This document shows positions 1 through 64,000 of a stretch of DNA of 64,000 bases, piece after piece. The translations under genes and the position numbers were made by a program. The DNA lies in NCBI RefSeq assembly GCF_024521635.1, contig NW_026250404.1, positions 1,364,001-1,428,000 on the forward strand. The letters run 5' to 3'. Source of the stretch: Tricharina praecox (taxonomy: Eukaryota). Under the pieces are notes generated by a model. It saw only the letters and a program-made list of their open reading frames with translations. It searched no databases and had not been told where the DNA came from. Positions within the stretch are counted from its first letter, which is position 1; each line of letters begins with the position of its first letter.

Positions 1-1879
1 CCGATGGCCAATAGATACCGATATGCGGTTCGCGAAAATCCACATACTCCACATACCCTGCAGCGCTGTTAGTGGGCACTGGGCCTGCTAGGTGGTAGGT
101 ACTGTGTAGTGTAGGGTAGGGCAGGGTAGTATTTGGAATTATGGATTAATAGTTACCTACATACCGCCTGCCTGTCGGAATGCCGGAAACAGACATGTCT
201 GCAGAAGTCTCGATTGTTTGCTGGCGCGGTGTAAGTAGGTGCTATTCTGTCGGATGATGTAGGGAATGGCTACTACCTAGTAGAGTTGGTACGGCAACTG
301 GGGCCAAGTGGAAGGAAGCCTGAAGGGCATCGCCGTGGTTGTTACTTCCGGTTGCGAGCGATCGCTTGGTAGAAGGTGGTTGCATGAGTAGGTACGGTAT
401 GTACGTAGATGTGCAGAAGGATCCCTTGGTTGGTTGGCTAGTTGGTTGTTATGGAAATATCCAGTGAGGACCGGTATGTCCATGTCTACGTCCATGTCCA
501 CCTCCGTCCATGGGGGCAAACACGGCTGCTCCCAGTACTCACACGAAGACTCTAGTTCCCCGTTTTACGTCGAATCTTGCAATGGAATCTTTGCCGTGGT
601 TGTTTACGATGCTTATACCCCCATCCTCATCCCTCAAGGCCCCGTGAACCGGAACATTCCCCTGCGCCGATCTCCCGTATGGATAGTACCCAAGTATGTA
701 GGCAGAGATCTTGCCGCGATCTTAGGGGTGTAAACTTCTCAGCCCCCCCCGCCCCGGGGGAGGGCGGCGCACTGTGGAGTACCACGGATATACATCGGTG
801 GAGGATATGGTTTATGTAGCCAGATCACTTAGACACCGCCAAATTGGTAGGTACTGTGCGGTACTATCCAATCTGTAGCAAGTTCGCACGTTTGAGCTTT
901 GCCATCGGGCATTCGCGTCCTTTCCTCGGTGGAAGAATGATGTGTGTAGGGGGTATCTTCGAGCAGGATCAGTACTAGATACCGGTATTGCCACTGACAT
1001 ACCGGTACTTAGTATACCCTACACAACGGCCACAGTCACGCCGCACCAGCTGAAAACCGGCCCACTCCCTTCCTCATTCACTCGCTCACTCACTCACCCG
1101 CCCACACACTCAACCGCTCACTACAGATCCATAATCCATTTCCGGCTGGATGATGTGCACTGTATTCCTGTATTCCTGTCTTCCGGAGCGGAGTAGAGCA
1201 CCGCACGCACGCACTGCATCGATTTCCGCATGCCTGGAAATACATGTCCCTACCTGCCTACTCTGCCATTCCATATGTACGGTATTCCATGCCGGGCGTG
1301 CCCTGCAAGCCCAATGCGTGCGAGCGAACTGGCTTCCGAAGCGAGAGCTTGGGGGTTAGGATCACGGGAGGGAGGGAGGAAGGGAAGGATCACGGGAGGG
1401 AGGGAGGGAGCATGCCGAGCGCGCAGTGTCTCTCATCTTGCGCCCCTACCACCGTGCCAGGTATGTATGTAGTAGAGTCACCACATACCCTACACCAGAA
1501 GACGAGACGAGACGAAAACGAGACGAGACGAGATGAGACGAACCACTTTCAAGCGAGGGCAACGAATACGCGGACTCAGCTGGTCCTCACACCAGTATGT
1601 AGTGGGCGCCGCACCGGCCCCATGATCCGCCGCGGCGCCGCCGTCTCTTTCGCCCAGCGCGAGTGCGAGCGCGAGCTCCTTCTGTTGGCGGAAACATCGC
1701 CGCGCACACGCCGCACTCGAATGTGCTCTTGTGGCGAATGGGTACCTAGCATATAGTAGAGTAGTACCGTAGAACTGGTAGTACCGTAGGTCCGCAGAGT
1801 AGTACCATAGCAGAGAGGGTAGTACGGTATGTAGTAACCAGCTCGTTACTACTAACTAGCCGTGGCGCAGTCGGCATGG

Positions 1880-1980
1880 GACTTTACTACTACTTACTAC
1901 TATTACCACTACATACTACTACTACCACTACCGCTACTATTACTACTAGTTAACTACTACTACTATCTACTACCCAGTAG
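1880..1980. repeat. Degenerate (ACT/TAC)n microsatellite
   Basis: Runs of actactact with interruptions. Confidence 0.8.
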
Positions 1981-4631
1981 TCTTTCATATTCTCGATAGT
2001 CCACAACCGCACCAGACCGCACTGCACCGCACGCGCCACATACTTGCTCAGGTTGCTTGGTTTACTTTATCCTGTATTCCGCATTATGAGTAGCGAGCTT
2101 CGCTCCTCTTTCTGCCCCGACGTCATATGACGACGAGGAGGTCGGTGTGCGGTCGGTGGAAAAGAAGGCCGTTGCAACTTGCGCCGCCGCCGCCGGTGGG
2201 CGCATGCGAGATCCGTCCGATAACTACGTACTACGTAGGCAGTGGAGTAGCTACGGTACGGTACTAGTTACGTAGTAGAGCGCGGTGCGGTACACCGCAT
2301 CGCTCTACGGGCGGGTATGTAGGTGGGTAGGTATGATAGGTTGGTAGGTTGGTAGGTAGGCATTCTAGTGAAGCAGGCATACCTACTACCTACCTAGGGA
2401 ACCCTGATGTTCTATGATATGATATGATATGATATGGAATAGTAGTAGCTGGTCATTCTAACAGCCGATGCGATGCCTCCTCCAATGCATCAACTAGAGG
2501 CCGTTGTGTATTTGAGCAGAGCATTGGCGACAATGGCCGCGAGACAGTTCGATAGGTACTCCACATACCGCGACAGTGACCGCGAGAGAGCCTAGAAGAG
2601 TTACTACTAGTAGGTACTACTACACCCCCGCCCCGCCAGCCGCCCCTAACGTCGCCGCTCGAAAAATACCTAAATAAATAAACAACAACACTAATATCGG
2701 TGAGTCGCTCAAGCGACGATCCACGCCCGTTCGGCCGGACCGTCAAGATCGCAACAAAGTTCGAGCGAGAGCGGGATTTTTTCCAACGTCCGACTCGGGC
2801 GTCTCATTGGACGGGCGGGCGAGCAGGGTGGAGGTTTAGGTGGAGGCACCTCCACCTCCACGAGGCGCTCGCTGCACAGGGAGAAGATCTGGACTCCAGT
2901 GCGTCGGTTCTAATCGGTGTTTAGGTCGCACGCGAGGGGGGACGTGGGACGAGGGACTGGAACGGGACCACCAGCCAGCCAGCCCACCACCACCACCACC
3001 GGCGTGTGGGGTGGGGTGAAATGTGAACCCATGATACGATACGATGGGTTGTTTTGGGGGTGGGAAGGGTTGGGGGCAAGATGTGGAGATGTGGGTTCTG
3101 GCGATCTGATCTCTGGGCTGGCCGTATGGATCAGTTGGTTGGTTGGAAGGCTGATGCGGAGAGCGAGAGAGAGACTCGAGCGTGTGTGTGTGTTTCAGGC
3201 GCTCGATGCAACAAGATATCTCAGCCATATCCACCACACCCTCATAATCCATTTCTACCTGGCCAGCCGATATCCGGCACAGCAAAGGACTTATCCTGCT
3301 GTTCCCTTTGGCCACCATTCGACCATCGGAGTCGAGGCCCCCTTCCCTCCCCCGCAGGCCGCAGGCAGCGCCTAAGTGCATGGGCCCCCTAAGCGCGCAC
3401 ACGTGTGGTAGGCTGCCCACTCTAGAGTGCTATTCCGCGGAAAGAAAGAAAGAAAGAAAGAGAAAAAGAAGGAAAAGAAAGAAAAGAAAAAAAGCATCGC
3501 CGGCCCCCCTCACCCCCATTTCCCACAGTCTGGGCGGACCACCATGTCCCTCCGACCCAGCACGCAGCAACCCGGCCGTCTGGTTTGCGGGAATTCCGGA
3601 AACGACAAGACATAAACACACACACACACACACACACACACGTGTTCGACTTGCGCCCAGCTGACTGTGCTGCGAGGTTGAGGTCGATAGTTATTACTGC
3701 CGTGCTGCCGAAGGGCCCGAGGCCGGTGTACTCGAGGTATGTAACATGAAGTACCTAGCAGACGAGCTGGTTCCGGCGTGGTATGCAACTACCAAGATGT
3801 ATGTACTCGAGTACATATGATGTAGATATGTACTCCACCTATACGGTACGTACAGGTTATCTGGTTAGTTATATCGGGCAAATCGTCGTCGATTCTCGTG
3901 CGCGATCGAGTCGCTAGCTTCTGCCAATCACTCGCCCCGGTCTCTAAGGAAGTGGGCTCCACCATCGACGAATTCTTCACAAAAGGCGCCGCCGCTCACA
4001 GGGGTGAGAGAGGGAGGGGGAGGGAGGGGGCCGTGCAGCAGCAGCAGCAGCAGCAAGCTGTAGAGTTTTGGATCGGCGCGCCGTTGTAGCGCACATCAGT
4101 TGCCTGTAGGTAGGTGTGTAGGTAGTCACTGGAGGTGGTGGTGGTGGTGTTGGCTCGCCGACCGACGATGATGATGATGTGAATGCGCATGTCGGACACC
4201 CCCCGGTCTTGTCTCGATTCTTGGCTCTTTGCTCTATCGAGGTGGGAGGGGAGGGACCGCGCCTGGCGGTTGGCGACCCGACCCACAAGCTTGAAGCAAT
4301 AAGGAAAGGCAATGCGGAGCAGATAACGTGATCGCTCCCTTGCTTGCGCGTAAGCATGGTAAGCACGCCATGCACCCTGGAGTAGGCGTGTTGATGGTGG
4401 TGGTGGTGTGGCATAGGCGGATTATTCGTGTCCTGCCGGGTGGAGGGCTTGTCTGTGGAAGATGCGTAGTTGCAGACCACGTAAAGTAGCGGATGTAGAG
4501 TATGGGCGGATAGAGTATGGGACCTGGGTGGCCTGGGTGGACGGGATACGGCTCACTGTTCCGGAAATAATTGGAGGAAATGGCTTTGACGAGAAGTTGC
4601 GTGTGAGATATTGGATTTGGATATTTGGATA

Positions 4632-5100
4632 TAAAATACTAGGACAAAAAGGATTGGACGGGTCCCATTTTGCATCAAAGATGGCCATTTCAACCACCGA
4701 TACGGCAACCCGAACGTATCGGAAATCAGAGACCATTGAGAGACCTTTATAACTATACTAATTATGATATGAGAATTCCTCAAGGAATTCAGAATTGTCG
4801 GTGTTGAGCAATACCATACGGGGAAAAGTTAATGGTTGCCAGGTACCCAGCTTTTTGTATGGGAGCCCACAGAAAATGTAATTTCACTTTTCAACTCCTG
4901 CACAATACAAATCGTACAGCCCCAATCCGTGATGAAAGTCTTCAAGGTTTTTGTCAATGAAGATGCTTGTGATTCTCTAGCGCTTCTATAAAAGATATTT
5001 TTTTTTTCGACCAGGTGGAGGGTACGTTTAGGTGGCATGAAAATGGACATTTTTGGTGTAAAACGGTCCCCGTCTAATGCTTTGTGTTAGAGTACTTTTA
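4632..5100. mobile_element. Degenerate inverted-repeat element (MITE-like or DNA-transposon relic)
   Basis: 4632-4690 aligns by eye with the reverse complement of 5041-5100 (about 46 of 60 positions). The region is AT-richer than its flanks, and a related copy lies at 36801-36863. Confidence 0.6.
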
Positions 5101-8100
5101 ACTACCAGCTCTACTTTTCTCGTATGCTCTAGGAGATTCCAACATTCATCTCCTAACTACCTATCAATTCCCTCCAGTGCAATTGTCTATCACGTTTGGG
5201 TTTCTTTCTCGACGAAGATTGGCAGCTGCTGTGGCTGGTGATTTTTTCATGAGCCACACTGTCTCTGCTGGACGAGCGAGTGCCGTATGCACCAGTACAC
5301 AGGTACATACGCCACCTACCTTCTATACCTAGAACTATAGAGCCCATTATTATAGAACTATAGAGCCCATTCCTATAGCATAGCCAGCCAGCCCGTTCTC
5401 AAGACGCCGAGACGCCTCCTCCGGCTACGGCATCACAGCAGCGGAACAAGCACGCGCGAACGCACCACTAGTTGCGTCCCTGTCTCTGTCTCCGTCTCTT
5501 CTCCTTGGCGGGCCCGACCAGAAGTCTCCGAAATGGTTCCGCGAATATGTGCTTGTGGCGTCCGCCACGGCGCCACCCCTAAGTACTCTACCTAGTGAGA
5601 CTCAGAGGCGAGGCGGGCGGCCAATCGGACTTGTATGTAGGGTCGGCAGATCTCTGGATTGGCTTTTCGGCGTCCTTCGGAATGTTAAGTATTAACATGC
5701 ATGCATGATTGTACATTCACGTGCTCATGTATGTAGAGTAACTAGAGTACATCGGACTTTGGCATGTAGCTCGGGAATCGATGGCTCGTCATCATCTGCG
5801 CACTCTTCCAGACTCCCAATATCACGAGTCGGAGGTGAATGTCAATGGCATTGAGTTTTAGCCTCGCTGCATCGGTTGCATCGGTTGCATCGGTTGCATA
5901 ATGCATTGACCGCCCGCTGCCTACACCGGCCCGGGATTCGGGAATGATGATGATGACAGCTGATGCTTGACCTCCCGACGGAATTCACCACGGAAACAGG
6001 CTTGTTTCCAAGATTCAAGAGATATATGTACTCTAGTTACTTGCTCGGTTAGTCTTATCTCCAATGCTCTCGAGGAGGGAAGGGAAGGGAAGGGAAATGG
6101 CAGTGCCGAGTATTGCGAGTGTTGCGAGTGTTGCGAGGAGAAGGCTAGGTAGGCGCCTGTCGGCGCTGGACATCATGACAATTGCCCGTAGGCTGTACAT
6201 AGGCGGTCTTGGGCCGTGAGTGGACTGCTTCTATAGTACCATTCCGCATAGGGAACTATCCTCGAGGCGGTAACTATACTACATAACTACACAACTATAC
6301 TGCATAACTATATCCGCTACAAAACTATTATATCTTCCAGTGGATGTATGCATAAGTAGATTACAGTTACATAGCAACCACTTCAACGGGAACAACGCGT
6401 TACTCCATCCTCCATCCATCAGGGGGTGGAGGGGGCTCATTTCGGAGTTCGGCCCCGGAAACGAGCCTCTGCAAAAACGGTCTTTGGCCGAACTGGATTT
6501 TTCCCATTTACCATCTCTACCTACTCTCCTTCCAGTATTACCATTTTTTCTTCTTTACTTCGTTCCTTCCTTCCCCCCAGCACCTAACTCGCGGAGCAAA
6601 ACTCGCCGTGTTTCACCAAGGTCCAAAATATAATACCGAGAAGCCGACGCGAGTCGTCCGTCGTCCGCCGCCCGTCGTGTTGGTTGTTCCGTAGCATTAC
6701 CCAGTTGCCGAGTTACCAGAGTTACCACTGTTACCACCTATCAGATCGCAGCAGTTTCCGCCGGCGAGTCTTCATTGAGTGGGTGGGTGAGACACGCCTC
6801 GTGGGAGTAACCAAGTGCATAGAGCAGAGTAGAGTACATAGGGTTCTTGGGCTTGATAACTAGAAGTAAGTAAGATGTATGCACCTGCGCTATGACCGAA
6901 AATCAGCTAACCTAACCGTAGGGTCTACTAGTAATTACTCTAGAGGAATAGCGTCTGGCGCATCGTCGTTTCGGCGAATCCAATCAGCGCACTGCATTCA
7001 CTTCCCCCAGCAAAAGCGGCGGTGGTGAATTGCTTTTATTTCATTCTCTTTCTTTTCTCTACATATATCGAGTATTTTATTATTTCCCATCCCTTCCCTT
7101 CCCATGCTGCACTGCACCCGTGTGTGGTAGATATGGCATGGCATGGTAGGTATGGCAGGCATCTACTCTATTCTGCTGCCCCGAACCCAGGCCTACCGTA
7201 CCACCCAGACCACCCAGACCACCCAGTGCACCCAGTTCACCCAGACCTACCAGGAGGCCCTCCTCATATGCCGATTGGTTCCAGCGAACCTTCTCACCGG
7301 GCCTCGGTGCTAGGTAACATAGAGTAGAGCACCTAACCACCTAACCTGCATGCATGCGTGCGTGCGCCTAAATACATCGGGTATATGCACCTTCCTACCT
7401 CGAGACTAGGTAGTGTAGAGCATGTGTGCTTGTGCGAGGTGAGAAGAAGAAGAAGAAGAAGAAGAGGAGGCTGATACGCACTTCACTTTCTTCTGCATAG
7501 AGTACGAGTGACGGCCGGGGATGGCTCCGTACATAGGCCGTAGCCGCCTAGGGGCGTTTAGTACCAACCTTACTGGATGCTTCCACGGGGTTGTTCGCCT
7601 CGCCTCGGGCGGAACATGGTTTCGGCGAAGGTCTGATCGCGCGGGGACGCGGAGTTGGCGGAGGAAGCTCTCTACTGGGTAGAGTAGAGTACGGTAGTGT
7701 AGGTAGTAGAGTAGGCTTCCCGGGGTGAACGGTGAACCACAATCACAACGGCAACGGCAACAACCAATGCGGTTGCTTTGCGTTGCGGGTTGACTACGAT
7801 GGCTACTATTTACCCGTAATGGTAGTTACTGGTGGTCATCGGGGCGTAAATATCATAAGACGTCCCCGCAGCTAAGAGACCCCCGTCTCCGTCTCCGCAT
7901 TCCGTCCCCGCAATGCCATCGTTCCCCCGGTATCCTAGTCTTCGGGTGGTGGTGGTGGTGAGTCGCCTACCTACTATGTATAATAGGTACTATACTTATA
8001 GGCCGTCAATGTGCGAATTGCTCAGCGGTTGCGATCCACTGAATCCCGCGGCAAACTTTCTGGCGTCGTAGACTCATATCAGTGATATCGATACCAGTGA

Positions 8101-11100
8101 CACCGATCCCACCGAAAAGTGATATCGGAAGTGAGGGTGAGAGTGTGGGTGTGGAAGAAGCCCACCCGGCGCACCAGGTTCCGCCCGCAATTGGCCCGCA
8201 ATAGCTAGAAGTGCAGATCCGACAGTTGCCCGAGCAGTGCATAATCCCCGCAAGCCGATGGGGAGGGAAGGCTGTCAGGCTGTCGTCTTTTTTTCCTCGT
8301 TCTTTTCTTTTCTATGCATGTAGAGGAGTTACATACCGCATGGCATGGCATGGCATTGCATGAATACGATGGACATCGGGATGTGTGTATGGGCACCTTT
8401 TGCTCGGGGGAGGGGAGGCTAACACGTCGAAGGCAGATATGCATACGGTACGGTGTCCCCCTGCATCAAGGGATGCCGTGTGATCGCTGGGGCTGGATGA
8501 GGTGTTGGGGAACACAGTACTCTACTCACTTCAAACACTCGACAGGTTTCGGAGCTGCACCGTGGAGGGGAGATGTCGATGAGGTTGCACGAGTCACTCA
8601 CCCTCTGCCCGAAGACTAAGGGCGGGCAGACAGGTGGGCGGGCGGGAGGGGGGCTTTGATGCTGAGATGCTGAGATGCTCCACATTCGAGGCACAGTGTG
8701 GCAGCTTCTGGAATATCATTTTGATCGGGCTGATATGCCGAGAATGTCCCTATCCTTTGCCGATCTCCTCCTCCTCCGCCAAGTATGTACCTTTCCTTTC
8801 CCGATCTCCTCCTCCCCCTCCCCCTCCCCCTCCCCCTCCCCCTCCTTTCCCTTCCCGTTCCTTTTTCTGCGGAAACTCTGGCGAGTGTTCTACAGAGAGT
8901 CACCCCGCCACTCAGGGGAGGAGGGGGGAGGGTGGGATTTCTGCCAGCTGCTCTCCTCCCTCCCCTCCCCCTACATTGAGCACGAATACGCACTGCACAG
9001 AGATCATCAAGATTCCGGTCTCAGACAATCGGGATTTGTCACTTACCAAGCATCTCCCAGCAGAGAGGCTAGCTAACGACTACGCCGCGAACGCACGCCA
9101 CTGGCTTCAGATGTGCTGGATCCAGCCAGGCCATTCCCCAATGATTCACCTCTAATCTTCTGGACGCGCGCCGTCGTTTCTCTCGGTGGCTCGGCGCGAG
9201 CCGGATTTACCGGGCGGGAGAGTACGGTAAGGTCAAGCTTGGGTCGGCGCACCGTAGAGGTTAGTTGGATATGATAGATACCCAGTTCACCTAACCAACT
9301 CTCTCCCCACTCCACGGTAACCACTCTGCTCTAGAGTACTCTCCTCCCGGCCCTCCAAGCGTGATGGCAGTAGCAGCACTAGGATGATTCGGCCTCACTA
9401 GAGCAGCCCTTGGCATCTAGGCTATATCGGTCTGTCGATTGTTCGGTTCTTTTTTGGGCGTGCGTGCTGCTGATCGGAAGACACACAGGTTTTATGCGGC
9501 CAACACCTTCGAATCGATTCCTTAATCCCCATTAGCCGTGTGCGGTATCTGGAGTACATACAGGACTGCTGCCCGTCTACTGGCGGCTGCCACTCTACTC
9601 TGGCTACTAGCCATGTTTTTGATGCGGACGGCCAGCAGCCTGCCAGTAGAGTACCTAGGCAAGTAGGTACCGTAGGTAATCGGTCCGCAGGTAGTCGGCC
9701 CGCCAGCCAGCCAGCCAGCCAGCCAGCCATCAGATCTGACGATAAAAACGACCAAGATGGAGTCTCCAGACCACACGTGTATTGCTGCTATCATTTCCTG
9801 GTCTCCCTCCACACTCGTTTCCCCCCTCCCCCTCCCCCCCTCCCCCTCCCTCCTCCACCCTCCACCCAATTCCCCTCCCCCAATTCCCCTCCCCCCATCC
9901 GATTCAGGGCTCTACAGGGTTCATCTCGACACGACCGGGTCCGGTAAAGTCTCCATGTCAGACACTCACCTCGGCGGCAGCGGGGTAGGGATCAGTTCTG
10001 TGGTATGCTAAATAAGTATGCAGCAGACGAGAAGAATTGTGGAAGAAAGACAAGGTGGGTGAAGGGTGAACGAGGGGGCGAGAAGGCGAGAAGCTGCGCA
10101 AAACGCCAACAGGAGAGCTCGGTTGCTACCCTAGTGGCTTTCGTCTGCAACCTGCACGGGTCTGCATCCGCCTGCCTTGTATGCCTGGTCCTTCGTCGTA
10201 TGAGTCGGTGGGATTTGGCCTCTTCTCGTCGACCAGCTTGCCCCCTCCCCATCCATCCATCCATCCTCCGATTGCCTGACCGACGACCCGGGGAATTTTT
10301 AGTGGGAACAGCAGGCAACGCCGGTATCACGTATTTGGTCCGTACTATCACTTGCGCCAGTATCGTTGCGGCGAGCGCTGTGACTGCCGGTGCCTGGGAA
10401 ATATTTGATGATCCGCATGGCTTGGGAAAGAAAAAGGGCCACCCGGCTACTCCCAGCTCGAGACAGGCCTCTCTCTCTCCTCTAGAGTCTAGTCACAGTT
10501 AGCCGGCAAGCCTCACAGGAAGGATCGCGGCTACCATCGCTACCACTACCATCTCATATCCATCCACACCCCCCCCCCCCCCCCCCCTCAACGCTCCCCA
10601 GCAAGTTTTCCCCTTTCTTTTCGGATTCGCGACTCCTCCGTCGAACTAGGGCCAGCAAGCGGTGTCTACCCTTTGCGTGCATTCGGCAGAAAGAAAAAAA
10701 ACGCGCACATAAGCATACAGAAACAGGCGGTGCCGAGAGGGCGGAAGGGCGAGAGTGCGAGAGTGCGAAAGGGCGAGAGGTACGGACGGAAACCCCCCCA
10801 GGCACCTCGTACCTGGGCCTGCTAGTAGTAGGTGCTTGTGCTGTGCTACTACCACCACCACCTCGTAGTGCTAGGGAACATTGCGCCGCATATCTTGGGA
10901 GTGGCTACATCTCAGTTGCGGTCTTGCTGTCTTGTCTCGCTGCTTCCAACTTCTCCATCTTCATCGTCCCTCGTGTTTCCTCGTCGGTCGGTGATCATCA
11001 GCCCCGCCTAAACTGTCTGTACCATACCTACCGGGTGCTGCAGTTCCCAGACGTGGTAGGGGAACGTCAGTCACCCAGCAATCGATACCTTGTCCTGCTA

Positions 11101-11285
11101 TTGACATTCTCACCTTCTTTCTTCCTACCCACCACCCTTCACCTCCATACCCCCCCTCTTCTTCTTATCCTTATCCGCCTTCCAGGTGAGTCGTTAGAAC
11201 GAGGCACAGCAGAAGAAAAAACGGAATTCCAATCGACGGGGCCCGGGCAGGAATAAGGGCCACTTTATACCGTTCAATATCGGTC

Positions 11286-14200
11286 ATGGTGGAGACTCAG
11301 ATCATCCCAGTCGAAGGCCTGACTACTGGGGGCGGGAGCGGACTCGAGGATGTAAAGCATCCCTCCCCCGCCACAAGCCCCAAACAGCCTTCTGCGGTGT
11401 GCACTTCCTCGCTCCCTTCCCAGGATACATCTACCAGTACCACCACCTCTTCTACCACCACCACCACCACTACCACCACTACTACCACTTACTCTTCTGC
11501 CACTACAACCTTGGGGGCCAGCGCGAGCTCAAATCGCCGTACACCTAAGAGGCAGCCCTCCGACGCATCACTGTCATCCTCGAGCACAAGTTCTTCAACC
11601 ACCTCCGGCCCTGCCATGCCCAACATGTTGAGGGAAGGCACTACTCCAACGCAGCGAATAAGTCGGGCGAAGAAGGGCAAGCGAGTCCACGCTTGCAACC
11701 ATCCGGGCTGCGAGAAGGTCAGTTCTTCCGTCGGGCAAAGCTCTCTCTCTTCGACATCCAACTGACATCTCTCTTTCCCTCCCCCCAAGATCTTCACTCG
11801 GGCAGAGCATCTGAGGTGAGGAAACAGTAGCGTCATCCCGGCGTTCGTGAGCTTCAGCTTCGGACAGGCTTCTAACTGCAAATCTTAGACGGCATCAGCT
11901 GAACCACAGCACCGAGGTGTTCTACAAATGTGATATGTGTGAGAGGACGTTTGTCCGGCAAGATCTATTGACTCGACATACAGAGCGGCAGTACGGCCCT
12001 TTCATCCCCAAAACACACACGGACACAATGTAGCCCCGCTAATACCAGGGGCCAGCGCAACACAAGCCCGGAAGGCCGTCCAGACACTAGCACTAGCACA
12101 GCGGCATCGTCAGTTCTCAAGTCATTTTGGCATTAACGCCATCACGGTATTGGCGCCACCACCGCCGCCAGACTATGGCGGGAATGCACACGTTTTTGAT
12201 GCGAATACTCGACTTCCGAGCCACAGCCAAGATGCGAATATCCTAGGCTCGCACCCTCAACACCAGCAGCAGCAGCACCAACAGCAACAGCAACATTCTT
12301 CCTCATCGGGATCAATAGTGGCGAGCTCAATAGCCGGATATGCGCCGAGTTATTCGGCGCCGATTTCAATACCGATCTCACAACCGCCGGATGTTCCGCC
12401 AGACTTTTCACCTTCGGATGCGGCGGCGCCGTCGTCCTCGGGACTGCGAGGAGCTCACCTTCCGTTTCACTTGCAGCATAACGAGCCCCAACGGCAATCG
12501 GAACAGTACATGATCCCGGGGATATCTCACGGAGAAGCGCTTAGAAGACCTTCGGCACTAATCATGGATCAGCAGCAGCAACAACAGCAGCAACAACAGC
12601 AGCAACAGCAGCAACAACAGCAGCACATGTATAACACGGGCGCCCCCCGATCATGGGACGATTACGAATGGCTATTCGAGGCTGGATATCCGGACCAGGT
12701 TGTGATGGAGATGAACCAGAATCAGGTGGCGTACTTACATCCGTTGGAAATTCAATATTACGCCACCGTGGGTGAAGGGTCGGCGATCAAAGGTGGTAGC
12801 GGGGGAACACCGCCGTTCTACCACCCGCTGGACGACGCAGTACTCTCGCACGTCTTGCTCCTGGTGGGAGACACGCCGAATCTGCACACGGGCAATGTCG
12901 GAATGGCAGCAATGCAACGCTATCTTCGGCTTTACTGGACGGATTTCCATCCGCTGTTTCCTCTTCTCCACAGGGCCACCTTTGTTCCGAATGTGCAGAT
13001 GGTGATGTTGGTGGCAATCGTATTGGCTATCGGAAGCTCCTATGTGGACTCGGAGGCCAGCCATTTTGCTATGGCGGTGTACGATAAAGTGAGAGGGTGG
13101 ATATTGAACGTAAGGGCCACGGAGCTGGCGATCGATGGGATGGGATCAGGCGCTGATTTTTTTTGGAAAGTCCGAAGAGTTTTCATCACATAGTCCAAGC
13201 GTTCTCACGCAGCAGCTCATACTATTGACGGACGTGTTTGGAAAAATGCGGTCGACAAGGTCTCATTTGGAGGGAAGTCAGCTGGACTTCATTCTGTTGA
13301 ATGTGAGTGGAAGCCGTGGCAGATATAACCGTGGGGAAGGGAAGGGAAGGCGCTGACAAGCACTTCCAGAATCTTCGGAGGAGCCAGAGCCTGAACAGCG
13401 ACCCGCTACAGAGCATCCGGAGATGCCATCGGTCGGGACAGGAGTTCGATTACGAGGCCGAATGGCAATCGTGGATCGACCTGGAGGCTAAGAAGAGGTT
13501 TTACCATCACCGCACTCGCTTTTGTTTAATTCGCATTTAGAGCTAACTTTACTAGGGTTGCGCTTCTCTTTTTCTATTGGGATACCCAGCAAGCGACTCT
13601 CTTTGGCAGCGACATGTGCCAGACCATCTTTGACGTACGCATTCAACTTCCTTGCGACGAGTACCTCTGGGGCGCCAATTCACCCAACGAATGGCTCGAG
13701 CGGATAGACAGCGCGCAAGACGGCCAAGGCTTCCTGGACACCCTCAAAATCTTCCTGGATGGCCGCCGCGATCCGCCATCGCTTTCACCCTTCAGCACCG
13801 TGCTGGTTCTCCACGGCTTGATTGCAGTCGGCTTGGACCTGCAGCGACGGACATCCCCGGTGTCTCTGGACGCAGATGACTCGGCAACGAAGCAAGCCCG
13901 GATATCACGCGGGCTCGAAATCTGGCGGGGACAGTTCGAGGCGCTAATGCCACAGGTGCTCGTGCAGAGCTGGTACCAGAAGTTACTACTCATGTTCCAT
14001 ATGTCGCACATCTCGCTGCATACCAACCGGCAGGTGCTGCTCGCGGCGGCCGGCGATCGTCGGTTCTTCCGGCGCAACTCCAACGACTTCTATCGAGCCA
14101 AACACGAACTGCAACAGTGGCTCGCATTGCCTTCCGCGCAGCTGGCCACCTGGCACGCCGTGCAGATTCTGCTCAGATACCTCAGCTCGGCGCAGATGTA

Positions 14201-14528
14201 CCAGCAGGACCTCTACGTTACATGGTCGACGTATTTGGCCGCGCTGATCTGCTGGGCGTATGGCCAGAGCGAGGTGCCAGACCAGCAGCAGCAGCAGCAG
14301 GACGAGCCCGTGCCGTGGGAGCTGGAGCAGGACATGCGCATCTACTTGCAGCAGATGAACACAGATAACTGGGAGAATCTCGGACACGTGCGGAGACATT
14401 ACAGGACGAGGACGAAAGGGCTACTGGCCATGGTGGGCGACACGATGAAGATGGCTAGGTGGGGGCTGGTGCAGGAGGGGCTCGAGATCCTGAAGAGACT
14501 AAGGGATCAGAAGAGCATTAACGTTTGA
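11286..14528 (+). CDS. C2H2 zinc-finger transcription factor with fungal-specific TF (middle homology) domain, multi-exon
   Basis: Splicing out 11718-11789, 11816-11888 and ~11991-12055 gives two C2H2 fingers (HACNHPGCEKIFTRAEHLRRHQLNH; YKCDMCERTFVRQDLLTRHTERH). Downstream are polyQ tracts and LRLYWTDFHPLFPLLHRATF and IQLPCDEYLW motifs typical of Fungal_trans domains; three further short introns at ~13.1-13.55 kb; TGA at 14526-14528. Confidence 0.92.
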
Positions 14529-15056
14529 TTATTTGGATTTGGATTCGGATTGCTGGGCCGCTGGAGCTGGTTACCACATCATCATATCACCATCATCACT
14601 ACCATCACTATCACAAAGCTCTCTTATATGCTTGCAACATGGCACTTTTTTTATTGATATTTATTCCTTCTGGTTCTTTTTTTTTGGCTTTTGGCTTTTG
14701 GGTCTGGGATCTTATCTTATCTTATACTAGGGAATTGGCGTGGCTTTTGGTTAGGTTTTTCTTATGTACGGTGCGGTGCGGTGCGGTGCGGTTTTTCCTT
14801 ACGGTCTTTCTGGAGTCTCTTCTGGTTCATCTCTTCTTCTTCTTCTGATTCTTTCGAAATTCATTTTATTTTTCGTTTCATCCCGCCGCATGTGCATGCA
14901 ATCTATCTTTTTTTTTTCCTTCCTTCTTTTTGTTCTCTTGGGCTTTCTTTTTTCCATAGCAGCCTTTCTTTAAGTGTTCAAATATACCGTTTTCTGTTAG
15001 TAAATATCATTATCTGGCCGGACTATCTACTTAGCTGGGAGCCTGGGAACGGAAGT

Positions 15057-15151
15057 GGTGGTGGTGGTGGTGGATGTGGTGGATGTGGTGGATGTGGTGG
15101 ATGTGGTGGATGTGGTGGATGTGGTGGATGTGGTGGATGTGGTGGATGTGG
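15057..15151. repeat. 9-bp tandem repeat (GGATGTGGT)n preceded by (GGT)n
   Basis: About nine near-perfect consecutive units, visible directly. Confidence 0.9.
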
Positions 15152-17559
15152 TCATTGGTGAATGTGGTGGTGGAATTGCTGTCGATGTATGATGTCGATA
15201 TATAGTACATAAAGTAAGTATCAACTGGAGTCTTTCAAGCATATACAAGGCTGCCGTGGTGAATGAACTGGAGACTTCAATGCAGATGATTCCCCATGAA
15301 AGTTTGCAGTAGAGAGGAGTATTTTCCGTCGGGCGGCGTTCGTTTCGGGATCCGATCGAGTTGGTGACCAGAGTGGTGATATTGTTAGCCTGGCGTGCCC
15401 TGGGCACCAGCCTTAACTGGGTACCAGGCTGAGCCCCCTGTACATACCAACTACTATTCCGCTATTCCGCGCGCACTTGACGTTGACTTTCAAGTGCAAA
15501 GTCAAGTGCAGGAATCGGAGAAACGTATCCGATTCCCTTAGGCCGCTCGGGGTATGAATTAGAGCACAGCCGATCTTCACTTCACTTCACTTTGCTTCAC
15601 TTCTCACGAACTGCCCTTGGTGACCCCGATCCGCTATGGATATGGCTGCTCAAGGTACGGAGAGGACAAAATCAGCCCTAGTATATAGAGGAGAGTACCT
15701 ACTTGCCTTACTCTTACTCTTACTCTACCTATGGCATATGCACATCAGAACCTAACATCAGAACCTAACATCGGAGACAATGTATGCCACAAGTATACCA
15801 CATTTATGTATAATGTATGCCATTAATATGCCGTATGTATGCTATTAGTATGTATGCTATATGCCATTAGCATGTATGCCATATGTATGTATGCCATACA
15901 TACCGTAAAGTGCACTGCTACTGCGAACCACTTACCAGGGAAGTGAAAACGTGAGCTCTGAAGTGCCTGCGTCACAGCGGCGTCGGTCAGTCGAAAGGAT
16001 GGGGGCCATGGGATACGCGTCCACCACCGTCCGTCCGCTCGTCCTCGTTCTCGTTCTTCCTCGCTCCACAACCTGCGTCCGCCGCTACCATCGGGTAAAC
16101 TTTCTCCGGCGTGCGGCGTATGCGGGGGATCTGGTTCGAAAAGAAAAGAAAAGAGAAAGAGGGTATCCATGTGTGATGTGTGTCCCTTCAACTCCTCCTG
16201 TCCGTTTTGTCCCGCTCCAACCTGTTAGGATTCTCCTTGATTGGAAGCGCTTTGTTTGGGATGTAAGGGGTTGCTGGACCATCAGGAAGGAAGGCAGGTA
16301 GGTAGGATAGACGAGAGAAGGCTCCCCACTCCCCACTTCGTCTTCAGGCGCCTGCCTTGTATGTACTGTACGTGTATCCCTGATTCCCTTATCCCACGTT
16401 TTTTTTGCGTTGATTCCTCCGGTGAGCAAACGGAAGGTGGGGCGAGGCTAGGGGCTGCACTCTGGGAGGGGAGGGGAGGGAATAGGAGGGGGGTCATCGG
16501 AACAGATGGCCCACGGGCAGTATAATCTTCTTCTTCTTGCAGTAAGTACGTTGCACGAATACCTACTTTCCTACCGGCCATCGGTGTTTCCACCGTCCTT
16601 CTCCCAGACGAGACGAGAAGAGACGATGTACTCTACCAGCCAGCCGTAATGAGATGCAAGAATTGGCAGGTGCAATGCTTTCCGTGCATGCATTGTGACC
16701 TCGATTCTCTCGATTCTCGGGTGATTGGAGATGACTCGTAACTAGTACCCCTCTTTGACCCTAGATGTCCAGTCCAGTCTACAGCCCACATCCGTTCACG
16801 GGACCTGGACGCCCGCTCAACTGTCTGTACATAGCCGTGATGATGTGGGTGACTGAGTGAGTGCCTGAGCTTCTAAAAGGCAAGATACGTTCAAGTCTTT
16901 TTTTCCTGAAGAACTGGCTCGGAGTTTTTGGTGGTGGTGGTACCGTAGTAGTGTGCCCTAAATGTTTAGTTGTTGACACTGCACACTGCACCGCATCGAA
17001 GCGCGCATGCAAAGTAAGATGCATATGTATGTGTGTGTGGTGTGGAGATGGGTTGTTCGGAAGCTGACGCCGCCTTTCCGCTGCGATAAATGAATATTAT
17101 CCATCTTCCGGGACGGATCCGGCCTCTGTGCTAGTGGCATAAGACGGTTGGAGTCCAATGAAAGCTTCATTGGGCCAGTGATTACCGGTATAATGGGGTC
17201 CGTCCGATAATGATTGGGTAGAAGCTCCTTGGGGGGGAGGGGGGGAACGTATATCTGACTGAGCTCGGGCGGAACGCAATGCAACGCATGTTGCCTCTTC
17301 GGCGCAGGAAAACTCGCGAAAATCGTAAGTTAAATGTTGGGCTAGGCGTCCATTAATCTGGGCGGGAGCTGTCGGATATGAACGACGGACCGAAAGGTGC
17401 GATGTGGGGCATCTAATCTTCGCTCATGCTATATTGCAATTGTCAATTGTCGAGGTCCTTGTCGTCGTGGCTATAAACCATCCTCGCCAATTATGTTCCA
17501 TGCAGCCAGTCAGCTGCGAGGAAGCGGGCAAAAATCCAGTCAAATGTGAAGGTGCTATC

Positions 17560-19790
17560 ATCAGAAAGTTGTAGGATGCGCTGCGCCGCATGTTTGCATC
17601 TCAAAGCAGGTGACGCTATTCGTTACCATTAACCACGCTGTCGAGATCGCACAGTAACAAGCTTGGGGGCCGGACGATTCAGTTCGCTGCACGGCGGCGG
17701 CGGACAACTTCGGATCGGTGATTAGAAAATCGTGACCACGATGAGTGTGATGTATGCGACGCACTCGGCGCGGGTCCATCCGATAAAGCTGCTTACAGTA
17801 AGCATGCCCTGACATAACCGAGTGATTTTCATTGGGGTCCATTCGCCCCCAACTGAACCTTCTTTCAGCTTCAAGGACAAAACTCTCTGGTTTCCTTCCA
17901 AGAGACACCTCGGCATTAGGGGTAGCGGTTCTGGAGCTCTGTTTTCAGCAACATCGTTATGCCAATATTTGCCAACGGTTTACGGTGGAGGACGCTCATC
18001 GTCTAGCTAAATGATCAACGGACTGCCTGTGAGTGAGATGTGGTGTTAGCATACGGAGCATTAAGTTAACAATCAGGACAGGTCCATATCACCCTTCAGC
18101 CCTGGCTTTCATGATTGTTTTTTTTTTCGTGCCTCGGATATGTATCTCGCACACAAGGCAACAAGGATGGGTCCCTTTGAAGGGCAGCCCGAGCAACAGA
18201 AACCCTCAGCTGGAATGCCCTATTGCCGGTCGGCAACAGGCCTGTGTCAAGAAGTTGATGATACAAGCAAGATTGAGGTCGTGACTCTATCAAAAGTTTG
18301 GTGTTCCTCAACCGGTTCATAGTTTCTGGTTCGCATTGCCGAAATCGTGCGAGTCCCGCGAATCACGGTCGAAGTGGGAGGAACCTTTCAGAGGTAAGGG
18401 AATCCCATCGATATCGTTGCTATGACATTTGTTAATGTTTCCTAGCAGTTCGCAATTATCGCTCCGTCCATTCCAGAATCCAGACGTTTCCCAGAGTCAG
18501 GGAAAGCGTAATGGGGTGGGTGGAGGCGACATCCCCTTTATACCTGAGAGCAGCGCATGCAAGTGTTGTTGCAGAGTCATCCGGAAAGGGCGATTGTTCG
18601 ACGGAGATCTGGTGCCTTTTCCTTTTCCTTGGCAGCGCCTTCCCAAAGCCATCGTTTCGACACTTTCCTAGCTGAACCCAGATTCCGCACACCATATCCG
18701 CATCCATACGCCCTCAAACCTTAATCAGGCGAAGACGCAACAGCGGCTGTCCTTGCTTTCCAACCAGCATCAGGGTTTCGTCTGCTGCGGCATTCCCGCC
18801 CGCCCGCATCCCTCCCCCGGCTGGGTTATGGGATCCAGGTGCTTATCGGCTGTCGTTATGGGTGAGCCCGATGGCTCGGTAGTCGGTGACTTCCGTTAGC
18901 GGACAATCCGGGAGGCGCTCGCTCCAGCGGGCTGCAAGGAAGGAGAAAATAGAAGGTCCCCATGTGGGTGTCCAGTAGTCACCGGCGCTGTCTGGGTGTG
19001 CACGGTCGATCCATCAACAAGCGGTCCTGGGACAGTTGTGAAATACCGCGGGAAGCGTCGTCTGTCCTTGCACGAAGGAGAGATGGGGACGTGGGTGAGT
19101 GGATGGTGTTATAACTCAGAGTTTACTGGAAACCGGAACCCCTTGGCAGCCGACCAGCGACAGCGACAGCGACTCAGATCCCTCACAGCCGCGGGATGAA
19201 CAGCAGTGCAAGGGCCTTTTCGCTATTGTTTCCGCCCGTTTCTGAGCGGGCTTGTTACTCCACATAGGCTATCTGGCCCGGCCTTCCGTGTCTAATCTCC
19301 TGACGAATTCCTGCCGACAAGGATGTCGGAGATGGATACTGAGTGGAGAACTTGCCCTGGGTGCGAGAAGTGATATCGATGCAATGCAGCTCGCTGGACG
19401 GAAAGGTTACTGGTTTCAGGACATGGGAAAGGGTATGTATGATCCAGAAGATTGGTAGGCAGCCGGATGCAGTTAATCGCGGCTGTAGGGAAGGTTCTCC
19501 TGTCATGGCCGGGTGATCTGCAGGAACGGATGAGGAAGGAATTGATGAAGGCATGCGTGGCGAGAGTGGAGACGTGGAGGCCGTTCAGTATATGACGGGC
19601 GTACTATCTGCTTGGGGAATTTCGAATGCAGGAACTGGTCCGAGAAAGCGGCAGTCGATAGTGCTCTATGCTTGGTCCCGAGAAACGGAACACCCATGGT
19701 CTTTCCCCCGCCCACCACCCCCCTGGAGTCCCTACAGCGGTCCTACTCTACAATCCCCAGCAGGAACCGGAGACGCCGAAAACGTCTCTT
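17560..19790 (+). pseudogene. Possible decayed multi-intron gene, product unrecognised
   Basis: Three intron-shaped segments on + (17798-17868 GTAAGC..TTTCAG; 18029-18076 GTGAGT..AATCAG; 18394-18445 GTAAGG..CCTAG) separate short protein-like frames broken by stops. Confidence 0.3.
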
Positions 19791-20148
19791 AATTACGATA
19801 AATACCGCTGCTCGCAGTGCAGTACCTTGTTCTAGAGGGACCTCTCTTCCACCCTCCGATTGGAAACCCTCCGATCAACTTGCATCGGTCTCCGTGGAAC
19901 ATCACCAGCCAACTACGAACCGCCGGTTTTAAATACGTCGGTACCGGTATCCGTATGTAGGCTGCCTTAGCCTCCGCTCGGCTATGCCACGAGCCGCTCC
20001 CCACACAAAACCCCCGGAATTCCGAGAAACCCCCGCTTCGGCCCGTCCCTCCTTTAGCATATGGGTATATAATTACGCCATCTCTCCAAACCCGCAGCTG
20101 AAACATCCCATCCTCCCCGCCCTCAACCCACTACACACAAGAGCCCCC

Positions 20149-21041
20149 ATGTCGACCGACGCCGCCATAACGCCCGACGCGCGCGAGCGCCTGCGCATTC
20201 AGTTCCAAGCGCGAGTCCGCCCCGCATCCTGGCCACAAGCTCCCCGCTAACCCCCCAGCGTCCAGTCCCGTGGAAGAGCACGGCCGGCTATGGTCCGAAC
20301 TCTGGGACGAGGGCTCGTTTCTCCCGTGGGACCGTGACGCGCCTAACCCGGCGCTTGTAGACCTGCTGGCAGAGCGTGGGACCGAACTGGGCCTCGGCGA
20401 GACCGCCGGGAAGAAGGCGCTTGTGCCCGTACATATACACCCCCGACTTTCCCCACACTATGAGTGTGTACTCACGCTCCGGTTAGGGCTGTGGCAAGGG
20501 CTACGATGTTCTCCTGTTCGGATCCTACGGGCTCGCGGCAGCGGGCGTGGATATCTCCGAGAGCGCCGTGAAGATGGCGCAGGCGTGCAGCGAGCAGGCG
20601 TTGAAGGAGAAGCCGATCTCCGGCGCGGCCGCGTTCGTGACTGCCGACTTCTTCAAGGACGAGTTCGTCAAAGAGCTGCACGCTGAGGAAGGCTTCGATT
20701 TCGTCTACGACTACACCGTAGGTTGAGCCTGTGCGTGGTGGCAGCACTGAACTGACGGCAGATCCCAGTTTCTCTGCGCCCTCCCCCCGGATCTGAGGAC
20801 TTCCTGGGCGAAACGCATGCACGAGCTGGTGAAGAAGGGGTCGGGCTATCTCATCTGTATTGAGTTTCCACTCTACAAGGGGATCGAGACGGGTGGGCCA
20901 CCGTGGGGTCTCACCAATGCTGTCTACGACGAGCTGTTGGGTCTTGGGTTCGAGAAGCTGATCCATTACATGCCCGAGCGTACACACGAGGTTGGAAAGG
21001 GCACGGATTATATCACTGTATGGCGCCGCAAGGCCGATTAA
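20149..21041 (+). CDS. TPMT/thiol (halide) methyltransferase-like SAM-dependent methyltransferase, 4 exons
   Basis: WSELWDEGSFLPWDR; spliced KALVP|GCGKGYDV (SAM motif I); YDYT|FLCALPP; LICIEFP..GGPPWGL. Intron 1 is probably GC-AG (20211-20265). Confidence 0.9.
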
Positions 21042-21132
21042 GGGACGGACGGACGGATTCACTTGCTCGCCTCGTCATGCGGAGCTGTTCGTGTGCTATA
21101 TAGAGAGATGTAATTGAACTATCCGACCCGAA

Positions 21133-22545
21133 TTACCCTCCACCTCCAGCACCAGCCCCCTCCGTAAGCGCACCCAACAAGATTTCACGTAGCACCTCAC
21201 GCTTCTCCTTCTCCCCGCGGATCATGCACGTTGCCGTGGCGATGAGTATGTGCCGCAAGTGCTCTCTCTCCGCCTCATCCGAAAAACACTCTTCAAGGCC
21301 CCGCTCGAATACCGTAAGTCTCCCGGCCTTCCTCTCGGCCATTAGGCTGACATATTTTGCGAGTACCACTGTTCGCTCGCCCGACTCTAATGTATCTAGC
21401 CGTTCTTCTGCCGTTGACGCAGCATTGCCGGTGTATTCGGCGCCTTCGTCCCCCTCCTTTCCTTCGTCTTCACCATCGCTGTGGGGAAGGTACGCAACCA
21501 GCTTCAGATGGTTGTACCGACTCCACTTCCCCCAGTACTTCCTCTCGTCCTTGATCGTTCCCGTGCCCTTCCACCGAAACTCGATATCGCCATATTTGAA
21601 CCCGTACTCCCTCGTCAGCCACCCATTCCACGACATCTCCAGTCTCGGAACCGATGGGATCAGGGGCGCCGGGAGCTCGAGCGTCTCCGGAGCATCCGGA
21701 GCATCGGGCGTGATATCTGAGCAAGAGACAGACTTTCTTAACTGGTTCTGCTGGCGGATATACTCCCGGCCCGATTCGCCGATATAGCCAAAGCTGCGGA
21801 GGGGATATCGGGAAGGCAGGACGCCGCGCGGGTCGATGACTCCGGGGGCATTGAGGGATATTTGACCTTCCGTGCGCTCGCGCAACGTTCTGCGATTCTG
21901 ATTCATCGGCCTGCCGCCTTCACCATCCTCGGCGTCGGCGAAGCCACTATCGACCCGACAGGGTTCCGTCTCGTTGCCCTCCTTCTTCCCCCGCAAAGAT
22001 GCGGCGCTCCTCGACCGCCACATCCTCCTTCCCTTCTGCCCCTCCTCCTCCGTGGGCACAGCAAAACTCAACTTCCAGCGCCTCCAGAAAAAGCTGTTGT
22101 CTACAAGACAAACCACCATCCCCCGTCTGCCGCCGATCCTTAGGGTCTGCGGCGGACAATGCCAGCACACCTTTGGGGTGTGGAGGAAGTACGCCGGCGT
22201 CCGGGGATCGGTCTCGGGATCGTCGAGACACACCACGTCTCGGTCCCGGTCCCGCTTTTCCTCCGCCGGCGGCGGCTCGGAGCCACGCCATGGCCATGGC
22301 CACCGGATGGACCGCTGCGTTGCTGGCGGCTTTTTGACGATCGTGGCGGCGGGACAGAGTGTGGACAGCGAGTGGTCCGGGACTGTGTGGAAGATTAGGT
22401 GGTCCCCGCAGGAGCCCGTGTTGTAGATGTGGTAGGTTGTTGGAAGGCCGAAGGATTCCGGCGAGCTGTGAAGGCTGGTGGGATGGGGAGGAGGGGGGGT
22501 AATGGTTACGCTGGGCGTGGAGAGGGTGGAGAGGGCGGGGGACAT
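21133..22545 (-). CDS. Hypothetical fungal protein (470 aa, single exon)
   Basis: Long ATG-initiated ORF with protein-like composition (WLTREYGFKYGDIEFRWKGT; ILIATATCM); no function recognised. Confidence 0.75.
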   Translation of the reverse strand: MSPALSTLSTPSVTITPPPPHPTSLHSSPESFGLPTTYHIYNTGSCGDHLIFHTVPDHSLSTLCPAATIVKKPPATQRSIRWPWPWRGSEPPPAEEKRDRDRDVVCLDDPETDPRTPAYFLHTPKVCWHCPPQTLRIGGRRGMVVCLVDNSFFWRRWKLSFAVPTEEEGQKGRRMWRSRSAASLRGKKEGNETEPCRVDSGFADAEDGEGGRPMNQNRRTLRERTEGQISLNAPGVIDPRGVLPSRYPLRSFGYIGESGREYIRQQNQLRKSVSCSDITPDAPDAPETLELPAPLIPSVPRLEMSWNGWLTREYGFKYGDIEFRWKGTGTIKDERKYWGKWSRYNHLKLVAYLPHSDGEDEGKEGDEGAEYTGNAASTAEERLDTLESGERTVVLAKYVSLMAERKAGRLTVFERGLEECFSDEAEREHLRHILIATATCMIRGEKEKREVLREILLGALTEGAGAGGGG

Positions 22546-25500
22546 GGTGGGAGATGGTTGGCGGAATGTTCTGATGTTCGATGGGTAGTTGCCTGTGTGT
22601 TCTGATATCCGATAGTTGTCCGAATCATGAATATTCTAATGTTCTGATGTTTGAATGTTCTCAACACTGGAGCACCTGCGCGCTGCAGATTCCCTTATAT
22701 AATCTTCTAAGCAATTGATCTACACAGAGTACCTACACAACTGTGTGGCGGAGCAGTGTAACAGTGTTCCTGTGTAACTTAGGAAACGAAGCATCCACTG
22801 CAGTCCGCCTTATCAAGTGCAGGGATGCTGATGATGGACCTCGTGTGATTCAGAGTTTGGGCTGGCCAATAGGAAGGGCTGGAGACCACGCCGCGGACGG
22901 TGATTGTTGATGTCCGGTGCTGGGGGACGGATGCTTACGTTTGTACTTACATAGAGCATATGCCAGGAGTATGAAAGTAGTGTCGTCAAGTCGCTATTAC
23001 GGTGCCGACGAGGGCGACTTCTTTGGGATTTCCGGACTCCGGACTCCCGTTCGGTGGTTGAGCACGACTTTTGATCTTGGGTACTTTCCAGGCAGGCGAC
23101 GTTGTGGTAACATACCGTATCGGTTCGCCAGCTGCGTATGTGCAGACCGCCCACCCGGCCCCCGACTCCCGACTCCCGAATACCCCATTGACTCGAGCCC
23201 GAGCCCCGGAGCGAGAGCGAGAGAAAATCGATCCATTGCCGCATGCGACCTCACTCGAGTCCGAGTTGAAAAACAATCCAGCTGTTTTTTTGTGAATACG
23301 AATACCGAGCGCTGCCATTCTCTAGCGGTACTACGGTCGAATGCAATGATGATTAAACAAACATCAAAAAAAACGAATCTCTCGTGGCGAGCGCTGCATC
23401 GGTAAATCATCCGGTTCTGACATGCGATCACGGTACATACGGTGTATAGACCGGTACTCGGCCGATGCACTGTGGTGCCACTACTCTAGCGACCGGCCGG
23501 CCAAGACAAGGTTGATACGGTAGCTATCATGCGGAGGCGAAAGTTGAAACACCCCATCGCCGCTGCCAAGCATCACCACCGGCGGCCAGAAACGACGCTT
23601 TTCGCTCAATTCACGGGCAGTAGTAGTGGCGTTGGTGGCGTTGGTGGATGGTGATATTGGAAGAGTCACCCAGCGCCGACTCTTGAGTCTTCACCAAGGC
23701 TGAACCTCAGCTGGCGCCATTCATGATTCGGCCTGTTCGAATGCCAGATTTTACCCAGTGACAGGCGCCATGGGACCACCACGTCTAACCGTGGCAGAGT
23801 TTCACATCGAAGGAGGTCCCAAAGTTAGAACGCGATTCACGCTGAGACCCTGAGAATGTTGGCCCTCGATGGATCGGATCGTGGTGTTGCACCGACCGCC
23901 TCAGGTTACATACCTGACACAACTTACAACTTGCCTGCTTGCCGGCGGCCCACCGGTGACCGAGCGACCCAGCGATTGCATTCCTCCCGATTCTCAAACG
24001 AGACGTGCGGTAAAATCACATACGGTAAGGCACACTACTTCTTCTTTGTACCTGTACTCAATTGTCTCGATGCATTAGACTTTAAGGTTTATGTAGAGTA
24101 CTAGATGACTTCATTAGTATTGGGATAGGCTGACGATAGGGGTTCAGCCTTGCCGTGCGACCCTCGTAAATTTCTCATTTTTTCTTCAAACCAGCGATTT
24201 AATTATTACCACAACCACTGTTCAAGGTGTTCTCTTTTCCCCGAGCATCTTTTGACACTGTCATCGTGATAGTTGTGGTGGTTGAGACCGTTGGGTGATG
24301 AGAGAGAGACCCTCTCACTATCATCAGCCTCGTCTTGCAGCGCCAAGATTCAACCTATCCCAATACTAATGAAGTCATCTAGTAGAGTAGGGAGATCATG
24401 GCACGTGTTCAACCGCCACTGCTCCCCACACCCCCCGATCTCGTGCAATCCGCCGTGGCCTGTCACAAAATCAAACTCGAAGGGCGCACTGAGAAAATTA
24501 TGTAGAGTACATGCATGCCGCGCAGACGGTGATGGTAGGGAAACTACCGTACCTACGTCACGCTCTTGATCCTCTTCATCGGGAGATGGCTTGAATGGGG
24601 GAGGAGCAGCGGGAGTGACATCGGTTCCTCCACATCAGCGCCCCCCTCCTCCTCCTCTCGCCTCCTCTCCGCCAGCCTCCATTCTCACTCCTCTCGCTCC
24701 CACTCGAACGCCCCACCCGCTGCGTCTTCCAGGTTCCCAGCGACCTCCGGCCCTCCGGCACCCGCCAGCCCAGTCCCCAGTCCCCAGCACCCACTGCCCA
24801 CACAAGTAGTAGCAAGAAAAAATCCAAGATGGCCTGACCAGCGATTAGTAACTGCACCGCTCGACGCACTTCCGCGGACAGGTTCACGACCCTGTCTTGA
24901 AGCGATCTCGATTCTCGCGGCTTGCCCCTCCCCGTCTGTCGCTTTCCGCACTTCCGCACTTCTGCCCACGGGATCTGCTGAGCCCTGCTGGCTTTTGCAC
25001 TCGGGGGTGCTCCCGTATGGCACACACACCTCCGTTGTGCTCCACCCCTCCCATTTCCTCGCCATTATGTAGACTATCCGAGTCATGACTCATGATCTAT
25101 AACTTCAGCGCCGCCGGGCCCCGGCGCCCGCATCGCCAGCCCTGTATGTGTGTACCAGTGCATACAAACCAGTATCTCTGTGTACATGTGATTGAAGCAA
25201 TAGGTATTGGACATGTTTTGGCCTTGATAGTGACTATTTAGCTATGAACATTGATAGTTCGTGTAGACTACAAATATTCACAGAGAATCACTCATGTAGC
25301 CGAGACGGAGAGTCGAGATTGAACTTTCTAGAACGATGAGCAACATCCCCGACCCCTTTGGTAGCAAGCTACAACACAGGTTTACACGAAAATATACTCC
25401 GCCACTGTGTTTGCCCACTGGTCCGGGCATTCAAGTATTGCTTGGGTTTTCCTCCAGGGCGCTTCAACACGATCCAAATTCCCAACCCCAAAATTGTATA

Positions 25501-25770
25501 TTCCGCCCTCGCCGTAACGACATTCTCTATCTACCAGCTACCTAGGTACCGAGCCAGCTTACGAGCTCTACAGAAGAAAGCGCATACAGCAGCATCATGA
25601 ATATACCCAGATGGCTCTTCTCGGCGGCATCACCCACTGAGACCAGTTCTTGCCTTATCCACGCGTGAGAGCACCACCTTATCACACCAGTTACACCAGC
25701 CCCTCACGTCGCCGTGCCACTACCACAGTCGCATCGTTAGCCAAAACCCACCAGAAAAGAATGCGTCCGC

Positions 25771-26827
25771 TCAACATACCTCTTTGACAAGTGCGCCTCC
25801 CTTGCCATCCCATTCCACCGGTCTCCCACCGACCTTCCCACTCCTCTCACGCACAATCTTCAGATTCTGCGCAGTCTCTTCCCAGCGCTGCTCACCGGTC
25901 GATTCCAGCGCCTCAGCCAGCTCGCTCCACTCAGTCTCACCGTCCAGCACCACCACCTCCTCCCGCCCCACCTCCTCATCCTCCCCATCATCCCCATCAT
26001 CCCCATCAGCCCCCCATCCCCCGCTCGGAATCCCCGAGCACTCCGGTCCGCGTGCACAGCTGACCCTCCCCCCACCAGTAACCTTCGAGCCTCCACTAAC
26101 AAACTGTCCATTCCCGCCGCGAACCAGTGTGCGCACGTCGCGCATCGACTCGCCCGCCCAGTTATCGCACAGCAGCTGGTACGAGTAGTCCTCGGCGCTG
26201 ACGTGCTTCATGCAGTGGGCACAGATCCAGACGCTGGTTGCGCAGGCGCAGTATAGGGTGCGCGCCTCGTAGGCGGGGAGCGCGGCGGACGGGAGAAGCG
26301 CCGCGTCCCGTTGGCATGGAGGGCACAGCCGCCGCAGCCGTGAGTTCAGGTGCGTCGGGTGCGGCTTGCGGATGCAGTCCTTTATATCATATGTGTAAGG
26401 TGGGGATAGGAGTGTGAAGGGGCGAGGGGGGGTTACGCACTCGGCAGATTGGCAGGCTGCACCGGATGCAGCCTTGTACTAGGTCCTTTGGACAGGGACG
26501 TTTGATGGGGTTGGTGAGCCGTGCGGGGCCCTCGGCGGGGGTGGTGGCGGCCGCGAGCTCCGCGGCGGCTACTACCTCGGGCCACCCGCAGCGCAAAGAG
26601 AGCGTGAGGAGTGTGTGGCGGTAGTCGGTGAGTGTGCGGTGCAGGTGGCGGCACGTCGAGGCGAGATTGTGGAGATCGGTGCGGTCGAGGTATCGCGCTA
26701 GGCCGGCGATGAAGGGGTAGAGGACGATCGCGGCGCTGAATGGATGGTTCTGGTTCATTTCGGGCATGGGGGCGGTAGGAGCTGCGGCCGCTGGCGGGGC
26801 TTGCTCAAGGTCGACAAAGACCACCAT
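25771..26827 (-). CDS. F-box-like protein with Cys-rich (putative Zn-binding) region, 2 exons
   Basis: YPFIAGLARYLDRTDLHNLASTCR is F-box-like. Intron 26440-26380 (GTGCGT..AAG) joins CIRCSLPICR to DCIRKP..RLRRLCPPC..CAC..WICAHC and continues into the 25771-26211 ORF. Confidence 0.75.
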
Positions 26828-27159
26828 GGCTTAGTGTTGGGAGCTCGAAAGGAAGAAACAATGGGTAATTGGGAGATGTTTGACAGGTGATGAGAGGGGG
26901 CAGCAGCAATTAAATCAAGAGTAGAGGGTGGCTCTGTGGACGGTGGTTTTGTGAGGGGTAGTAGAGCTGGATATTGTGGCGGGGATGACGGTGATGCATG
27001 GAGCGGGGGATGGGATCGTCATGACATGCGTAGTAGGCGCGGAGCTTACAGCGGTAATTGGAGCATCCAAGGCCAAATGAACGAATAAACGCACAAAAAT
27101 CAAACTCATACCAACCCCACACACCGCCCCATCCCCGCACTTCATCCCCACACTCGACG

Positions 27160-28077
27160 ATGGACGAGCTCCTAGCCCGACATCGCAAAGAGCTCCGCGA
27201 CCTGCAATCCCGCATAACTGGCAAGAAAAAAGAAGCGACAAAGAAGACGCGCAAGGCCGTGAACGCAGAATGCGAGAACCTCGAAGCCCAGACCAAGGCG
27301 CGACACGCGATCGAGATCCAGCAGCTTGAGAGCGGTGGCGTCGCCAATGGCGAGGTCGGTATCTCCGCCGTCGATGCGAACACCAATGTCTACATTCCAC
27401 CACCGACGTTATCGGACACGGAGCCGGAGCCCGAAGCAACAGCAACAGCAACCGAAACCGCGGCGCCACCCTCTGTTGAAACCGCGCCACCCACGTCAGA
27501 GCTGTCTGGCCGAGCAAAAAAGCACAACCGACAGAAAGCGCGTCTCGCACGGCGCGCTGCCGAAATCGCCGAACAATCGGAAGCGGCCGCGCTCGAAGCA
27601 AACTTTCTTCCGAATCTCCGCGAGCGCGAACTCGACACCATGACCGCGCTGTTCAAGAAGAACGGCCTCACGGAGTACCGCATTGCGCCCGATGGCCACT
27701 GTCTCTACTCCGCGTTTGCGCACAACTTGCGCACGGCTGGTGTGGAGCTTGACACCGCACCGCGGGACTACAAAGAGGCACGGATAAGGTGTGCTGAGTT
27801 CATGAAGGAAAATCGGGCCGATTTCGAGGCGTTTCTGGAAGAGGATTTTGAAGCACACGTTAGGAAGGTGGAGAGTACTGCCGAATGGGGCGGACAGACG
27901 GAGGTGATGGCACTGGGGCGAGCATTTGGTGTCAAGGTCAATGTGCTGCAGGCGGAAGGGAGAGGGGTGGAGAGCATGAACGAAGATGCCACAGGCGGCG
28001 AGGTGTGGCTGGGTTACTATAGACACTCGTTTGGACTCGGAGAGCATTACAATTCTCTGGTCAAGGAGAAGGCGTAG
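27160..28077 (+). CDS. OTU2: OTU-domain deubiquitinase (Otu2/OTUD6 family)
   Basis: MDELLARHRKELRDLQSRITGKKK N-terminus; catalytic IAPDGHCLYSA, WGGQTE and GLGEHYNSL motifs. Confidence 0.92.
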   Translation: MDELLARHRKELRDLQSRITGKKKEATKKTRKAVNAECENLEAQTKARHAIEIQQLESGGVANGEVGISAVDANTNVYIPPPTLSDTEPEPEATATATETAAPPSVETAPPTSELSGRAKKHNRQKARLARRAAEIAEQSEAAALEANFLPNLRERELDTMTALFKKNGLTEYRIAPDGHCLYSAFAHNLRTAGVELDTAPRDYKEARIRCAEFMKENRADFEAFLEEDFEAHVRKVESTAEWGGQTEVMALGRAFGVKVNVLQAEGRGVESMNEDATGGEVWLGYYRHSFGLGEHYNSLVKEKA

Positions 28078-28194
28078 AGCCGATGGATCCGCAATCATGG
28101 ATCTTGCATCAATCAGGTATATAGACATCCTATACTTCGTCCGTTCGACCGTGCATCCTTTACAATTCCCGTCACGCAATCCTCCTGCCACCAT

Positions 28195-28668
28195 CTATGA
28201 CCCACGGTACGTGCTGTAGCTCCACCCCGCCAACAACAATGGGATATGGTAATGCTCTCCCGTACTCCTGACCCTAAACGCAATCTCCACGTACGGGAAA
28301 AACGTCTCCTGTGCAGTCCTGGCAAAATACTCCTCGACCTCGAAGCGCATCTTGTATGCCGCGCCTTCCTGGAGAACCAGCGCCTTCCCCGTCTCCGCCG
28401 TGTCCCAGGCGGTGACGCGCCCATCCGAGTTCGTCAGTCCGGTTGCGAGCACCGTAGCTTCCGACGCGATCGCCGGAGAGGTCGTCGATGCGAACACGAG
28501 GAGCGTGCATTTGACGTTTTGTGCGGGCCGCCCGATCGTCGTGTCGAGGATGTGGCAGGTCACTGGGGGTTTGGCGGGAGTAGACATCTGCGAGGTTATT
28601 TGTGAAAGGCGCTGAGCTGTTGTCGGTGTTGTCGAGGAGGAGGACGGTGGTGTTGGTGTTGGTGACAT
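28195..28668 (-). CDS. 5-hydroxyisourate hydrolase (transthyretin-like protein)
   Basis: TCHILDTTIGRPA, TNSDGRV, FFPYVEIAF, HYHIPLLL and the diagnostic C-terminal YRGS. Confidence 0.95.
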   Translation of the reverse strand: MSPTPTPPSSSSTTPTTAQRLSQITSQMSTPAKPPVTCHILDTTIGRPAQNVKCTLLVFASTTSPAIASEATVLATGLTNSDGRVTAWDTAETGKALVLQEGAAYKMRFEVEEYFARTAQETFFPYVEIAFRVRSTGEHYHIPLLLAGWSYSTYRGS

Positions 28669-29255
28669 GGGTATGGAACTGAGCTGTGGTCACTGACGGG
28701 GGTGGAGCTTTAAATGCGGAGCGCGAGCTGAATCACGTGGCGGCGGTTCCCGATACAATGGATCGAGGACTGGAGTGATCCCTCAAAGCGATACGTAAAT
28801 AAGCAGCTGAAGACCTGGTCTATGTATGCGATATCCTTATCTAGTCATCATTCCCGTCCATCGTAACTACAACGGATTCACCGGTCCCCAAATGGGCACA
28901 TTCCAGCTGGAGGCATGAGCTCGAGATCCGGCCATTGCTGGATTCCGAATGGAGTTCGAGCGCGCATGCATGCTCTGACAAGCAGAGAGTTCGCATGTGG
29001 TTATCGGCTGTACTGTGCTCGAGATATTTCTCTGGAGTTGGCAGATGAGGTCACGTCGTGTATCCCAGATCGTTGTGGCTACGTGCGGCTCTCGCACCCC
29101 ACCAAAACCCCCCATTCATTCGCCACGTCACTTGTGCTCCAGCCTCCATTTCATTCAACTCAACTACACAGCAGAAATCCATCCATCCCCCTCGAAGCAC
29201 CGTCCGCAAACCCCACCTACCACGAACGCAACCCCGCCATATCCTCTTCAGCAAA

Positions 29256-30321
29256 ATGTCCGCCATCCACATCGACGCCAACCTCGACCCGCTAGAACCG
29301 TCTCTGCAGCCGATCCTCGACCAGACGTCGCTGCGCTGGATCTTCGTCGGCGGCAAGGGCGGAGTCGGCAAGACGACCACGTCGTGTTCGCTCGCGATCC
29401 AGCTCGCCAAGGTGCGCGAAAGCGTGCTGCTCATCTCCACCGACCCCGCGCACAACCTCTCGGATGCGTTCAACCAGAAGTTCGGCAAGGAGGCGCGGAA
29501 AGTCAATGGCTTCGACAACCTGTCCGCGATGGAGATCGACCCATCTGGGTCGATCCAGGAGCTCCTCGAGAGCGCTGAGGGCGCCAACGCCGGAAACCCC
29601 CTCGGTGGCGTCATGCAGGACATCGCCTTCAGCATTCCCGGAGTCGACGAGGCCATGTCCTTCGCCGAGGTGTTGAAGCAGGTGAAAAACCTGTCCTACC
29701 AGGTCATCATCTTTGACACGGCGCCGACCGGACACACGCTGCGGTTCCTGCAGTTCCCGACGGTGCTGGAGAAGGCGCTGGGGAAGATCAGCGAGCTGAG
29801 CGGACGGTTCGGGCCGATGCTGAACGGCATCCTGGGCTCGCAGGGTGCTCCGCAGATGGAGGAGATGATGTCGAAGATGCAGGGCATGCGCGAGGTCATT
29901 GGCGAGGTTTCAAAGCAGTTCAAGGATACCGAGTTGACAACGTTAGTGCACCGCTCCGAGTGAGGCTCTGTGCTTGCCATATGCTGACGAGTTTACCTGC
30001 AGGTTTGTCTGTGTGATGATTGCCGAGTTCCTGTCACTCTACGAGACAGAGCGCATGATCCAGGAGCTCAACAGCTACGAAATTGATACTCATAGTGTCG
30101 TCGTCAACCAGCTGCTCTTCCCGGCGCAGGGCAGCGCCTGCGACTACTGCAACGCGCGACGGAAGATGCAGAAGAAGTACTTGGGCGAGATCGAACAGCT
30201 CTATGAGGACTTCAACGTCGTCAAGGTTCCTATGCTCACGGAGGAGGTACGAGGAACGGAGAAGCTGAAGAGCTTTTCCGAGATGCTGGTGAAACCTTAC
30301 AATCCACCAGGGGAGCTGTAG
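29256..30321 (+). CDS. GET3: GET3/ArsA-family ATPase (tail-anchored protein insertion), 2 exons
   Basis: [11 protein letters not shown]-loop, [24 protein letters not shown] and CxxC (CDYC); intron 29942-30002. Confidence 0.97.
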
Positions 30322-32592
30322 ATATGGCGCAAGAGAACCGTTAGAGGGGATCGAGAGCGATAGATACGAATCGTATCGTCTGGGTTTCGGAGGGGGGTTT
30401 GTCGAAAAGACCGTGGAATGGGCGTTCACTGCATGCCAATACCGCATGCTTGCCTTTTGCTTTTTTCTTCTGTAGCCGTTTCAAGGTCAATATTGGACCA
30501 CTTCTATCTATTTCCACCGGTGAAGTACCTACTTCATACTACATCATAGTAGTCTGCATTAAAAGCCCTCCTGTTATCTATTCCTCAAAGTCCAGACATC
30601 TTCTCCTACATAGATACGTCTTCCTCGCATCTTCCCTTGCATTTCCCCTCGTCTCGGACTCCCTTCCCAAGACCCTCCCGATGCACACAGCAGTTCGAAG
30701 CCGTCAGCATTCCCCCATCCATACAGCCAAGCAATAAGTGCATACCAAGCCGCGAGTTCAGAGTTCAGACCGCCTCGGTATTTCGGTATCCACTTCGCTC
30801 GACTTGCTTCCAAACTCTTTTTTCCTTGCATTATCCGTCTCCACCGTATGATACCCACATATCATATGTACCTATTGTACATACATGTGAGTATGATACC
30901 GGTATGTATGTAGGAGACAGCGAGCCGCCGGATAACACGGCAAGGCGAGACGAGACGAGACGAGACCTTGTTTCTCGCTTCTGTCTTGCGTCAGTCAGTC
31001 GGTCCGACAGGCGACCTGGGACCCGTCCTGGGCAGCCGGTGGAAAACATAGTTGAATAAGCTCTGACGTTGAATTGGTGACAAGCTTTCTTTTCTTTCTT
31101 TGTGAGCTGCTGGTCATTTTCTCTCTCCACTGTCCAGCCCCCCCTCGTTAGGCCAGCGCGGGCCGAGAAATAGCCCAGACCCGGCTGCTCGGAAGGAAAC
31201 GGCCTCGACAACGACGACGACGACCAGGGGCCTGGGGGATATCTAGCTGCGTAGATCGCACGCCAAGAAAATGCGTCAGAGAGGCCCGTGGAGTCAGCGT
31301 TCTCGCAAAGTTCCCGGTCCAGCACGACTTGGGTTCTTATAGATACTGATCGGGTGCTTAGGTGATTCTTGTTTTGTTGGTGCTTAACCGGATAGGCTGA
31401 GCGCTGTTGTGAAATCCACGCGGCGAGGAGCTTTGCGGGTCCGATTGCTTTGAGGTCCCTGGAACAACACTATGGTAGATACGAAACTCGCGCGGCCATG
31501 TCCGGCCCTGCCAAGCTTCGATAACCTCGAACTACGGCTGAGTATATACCCAGGTATGTATATCCGTGCTGCCCTCTATATATCCTCCATGGTTTTGCAG
31601 GTATGTATATCCGGTGTGCTTGCGCTCGCTCGCTCGCATGCATGGCACATGCCCCCTCCCAATCCCCCCCAACGAAGCGAGAATCAGAGTTCTCGGTTTT
31701 TTCCGAGCCCCCCCCTTATGCAGAAACATATGTGAGAGGAGGAATGTTGATGTGTAAGGAGGGCGGCTCAATTGGTTGGCCTTTCTCCTTTGTTCGTAGT
31801 ATTGGAATTCAATACTGCACGACATCAAGGGGCTCGTCCGTCCGTGAATGGTGCGTACCGTAGTAGGTTTCCCAAGACGGTCGTCCTGCTGCAACAAAGA
31901 CAGCTCATGTATGGGCACGAGGACGTTGGAGCACGGAAAGTATCTCCATAACATGAGACGCAATGTGGTGGTGAGTGTGGTCTGTACATATCATACTTAA
32001 AACTGACAGGCGTGGAGGAGGAGGAGGAGGAAAACACAAAAGGAACTTGGAGTCTTGGACGCATCGCAAGTCTCCGGGTTAGATCCGATCCCCCCCCAGG
32101 ATTTGAGGCATGGGATTGATCTAGTCTGGCCTTGGACTTCCTAGTTGCCGCTGCTGCCGTGCTGCCGGTATGGTACTAGCTTTTTTGCGAACATACAAAA
32201 AGCTCCGAGATCCTGTCTGCGGGCACTTTTGGGTTCTATTATAACCACCCACCTATCCATCCTCTCCGCCGTCATTCCGTATTCTGCATTTGAACTTCAG
32301 TCAACTCAGAAGGATTCGGCTGCCTATTGATTGTTTGCCGGAAATTTTTATCATCCCGGCCCACGCTTGACCTAACTTACTTGCTTGCCGAGCGAGAAGT
32401 TGTGCCCCTGCCGAAATCCGCCACCGTTTCTCCGGTTGATCGGCTATTACGCCATCCTGATCTGGGCCTGTGGGGCCGTTGTGGTGAGTTTCAATTGTTG
32501 ATTTATCACCCGTAGGTTAGAATATATACTGAGCCATAATTATAGAAAGCTTTTGAGCTCAAAGTTATTTTATTCAATACCCACCATCCACC

Positions 32593-34516
32593 ATGGCGTC
32601 AATGCCACTGCCCGCACTCAATCGAGTCCAGTCATCCACAGGGCCCACCTCACCTCTAGCTCGTGTTCCTACATCATCGATACCAGAGATGCCCAATGCA
32701 CCCCCGCCAGCCATGCTGGAGCGTCAACGAACCAACAGCACCTCCAGCCGGGCCTCAGATGATACCGAATGCACCTCATGCTCTGTATCCTGTGGTGATG
32801 CCGTACGAGATGAACAGCCACAGCTCGGCCCCGTGGTCTCACGGCTAGTCGCCGGTCCATCACGCATCATTCCCCGCCTGAAGCGGCGCGGCCTCTTCGC
32901 CACACTCTCTGTCGTCCCCGAAATCGAGGACCCGTTCCAGTACTCGCGGCTAACGAAGAAGATGATCACCTTGGTGGTAGCGATCGCTGCTGCAGCCGCG
33001 CCCATGGCCTCAGCAATCCTGTTCCCGGCGCTGGCCGAGATCTCGACGGAGCTGAATGCGAACCAGACCACGACGAACTTGTCGGTGGCGCTGTACATGC
33101 TCGGCATGGCGATCTTCCCGCTGTGGTGGTCCAGCTTCGCCGAGCGCGTCGGCTACCGCACTATCTTCCTCATCTCGTTCATGCTGTACATAGTCTCGAA
33201 CGTCTGCTGCGCCGTTTCGGTCAACATCGGCATGTTCATTGCGTTCCGCGTGGCGTCGGGGGCGAGTGCCGCCAGTGCTCAGACCATCGGCGCCGGGGTC
33301 ATCAGTAGTGTCTGGGAGGTGCGGGAGCGCGGGAGAGCTATGGGGTACTTTTATCTGGGACCGCTGATGGGACCGCTACTATCGCCGATTATTGGTGGCG
33401 CCCTGACGCAGAAATTTGGGTGGAGGAGTACCATGTGGTTTCTTACCGCGTTTGGTGCGGTGGTCGCCGTCGGGATTATCTTCTTTCTGCCCGAGACGCT
33501 GAGAGAGCCGAAGAATAACCGCCCGCTGCTCTCGGAGAAGCAGATGCTTGAGAAGGGCGATTTGGAGGCGTCCGGTGCGAATGAGGGTGTGAGGGGCCTC
33601 CAGAGAACCCTCAGTAAGGTCTCCACGAAGACCAGGCGTAAGGTGTCGCAGTCCGTCGTCACAATTAAGGTCCTCTTTGTCGATCCCCTACGCAGTCTCT
33701 TGTATCTGCGATTCCCGCCAGTATTGATCACCGTCTACTGGGCATCACTCGCCTTTGGCGCTCTTGTGAGTTCACCCCGCGCTCCCATATTTTACACCAA
33801 CTAACCACCACCACCACCACCACGTAGTACATGCTCAACGTCTCGGTGCAAAAAAACTTCGCGAAGGAGCCGTACAATTTCCAAACCATAATCATCGGGC
33901 TGCTCTACATCCCAAACTCGATCGGCTACGTTCTCGCGTCCGTTCTCGGCGGCTCCTGGAACGACCTAATCATGCGTCGTGCGGCGCTCAACCGACGGGC
34001 GTCATCGGACACGCCCGATTCCGACGAGCCACTGGAGTACCTCCCAGAGGACCGCATGGGAATCAATGCGTACATTGCGGGAATCGTCTTCCCCCTCGCC
34101 CTGCTGTGGTACGGATGGACAGTCCAGAACGGCGTGTTCTGGTTCGTCCCAATGATGGCGACGTTTACGTTCGGATTCGCGAGCATGCTCGTGTTCAGTG
34201 TTGCCACCACCATGCTCACCGAGTTTGTCCCCGGAAGGTCCGCGTCCGCCGTCGCGGTTAATAATTGCAAGCCTTCCCCCCCTCACCCCCCCTTATGTCT
34301 GTCAGCTGCTAACAACCCACTACAGTCGTCCGCAACATCTGCGCGTGCATCGGCGGAATAATCGCGGAGCCAGTGATCCAAGCAATCGGCAACGGCTGGC
34401 TATTCACGATTCTCTGTTTCGTCGGAATCCTGAGTTGCAGCGTGGTATGGGTGATGCAAAAGTACGGGCCCCGGTGGCGGGAGCAGGCGCAGCACGGGGA
34501 GTACAAATTCTTGTAA
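32593..34516 (+). CDS. MFS drug:H+ antiporter (DHA1; Qdr/Dtr1-like), 3 exons
   Basis: Multiple TM helices; WEVRERGRAMGYFYLGPLMGPLLSPIIGG, WRSTMWFL, LPETL and PEDRM. Introns 33766-33827 and GC-AG 34267-34325; the latter restores NNFVRNI..IGNGWLFTI. Confidence 0.93.
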
Positions 34517-34887
34517 TGGCTACCTATACCGTGTGGGAAGGAAGAGGGGGTTTAATTTGTCATGAATGTATGAAGTTTGCTTTGTACATACAATACCTAT
34601 CGGGAGGAGTTTCGGATTTTTTTTGTTTTGTTTTGTCTGGTTTTTGTTTTGCGATGGGGTTCATGGCAGCATTGCGCGGGGAAGGCGTGGGGATGGGTAC
34701 CAAGTACCTAGGTCGGTTTGGTTGGTGGGTTATGATCAACATGAGATGAGGTATCCACTTGTTGAAAAGTTCGCCGTTGCGGGACGAGAGAGGCACAATT
34801 TCGGATGGCGGCTGCGAGTTCTCATACTGCACTCTGCAACCGCAATTGAGATGTACATCCGCGCACCCACCTTGGAGAAGAGTACCT

Positions 34888-35059
34888 AAATCAGCAAATG
34901 GAGGAGAGAGAAAAAACGGCGACGTTGCCGTCTTACCCAGGACGGAAGAACGGCGAGAGAGAGAGAACATCAAATCAGCAAATGGAGGAAAGAGAAAAAA
35001 CGGCGACGTTGCCGTCTTGCCCAGGACGGAAGAACGGCGAGAGAGAGAGAACATCAAAT
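34888..35059. repeat. 84-bp tandem duplication (2 copies)
   Basis: 34888-34971 and 34972-35055 are identical except for two A/G transitions. Confidence 0.92.
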
Positions 35060-35413
35060 TTTTGTCGCATACATTAGACTGGCGACCAGACGGAAGAACG
35101 GCATTTGAAGAATACATAGAGCACCCACCAAAACCCGCGAGTGATCGTCTATGCAGTGGACCGTCATCAGCTGCAGCCTGTATGTGGAATCTGGATGTCA
35201 GCCTTCAGGCGCTTGGGGTAGGGCCGGGATCGGATCGGGTTCGGTTTATAATCTGGCAAGGTTTCCGGCTATGTCGGTACTTACCATGTATGCATACTGT
35301 GAGCGTGGCAACCGGGAGTTTCTTCAACGGCACTGTCGTGCATCTTATCACTCATCTAGCGAGTGACGACCACCCACATAAGCAGTTAATGCAGGACTGT
35401 CCATCCGCTCCAC

Positions 35414-36045
35414 GGCTCGGGAGAAGGATCACTTCAGGATCCGCGACCGCTTCGCTGACAAGCGCTGCAGCGAGGCAATCCTGGAGTTCCTAGCAACAAC
35501 AGATGTAGGGAGAATACCTACCTAGATCTCCTGGTTCAGGAAGAGTTGACTAGCGAGTCTTCGAAGTCCTCGGAGTGCGAGTGGACACAGAGGGAACGCG
35601 AGGAATAACTGGAGAAGATGGGAGCGGAAGACGCTGTCAGGGGCCTGGTACTGGAAGGGGATATGGTGGCGGAGGAGGGGCCTCAGCTTGTACATATTTT
35701 ATCCCATGCCGCCCTTTTAAGTGGCCTCGTCGGACGGGACAGGATAGTGGGAGAGGAAGGAGGGGAAGGAGGGGAAGGAAAGGAAGGATAGGAAGGAGAG
35801 GAAGGATAGGAAGCATAATTTGTTCCAGCTTTTGTGTTTCTTTTATATTTTCTTTACCTTGAGCGCCTCGGCGGAGGGTGGGGCAAGAGCCGACGGGGGC
35901 AAGAGCCGACGGAGGCAAAAGAGGGAGCCATCACGGGCCGCTGCGGACTGTTCGAGGTTGGTTTGGACGATGGACAAGAAAACGGTGTGTATATTTGCCA
36001 TGATCTAGATAAGGTCGCACGCAATTAATTATGAAACAAAAAAAA
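35414..36045 (+). mobile_element. 5'-truncated non-LTR retrotransposon (LINE, Tad1-like) 3' end
   Basis: 35418-35525 encodes REKDHFRIRDRFADKRCSEAILEFLATTDVGRIPT*, resembling fungal LINE ORF2 C-termini. It ends in an A-rich tail (36034-36045) and is flanked by the direct repeat CCATCCGCTCCAC (35401-35413 and 36049-36061). Confidence 0.8.
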
Positions 36046-36080
36046 CGCCCATCCGCTCCACAACCAAACGGAACGACTGC

Positions 36081-38464
36081 CCTGAAGGCCGTACCGTAGT
36101 CTCTTCAAGACGAGTATGGCCATACATCTAACCCTAGATTTTATCCCAATCATCTGCTACATATTTTACCTGTGTGCATACTTTGTACAGCAAGACTGTA
36201 CGCTGTTCGAACATTGATATTCAATTTACTTGAGTAACGTCTGATCTACATCCTATGAAGCTCGTTCCTGGGAGCCAGCCCTCCGGTAGCATCATACTGA
36301 GAAGAACTACATAATAGCTGAGGCCTTGTATCACTGAATACTGTGTATAGACCCCTTGCGGCATCAGTACTTTGCCTTTTCCCATCTCTCCAACCCACTT
36401 CAGTATATATTCATTATTTGATCGCTCCCCACCCCAAAATTGCAGCTGGAATAAGTTGGTCATGATATAAAGCAAGTACCAGGTCAAAACTTATCGCCAC
36501 CCGCCTGTGCGAGACCACCACACCTCACCTGTAAACCTCTCGGACACAACAACTACACAATAGAAAGTAATACCAATTTGCATACAAGATGACTACATAG
36601 ATGAATATGCAGCTTCAACAAAATTTCCTGCCAAAAGAAATCAATATTCTATGTAAAGTTCTGCGGCCAACTTGGTGTAAGCCATCAATTTTGACCAAAA
36701 GCGGTCAAATTTTTTACATATGAGAGGGCTTATGATTTTACGACGTCTATAAAAGACACAATATCTTTCCGCCAGACGAAGGGTTGATTTTAGTCGCGTG
36801 GAAATGGCCATGTTTGGTGTAAAAAGGCCCCCTGGCGATAAATTGTGACCTAGTACTTTATATAGGTCGAATACAGTATGATGAAACAGAAAAAAACCTA
36901 TATACCCAACTTCCCGGTATGCCGGTAACTTTAAAGTTTTACGCCGGCAGACGGTTCGAAAACTCTTGGAAATGACTCGATAGGGCACACCTTGATGTCA
37001 GTGGAATAGAAACCAATATAGGTATGGCGTGTTGAAGCCGACATTTCTTGAGAACAGAGCTTCCAAAGTTCTGAATCTACCGTCACAGCATTCTCATCAA
37101 CCTTTAGCTTAATGATCGATCCGAAGCAGGGCCCGTTTCGAACGGTCCCCCCCATAAGGTACCGCACGAAAGCAGTGCCGTCCGCACTTTTGGCCACTGG
37201 CCGGCATGATCGACGGATCTCCCCCAGAGTCTGAATCCTGATGCCTGAAAAGACCGTTATCCTCCGCAGCCCTAGGGTACAAGTAATGAGGCAAACCAGC
37301 ATTTTATGGTCAATGAGCTCGCAAGAAACACTATCCTAAAATGAGTTCACTCAATTAGTGAATAGAATGAGGTCCAAGATGTCGCATTAACGGAGATGTC
37401 ACTCAATGCAGCATGATGATGAATGCGACAAGATGTAGAATGCGCTGGGTTTTGAGATGGTATTGTTGCAAAATGCGATATTTTGGGTAATCTGCAGTGT
37501 TATCAAATGCGTTACATTGATATGTGGTACTATGGCTTGTCCTCCTATGCCTTCCTCCAGTTGCAACGCAGCGTACCGCCCTCTACCGACCGCAGATAGC
37601 ACACTGTCCTTGCCGCTGTCCTTGCTGTCCTTGCCGCCATCGCCGCTATTCTTGCTGTCCTGCTCTTAGCTGTTGGCCCTTGGCCTTCCCCACTGATACC
37701 GCCGCGGATACCGCGCCAGTCCTTCTTGCCGCGGATTGCACACTGTTGTGGAGGAATGGTGGAGGAGTGGTGGAGGAGCGATCTGTAAGAGGAGGAGCTT
37801 TTAGCGAGAAAAAGAGCTACTAGCGAGAAGGAGGAGTGGTCAGTGAGGAGGAGTGGTCAGTGAGGGGGACTTGTCAGTGGGGAGGACTTATCAGCGAGGC
37901 GGATGTACCAGCGAGGAGGAGTTATCTGCATCCCAAGAGAAGGAGCTATCAGCGAGAGGGAGGAGCTGTCTGCGAGAGGAGGAGGTGCAGTCCCAGGAGG
38001 AGTTGCGGCGGGAGTAGGAGTAGCGGCAGGAGGAGGAGTTGTGATGATGATGAAAAAAGGAAGAAGGAGAAGGAGAAGGAGAAGCAGACAGCTGTGAGAG
38101 CAAACGACCCCGCTAGACCCCCCACCGCTAGTGCTACCCATTCGCTTCCTCTTGCAGATACGTCCTCCTGCTGCTGCCTCCTTCCGCCGACAGCTCTCTC
38201 GCCGGACCCTAATAGTCTTCGGGCCGGCCGGACTATTCTCAGACCTGGCCGTCTGCAAGTCCGTTGTGTGGCGGTAGACGAGAGTAGAGGTTGATCATCT
38301 ATCCTGTAGATGATGGTGATGACTAGGGAGAGAGAGGAGGTGGAGGTTGATCGTGTATTCTGCAGATGATTATTAGAGAGAGAGGGGGGGGGGGGGCGTG
38401 TATTCTGTAAACTGTGATGAATATGATGAGTGAGAGAGATGAGGCCTACCGGACAGCCTTCAGG
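36081..38464. mobile_element. Putative non-autonomous DNA-transposon relic A (19-bp imperfect TIRs)
   Basis: CCTGAAGGCCGTACCGTAG (36081-36099) matches the reverse complement of 38446-38464 at 16/19; no clean TSD and no transposase recognised. Confidence 0.45.
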
Positions 38465-38783
38465 TTCGCTGCCTGCCCGCTGCCTGCCCGCTGCCTGCTG
38501 CTCTAACCACCCACACTAACTACATCCGTTTCCACTCGCCGACCACTCTTATACATACCACAACGCATTCTATGACAATGGCGCATTCATCACCACCGTA
38601 TTCACTATGAGATTCGCATTTACTAACATCACTGCAATCAGCACGGGCGAGTTTGCTGCATTTACTAGCAATAATGCATTTATCACGGTGCGTATCTGTC
38701 ACCTAATGAGGCGCACCTTATTCTGCGACATTTCGGGTGCAGTCAATGAGTGATTCACTCATTCCTTGTACCCTAGGGCAGCG
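37265..38783. mobile_element. Putative non-autonomous DNA-transposon relic B (26-bp TIRs)
   Basis: CGCAGCCCTAGGGTACAAGTAATGAG (37265-37290) matches the reverse complement of 38758-38783 at 24/26, with weaker subterminal similarity (TCACTCA, ATGTCGCA). Confidence 0.6.
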
Positions 38784-39730
38784 ACATCACTGGGTATCCA
38801 CTGGACCGATTCATCGATGAAATTGTCATGCCATCAAGGCCCAACTTGCAGCTCAGCCCCAGCTCAAGTGAGCCTGTCCCACATGCATTTCATATTGTCA
38901 CGATAAGGTGCATCCTTCATCTTCAACTAGGAGTGACCAGAGAACTTGGGCCCGTGTGCGCACGTGCATCAGATGGATTATGGATAGGCCCCCACTGATT
39001 CTGTGAAACCATCAAATGGATGTGCAAACCTGAAACTCAGGAGGTTAGTGGCCCGTGTGACTACATATCTCCTCAGAACGTTCTTCAGGTCTCCCTCAGC
39101 CGCTCCCCTCTGGCAGCCCAAAAGTTTGAGCCTCCCCCACCCACGGTCTATCTGAGATTAGATCTGTGGGCTATATAGATTCAATCTTCATGGTCGAGAC
39201 AGCAGTTGAGCCGTAGATCTACTTTATTCTCAGTTCAGCAGGGCGGAGAAGTAAAGTATGATGTACAGCTGGGTACTTGGCCTTTAGCGAGAATATCTGC
39301 CTACATAGGCGAAGTGCTGTAAGGCGTCTATCCGCGTAGCATTCGGATGTGCTCCCGCTGATCAAACATATCTACATACGCACACTACACTGCAACCTGG
39401 CAGTTAGGTTCAACAAGTAGATCGGAGTCGATGTTCTGGAGAATTGGCCAACGGCGAACCTTGCCTGCAATGGTGTAACCGGCCCAGGACAAACCAATGT
39501 GGTAGGACCGATTGTCACCACCGACTCCACCTAACTCCTATTGGACTTTAGCTGTGAGACTGTGACTGACCACCTCCGCCCAATGCACCTAGTATGTGTT
39601 CTTGGCGGTTACCTAGAGGGTATTTACAAGGCAGCAGCGCTGAAGTTCTGAGCCGCCTTTTTATATTAGGATCCCACAATCCAGTGCATAGTACGTCTTC
39701 AACAGCACAAAGACACTGAACACGAAAACG

Positions 39731-42700
39731 ATGAGCCAGCCACGAAAACCCTCAATCAGTATCGATGCAGGCTAGTATGCTCCATTACACTTCCTCATCG
39801 ATCACTAACAGTGGCTGCAGCTTTGAGCAAGCCTCCGCCCACCCCTGCGACGACAGCCAACGAACGGGCGGACCTCAAGAAAAAGGTGCGGATATCGCCC
39901 AAGGTCGGAGACAACGGGACCGTAGCGATTCTGAGCCAGTTCGGGGAGCTGCTATCGCTCACACAGATTCTCGCGGACGCCAATGGGGAGCCCAAATGCG
40001 TATCGGCGGAAACGCGGGATTGTGTCTCTGCGGATATGCGACATCCCAAGCAGTGGCGAGGCTACGATGGCGAGATGCAAGCCGAGGTCTACGGAGAGAA
40101 GGAAGACCCAGCCAGCAACGAAGACAAGGATAGTGACAACGACAGCGATCGTGACAGCGGCGATGAGGAGGAGGGACGGAAACCACTGGAGGATTGGGAA
40201 TCGCCAGCCGGAATAAGCCCGCATTATCACTATCGGAAGACCGCATTCAATCGCCTTTACGAGAAGGCTCATTCGGGATTTGGCTTGCGTCTGGCCGCCG
40301 ACACCGGAAAGTTGGAACTTCATGAACTACGATATCGAGAAGACCGGTGGCCAGAATTCCAACTCGTCCGAAGAAAAAATAAAGAACTCAAGATCGATGT
40401 TCAATACTTCGTCGACAACAATCAGCTCTTTCAGCAGTACACCATTACATCAACGGACAGTGATACATTTGAATTATGTATGGACATTGACTTCACCGCC
40501 GCCCTCCGGTACTGTCTACTCGGCACCGTGGAAATCAGCCCCCGAAAGTCCTATGATAATCTGACATCCGTCCGAAAGCTACACGGTTCTGGCCAAGTTG
40601 CGGTGGAAGGAAGTGCTCAAAAGTTGATAGTCACCTTGTTCAGGGACAACTCCATTGTCCCATTGAATGGTTTCGAAGAGAATGAGGATATATCAGTCAA
40701 ATCTCCTGAAGAAATTACTCACCGGGAACGTGTCCAGATTGCTCCCGGCGAAGTAGTCACTTTCACCGCAGTCTATGCAATACTGAACAAGGCAGAACAG
40801 TTCGCTACTCTCCCGGTCTTGCCAAGTGGAGGATTCGATAGAGCCAGTGGAACGAGGTGGTGGGATTTCAAGAAAGAATGCAAAGATTCCTCCTTCACGT
40901 ACCGCCGCTCCCTCGAACACATACTATGCGTGACGGCACTACCACTTCCCACGTCTCACCCCGGTTACGAGGGCGTTCGTCCATACATGCTACTAGACAA
41001 TTCACTCTCGCTAGCCCATGAACCCCAAGAGGGATAGTATGACACTCCGTTGCTTCTTTGCAGCCAACTCCGACTAATCTACCGAATAGCATGCAACTGA
41101 TATTCCTACTCGGAATGTTTGAACTCTTTTCCACTTGCCACCTCGCGGACCCGGTCTCGACCGAACGATACCTTTACAAGATCCAGGAGGTGGCGAAGGG
41201 ATATCTTCTATGGCTTTGCGAAATGAAGACAAATCCGAGCGACGACGATCGCATGAAAGTTCTGATAGAAGGAGAAAGTGAAACACCAGACACCGACCCT
41301 GATCGGGGTTGGATTCAGACCACCAACGTTGCCGAACGATATTGTGATAGACTGATAGCACTGCACCGCTTCGCCCGTCTATTTCCTGGGGAATCAGACT
41401 TCACTCGGAAGATATTGTGCAGTACTGCGCCCAAAACCTGGGAACACGTCAGAAAGGTACAGGACTCAGATACTGACATGGTATCCGATATTTTTCGGCG
41501 TGAATATCTACCTCGTTGGGTGCCTATCAAATATTTCGAGCTGAATACGCAAATCATGGTGTGGAGGGCGATGGACGCCTTCAAGAAACTACTCAAAATT
41601 CTGGACATCTCGACTCAGGACAAGATCCGCAAGATTTGGGAAACGGATCCACACGCGTTTCGGCGGAACGTTATCGAACGGTTCACTGTCGAGGAAAACC
41701 CTTCGGCCGCTTCTGCAAATGGGGGGGTTTGCAGACAGTTGATGGCCACGCAGTAAGCTTTGCATGCTCCAAACCTGCGAAACGACGATGCTAATCAATG
41801 TTAGTATGATCTCCGGCGCCATAACGTTTAGAATCTCGCCCAGAATAATGCCTCTACTGGTGTCTGCTTTGGACGGAAGCTTTTTTAGCAAGGACGACCT
41901 GGCGATTGGTCCCTGGAATGAGACACTGAATCAAACTGAATTGTGGCCATTTTGCCCCGAAAACAAACCACCCGACGAGTTTGTTAATTGCGCGGTATTG
42001 AATTTGCTTTTGGTGCGATACCGAGATGGTACCACCACCCATCAGGATACAGTTGATGCGAGGATGCACCTAGAGGCTGTTGTCTCCGACACAGGACTAC
42101 TCATCACCAACCGCTCTCTACACCAAATCGGATGGCAATCGATCATGACGCTTCTTTTCAACGACTACGAGGAGCAGCTCTCTCCCGCAAAGTCAGTTCT
42201 CCCAGTTCTTCCAGGAGATATTTTTTACGTGCACTGACAATGCCTCCTTCAGGGACCGAATGGAATGGAATAGGAGCCCAGTTATTTCTCCCACCCCCAA
42301 CGTGCTGCGTACAGTGCCTGGATCTCGGACAGCCGATACACGCGACCCTGCACCGCCTCTTCAGAGCTCACTTCGCGATGATGTCTCCAAGAAACGCCGG
42401 AAGCTAGATCTTTCTAAAGAAGACCAGGAGTTGATCAACGAAAAACCAGGTGGGAAAATTCGCGAGTGGCTGTGAGGATCCTGGCTTATATCGCTGCAGA
42501 ATATGGGCCGGCATGGCTATTCCATGATCTTTGGTTCTTTTCCAGTCCAGAACACAGGATTTCAATCCCCATAAAATCTTTCGTGGACGTCAAAACACGG
42601 CTTTTGCAACTTGACAAGGTCGACGAGGAAGATTTTTTTGCTACCTGGCTAAATAGTATCATGCCAAAATCCCACGAAAGAACCTTATTTATCGAACGCA

Positions 42701-45235
42701 TGACAAAGACCCCCGGCACGGCTCTGAATTTTATCGTAGACTTCGGGAAGAAGCCGACGGTCTCCAAACTTCTTGGTCATCACCACTACGCCCGCGACAC
42801 CGTAGGAGCCTCGATCATCAACCGTCTTATCAAACCAGTAAGACTATCATACTAGCAATTCTCTGATGAACTGATTTGTACTGGTACTAAAGAAAACCGT
42901 GGCAGAGAGTTAAAGCAACCTCGAAAAAGCGAGTGATGTATGTACAGCCTATTGGCTACTGCTTTCGGACGGCTAACGCGAATGAAGCGTGGTGGAAAAC
43001 ATGAACAAAGCCTTCTTAATGGTCCTTTGTGCGACCCACGTCAATTCAGAGGCATATTACTTGGGAATTTTCATTGAGTCAGTGATCAAGTGCACGCCAA
43101 TGCACGTCTTCGAGGTTTGGGTGCCCATCACCATCTTCAGTGAAAAATGCTGACGTTCTCAAGACATTAATACCCGAGGGAATATGGGAAACGCGCGTAT
43201 GCATAAAATACATCCAGCACTTCCACCCGTTTGACGACATAGACACTGGAAACGTTGATCAGAGCCATTTCCATGCGAAGCGTTGGCCATTACGGGACAA
43301 AAGCCCAGGGGATGGGAGACTAAGTTCCCTTCCAGATTGGCCTTTGAGAGAAGCAGCTTTCGGATTTAGTATCATAGGGGATATCCATGATCGCCACTGG
43401 ACAGCTTACATCTTTCACAATTATGATGCGGACCTATGGGACTTGACCGGGGACGCGTTCCGAGGGCCATGCCCTTCCGATAACATGCATCAAAGGAAGA
43501 TCCTAGAGGGATGTCTCGTTGCTCGGGCTCTCCATCTCTTGCTAATGAATACTCGCTCTATTCTGGGGCAAATCGATCAAATTTCGCAGCAAGACAAGGC
43601 GGGTATCTTCCATGGACTTTCATGCTCATATGCTGACGACTACTGGTCATAGTACTCGTTGTTTGATCAATTTGGAACGGATCGTGGAAGCGGGGAGCAC
43701 AACTTCAACAGTCGATATAAACACAGCGTGCTCTTTCCCTGGTTGCTTGAGCTGTTGAGATTGCTCAGTGGTCATTGTGATAGTGCTCAGACCACGGTCG
43801 ATGTCTTCTTGCAATCCGAGAAAAATTTCAAGCACAAGCCGAGATGGTCGAAAGGAGACCAAATCAAATACGGAGAGCAGTTGAGAAAAAATCGGAAAAA
43901 AATCAACTCACAGCTTACCAAAATCAGGGAAGTCAAGGGGCAGATTGGGGAAAAGATTGCATGGTTCACGAAACTCAAGGAATGGATCGCAAGGTCAGAT
44001 ATTTTATCAGAATCAGTGCCGCCGCTTCCCTCTAACATCTGCCTGTCCCGCACAGCGACCTCGCTCTCCAAGATGCCCGGCGTTCTATTATTCTGTCGGA
44101 GAGTGCTAGGATTTTCACAGTTGTAGGTTTATTTACCCACTGTTACGAGCTGCAGCCTGTTGATAGGTCTACCTAGGTGACACTCATATTCCTTCCTCTG
44201 TCTTTCAGCTCAGTAAGTAGATGATAGCCTAGAACAGTTCAATTCTCGCGCTGATGTTTCCTTTCAGAGCATCGTTGCCATAGACGGCCTTAGGTGAGTC
44301 CGAGAACGCTGAGGATCCATCAAACCTTGCTAACTGCTTTTTATAGTTGGGGTTCGCCTCTCGCAGGACTGTTTAAGATTATCGCCGCTGTGTCAGCTTT
44401 CACCATAATCATTTTGGTCAACCTCGATTTCATAGACCGATGGACTTGGTATCTCCTCGCCAATTGCCACAAGTTCCTCCGGATGAAAATGAAGAGCGAG
44501 CCAGGCGGTACCGCCAAAACGGCTCCGATAGTCGATCCCGAATCAGGCGGCTTGGACTCGCCCGATTTGGCCACCGGTTTTTGGGGCAATAAAGCCGGCG
44601 AACTCGAAAGCATGGATGACCGTAAGGAAATCATGGGCGAGGGCGTGTCGCAGCTAAATCCCGACACCAGCGCGTGGTGGTACTGGCTGTTCTTGGTCTT
44701 CTACAGTGTCGTCAAGCTGCCCATGACGGAGGTGGCGTTTGCAGTCGAAGTCACGTGGCGCAAAGTCCCTCGTGTCGGACCGCTGCAGAAGATATTCCGT
44801 TTGGCCTGGGTTCCGTTGTGGTTGCTTTTACTGTCACTAGTGTACGTTGTGTTGATGGTGGGCGATGGCCTTGTGATGGTGTGGGGATTGATCTGCAAGG
44901 GGTTACGTATTGCGTGGCAAGGCACGGAGGAGGAGAAAAAGAAGGAAGGAAAGGAGAGGGGAACGGATGAGGCGGATAAGGTTGAAGAACAGGTCATCAC
45001 TCCGGAGGTTGAGCAACCTTCATGGAATATCCCATGGTGGAGGAAGCCGCTGCACGCCATGGAGTACGGGCTAGTTCTTGCCGCTCACCGAAAGAGAATG
45101 GAAAGCCCTACCGAAGCAACCCCGGAAGTTTCCAACTCGAGCACCACAGCGGTCAACCCAACTACGCCGGTGATAGCCAACGTGGACACCCCCGCGTTCA
45201 CCAACGGCTCCCAAACTTCAGTTAAGACAGAATAG
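39731..45235 (+). CDS. Large (~1600 aa) 14-exon protein with C-terminal CorA-like coiled-coil plus TM region
   Basis: The ORF fragments join in frame across 13 short introns with branch sites, e.g. 39759-39811, 41037-41089, 42838-42905 and GC-AG 43599-43652. The spliced C-terminal part reads DLALQDARRSIILSESARIFTVVTLIFLPLSFSSSIVAIDG, i.e. CorA-like TM1. Confidence 0.75.
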
Positions 45236-46060
45236 CGAAAGAGCCGAAAACGGGGTGAGGTTGGGGGCTTGGTCTGTGCTTTCATACGGATATGTCTTTG
45301 GAGGGGTTTATGTTGGGTTTATGTTGGGTTTATTTTCTGGTTATTGTTGTGTGATTTATAACGAATTTTGTATTCTATTCCTTTTCTGTGTTTAATCATA
45401 CCCGCATTCGGCCATCCAGAATAGCGGCGTACTTTCTATCTGTCTCCTGTCCGCCGTCTCGACCACAGCTTCCCTTGTCTGCCGCCAGGCCATCACAAGT
45501 AAAAAGAGATAATACAGTAAGGACTGACATAGGCCTACATCTCCACTCCTCCCATTCCGCCCCCGCCCCTTTTTTTCCCGCATGGCAACATCACGCTGCC
45601 TGTTCTATTCCAACTAGTGATTTGGTTTTGTTGTTAATAAAATCCGAGTGATATACTGTGATTCGTTCTGTAGACCCCGTTCCCTTCCATCCATTCCCAG
45701 ACCCAATATATGCCATAATTTACTGGGAGTATGGTGGATTTTTGATTTTATTTCCTTTGGCTTTATCTTCGATTTCTTCAACGAGGCCCGTCGTACATAC
45801 TCCTGTATTAGGCTACAGCTAGATTTGTCTGTGTTTAGGCTAGAATGCTTTCCTGACGGTTATACGGTACGGTATTGTACCTTGAAGGATTCCCAGAGAA
45901 CGACCATGTCACTTTGGTCAAAATGACAGTTCAAGGAGACAGATATATTCCTCAATCACCAGGTAAAAAAAAACCAACCCAGAAGTCAGCACCACAGTAA
46001 TCAAATTAGGTACACCATCATACACACTACATCCGCCTCCATATCCATCCCCCCCTTTCC

Positions 46061-47316
46061 CTAAGCCTCCGGCTCCATATTCTCAGGATAAAAGTCCCTA
46101 TACGGATCGTTCCCCTTGTACTGGATCAGGTCGTTCTCAAAGACCTCCCAAAAGTACGGGCCCTTCGGCACCCAGCCCAAGAGTTTCTTGGCGCGAGCGG
46201 CATTGGTCCGCGAGTTGCTGCCAAACATCCACAGCGCTATCCCGGACCCGTCGATCATGTTCTCAGTCTCTTCGGGTGTGCAGGACCGCGGATTCTCATT
46301 CTGTATCAGGCCGTGCGATTTCAGGATCCCCGCGGCGGCCTTGGCAATGTCCCGCATCGAAACGTCCTCGTCGTTGGAGACGAAGTAGAAGCCCTGTAGC
46401 GGTCAGCGGCGCAGAGGGGGTTGATATGAGAGGGGGAGGGGAAAGGGGGGGGGGAGGGTACGTTCTCGCCCCAACATTCATCTCTCAGCTTCCCGGTCTT
46501 GATGGTCCTGACCGCCTCCTCGACCAGCAGTCGATACAACTCGCAGAGATCGTGTACGTGCACCAGGCTCCGCATGTTCGCGCCCTTCCCCACGTACAGC
46601 GCCGCCTTCTGCCGCGACACCTCGTCGCAATAGAGCGGCAGCATACGACACTCCCTCTTCCTCTCCAACCCGCCTGCCCCGGTGCCGTAGATGTCGGGCG
46701 GACACACGATCGCCGTGTGGATATTCTCCCCGTACTTCTTTGCGGCGCCGAAGATCAGCGAATCCATTGGGCGGTGGATGTGATTATTCGGCAGGGTGCG
46801 GATCTCGGGCAGGTCGTCGATATCGCTCCACACGCGGGGGTCGCGCTCGCCGAACTCGATGCCGGCCGAAGCGCAGCAGTTGTATTCGTTGCCCGACGTG
46901 GACGAGGCGGTTGCGTCCGATACGGTGATGTTGCTGCTGAGGTGCAGGAAGAAGCTGGGCTTGGATTGATCGCGCGAGGCGAGCCCGTGCAGGAGCGAGA
47001 GGATCACTTTCTCGGCTTCGGGCTTGCCCGCGTCTAATTGTGGTCAGTAGTCTGTCCGGTGGGTCCTAGTGAGGGAAGGTACGGATCACGATGTCGCTCT
47101 TCGCTGCGTGCTCCTGGATCACGTCGTATTCACACGGGGCGTCTCGTGGGATGGCGGTGACGGGAAGTTCGGGGTGGGTTTTCGCCAGCCGCTCGAGGAT
47201 ACAGCAGCCGATGTAGCCCACTGATCCGGTCCTGTTTGTTGTCAGTCATCCTCCATGGAGGTAGGTAGATCACGGTCTGACAGGAGGATTCTTGGTTGTT
47301 GCTGTTGCTGTGCCAT
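46061..47316 (-). CDS. NAD(P)-binding Rossmann-fold protein (NmrA/epimerase-like), 4 exons
   Basis: Spliced RILLTGSVGYIG; TAIVCPPDIYGTG; VHVHDLCELY; FGSNSRTNAARAKKLLGWVP. Confidence 0.85.
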
Positions 47317-48090
47317 TTCTTCTCTCATGTGGTTTCACTTTTCTTGCCTTGGTGAATATGATGATGAAATTTGTAGGAAAATGGAAGATCGAAAGTTGTG
47401 TATAGGAAAGTATATACCTCCCGCCTGAAGAACGCACATACATCATATCACGCATTTTCCACCACCTGATCCCCCCAACCGGCCCGTCGCCCTCTTTCTC
47501 CGCGGCTGGAGCTGAGGGAAGGAGGAATATTGAGAGATTTACGGCGGCGGCGACGGCGACGGCGGCATGTGTCATGACGGCACCATGACGGTCCTGCGGC
47601 CAGAGGCGGAGGTGGCGCCCGGTTGCCAGTACAAACTCCGGCTTAAACTTGCGAGATCACTCGATCGATGCGGCAGCCGCGGTTGGCGCTTGTGCGCTAG
47701 TCTGTGGGAAACGTCCTCCTAACGAGCAGGTACTGAGAGACCTCCGACGGGTACGGGCAACTGGCGAGACTGATTCAATTGACTAGAAAACAACAAGAAA
47801 GAAAAGTAGCCTGATGTTCTTCAGAATGATGACCTCAAAGTATCTCTGCGGTATTAGACTAATAATGTCTGCGGTGATGATAATGTCTGATGTCTTGTGC
47901 CTAATGTCTCGTGTGTTGTGTGTTGAACGCCAGATCGACCGACTAGACGAACACAAAAGTAGTAACAGAGAACATTTCAACGTTGAGGCGACCGCATCGG
48001 GTCGGCCCCGAATTCCACAATACCCAGTTTTAACTGGCTCATTCATTTTCATTCTGCAAGAGACAAGTAACATGTAAAGACATGGTATCC

Positions 48091-49014
48091 TTACAACTTA
48101 GCAGAACAATGACTCCCCCCATCGACCGTGATAACCGAGCCATTGATATACGCCCCCGCCCTCGAGCTGAGGAACAGACACGCACCCGCCACATCCTCCG
48201 GCGTCCCGATCCTCTTCAACGGAACCCCCTCTTCAATGGTATCTCTAAACTTCTCGAGCGTCACCTTCATCATCTTGCTCTCGAACGGCCCACAAGCCAA
48301 AACATTACTCGTGATCCCCCTTGGGCCCAAATGCGCCGACAGCACCTTACTCAAGTGATGCAACCCAGCCTTACTAGTGGAGTAAGCGAACGTCTCGAGC
48401 GACGGCACGCGAATGCCATCGATACTCCCGATGTGTATGACCCTAGCGGGGTCGACGCCCCCGGCGCCGGTCGACGCCGCCTCCAGCAGCGGCGTGCACA
48501 GCTGCGTCAGCGTAAACACGCGCTGCAGGTTCAGCGTCAACAGCTTCGTCCACGCGTCGTCGGGGTAGCTATCGTACGACTCGCCCCAGTTCGCGCCGGA
48601 GTTGTTGACAAGAACGTGGAGCTTCTTCTCGCGCGCGCTGAGCGAGCGCACTAGGTTCTGAACGTGCTCGAGCTTTTGGAGGTCCGCCGGGATCGCGAAT
48701 GCTTTACCGGGACCTGTGGAGGTTTCCCCGGTCAGCTGCGTGTAGCTATGCGGAGAACGGGAATATCTAGGGGGGAGGACTAACCTTTGGCGGTGAGTTC
48801 GGCGGCGGCCTTCTCGCAGGACTTGACGTCACGGGATGAGATGTACACCCGTGCGCCGTTGGCTACGTACCCGGACGAGATCATGTAGCCAATACCCTTT
48901 GCGCCGCCGGTGACAAGGACGACCTTGTCTTTGACCGAGAAGCTGTCGTGCGTTAGTCAGTTCGCCTCTCTTCTAGCTGGTGAGGAGGAGGAGTTACAGT
49001 GTTGATACGTCCAT
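48091..49014 (-). CDS. Short-chain dehydrogenase/reductase (RhlG-like) with PTS1 (-AKL), 3 exons
   Basis: MDVSTL|FSVKDKVVLVTGGAKGIG, LVNNSG, YSTSK catalytic motif and TVDGG; ends SAKL. Confidence 0.93.
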
Positions 49015-49577
49015 TATGGCTTTCGGCTTTGTGTGGAAGAGAGAGAGAGAGTGTGTGTGTGTGTGAGCGGTGTGTGAGCGGTAGGAAGGTGGTGAGAGGT
49101 AGAGCTTTGGGATGTGGAGGACTCTGGTTTGTATGATACATGGAATATGAGTGGACGTGTCACACCAAAACCTGGGGCCGAGCCGAGGCATCTCGGCTGC
49201 ATGCTTGTGTTCTTGATAACGCGGTGAGCAAGAGAATTGTGTCTACGAACTGTCGAGTCCATAGGACACATCTACTCTACATCGGGATAGTAGTCTCCTT
49301 AGTAAACAGGAGTCTCATACTCGCCCACTGATTACCGAATACTTACTCCTGAGATGATTCGAGTGAGACTCCGTGAACAACTCCGAAACCCAGCAAAGTT
49401 CAATCATATGGTAGCTCCACAGGGCACCATACGTAACAGCAGCACATCAACGATTTCGACATTGCAACATACGTCCATCCCATTTCTACCCAGAGACCTG
49501 AAAACTAAGGAAATAAAACAAAAGAAAGAAGAAAAAATCAACCCAACTTTTTTCCCTCACTCCCTATCATCAATCGC

Positions 49578-51962
49578 TTACTCGGTAGGATCAAGCAACT
49601 TCATGACCTTTCCGATAGCAATGGTCTGTCCCTGGTCACGTAGGGTGAATCGGCCTAGCTGCTGGTGATCGGCATATGTCTCGATGGGCACTTGTCCGGC
49701 CATCTCAAGGCGCGCGATGATGGCTTGTCCTAGAGTCCCACAGATATTAGTTTATCATTATTCAACGGGGTGTTACGGAGTCATACCCTTTGATGCGAAC
49801 GCCGGTGGCTTCCTGCTCTTGCGTCCGGTTCCTTTCTCCAGTTTGTGGAGCAGGACGGCAAATGTAACCTCCTGCACGGTGGTATGCACGTGCATGACAC
49901 AGGTGAATCCGGCAGTGAGAATACTCTTAAGCTCGATAATGTGAATCTGTGCCTCGAATGCGGACACGCAGTGGATAGGGTTCTTGGGGCTGGTGAAGAC
50001 GAAGCCAGGAACAATTTCCTCCTCCTCGGCACCACGCACACGGAGTCGCACCTGGTCACCACAAGAGGCGTTGGGCAACTCCTCTTCCGATTCGGAATAG
50101 ATGGCGACAATTTCGATAGGGGTGCGCCCAGGCATCATGAGGAGGTTGCTGCCCTTCTTAATCACTCCACTCTCGATCTTGCCCTCGACGACGACTCCCA
50201 TATCCTTGTACTTTCCGGAGATGGGCATCATGAATGGTGCTCGCAGCTTGCGCTCGAGTCCCTTCATGTTGTCGAGGTATTCCAGGAGTGAAGGCCCTTG
50301 GTACCAGTCGGCAACACCCTTCGGAATACGGTCTTTCAGACCGAAGCCGGTGAGTGCCGATAGAGGCATGAACATGACATCTGCACCGGTTAACATGTTT
50401 CACAGCATAGAAGCTGAAGGGAGGGAGGTACCAGTCTTGGGGTTGTACCCAGTTGCCTTGAGAAACTGGGCAAGCTTTGTAGTACATTCTTCATAACGCT
50501 CCTTGCTCCACTCCACGGTAGGGTCGTCCATCTTGTTGATAACTACGACGAGCTTGCTGACACCCTGAGTCTTTGCCAGCACCGCGTGCTCTCGTGTCTG
50601 TCCTCCCTTCTCAAACCCAGTCTCGTACTCTCCCTTACGTGCTGAAATGACGAGGATACCGACGTCAGCTTGGGAGGCACCACCGATCATAGACGGGACG
50701 TAATTCTTGTGGCCGGGGGCATCAAGTACAGTGTAGCGGCGCTTCTCGGTCTCGAAGTATGCTCGGCCAACCTCGACGGTCTTTCCCTTCGCGCGCTCCT
50801 CACGGGTAAGATCGAGTGCCCACGACAGGTACCAGGACTCTCGACCAGCCTCCTTGGCCTCACGCCTGAACTTCTCCATCGTACGTTCGTCCACCATACC
50901 GGTAGCATAGAGGATAGCACCACCGAGCGAGGACTTTCCGGCATCAACGTGGCCGATAAATACCAAGTTCACATGTTCCTATATCTCTATTAGCTTCGCT
51001 ATTTCTAGGCAAGCGCGGGTATTGGCGTTACCAACCTTTCCATACAGCTCGTCAATCAACTGCTCGTCGACCTCCTCCTCCTGTGCCTTCAACACGGCAT
51101 CAGCCTCCCGCTTCTGCTGCGCCTTCTCAGCAGCCGTAGGGGTCGCCGTGGTGCGAGCAGGAGACGAACGGCCGTCAGTGGTCGAAGGGCTAGTCTTTCC
51201 ACTGGGAGGACCGCTCTTCGACACAGCTTTAGCGGCAGCGGCCTTCGAACCAGCCTCGGGCTTCGACGAGGGCGCGCTCTTCGCGGGAGTCTCCTCCTTC
51301 TTTGGTGTGGATGAACCCGAACCACCAATTGTAAGAACCTTCGTAGTCGCACTGCCATCACCACCGATCGTCAACACCTTGGGCTTCGAAGCCGCTCCGT
51401 CACCTCCGATAGTGAGGACCTTTGCGGGACCTGAAGGAGCAGCGGCGGCTGGATCCGGACGCTTCGCGATCTGCGGGACCTGCTGCTGTTGCGGCTTCTG
51501 TGGCTGCTGCTGCTGTTGCTGCTGCTGCTGGAGGTGGGGTGGTCTGTACGCCTGCTGCGATGGCTGCTGCTGCTGGTAGTTGTTGTAACCAGCGAACCCA
51601 CCCTGGTTCTGCGCATACTGCTGATGCTGTCCTTGTTGACCACTGTACTGAGCGTACTGATCATACTGTCCCTGTTGAGGCTGTCCGTAACCTTGGTACT
51701 GCTGGTATCCGCTAAACTGCTGCTGTTGCTGCTGCTGGCCGTATCCGTAGTTCGAGTAGCTCTGCTGGCCGGGTACGAACGCTTGTACTCCCGGGGTGAA
51801 AGTGGCGGCGGGATTGAAAGAAGCTGTCGGTCGGAACTGCTGCTGTTGAGGCTGTTGTTGTTGTTGTTGCTGCGGCTGCTGGTTCAGATTCATGTTGCCG
51901 GTACGCGACGCAAGATCGTCATCGCCGGCAGCGTCTTCCCAGGAGTTGGGGGTGTTCGACAT
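49578..51962 (-). CDS. SUP35: Translation release factor eRF3 (Sup35), 4 exons
   Basis: Q/Y/G-rich N domain, charged M domain, GHVDAGKS, DAPGH, NKMDD and GRFTLRDQGQTIAIGKV; TAA at 49580-49578. Confidence 0.98.
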
Positions 51963-52848
51963 CGCGACGATAGTTGTAGGAAGAAGTAGTTGTCGAGGCC
52001 GTGAAGGTTATGTCGGTTAGACGAGGGTATGTGTGGAGGCGTGGTGGCAGAACACTGTCAAGGTCTGGGCTTTTTAGGTCGGACGTTGCGGGGTTCGTTC
52101 TACAAAACCGTAAAATGCAAGGTTTTGTCGTCCACTAAACGCAGATACCCCACCAAGTCACCATGAATCATCATCTAGCAACAGCTGCAGCCTGATTTTG
52201 TGAGCATGATGTTTTATGACTCCAGGCGCCCCCGCCCAATACAACATAGATACAGAATTCATCACAGTAATCTTAACGCTCTTCTCTATTCGATCGCTGC
52301 TTAAGTACATACTTTAAGCATTCAAGTAGCCGGTGTCGTAAGCTCATCCATGATAGTAACACACAGTACTATATAAGAAGCAAAACAAAAGGAAATAAAG
52401 AATCTAAATCACTGAATCACCTGATTTCATTTTCAGATTTCTCGGAGAGTCAAACCATTCCCAAAGATAAAGTAAGATGAACAAGAAGAAGAGAAAGAAG
52501 AGGAAGAAAAGGAAGAAGAACGAAGAGGAAAAAACGAAGAACAAAATATTACTACAGAAGTACATAGAAAACAGGAAAGAAGTACAGCCCTCATCGTCAA
52601 TCCGTCTGTAGAAGGGAAGAAGCTCTACCAAACTGACGCAAACGCCGTTCGTTGAATCCATCATATCTATCAACGGATAACTGACTTCTCCGGGGTAATT
52701 AAAATGAAGTAAATCTGCCCAAACCCAGTCTATAAGTTGATCCCCCATCCCATCCCATCCATATCCCTCTTCGTTGCAATCCACACGCGCACAAATTTCT
52801 GTAGATGAATCGCCTCTCCCTCCAGGAGGTTCATCGATCCCGCTCAGC

Positions 52849-53843
52849 TTATCTCTTACCGGCCGCCCTTCTCCTGAGCTCAACGTCTCCCTCAGCCAGA
52901 GTGATGGCGGCCTTAACCATCTGCACAACGTTGATCCACTGCTTGGCGGCACAGATGGGTGCAGTGGCGATGGCAACAACCCAGGGCCATGTGTGGTTCT
53001 GGGCAAAGTCGGGGAAGCTCAATAGGTAGAGCGCGAGGAAGAACAGCTCATTAGCGGCGCAGAAGGTAAAAAGCACTTTCTGTACTAACTATCAGTATGG
53101 CCGATGCTACAAGAGGTTTCCCCGGGGTTGCATACGTTGTTAGAGTAGTAAAGGTTCAGAATTTTGCTGCGCTTCTTCTCGACTTTCTTGTGGGAAGCGG
53201 CTCCGGAATCCAGCGATGCATACCTATTCACCGGGGGTCTCCGTTAGCTACCTCGAGTTCCCAAGGCAAAACATCCGCCACGTGGAGTTTTTCGCGCATA
53301 ACGCCACCGTTGCCCCCCCTTGCCATCCAAACGCGATGCGAATAACACGCAAGCAGCAGAAACACAGACACACACACAAAAAAGGGATACAACGTACATA
53401 TGCATGTAGTGACTCGCCAGATCTAGCGAGATGAGCACCTGGAACAGGACGGCGTAATTGGTGTAAGCGGCACTCAGGAACACCAGCAAGCACGCAGTTG
53501 TACACCGATCCGTGACCATGTCCAGCACCGCGCCGAACTTTGTCGCCTGGTTGAACTTGCGCGCGGCCCATCCGTCCAGAGCATCCAGCAGACACGAAAG
53601 CGAGTATAGTATTGCGCAGTAGTTGGGATGGTACGACATGAAGTACAGCGATGCTCCAGCGAGCAAAACACGCGAGTATCCTATCCATCATCACTCCGTC
53701 AGTGCCGGAGCACGCGACACACACATCCGGGGGTGAGCAATACCGATCAGGTTTGGAATGAACAAAAAGATGTTTCCAGCATCAGCGTCAGAAATGGAGG
53801 CGGACTTTGGTCGGCCGTTCGCACTGGACTTTGAGGCAGCCAT
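52849..53843 (-). CDS. PIS1: CDP-diacylglycerol-inositol 3-phosphatidyltransferase, 4 exons
   Basis: NIFLFIPNLIGY; CDP-alcohol motif LDALDGWAARKFNQATKFGAVLDMVTDR; DLASHYMHMY; ANELFFLALYL. Confidence 0.96.
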
Positions 53844-56214
53844 AGTGTGGGAGGTTGTAGAGCGGAGGGGTTACGGTTGAGGTGGGGCGGGTTGTCGGTG
53901 AAGCGGTGAAGCGGAAGGTGTAGCGGTTAAGGGGTGCAAGAGCACAAGATAAGGACCGTTCTACTGGTACTATGGGGAGGTGCGTGTCGACGTGAGATGT
54001 TCGATGAGCGGTGAAGGGCGTAGCAATGGATGGATCCGACTAGAAACGAGCGTAACGGGTTCGATGTCGGAGTTGTGAGGGCAAAAAGTGGTTTTGAGAT
54101 TTTGTGGAGGGTTGGATGTGGGAGTGAACTGGGGAGGTGAGAGTTGGGTTTTGAGTTAGAAGGATGGTTGTTGGGCCGGGCGTTCTGGAGTGGAAACGAA
54201 CAAGACGCGGTAGGGATTCGGGGAGGGGGGCACAGCAGAATTGAGAAGTGGTACGTACGACACCAGGAATACCAAGTACCAACCGGACGTGAGTATTTGG
54301 TTACTGGTACCAGGTACCAAGTACCACGCCCTCACACGAAACGACCCGTGCGCACGGCCCGGGACATGGAACTACGCAGCTCCGAACGCCGCAGCGGAGC
54401 CCCGTAAGCGGCGAAAGGCTTTCGTACGCTAGGCTCTCGACAGTGGGTGTTGACGAATTCAAGCTGTTTTGAGGACGGCCCGAATCGAGCACCTGGCCGG
54501 GAGAAAGTGATCATTTCGTCATGCAGACCGGTTCCCGTTCTCTTCATCGTCCGGGCGTTGGAATGGCGGCTGCGTAACTACTATGGTACTTGTCCTGAGG
54601 ATCTTCCCGCCGTCCTCTTTCTCCCGAGGTTCCGCTCGGCTTGTTCGCGGTTTCGATCATCGATTCCTAACTACACGCAAACAGTCTGTACGTACCCGCG
54701 CGCGCGGAAAGCTAATGTCACGGCCTTTACCAGTCGAAATCAGTGGTTTCGACTCACCGAGCCAAAACCCGATGACCGACACCGGCACCGAGAAAGGCTC
54801 GTGAAAGGACCGACGGAGATGGGACGAAAGGAAAGGTCCAAATGAGGGAAACACAGCATCAGCACCACTTGGCGACACACCAGGGCTTTCTCTGGGCATG
54901 TTCAACGGCAGCTCATGAGAATCCTGGCGAACTCTCACGAACCTTCCCACAGTATCCTCTTAAAACTTTGTATGTGCCCAATGAGATACCTACACGAACA
55001 TGAGCTATAATGAAAGTTTCTGCATAAACTCTCTGCCTTTTCGTTGCACACATTCTTATATTAGGTGCCGTGAGAGCTTATGCTTATGACCACCGTTCCC
55101 TGGAGGGGGGCGCGAGTGCGATCGTGTGTATGGCTGTGGCACGCAAGTAGGAGATATCGCGGTATATGCCTTCAGTACTGCCCCTTATATGGACGATTGG
55201 ATTTCGGTGCCTGCCTTCTGTGTTTTAAACATTCGGGCTCTCTTTTGGTTGCTATGAAAGAAGCCGGAAGAGAAGCTCTCTTCCCTTGAGATTGGATGGT
55301 TTCGCGGCTACGGAGACTCACGCAGGAGCCAAATCGAAAAGCTATCACGACTTTCTTAAACAACAGAAGCCCATCCACCCTGTGGAGATTCCCTTTGTTT
55401 CGTTTGATCATTACATTCGACGTTATTAGATCATGGCAGTTACATGGCCGGTTCCATCCCAGGTACTTTCCTGCCCAATGTGAGTTCTCTAATATCTTCC
55501 GCCCGACCCTCCCTTTGATCGTACCAAGGAAGTACATGCAGAAAGGAAAAGAAAAGAAAAGAGGTCCGTCCCTCGCACCTATCCTCGCTACAAAGACATC
55601 CACGCTCCACATGATAGGCAACGCCGTAGCTGTCGAGTGAGAATTCCAGGCGGACAGTAACTTCTCTAGTGGTATCCACTGTGCGAGCATCACCACGGCA
55701 AGTGGCGCATAAGATCCCCAGTTCTCCACCAGTTGCGGTTGCCGGATCATCATTTGCTGCCAGACAGTTCGCCTCTGTCCGGTAGATTCTCGAGCACCAG
55801 TGCCAGTGACATTATTTTTCAAAAAAAGAATTGCAATGGAACATCACAACTCCAAAAAGCTCGAATGACCTATGGAAATTCGAGACGTTGATATCATTTT
55901 ACAAAAGCGTGGCGCAAAACTTCGCTTGTGTGTCAGTGTTACACTCCCGGTGACATTCACGCACGTTTAAAAGCAATCGACACCTCCGCTTTCAACCACA
56001 CCACACTCAGCGCCGGCATCATCCTCTCGAAGAGATATCGCCCCCCAACCCCACACCCACACCTATAAGCACCTTCCCTTCGTCTACCCAGCAAGCATCG
56101 CACGTCGAACCCTACCTACTCCCGCCGCCACCTAGTTCGCTGCACATCAAGCTCTCTGCTTCGAGCTTCATCCTCACACCTCGCCATCCCCGCCCATAAC
56201 TACAATCCGCAACG

Positions 56215-57240
56215 ATGAGTTCGCCTCGAAGGAGGATCGAGACAGATGTGAGAATTGCTTTGAATTCTGCTACGGGTGAGGGCGAATACTGACGGCGGAA
56301 TTAGGTCATGAAGTAGCGACACCGTCCTGATGCCCGGGTATAGAACCACGTGACTAACCTACGCATAGGCTGTAGGTGACCTATGCATGGAGAATTATGG
56401 GACTGTACTCAACTGTTTCGCAACTACAGGTTGATGAGTGACTATGAGGTTACCTTGGTGAATGATAATAGTCTGTACCCCACGGATTCCACAGCTCTTC
56501 CGACTTAGACGTGCTGACGTGCATGTACCCGCAGTGTACGACCTCTGCCAGCGCTGCCGCTGCCGCCGCTGCCTCTCCGGATACATTCGCTGATTTCTCT
56601 TTTCCACCAGGTCGGAGTTCTACGTCCGCTTCAAGGGTCCGGAAGAGAGTACGTATCCCCTGCGCCTGTCCTGATGGCTCGAAACCAACGTCTTCAAGCA
56701 CCCTTCAACGGCGGCACGTGGAAAGTCCACGTTGAGCTCCCAGACCAGTATCCCTACAAGTCACCATCCATAGGCTTTGTGAACCGCATCTTCCATCCCA
56801 ATATCGACGAGCTGTCAGTTCTCATCACCGCCTCTGTCGTAACTACCCACTTTTAACCTTTGGCAGAAGCGGTTCCGTATGTCTCGACGTCATCAATCAG
56901 ACTTGGTCGCCGATGTTCGATATGATCAATATATTTGAAGTGTTCCTTCCGCAGCTGTTACGGTATCCGAATCCGACGGATCCATTGAATGGCGAGGCCG
57001 CCGCACTGCTGATGCGGGAGCCGAAACACTACGAGGCGAAGGTTAAGGGTGGGACTTCCCTTCTCTCACGCTCTTCGGTGATCGGGACTGAGTGATGCAG
57101 AATACGTGGAGAAATACGCTACCAAGGATGCGATTGAGGACGGAGACGAAGGTTCTGACGATGAGGACGAGATGAGCTCTGTTGGTAGCTATGACGATGA
57201 CGATGAAGACGATGAACCGGCTGGGCAGATGGAGGTTTGA
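56215..57240 (+). CDS. UBC8: Ubiquitin-conjugating enzyme E2 (Ubc8/UBE2H), 9 exons including 8-, 3- and 1-nt micro-exons
   Basis: Exons 56215-56247, 56305-56312, 56369-56371, 56430-56470, 56535, 56611-56648, 56699-56813, 56867-57048 and 57101-57240 give [67 protein letters not shown].. plus an acidic tail. Confidence 0.95.
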
Positions 57241-57770
57241 TTGCTAATTGCTGAATTTCGGTTGGTTTCGATGTTACCCTGTAGTTTTTGCGCGCTGTTT
57301 TGGACCTTTGTTGTTGTTCTTTAATACACACATTTTTCCTTTTCCTTCTCGTTCGTGGTAGGGGTTTGATTGATGGTGTCGGTGCTGCTCCTTGTTGACG
57401 GACATGCTGATATGGTCTTCGCCACGCCTTCGTGATAGCCCGGAGATGAAGCTGATGTATAAAGATTGTTCTACTTCTACTTGCTTGTAGTCCAACTCTA
57501 GATGTGATAACGAGCCAGGCGGAGGGAAATTTCGCCTCCAGAAAGCTGTAGATGTCTCGACCCGTGGCCATTCCTATGGCTTGTCTGACCCAGCGGTGAT
57601 CTCCGGGCCGGGATGACCCAAATCAGGCAGCTACTCCACATACGCTAGTTGCTAGTAGTGGCAGAGCTCTTTACCGCATCTGCAGAACGCAACGTGTGCT
57701 TCAACAGCTTCAAAGTCCAGCACCTCATCTCGTCACCATTCCTCCTTCTCTCACTACGAATACACAAACC

Positions 57771-59345
57771 ATGAAGCAACGTACCACCTACCTCGTTTCC
57801 GACACTTTGGCCACGCACCCCGACAACTTCGACATCTCGCCCACAAGCCTACAGATCAAGTCCCTGCACGCCGCGCGCGAAGACCGTCTCGCGATCGGCT
57901 ACGACGAGCTTTCCGCCGAGATCCAGGACGTGCTGAAGCAATGCAACGAGCTCCTCATCCGCTGGTCTACTGGTAGGCCGTACACCAGCGTGGATCCGTT
58001 TGCCGCCCGAGTGCCGGCGGGCTTGCACATTCACCTGCGGCCGCAACGCGATGTTGTTCCGTATGTTTCCACCACGCGGGTGAAGGGGGGGGCGGCGATA
58101 TTGGTTGACTAACTGGAAGACCTATTTGCAGATCTATATGTGACACTGTGAACGTCGCGTTTGGCATCACCGACTGTCGTGGCTTCGCCGAGTCGTTTAT
58201 CCCCATCTCCGGCGTCGAGAACGCATACCAGTTCTACGCACCGGTGAGATCCATCGACATGTTCGCAACCTTCGTCGCAGATCATCTATGCACTGGTATG
58301 AATTCGTGGGAATGCGCGACTGGCGTCGAGTCCGCGGATTACGTGGACCTCAAGTGGGATGCTATCTCGCAGATGATCGTGGTCAACACGTTCTGGTCGA
58401 AGTCTGGGGAACCGCAGGGAGCGGTCGCAGTGAATGTCCAGGAACCGAGGAACATTGAGGTCGGTGTGCTGGGGAATGATAGACCTATAGCAGAAGAGAG
58501 CTTGACTATGGGGGGTGTTTTGCACGTGGTTGGAAAGGACGATAGAATGGGTATGTTATGGACGTCGCTTTCCCGATGAGGGGGTTTCGATGCTGACTGT
58601 GATAGAACCGGTCATGTTCACTTTCCCGGCACGACATCACAGCTCTCCAGCGACTTATAGCCTCACGACGTCGAAGCCACCTGGACTGCATCCGAAGCTA
58701 CAGCTTTCGATTGCGCATACCCAACCGCTCAAGGCACCAGGCGACGAGTGCACTCTAAATGCGTACTTCACCCTACCACGCGGACTCTTCATCGACAAAT
58801 ACCAGCTGTCACCAACGAACCCGCAGCTCCTTGAGTCCCTCAACATCAAGCGCATTCTCGGTGTTAATGGTGAAACAGATCTTGAGGCGCCGGTTTGGGC
58901 GAGTAAACGCTGGGGAAGCTCCTTGCTGGTAGAAGTGGACACCGCACGGGCCTCCAATGGGTTGGATATGGAGCTGCCACTGCATCTCCGGTACCTCGAG
59001 CCCAAGCATGACTCCACCTTATCGGAGGTGAACTTTACGATGCCGGCAGTGTTTTGGGCTTGCAGAAGCGAAGAGTGGAGTAAGATGGTAAGCAGCCCCT
59101 TCGATAGACTACACTTAGGGTGGGAACATCTATTCCCGGAGCAGACTATGTACTACCACCTCTCGCCATCCGAAGATGCATGGAAGTCAGTGCCGGTTCC
59201 AGTTCTGGACTTGCAGCAGGCGATGCTGGTCAAGATCGGGACTGTGGTTGTCATCGTGAGCGGCTTTTTGTGGGTTGTTTGGAAGACTTGTGCGGCGTTC
59301 ACTGGTGGAAAGAAGGTTGGGGCAGGGGAAAAGAAGACGCAATAG
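57771..59345 (+). CDS. PBN1: PIG-X/Pbn1 subunit of GPI mannosyltransferase I, 3 exons
   Basis: MKQRTTY start, RVPAGLHI, IEVGVL, GLHPKL, FIDKYQL, GETDLEAPVW, LPLHLRYL and a C-terminal TM helix with KKxx-like end (EKKTQ). Confidence 0.9.
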
Positions 59346-59595
59346 TTTACGTATCTAATGGACACGGCAGTTAATGAGGGGGGCTGGACGAATCAAGCTT
59401 GTTTTATGTAGATTCCGAGTTGTATTATCTATCATCTCGCTCCAGTCCCGGAACCTGATGATCAATCCGCGTCTCACGTGACTGTATCTTTAGCGGGGTT
59501 GACTCAACGAACCCCTCCATCCAGCAGCATTGAGTGTATAAGATACCGACCGACTGTGTCAACTCCTCACCAACTCCAATCTAAACCAAGCAACC

Positions 59596-62197
59596 ATGGC
59601 CGACACTTCCATTGAGGACCTCCTAGCCCCGCGCTTCGCCGCTCTCGGCCTCGGCGAGAAAGCGCTCAAGGAAGCCACGCGCAACAAGAAGATCACCACA
59701 GCGTGGACAGAGGTGCTCGAAGAAGCCGGGATCGCCGCCGACCACCCCACCACCATAGCCGATGCGAAAGTGGGCACCACGCTGGCTTCGCTGGTCTCCA
59801 CCACTGCGAAGGGCGACGGCGCGCTCGGCGGAAAGCGGAAGTACATCGTCCAGGCCATCCTGGACGGCCGGGTCAAGACCAACGTGCAGGTCGATGCGGC
59901 GGTGAAGTTCGTCAAGGCGTGCGCCCCCGCCGCGGAGGTGGACGGCGAGGCGTTCGATAAGGAATGCGGCGTTGGTGCGTTCCCCGGAGTGGGCGCGGTG
60001 GGATAGAGGGGGGGAAGTGCTGATGGTGATGACGCCGGACAGGAATCGAGTTCACCCCCGAGACGCTGGCTGCCGCCGTGGCGGAGTACATCGAGAAGAA
60101 CCGCGCCACGATCGAGGAGCAGCGCTACAAGACCCTCACCGCGACGCTGGCGGACGCAAAGACCTCGACAGACCTGAAGTGGGCGGCGCCCGGCGATCTC
60201 AAGAAGGAGATCGACGCGCAGTACCTTGCGCTCCTGGGCCCCAAGGACGAGCGCGATGCTCCGCCCAAGAAGCAGCCGAAAGCGCCGGCCGAGGCGAAGG
60301 CGAAGGCTGAGGAGAAGAAGACGGAGGAGATCGCGAGCGATCGTATGTTTACGGAGGGATTCTTGGCGCAGCTGCATAAGCCCGGTGGGAACGAGCAGAT
60401 CATCCCCGAGAGGATGAAGGAACACTTGGAGGCTACCGGCGGAAAGGTGTTTACTAGGTTCCCGCCGGAGCCGAATGGGTACTTGCACATTGGCCACAGC
60501 AAGGCGATTGCGATCAACTTCGGATTTGCGAGGTACCATGGCGGTCAGTGCTACCTGCGCTACGATGATACCAATCCCGAGTCCGAGGAGGAGAGATATA
60601 TCGTCGCCATCAGGGAGATCATCGAGTGGTTGGGCTTCAAGCCGTTTAAGATCACCCATGCGAGTGATCATTTCGACAAGTTATATGAGCTGGCCGAGGA
60701 CCTGATCAAGCGGGATAAGGGATACGTCTGTTACTGTACCGCCGAGGAGGTGAATGCTCAGAGGGGTGGCAAGGACAACCGTGCTCCTCGGTTTGAGTGT
60801 GTACACAGAAACAGGCCGGTTGAGGAGAGCCTGGCGGAGTTCAGAGCGATGCGAGACGGGAAGTACAAACCCAAGGAGGCTATGATGAGAATGAAGATGG
60901 ATATCTTGGGCTCGGGCAACCCTCAGGTGAACATGCTTCAGGACAACCGATCGATATGGCTGTACTAAACGGATGGGGTAGATGTGGGACTTGACGGCAT
61001 ACCGGATTCTGGATGCCCCTCACCCTCAGACCGGTACTAAATGGAAGATATACCCAACATACGACTTCACCCACTGTCTTTGCGATTCTTTTGAGAACAT
61101 CTCGCACTCGTTGTGCACGACAGAGTTCATCAATTCGCGGGAATCATACGACTGGCTGTGCAATGCTTTGGAAATTTACAGGCCTCAGCAGAGAGAGTGA
61201 GTACTTGTTCATTTCTCGTAGGAGTGCACAGATACTTATTTTCACCAGATATGGCCGTCTCAACCTGACCGGTACCATCATGAGCAAGAGGAAGATCATG
61301 AAGCTCGTGGATGGTGGACACGTGCGGGGCTGGGACGACCCACGGCTGTACACACTGGTGGCCATCCGTCGCCGCGGTATCCCGCCCGGCGCGATTCTGG
61401 GCTTTGTCAACGAGCTCGGTGTGACCACATCCCACACCAACATCCAGATCAAGCGCTTCGAGCAGACGGTGCGACGGTACCTTGAAGAAACCGTTCCCCG
61501 ACTGATGATGATCCTCGATCCTCTGCGAGTCGTGATCGAGAACTATCCTCGGGAGCAGGTTGAAGAGTTCGACTCCCCCTTCAAGCCGAACGACGCCAAA
61601 ATGGGCACCCACAACCTGCCGTTCTCCCGCGTCATCTACATTGACCGCTCCGACTTCCGCGAGACGGCTTCAAAAGACTACTTCCGTCTCGCGCCAGGCC
61701 AGCCCGTGGGTCTTCTCCGAGCGCCGCACCCGATCCGCTACGTTGCCTGCAGCAAGGGCATCGGTGGAAGAGTCCTCGAGGTGGTCTGCCGTTACGAGAA
61801 CGACGTCCCCTTCAAGAAGCCCAAGACGTACATCCAATGGATCGCCGACGCCCCCGAAAAGGGTTCCCCCGTCCCCGTCGAGGTCCGTGTCACCAATCAG
61901 CTCTTCAAGTCCGAGAACCCTAACGACAATCCCGACGGCTTCCTTGCCGATATCAACCCGGACAGCGAGGAGGTCTTCAAGGACGCCATCATCGAAACCG
62001 GTTTCCACGAGATCCGTCGGCGCGCGCCGTGGCCCGAGCAGGAGGGCGAGAAGGATAAGAGCAAGATCGGACCCGAGTCTGTTCGCTTCCAGGCCTTGAG
62101 GGTGGGGTACTTCGCGATGGATAGAGATACCGTCGATGATAAGATCGTGCTCAACCGGATTGTTACGCTGAAGGAGGACGCCGGGAAGAATGCGTAG
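59596..62197 (+). CDS. GLN4: Glutaminyl-tRNA synthetase, 4 exons
   Basis: [15 protein letters not shown] (HIGH), [25 protein letters not shown] and [10 protein letters not shown]; eukaryotic N-terminal extension. Confidence 0.97.
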
Positions 62198-63233
62198 GTG
62201 CGGATGATGGTGTGCTAGTAGATCGATTTCCTACTTTCTTCTCTGCTTAGTGTTTTGTGGGTTGGGAGCGGGTTTGGTTGTGTGCTCGGTATAGATTGCA
62301 AACGTGAAACATTGGTGTAACGGTTCCCGTGTCGGCAAATCCCGAGTGATATCGAGTGTTTGTCACGTGCCTGTCCTCCTCTGCCCAGGTCCGCCCAAAC
62401 TTCAAAAAAGACGCGTTTCTTTTTCCAGGCCCGTTTCTTTATTCAATGATGACGGTCTGCATTTCACCACCGTCAGGCTTTGCATTTACATCTTCCTTCG
62501 TGGATCTCTTTTTTTCGCCGCAAAGACTTTGAAGTGCTGTACTCTAGGTGCTGCGCGTTGAATGGCTGTCTGCCCTGCCACCGGCACTGCACATAAGCAT
62601 GCGTGGCAGAGCTTTTGCGTCCGTCCGTTCGCTTTGCTTATGCTGATAAATTTCAAAAACTGGACTGGACCTGTCTTGACTCACCAACGGCCAACTTTTA
62701 ACCTTCCCCCCCAAACCTACAACGCATCACCCACCTCCACCTCCACCTCCACAACCTCCACCTCCACCACCTCCATCACCCCCACCCACACGACTACCAA
62801 CTACGGCCTCATCCTTTCAACTCCACGAAACTGCGAACTGCAAAGACGAGATAACGACTGGGAAAACCGCGTATTGTCACCGCTGCTCATATCCGCCCGC
62901 CGCCACCCCTTTCTCGGTCGAAACATAGCCTCTCTCTTAACGATCCGCCACGAAACGAATCGGAACAGAGTAAAGGAAGCTTGCTCGCTGCAACGGTTGG
63001 AAGGGGGGATAGTATCGTAGTCGGTCGTCGTCGTAGGGTAGAGGAGTGGTAGGGTAGTGAGATCGGTTCGTAGGATTTAGAAGCAGAAACTTCGAGGAAG
63101 GGGAAAGAAAAGGGGAAAGGCCAAAAAAAAGAAAAGACGAGCCCTCTCGCCTCCGCTTCCGCCTCGCCGCATCTTCACTCGGGCTTCCTTCTGCCCCGTA
63201 GGCGCAGACCTACATACCATACACGCAGCAAAG

Positions 63234-64000
63234 ATGGCGACAGCCGCACCCGCGCAACCACCGTCCAAAGCCTGGGAGGCGAACCACAACGTCCAGGTGA
63301 TGTGCCCGGACTGCCGGGAGATGCCAGCGAACCTAGTCGAGGAGTTCAGCAGCGGCGACATGGTGTGCGGATCGTGCGGGCTAGTCCTGGGCGACCGCAT
63401 CGTCGACACGCGCTCCGAATGGCGAACCTTCAGTAACGACGACCAGGGCAACGACGACCCGTCCCGTGTCGGTGACGGCGCGAATCCGTTCCTCAATGGC
63501 TCGCAGCTGGAGACGTCGATCTCTTATACGCCCGGCGGCGCAGGGCGGGATCTCCATCGCGCACAGAGCAAGGCCACCGCCCAGAAAAATAATAATAAGA
63601 CCCTCCTCGCCGCGTATAAGGAGATCGGGGCGTTCTGCGATTCCATGGGGCTCTTGAAGAACGTTTCCGACTCGGCGAAACAGCTGTTCAAGCGGGTCGA
63701 CGATAACAAGTCGCTGAAAGGAAAGCCGCAGGAGGCCATCATCGCCGGCTGCATCTTCATCGCCTGCAGACAGGAGCGTGTCCCGCGTACCTTCCGCGAG
63801 ATCTTCGCCCTCACCAAAGTGCCCAAGAAGGAGATCGGCCGCGTGTTCAAGCAGCTGGAGAAGGTGTTCAACGAGCAGCAGCGGACCGAGGAGGAGGAGG
63901 CACGAGCGAAGGGCGATGAGCCACCCGTCGTGTCCGCCGCACACTACAAGACCACGTCGAGCACCAAGGCCCACGACCTCATGATTCGGTACTGCAACAA
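63234..64000 (+). CDS. SUA7: Transcription initiation factor TFIIB (5' part; runs off the window)
   Basis: Zn ribbon CPDC..CGSCG, B-reader DTRSEWRTFSNDDQGNDDPSRVG, and cyclin repeat IAGCIFIACRQERVPRTFREI. Absent from the ORF track because no stop lies within the window. Confidence 0.97.
   Translation, partial: MATAAPAQPPSKAWEANHNVQVMCPDCREMPANLVEEFSSGDMVCGSCGLVLGDRIVDTRSEWRTFSNDDQGNDDPSRVGDGANPFLNGSQLETSISYTPGGAGRDLHRAQSKATAQKNNNKTLLAAYKEIGAFCDSMGLLKNVSDSAKQLFKRVDDNKSLKGKPQEAIIAGCIFIACRQERVPRTFREIFALTKVPKKEIGRVFKQLEKVFNEQQRTEEEEARAKGDEPPVVSAAHYKTTSSTKAHDLMIRYCN

Follow-up and report, generated by a model that had tools for sequence, protein, structure and literature searches.

Evidence for a one-base exon within a methionine codon of the Ubc8-type E2 gene in Tricharina praecox and related Pezizomycotina

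The window analyzed here is a stretch of 64,000 nucleotides from Tricharina praecox (contig NW_026250404.1), and all positions are counted from its first letter. At 56215-57240 its plus strand carries a gene that, parsed with canonical GT-AG introns from the ATG at 56215, encodes a 186-residue E2 of the Ubc8/UBE2H type (Table 1). The nine exons measure 33, 8, 3, 41, 1, 38, 115, 182 and 140 nt in order and the eight introns 57, 56, 58, 64, 75, 50, 53 and 52 nt; five of these introns interrupt the first 126 coding bases. The 3' UTR runs on to about 57293-57297, as judged from RNA contigs.

Table 1. Exons and introns of UBC8 in the window
Feature	Position	Strand	Support and remarks
Exon 1, 33 nt coding from ATG	56215..56247	+	Transcript start further upstream: RNA contigs reach 56073 and 56107
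Intron 1, 57 nt, GTGAGA..TACTGAC..TTAG	56248..56304	+	Gene parse and RNA contigs
Exon 2, 8-nt micro-exon	56305..56312	+	RNA contigs; conserved in relatives
Intron 2, 56 nt, GTAGCG..GACTAAC..ATAG	56313..56368	+	Gene parse
Exon 3, 3-nt micro-exon (GCT)	56369..56371	+	RNA contigs, gene parse, relatives
Intron 3, 58 nt, GTAGGT..ACAG	56372..56429	+	Gene parse and RNA contigs
Exon 4, 41 nt, last base A56470 of the split Met codon	56430..56470	+	Gene parse and RNA contigs
Intron 4 (intron a), 64 nt, GTCTGT donor, GCAG acceptor	56471..56534	+	Gene parse
Exon 5, 1 nt (T), second base of the Met codon	56535..56535	+	RNA contigs X1 and X2; conserved AG-T-GT
Intron 5 (intron b), 75 nt, GTACGA donor, CCAG acceptor	56536..56610	+	Gene parse
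Exon 6, 38 nt, first base G56611 of the Met codon	56611..56648	+	Gene parse and RNA contigs
Intron 6, 50 nt	56649..56698	+	RNA joint 56648->56699
Exon 7, 115 nt, UBC core as far as the HPN motif	56699..56813	+	Gene parse, RNA, Pfam
Intron 7, 53 nt	56814..56866	+	RNA joint 56813->56867 in X1, X2 and X3
Exon 8, 182 nt, UBC core including the catalytic Cys	56867..57048	+	Gene parse, RNA, Pfam
Intron 8, 52 nt	57049..57100	+	RNA joint 57047->57100 (cut +1)
Exon 9, 140 nt coding, encodes the acidic tail; stop at 57238-57240	57101..57240	+	Gene parse and RNA

Introns a and b occupy phase 1 and phase 2 of one and the same Met codon, directly after ...VNDN. Each has its own GT donor, CTRAY-like motif and YAG acceptor as well as a workable length, and branch-site-like sequences (GCTGAC in intron a, GCTGAT in intron b) lie 21 nt from the respective 3' ends. 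Their lengths compare with 50-58 nt for the other six introns of the gene. Within the 140-nt span 56471-56610, the motif AG-T-GT is unique and sits at 56533-56537. A preliminary description of this locus had placed A56470, both introns, T56535 and G56611 in this way, and all of these statements hold on re-reading.

The identity of the protein was established by profile and structure-based searches. The translations of exons 7 and 8 match Pfam PF00179 with 47.6 and 53.3 bits, respectively (cut-off 27). For searches with the joined protein, P0067, a stored protein 90.9% identical to the nine-exon translation (model A), served as a stand-in and scored 134.7 bits against PF00179. Among solved structures this stand-in is closest to human UBE2H (8pjn_2, E 6e-69) and to yeast Ubc8, the E2-24 kDa protein (8pmq_E, E 1e-68), with Rad6 and UbcH5 types at E about 1e-25 to 1e-27. 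At the split codon, yeast Ubc8 (8pmq_E) aligns to P0067 without a gap, Met on Met; human UBE2H has Leu at this position and is one residue shorter just before it. Model A contains the HPN motif and the catalytic Cys of the active site, and the C-terminal tail that follows ...KYATKD is rich in D and E, forming an acidic extension. The combination of the PF00179 core, the acidic tail and the closest solved relatives supports the earlier naming of the gene as UBC8. Ubc8/UBE2H works with the GID/CTLH ligase in yeast and human.

Six ways of reading the span between exons 4 and 6 were compared. Model A, in which T56535 is included, yields the open 186-residue protein. Removal of 56471-56610 as one intron (model C) shifts the frame, as the preliminary description had stated, and retention of either or both introns (models D-F) leads to early stops; every mis-splicing outcome modeled (C-F) thus ends in a premature stop. 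The premature-stop peptide previously quoted for a retained second intron was reproduced exactly. Model B, which joins a cryptic donor GT at 56475 to the acceptor at 56610, is in frame and open and is one residue longer (...NDN-S-L-S-EF...). One detail of the preliminary description was therefore wrong, since the split codon A/T/G is not the sole in-frame solution. The RNA contigs do not use this cryptic site.

RNA evidence was sought in public sequencing runs. The run index returned five runs, whose RNA nature is the index's guess ('RNA?'). Two of them, X1 and X2, come from two studies with two organism labels, and about 0.4 of the sampled words were present in each, about the share expected if exons and UTRs alone are present. 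When the runs were placed on 56000-57500, a 762-nt contig of X1 was found to span 56073-57297 in spliced form and a 722-nt contig of X2 to span 56107-57293, likewise spliced, both with 0 other letters. The spliced form of these contigs speaks for RNA. In both, 56470 is joined to 56611 with 140 nt skipped, the skipped segment ends in GT..AG, and one letter T is inserted at the joint. This T is contiguous with neither flanking exon in the genome. A single intron leaving a T at the junction is impossible because 56471 and 56610 are both G, and T56535 is taken as the source of the extra letter because it stands in the sole AG-T-GT of the span and because this motif is conserved. The cDNA junction that had been predicted, exon 4 followed by T and exon 6, is thus the one seen in both contigs, which match exactly otherwise. 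The X1 and X2 evidence consists of assembled contigs from which rare variants drop out, so constitutive inclusion cannot be read from them. Likewise, no contig over 56510-56560 that would represent half-spliced or intron-retaining RNA was found in four runs, within the limits of contigs that drop rare forms.

Two soil metatranscriptomes contain small shares of the sampled words. The contig of X3 covers 56767-57009 with 0 other letters and that of X4 covers 56041-56243 with 1 other letter, both ending short of the junction. Such near-identical pieces of UBC8 transcript indicate that the organism or a very close relative is active in the sampled material. Another contig of X1, 3213 nt long, reaches into the 3' UTR region at 57258-57354, with loose ends at 57258 and 57334 and matches on both strands; it may represent a neighboring or convergent transcript or a low-complexity match.

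To place the arrangement in a comparative context, metagenome contigs were scanned with the exon 8 peptide. Of 387 confirmed matches, the 80 best were retained, and both flanking exons are present in 75 of these (L015, L055, L057, L061 and L072 were left out). The order A-intron-T-intron-G occurs in 55 of the 75 loci. One locus alone, L005, has intron a followed directly by TG (L005:2163-2215), as would result from an exact deletion of intron b. It could have been a splicing intermediate; this was rejected as its 10.9-kb contig retains other introns, and it is read as a genome lacking intron b. No locus with intron b alone was found among the 75. Introns a and b are both absent, with downstream introns kept, from seven loci (L034, L037, L040, L053, L063, L065 and L066), three of which sit on contigs of 70-229 kb. 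In the remaining 12, which are fully spliced, the codon is ATG and the next one CAA, CAG or CGC. In L034, L037, L053 and L063 all five N-terminal introns are gone together and the downstream introns are kept, a pattern suggesting that a spliced copy has taken the place of the 5' portion of the gene.

The 55 two-intron loci and the window reduce to 45 distinct two-intron spacers (44 from metagenomes plus the window). All 45, drawn from the best 80 of 387 matches and the window, have AG-T-GT near the middle, no closer than 40 nt to either end. Shuffling the spacers yields the motif with the same placement at a rate that averages 3.2% per sequence and never exceeds 7.4%; the 45 spacers come from phylogenetically related loci and are not 45 independent trials. 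Among these same spacers, AG-A-GT occurs once in the central zone and AG-C-GT and AG-G-GT never. At position -3 before the T, 27 spacers have C and 17 have T, so that 44 of 45 carry a pyrimidine there. Intron b has G at +5 in 43 of 45, and the remaining positions around the T vary freely. The conserved YAG-T-GT that the preliminary description had proposed to look for in UBC8 loci of other Pezizomycotina was accordingly found, with the pyrimidine exception just given. The G at +5 is missing in two spacers, among them that of the Tuber-like L038, whose intron b donor is GTAACA.

The introns themselves are far more variable. Within the same set, intron a measures 46-87 nt (median 60) and intron b 50-86 nt (median 63), and the spacers form 32 clusters at <70% shared identity. 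The median identity between clusters is 0.59, a value assumed to be near background for the scoring used. A YTNAY motif is found 6-40 nt before the 3' end of all 45 introns a and all 45 introns b. The strict form YTRAY is absent from several introns b and only the looser motif is found in all, hence this is weak evidence for a branch site. Across these spacers the splice letters (YAG-T-GTNNG) are held fixed, with the introns essentially unalignable.

Among the relatives, two pairings of cDNA-like and genomic loci provide a second view of the spliced product. L003, compared with genomic L013 and L014, and L026, compared with genomic L038, are identical to them in flanking exon sequence over 36/36 nt before the codon. 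After the codon the identities are 34/36 and 33/36, with the final two positions lying past the exon end. The cDNA-like loci read ATG where the matching genomic loci have A...T...G. Because all eight introns are absent from these short contigs, they probably derive from transcripts.

The one-base exon is accompanied by two other very small exons. In the X1 and X2 contigs nine letters lie between 56249 and 56430, and together with two bases that the aligner put at 56248-56249 they make up the 8 + 3 nt of exons 2 and 3. In the relatives, an isolated 8-nt exon (GTNATG plus two bases) stands between AG and GT in 38 of 59 distinct upstream spacers, and inspection by eye shows a 3-nt exon (GAT, GCT or ATT) after it. 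The two are fused as an 11-nt exon in six distinct spacers (L025, L039, L043, L044, L064 and L067), and L029 has exon 1 and the 8-nt exon as one. Four of the 59 have a single intron here, and ten have a 15-nt stretch with no intron. The neighboring micro-exons are old as well.

The taxonomic distribution was then used to estimate the age of the arrangement. Metagenome loci were labeled by the best match of their C-terminal half, about 105-130 residues, to 44 named proteins. The window itself matches Trichophaea/Wilcoxina at 96/106, and L001, L010, L018 and L021 are also nearest to these Pyronemataceae. Tuber indicum is matched by L038 (104/104) and L026 (111/111), Cenococcum geophilum by L023 (106/106), a Mollisiaceae species by L013 and L014 (105/106) and Alternaria by L052 (104/106). 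Firm labels are limited to L023, L038, L026, L013, L014, L003 and L052, and the Sordariomycetes-like and Lecanoromycetes-like labels rest on weaker matches. According to the NCBI taxonomy, the nearest named relatives that were looked up fall in Pezizomycetes, Dothideomycetes and Leotiomycetes; Pezizomycetes lie outside the leotiomyceta clade, which contains the other two. By parsimony, the one-base-exon arrangement would be older than the split between Pezizomycetes and leotiomyceta. If it does predate that split, L005 and the seven loci without introns a and b represent later losses, in which intron b alone, or all N-terminal introns together, would have disappeared in some lineages. As to how two introns came to lie in one codon, separate gains are possible, as is the rescue scenario proposed for Fusarium in PMC12940212. 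A one-base exon can evidently persist across several fungal classes, beside exons of 3 and 8 nt.

The arrangement has left its mark on annotated proteins. Among the 120 best protein hits to exon 8, 40 are named as Pezizomycotina species, and ...NDN-M-[QS]-EF... is intact in only two of these 40 (P0037 and P0094). The other 38 named models, within P0019-P0120, are wrong at or around the split Met codon. In some, translation continues into intron a (NDN-S...); others remove intron a and then run on into intron b (NDN-M-Y...), and others again skip exon 6 (NDN-TPF...). A recurring class uses a cryptic GT four bases into the donor and gains one extra residue (NDN-SK-Q, NDN-ST-Q, NDN-SE-Q). This error arises because the usual donor GTNNGT has a second GT at +5, and adding four bases while losing the T brings the reading back into frame. 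Errors of this kind in UBC8 models spread into protein databases, alignments and structure predictions.

The same cryptic donor is the basis of one competing explanation for the window, in which there is only one intron, running from the GT at 56475, four bases downstream of the donor, to the acceptor at 56610, and the protein is one residue longer. Its frame is open, the GTNNGT pattern always offers a second GT, and the solution appears in many deposited models of relatives. Both RNA contigs, however, join at 56470 with the T and not at 56474, GTACCC is a poor donor, the alignment of yeast Ubc8 with the proxy protein is gapless here, and the cDNA-like loci of relatives read ATG. A single cryptic-donor intron is thus very improbable, even though its product could occur as a minor isoform. 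Another explanation holds that the assembly is in error and that a real T stands beside an exon boundary, flanked by a single 140-nt intron. A one-base deletion in the deposited assembly would mimic the discrepancy between RNA and DNA. Against this, independently assembled metagenomes supply 44 further distinct spacers with the layout A/GT...AG-T-GT...AG/G; among them is the L001 spacer, which is 80% identical to that of the window, and both halves of the span resemble complete introns of normal size for UBC8. An assembly error is accordingly given hardly any weight. It is very likely that T56535 is a genuine one-base exon in the recovered mature RNA and that the Met codon is split, as A, T and G, by two ordinary short spliceosomal introns. 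This agrees with the central claim of the preliminary description, that this base completes a Met codon of a Ubc8-type E2, and the claim is now carried by the RNA contigs and by 45 of 45 distinct two-intron spacers.

Short fungal introns are usually recognized by intron definition. Intron a (64 nt) and intron b (75 nt) would then each be recognized as a self-contained unit. Only 1 nt separates the acceptor of intron a from the donor of intron b, and the branch site of intron a is about 21 nt away from that donor. Given what is known of splicing, two spliceosomes could probably not occupy both introns at once, so that stepwise removal is expected, a reasonable deduction that the preliminary description had also made. 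If splicing follows transcription, the upstream intron a is the likelier to be removed first; either order would give an identical product. After the first removal the T would be the end base of a normal-sized exon, and the second removal would be ordinary. The process would amount to a recursive type of splicing that leaves one base behind. At recursive splice sites proper (AG/GT ratchet points), which belong to very long introns, no base is left. The likeness lies in two adjoining segments that are probably removed stepwise, with the second 5' splice site at the first 3' splice site; the difference is that in UBC8 the T is retained between AG and GT and both introns are short. A recursive splice site, with its zero-length exon, was for this reason rejected, given that the T between AG and GT stays in the RNA.

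The base itself is fixed because the codon must be ATG. Skipping of the T or retention of an intron gives a premature stop, so that such errors would yield no E2. A more elaborate possibility is that the one-base exon is real and its inclusion regulated, with inefficient or conditional splicing feeding nonsense-mediated decay and setting the Ubc8 level, the 'switch' suggested in the preliminary description. This would fit the premature stops of all mis-splicing outcomes (models C-F) and the weak and varied donors of intron b. However, no unspliced, half-spliced or skipped form is among the recovered contigs, which drop rare forms, a premature stop after mis-splicing is true for most introns, and the need for the Met codon alone explains the conservation. 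Regulated inclusion is therefore considered unlikely. A still broader proposal, and a slightly less likely one, is that the run of 8-, 3- and 1-nt exons is an ancient splicing unit of obligatory order, kept both for the Met codon and as a slow, error-prone gate on Ubc8, hence on GID/CTLH activity, with mis-spliced forms sent to nonsense-mediated decay. UBC8 offers a natural substrate, in genetically tractable fungi, on which to study how the spliceosome deals with an exon that is too short to be held or defined.

One-base exons have been described before, and the view that they are extremely rare is out of date: they are reported in plant APC11 and VPS55 (PMC8831610), in 13 Coprinopsis cinerea genes (PMC12230235) and in Fusarium CYP621A (PMC12940212). 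For Arabidopsis APC11 there is mutational proof, a changed base being carried into the mRNA (PMC4674806), and the APC11 and VPS55 one-base exons occur across land plants (PMC8831610). UBC8 resembles APC11 in having one base between AG and GT, flanked by two introns, unannotated and needed for the frame, and in being kept across a large clade with the introns lost in some lineages (PMC4674806, PMC8831610). The discovery was also alike, through an extra cDNA base contiguous with neither exon (PMC4674806). Unlike UBC8, APC11 is a plant gene, its base is an A, and this base lies at position 333 of an annotated Arabidopsis intron of 422 nt (PMC4674806); unlike APC11, with its mutational proof, the UBC8 case is known from sequence and RNA contigs. 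In VPS55, too, a one-base exon and the splice sites around it are conserved; its base, unlike that of UBC8, is alternatively included in some plants, giving two protein forms (PMC8831610). No alternative inclusion of the kind described for VPS55 was seen for the UBC8 T in the recovered contigs, which drop rare forms.

The closest fungal parallel is CYP621A of Fusarium, which its paper presents as the first fungal one-base exon and the second in any organism (PMC12940212). Like UBC8, it is a nuclear gene of Pezizomycotina in which the middle base of a conserved codon stands as AG-N-GT, with support from public RNA (reads in that case) and gene models that miss the base. It differs in its base, a G (AGGGT), in being described from one genus and in encoding a P450 of unknown function (PMC12940212), whereas UBC8 is a housekeeping E2 gene with the arrangement in several Pezizomycotina classes. 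The long-read annotation of Coprinopsis cinerea lists 13 one-base exons in 13 genes (PMC12230235). These are likewise one-base internal exons in a fungus, transcript-backed, whose omission breaks gene models; the host, unlike that of UBC8, is a basidiomycete (PMC12230235). With 13 cases listed there already, the 'first fungal' claim for Fusarium understates the spread and age of such exons (PMC12940212, PMC12230235). Stwintrons, in which one intron lies inside a splice signal of another and both are excised without residue (PMC5587772), were also weighed. Those of Pezizomycotina (PMC5587772) are likewise complex intervening sequences, spliced in steps as is probable for UBC8, and introns separated by one nt are a theme of their evolution too; the assignment was rejected as introns a and b are both complete and independent and the T between them is kept. 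In the literature searched, which includes few subscription journals, no report of a one-base exon in UBC8 was found, nor any paper on Ubc8 together with a microexon. The UBC8 one-base exon appears to be a new and unusually old case among those already described.

The surroundings of the gene were also inspected. An Rfam scan of 54000-59000 at E <= 0.1 returned no RNA family, which indicates that no snoRNA or similar element lies in the UBC8 introns. No convincing gene antisense to UBC8 was found among the stop-to-stop ORFs of 53500-59500. A minus-strand ORF is present at 57119-57622. Further upstream, an open frame on the minus strand at 53244-53687 carries the pattern D-G-x2-A-R...G-x3-D-x3-D, which we take to resemble that of CDP-alcohol phosphatidyltransferases.
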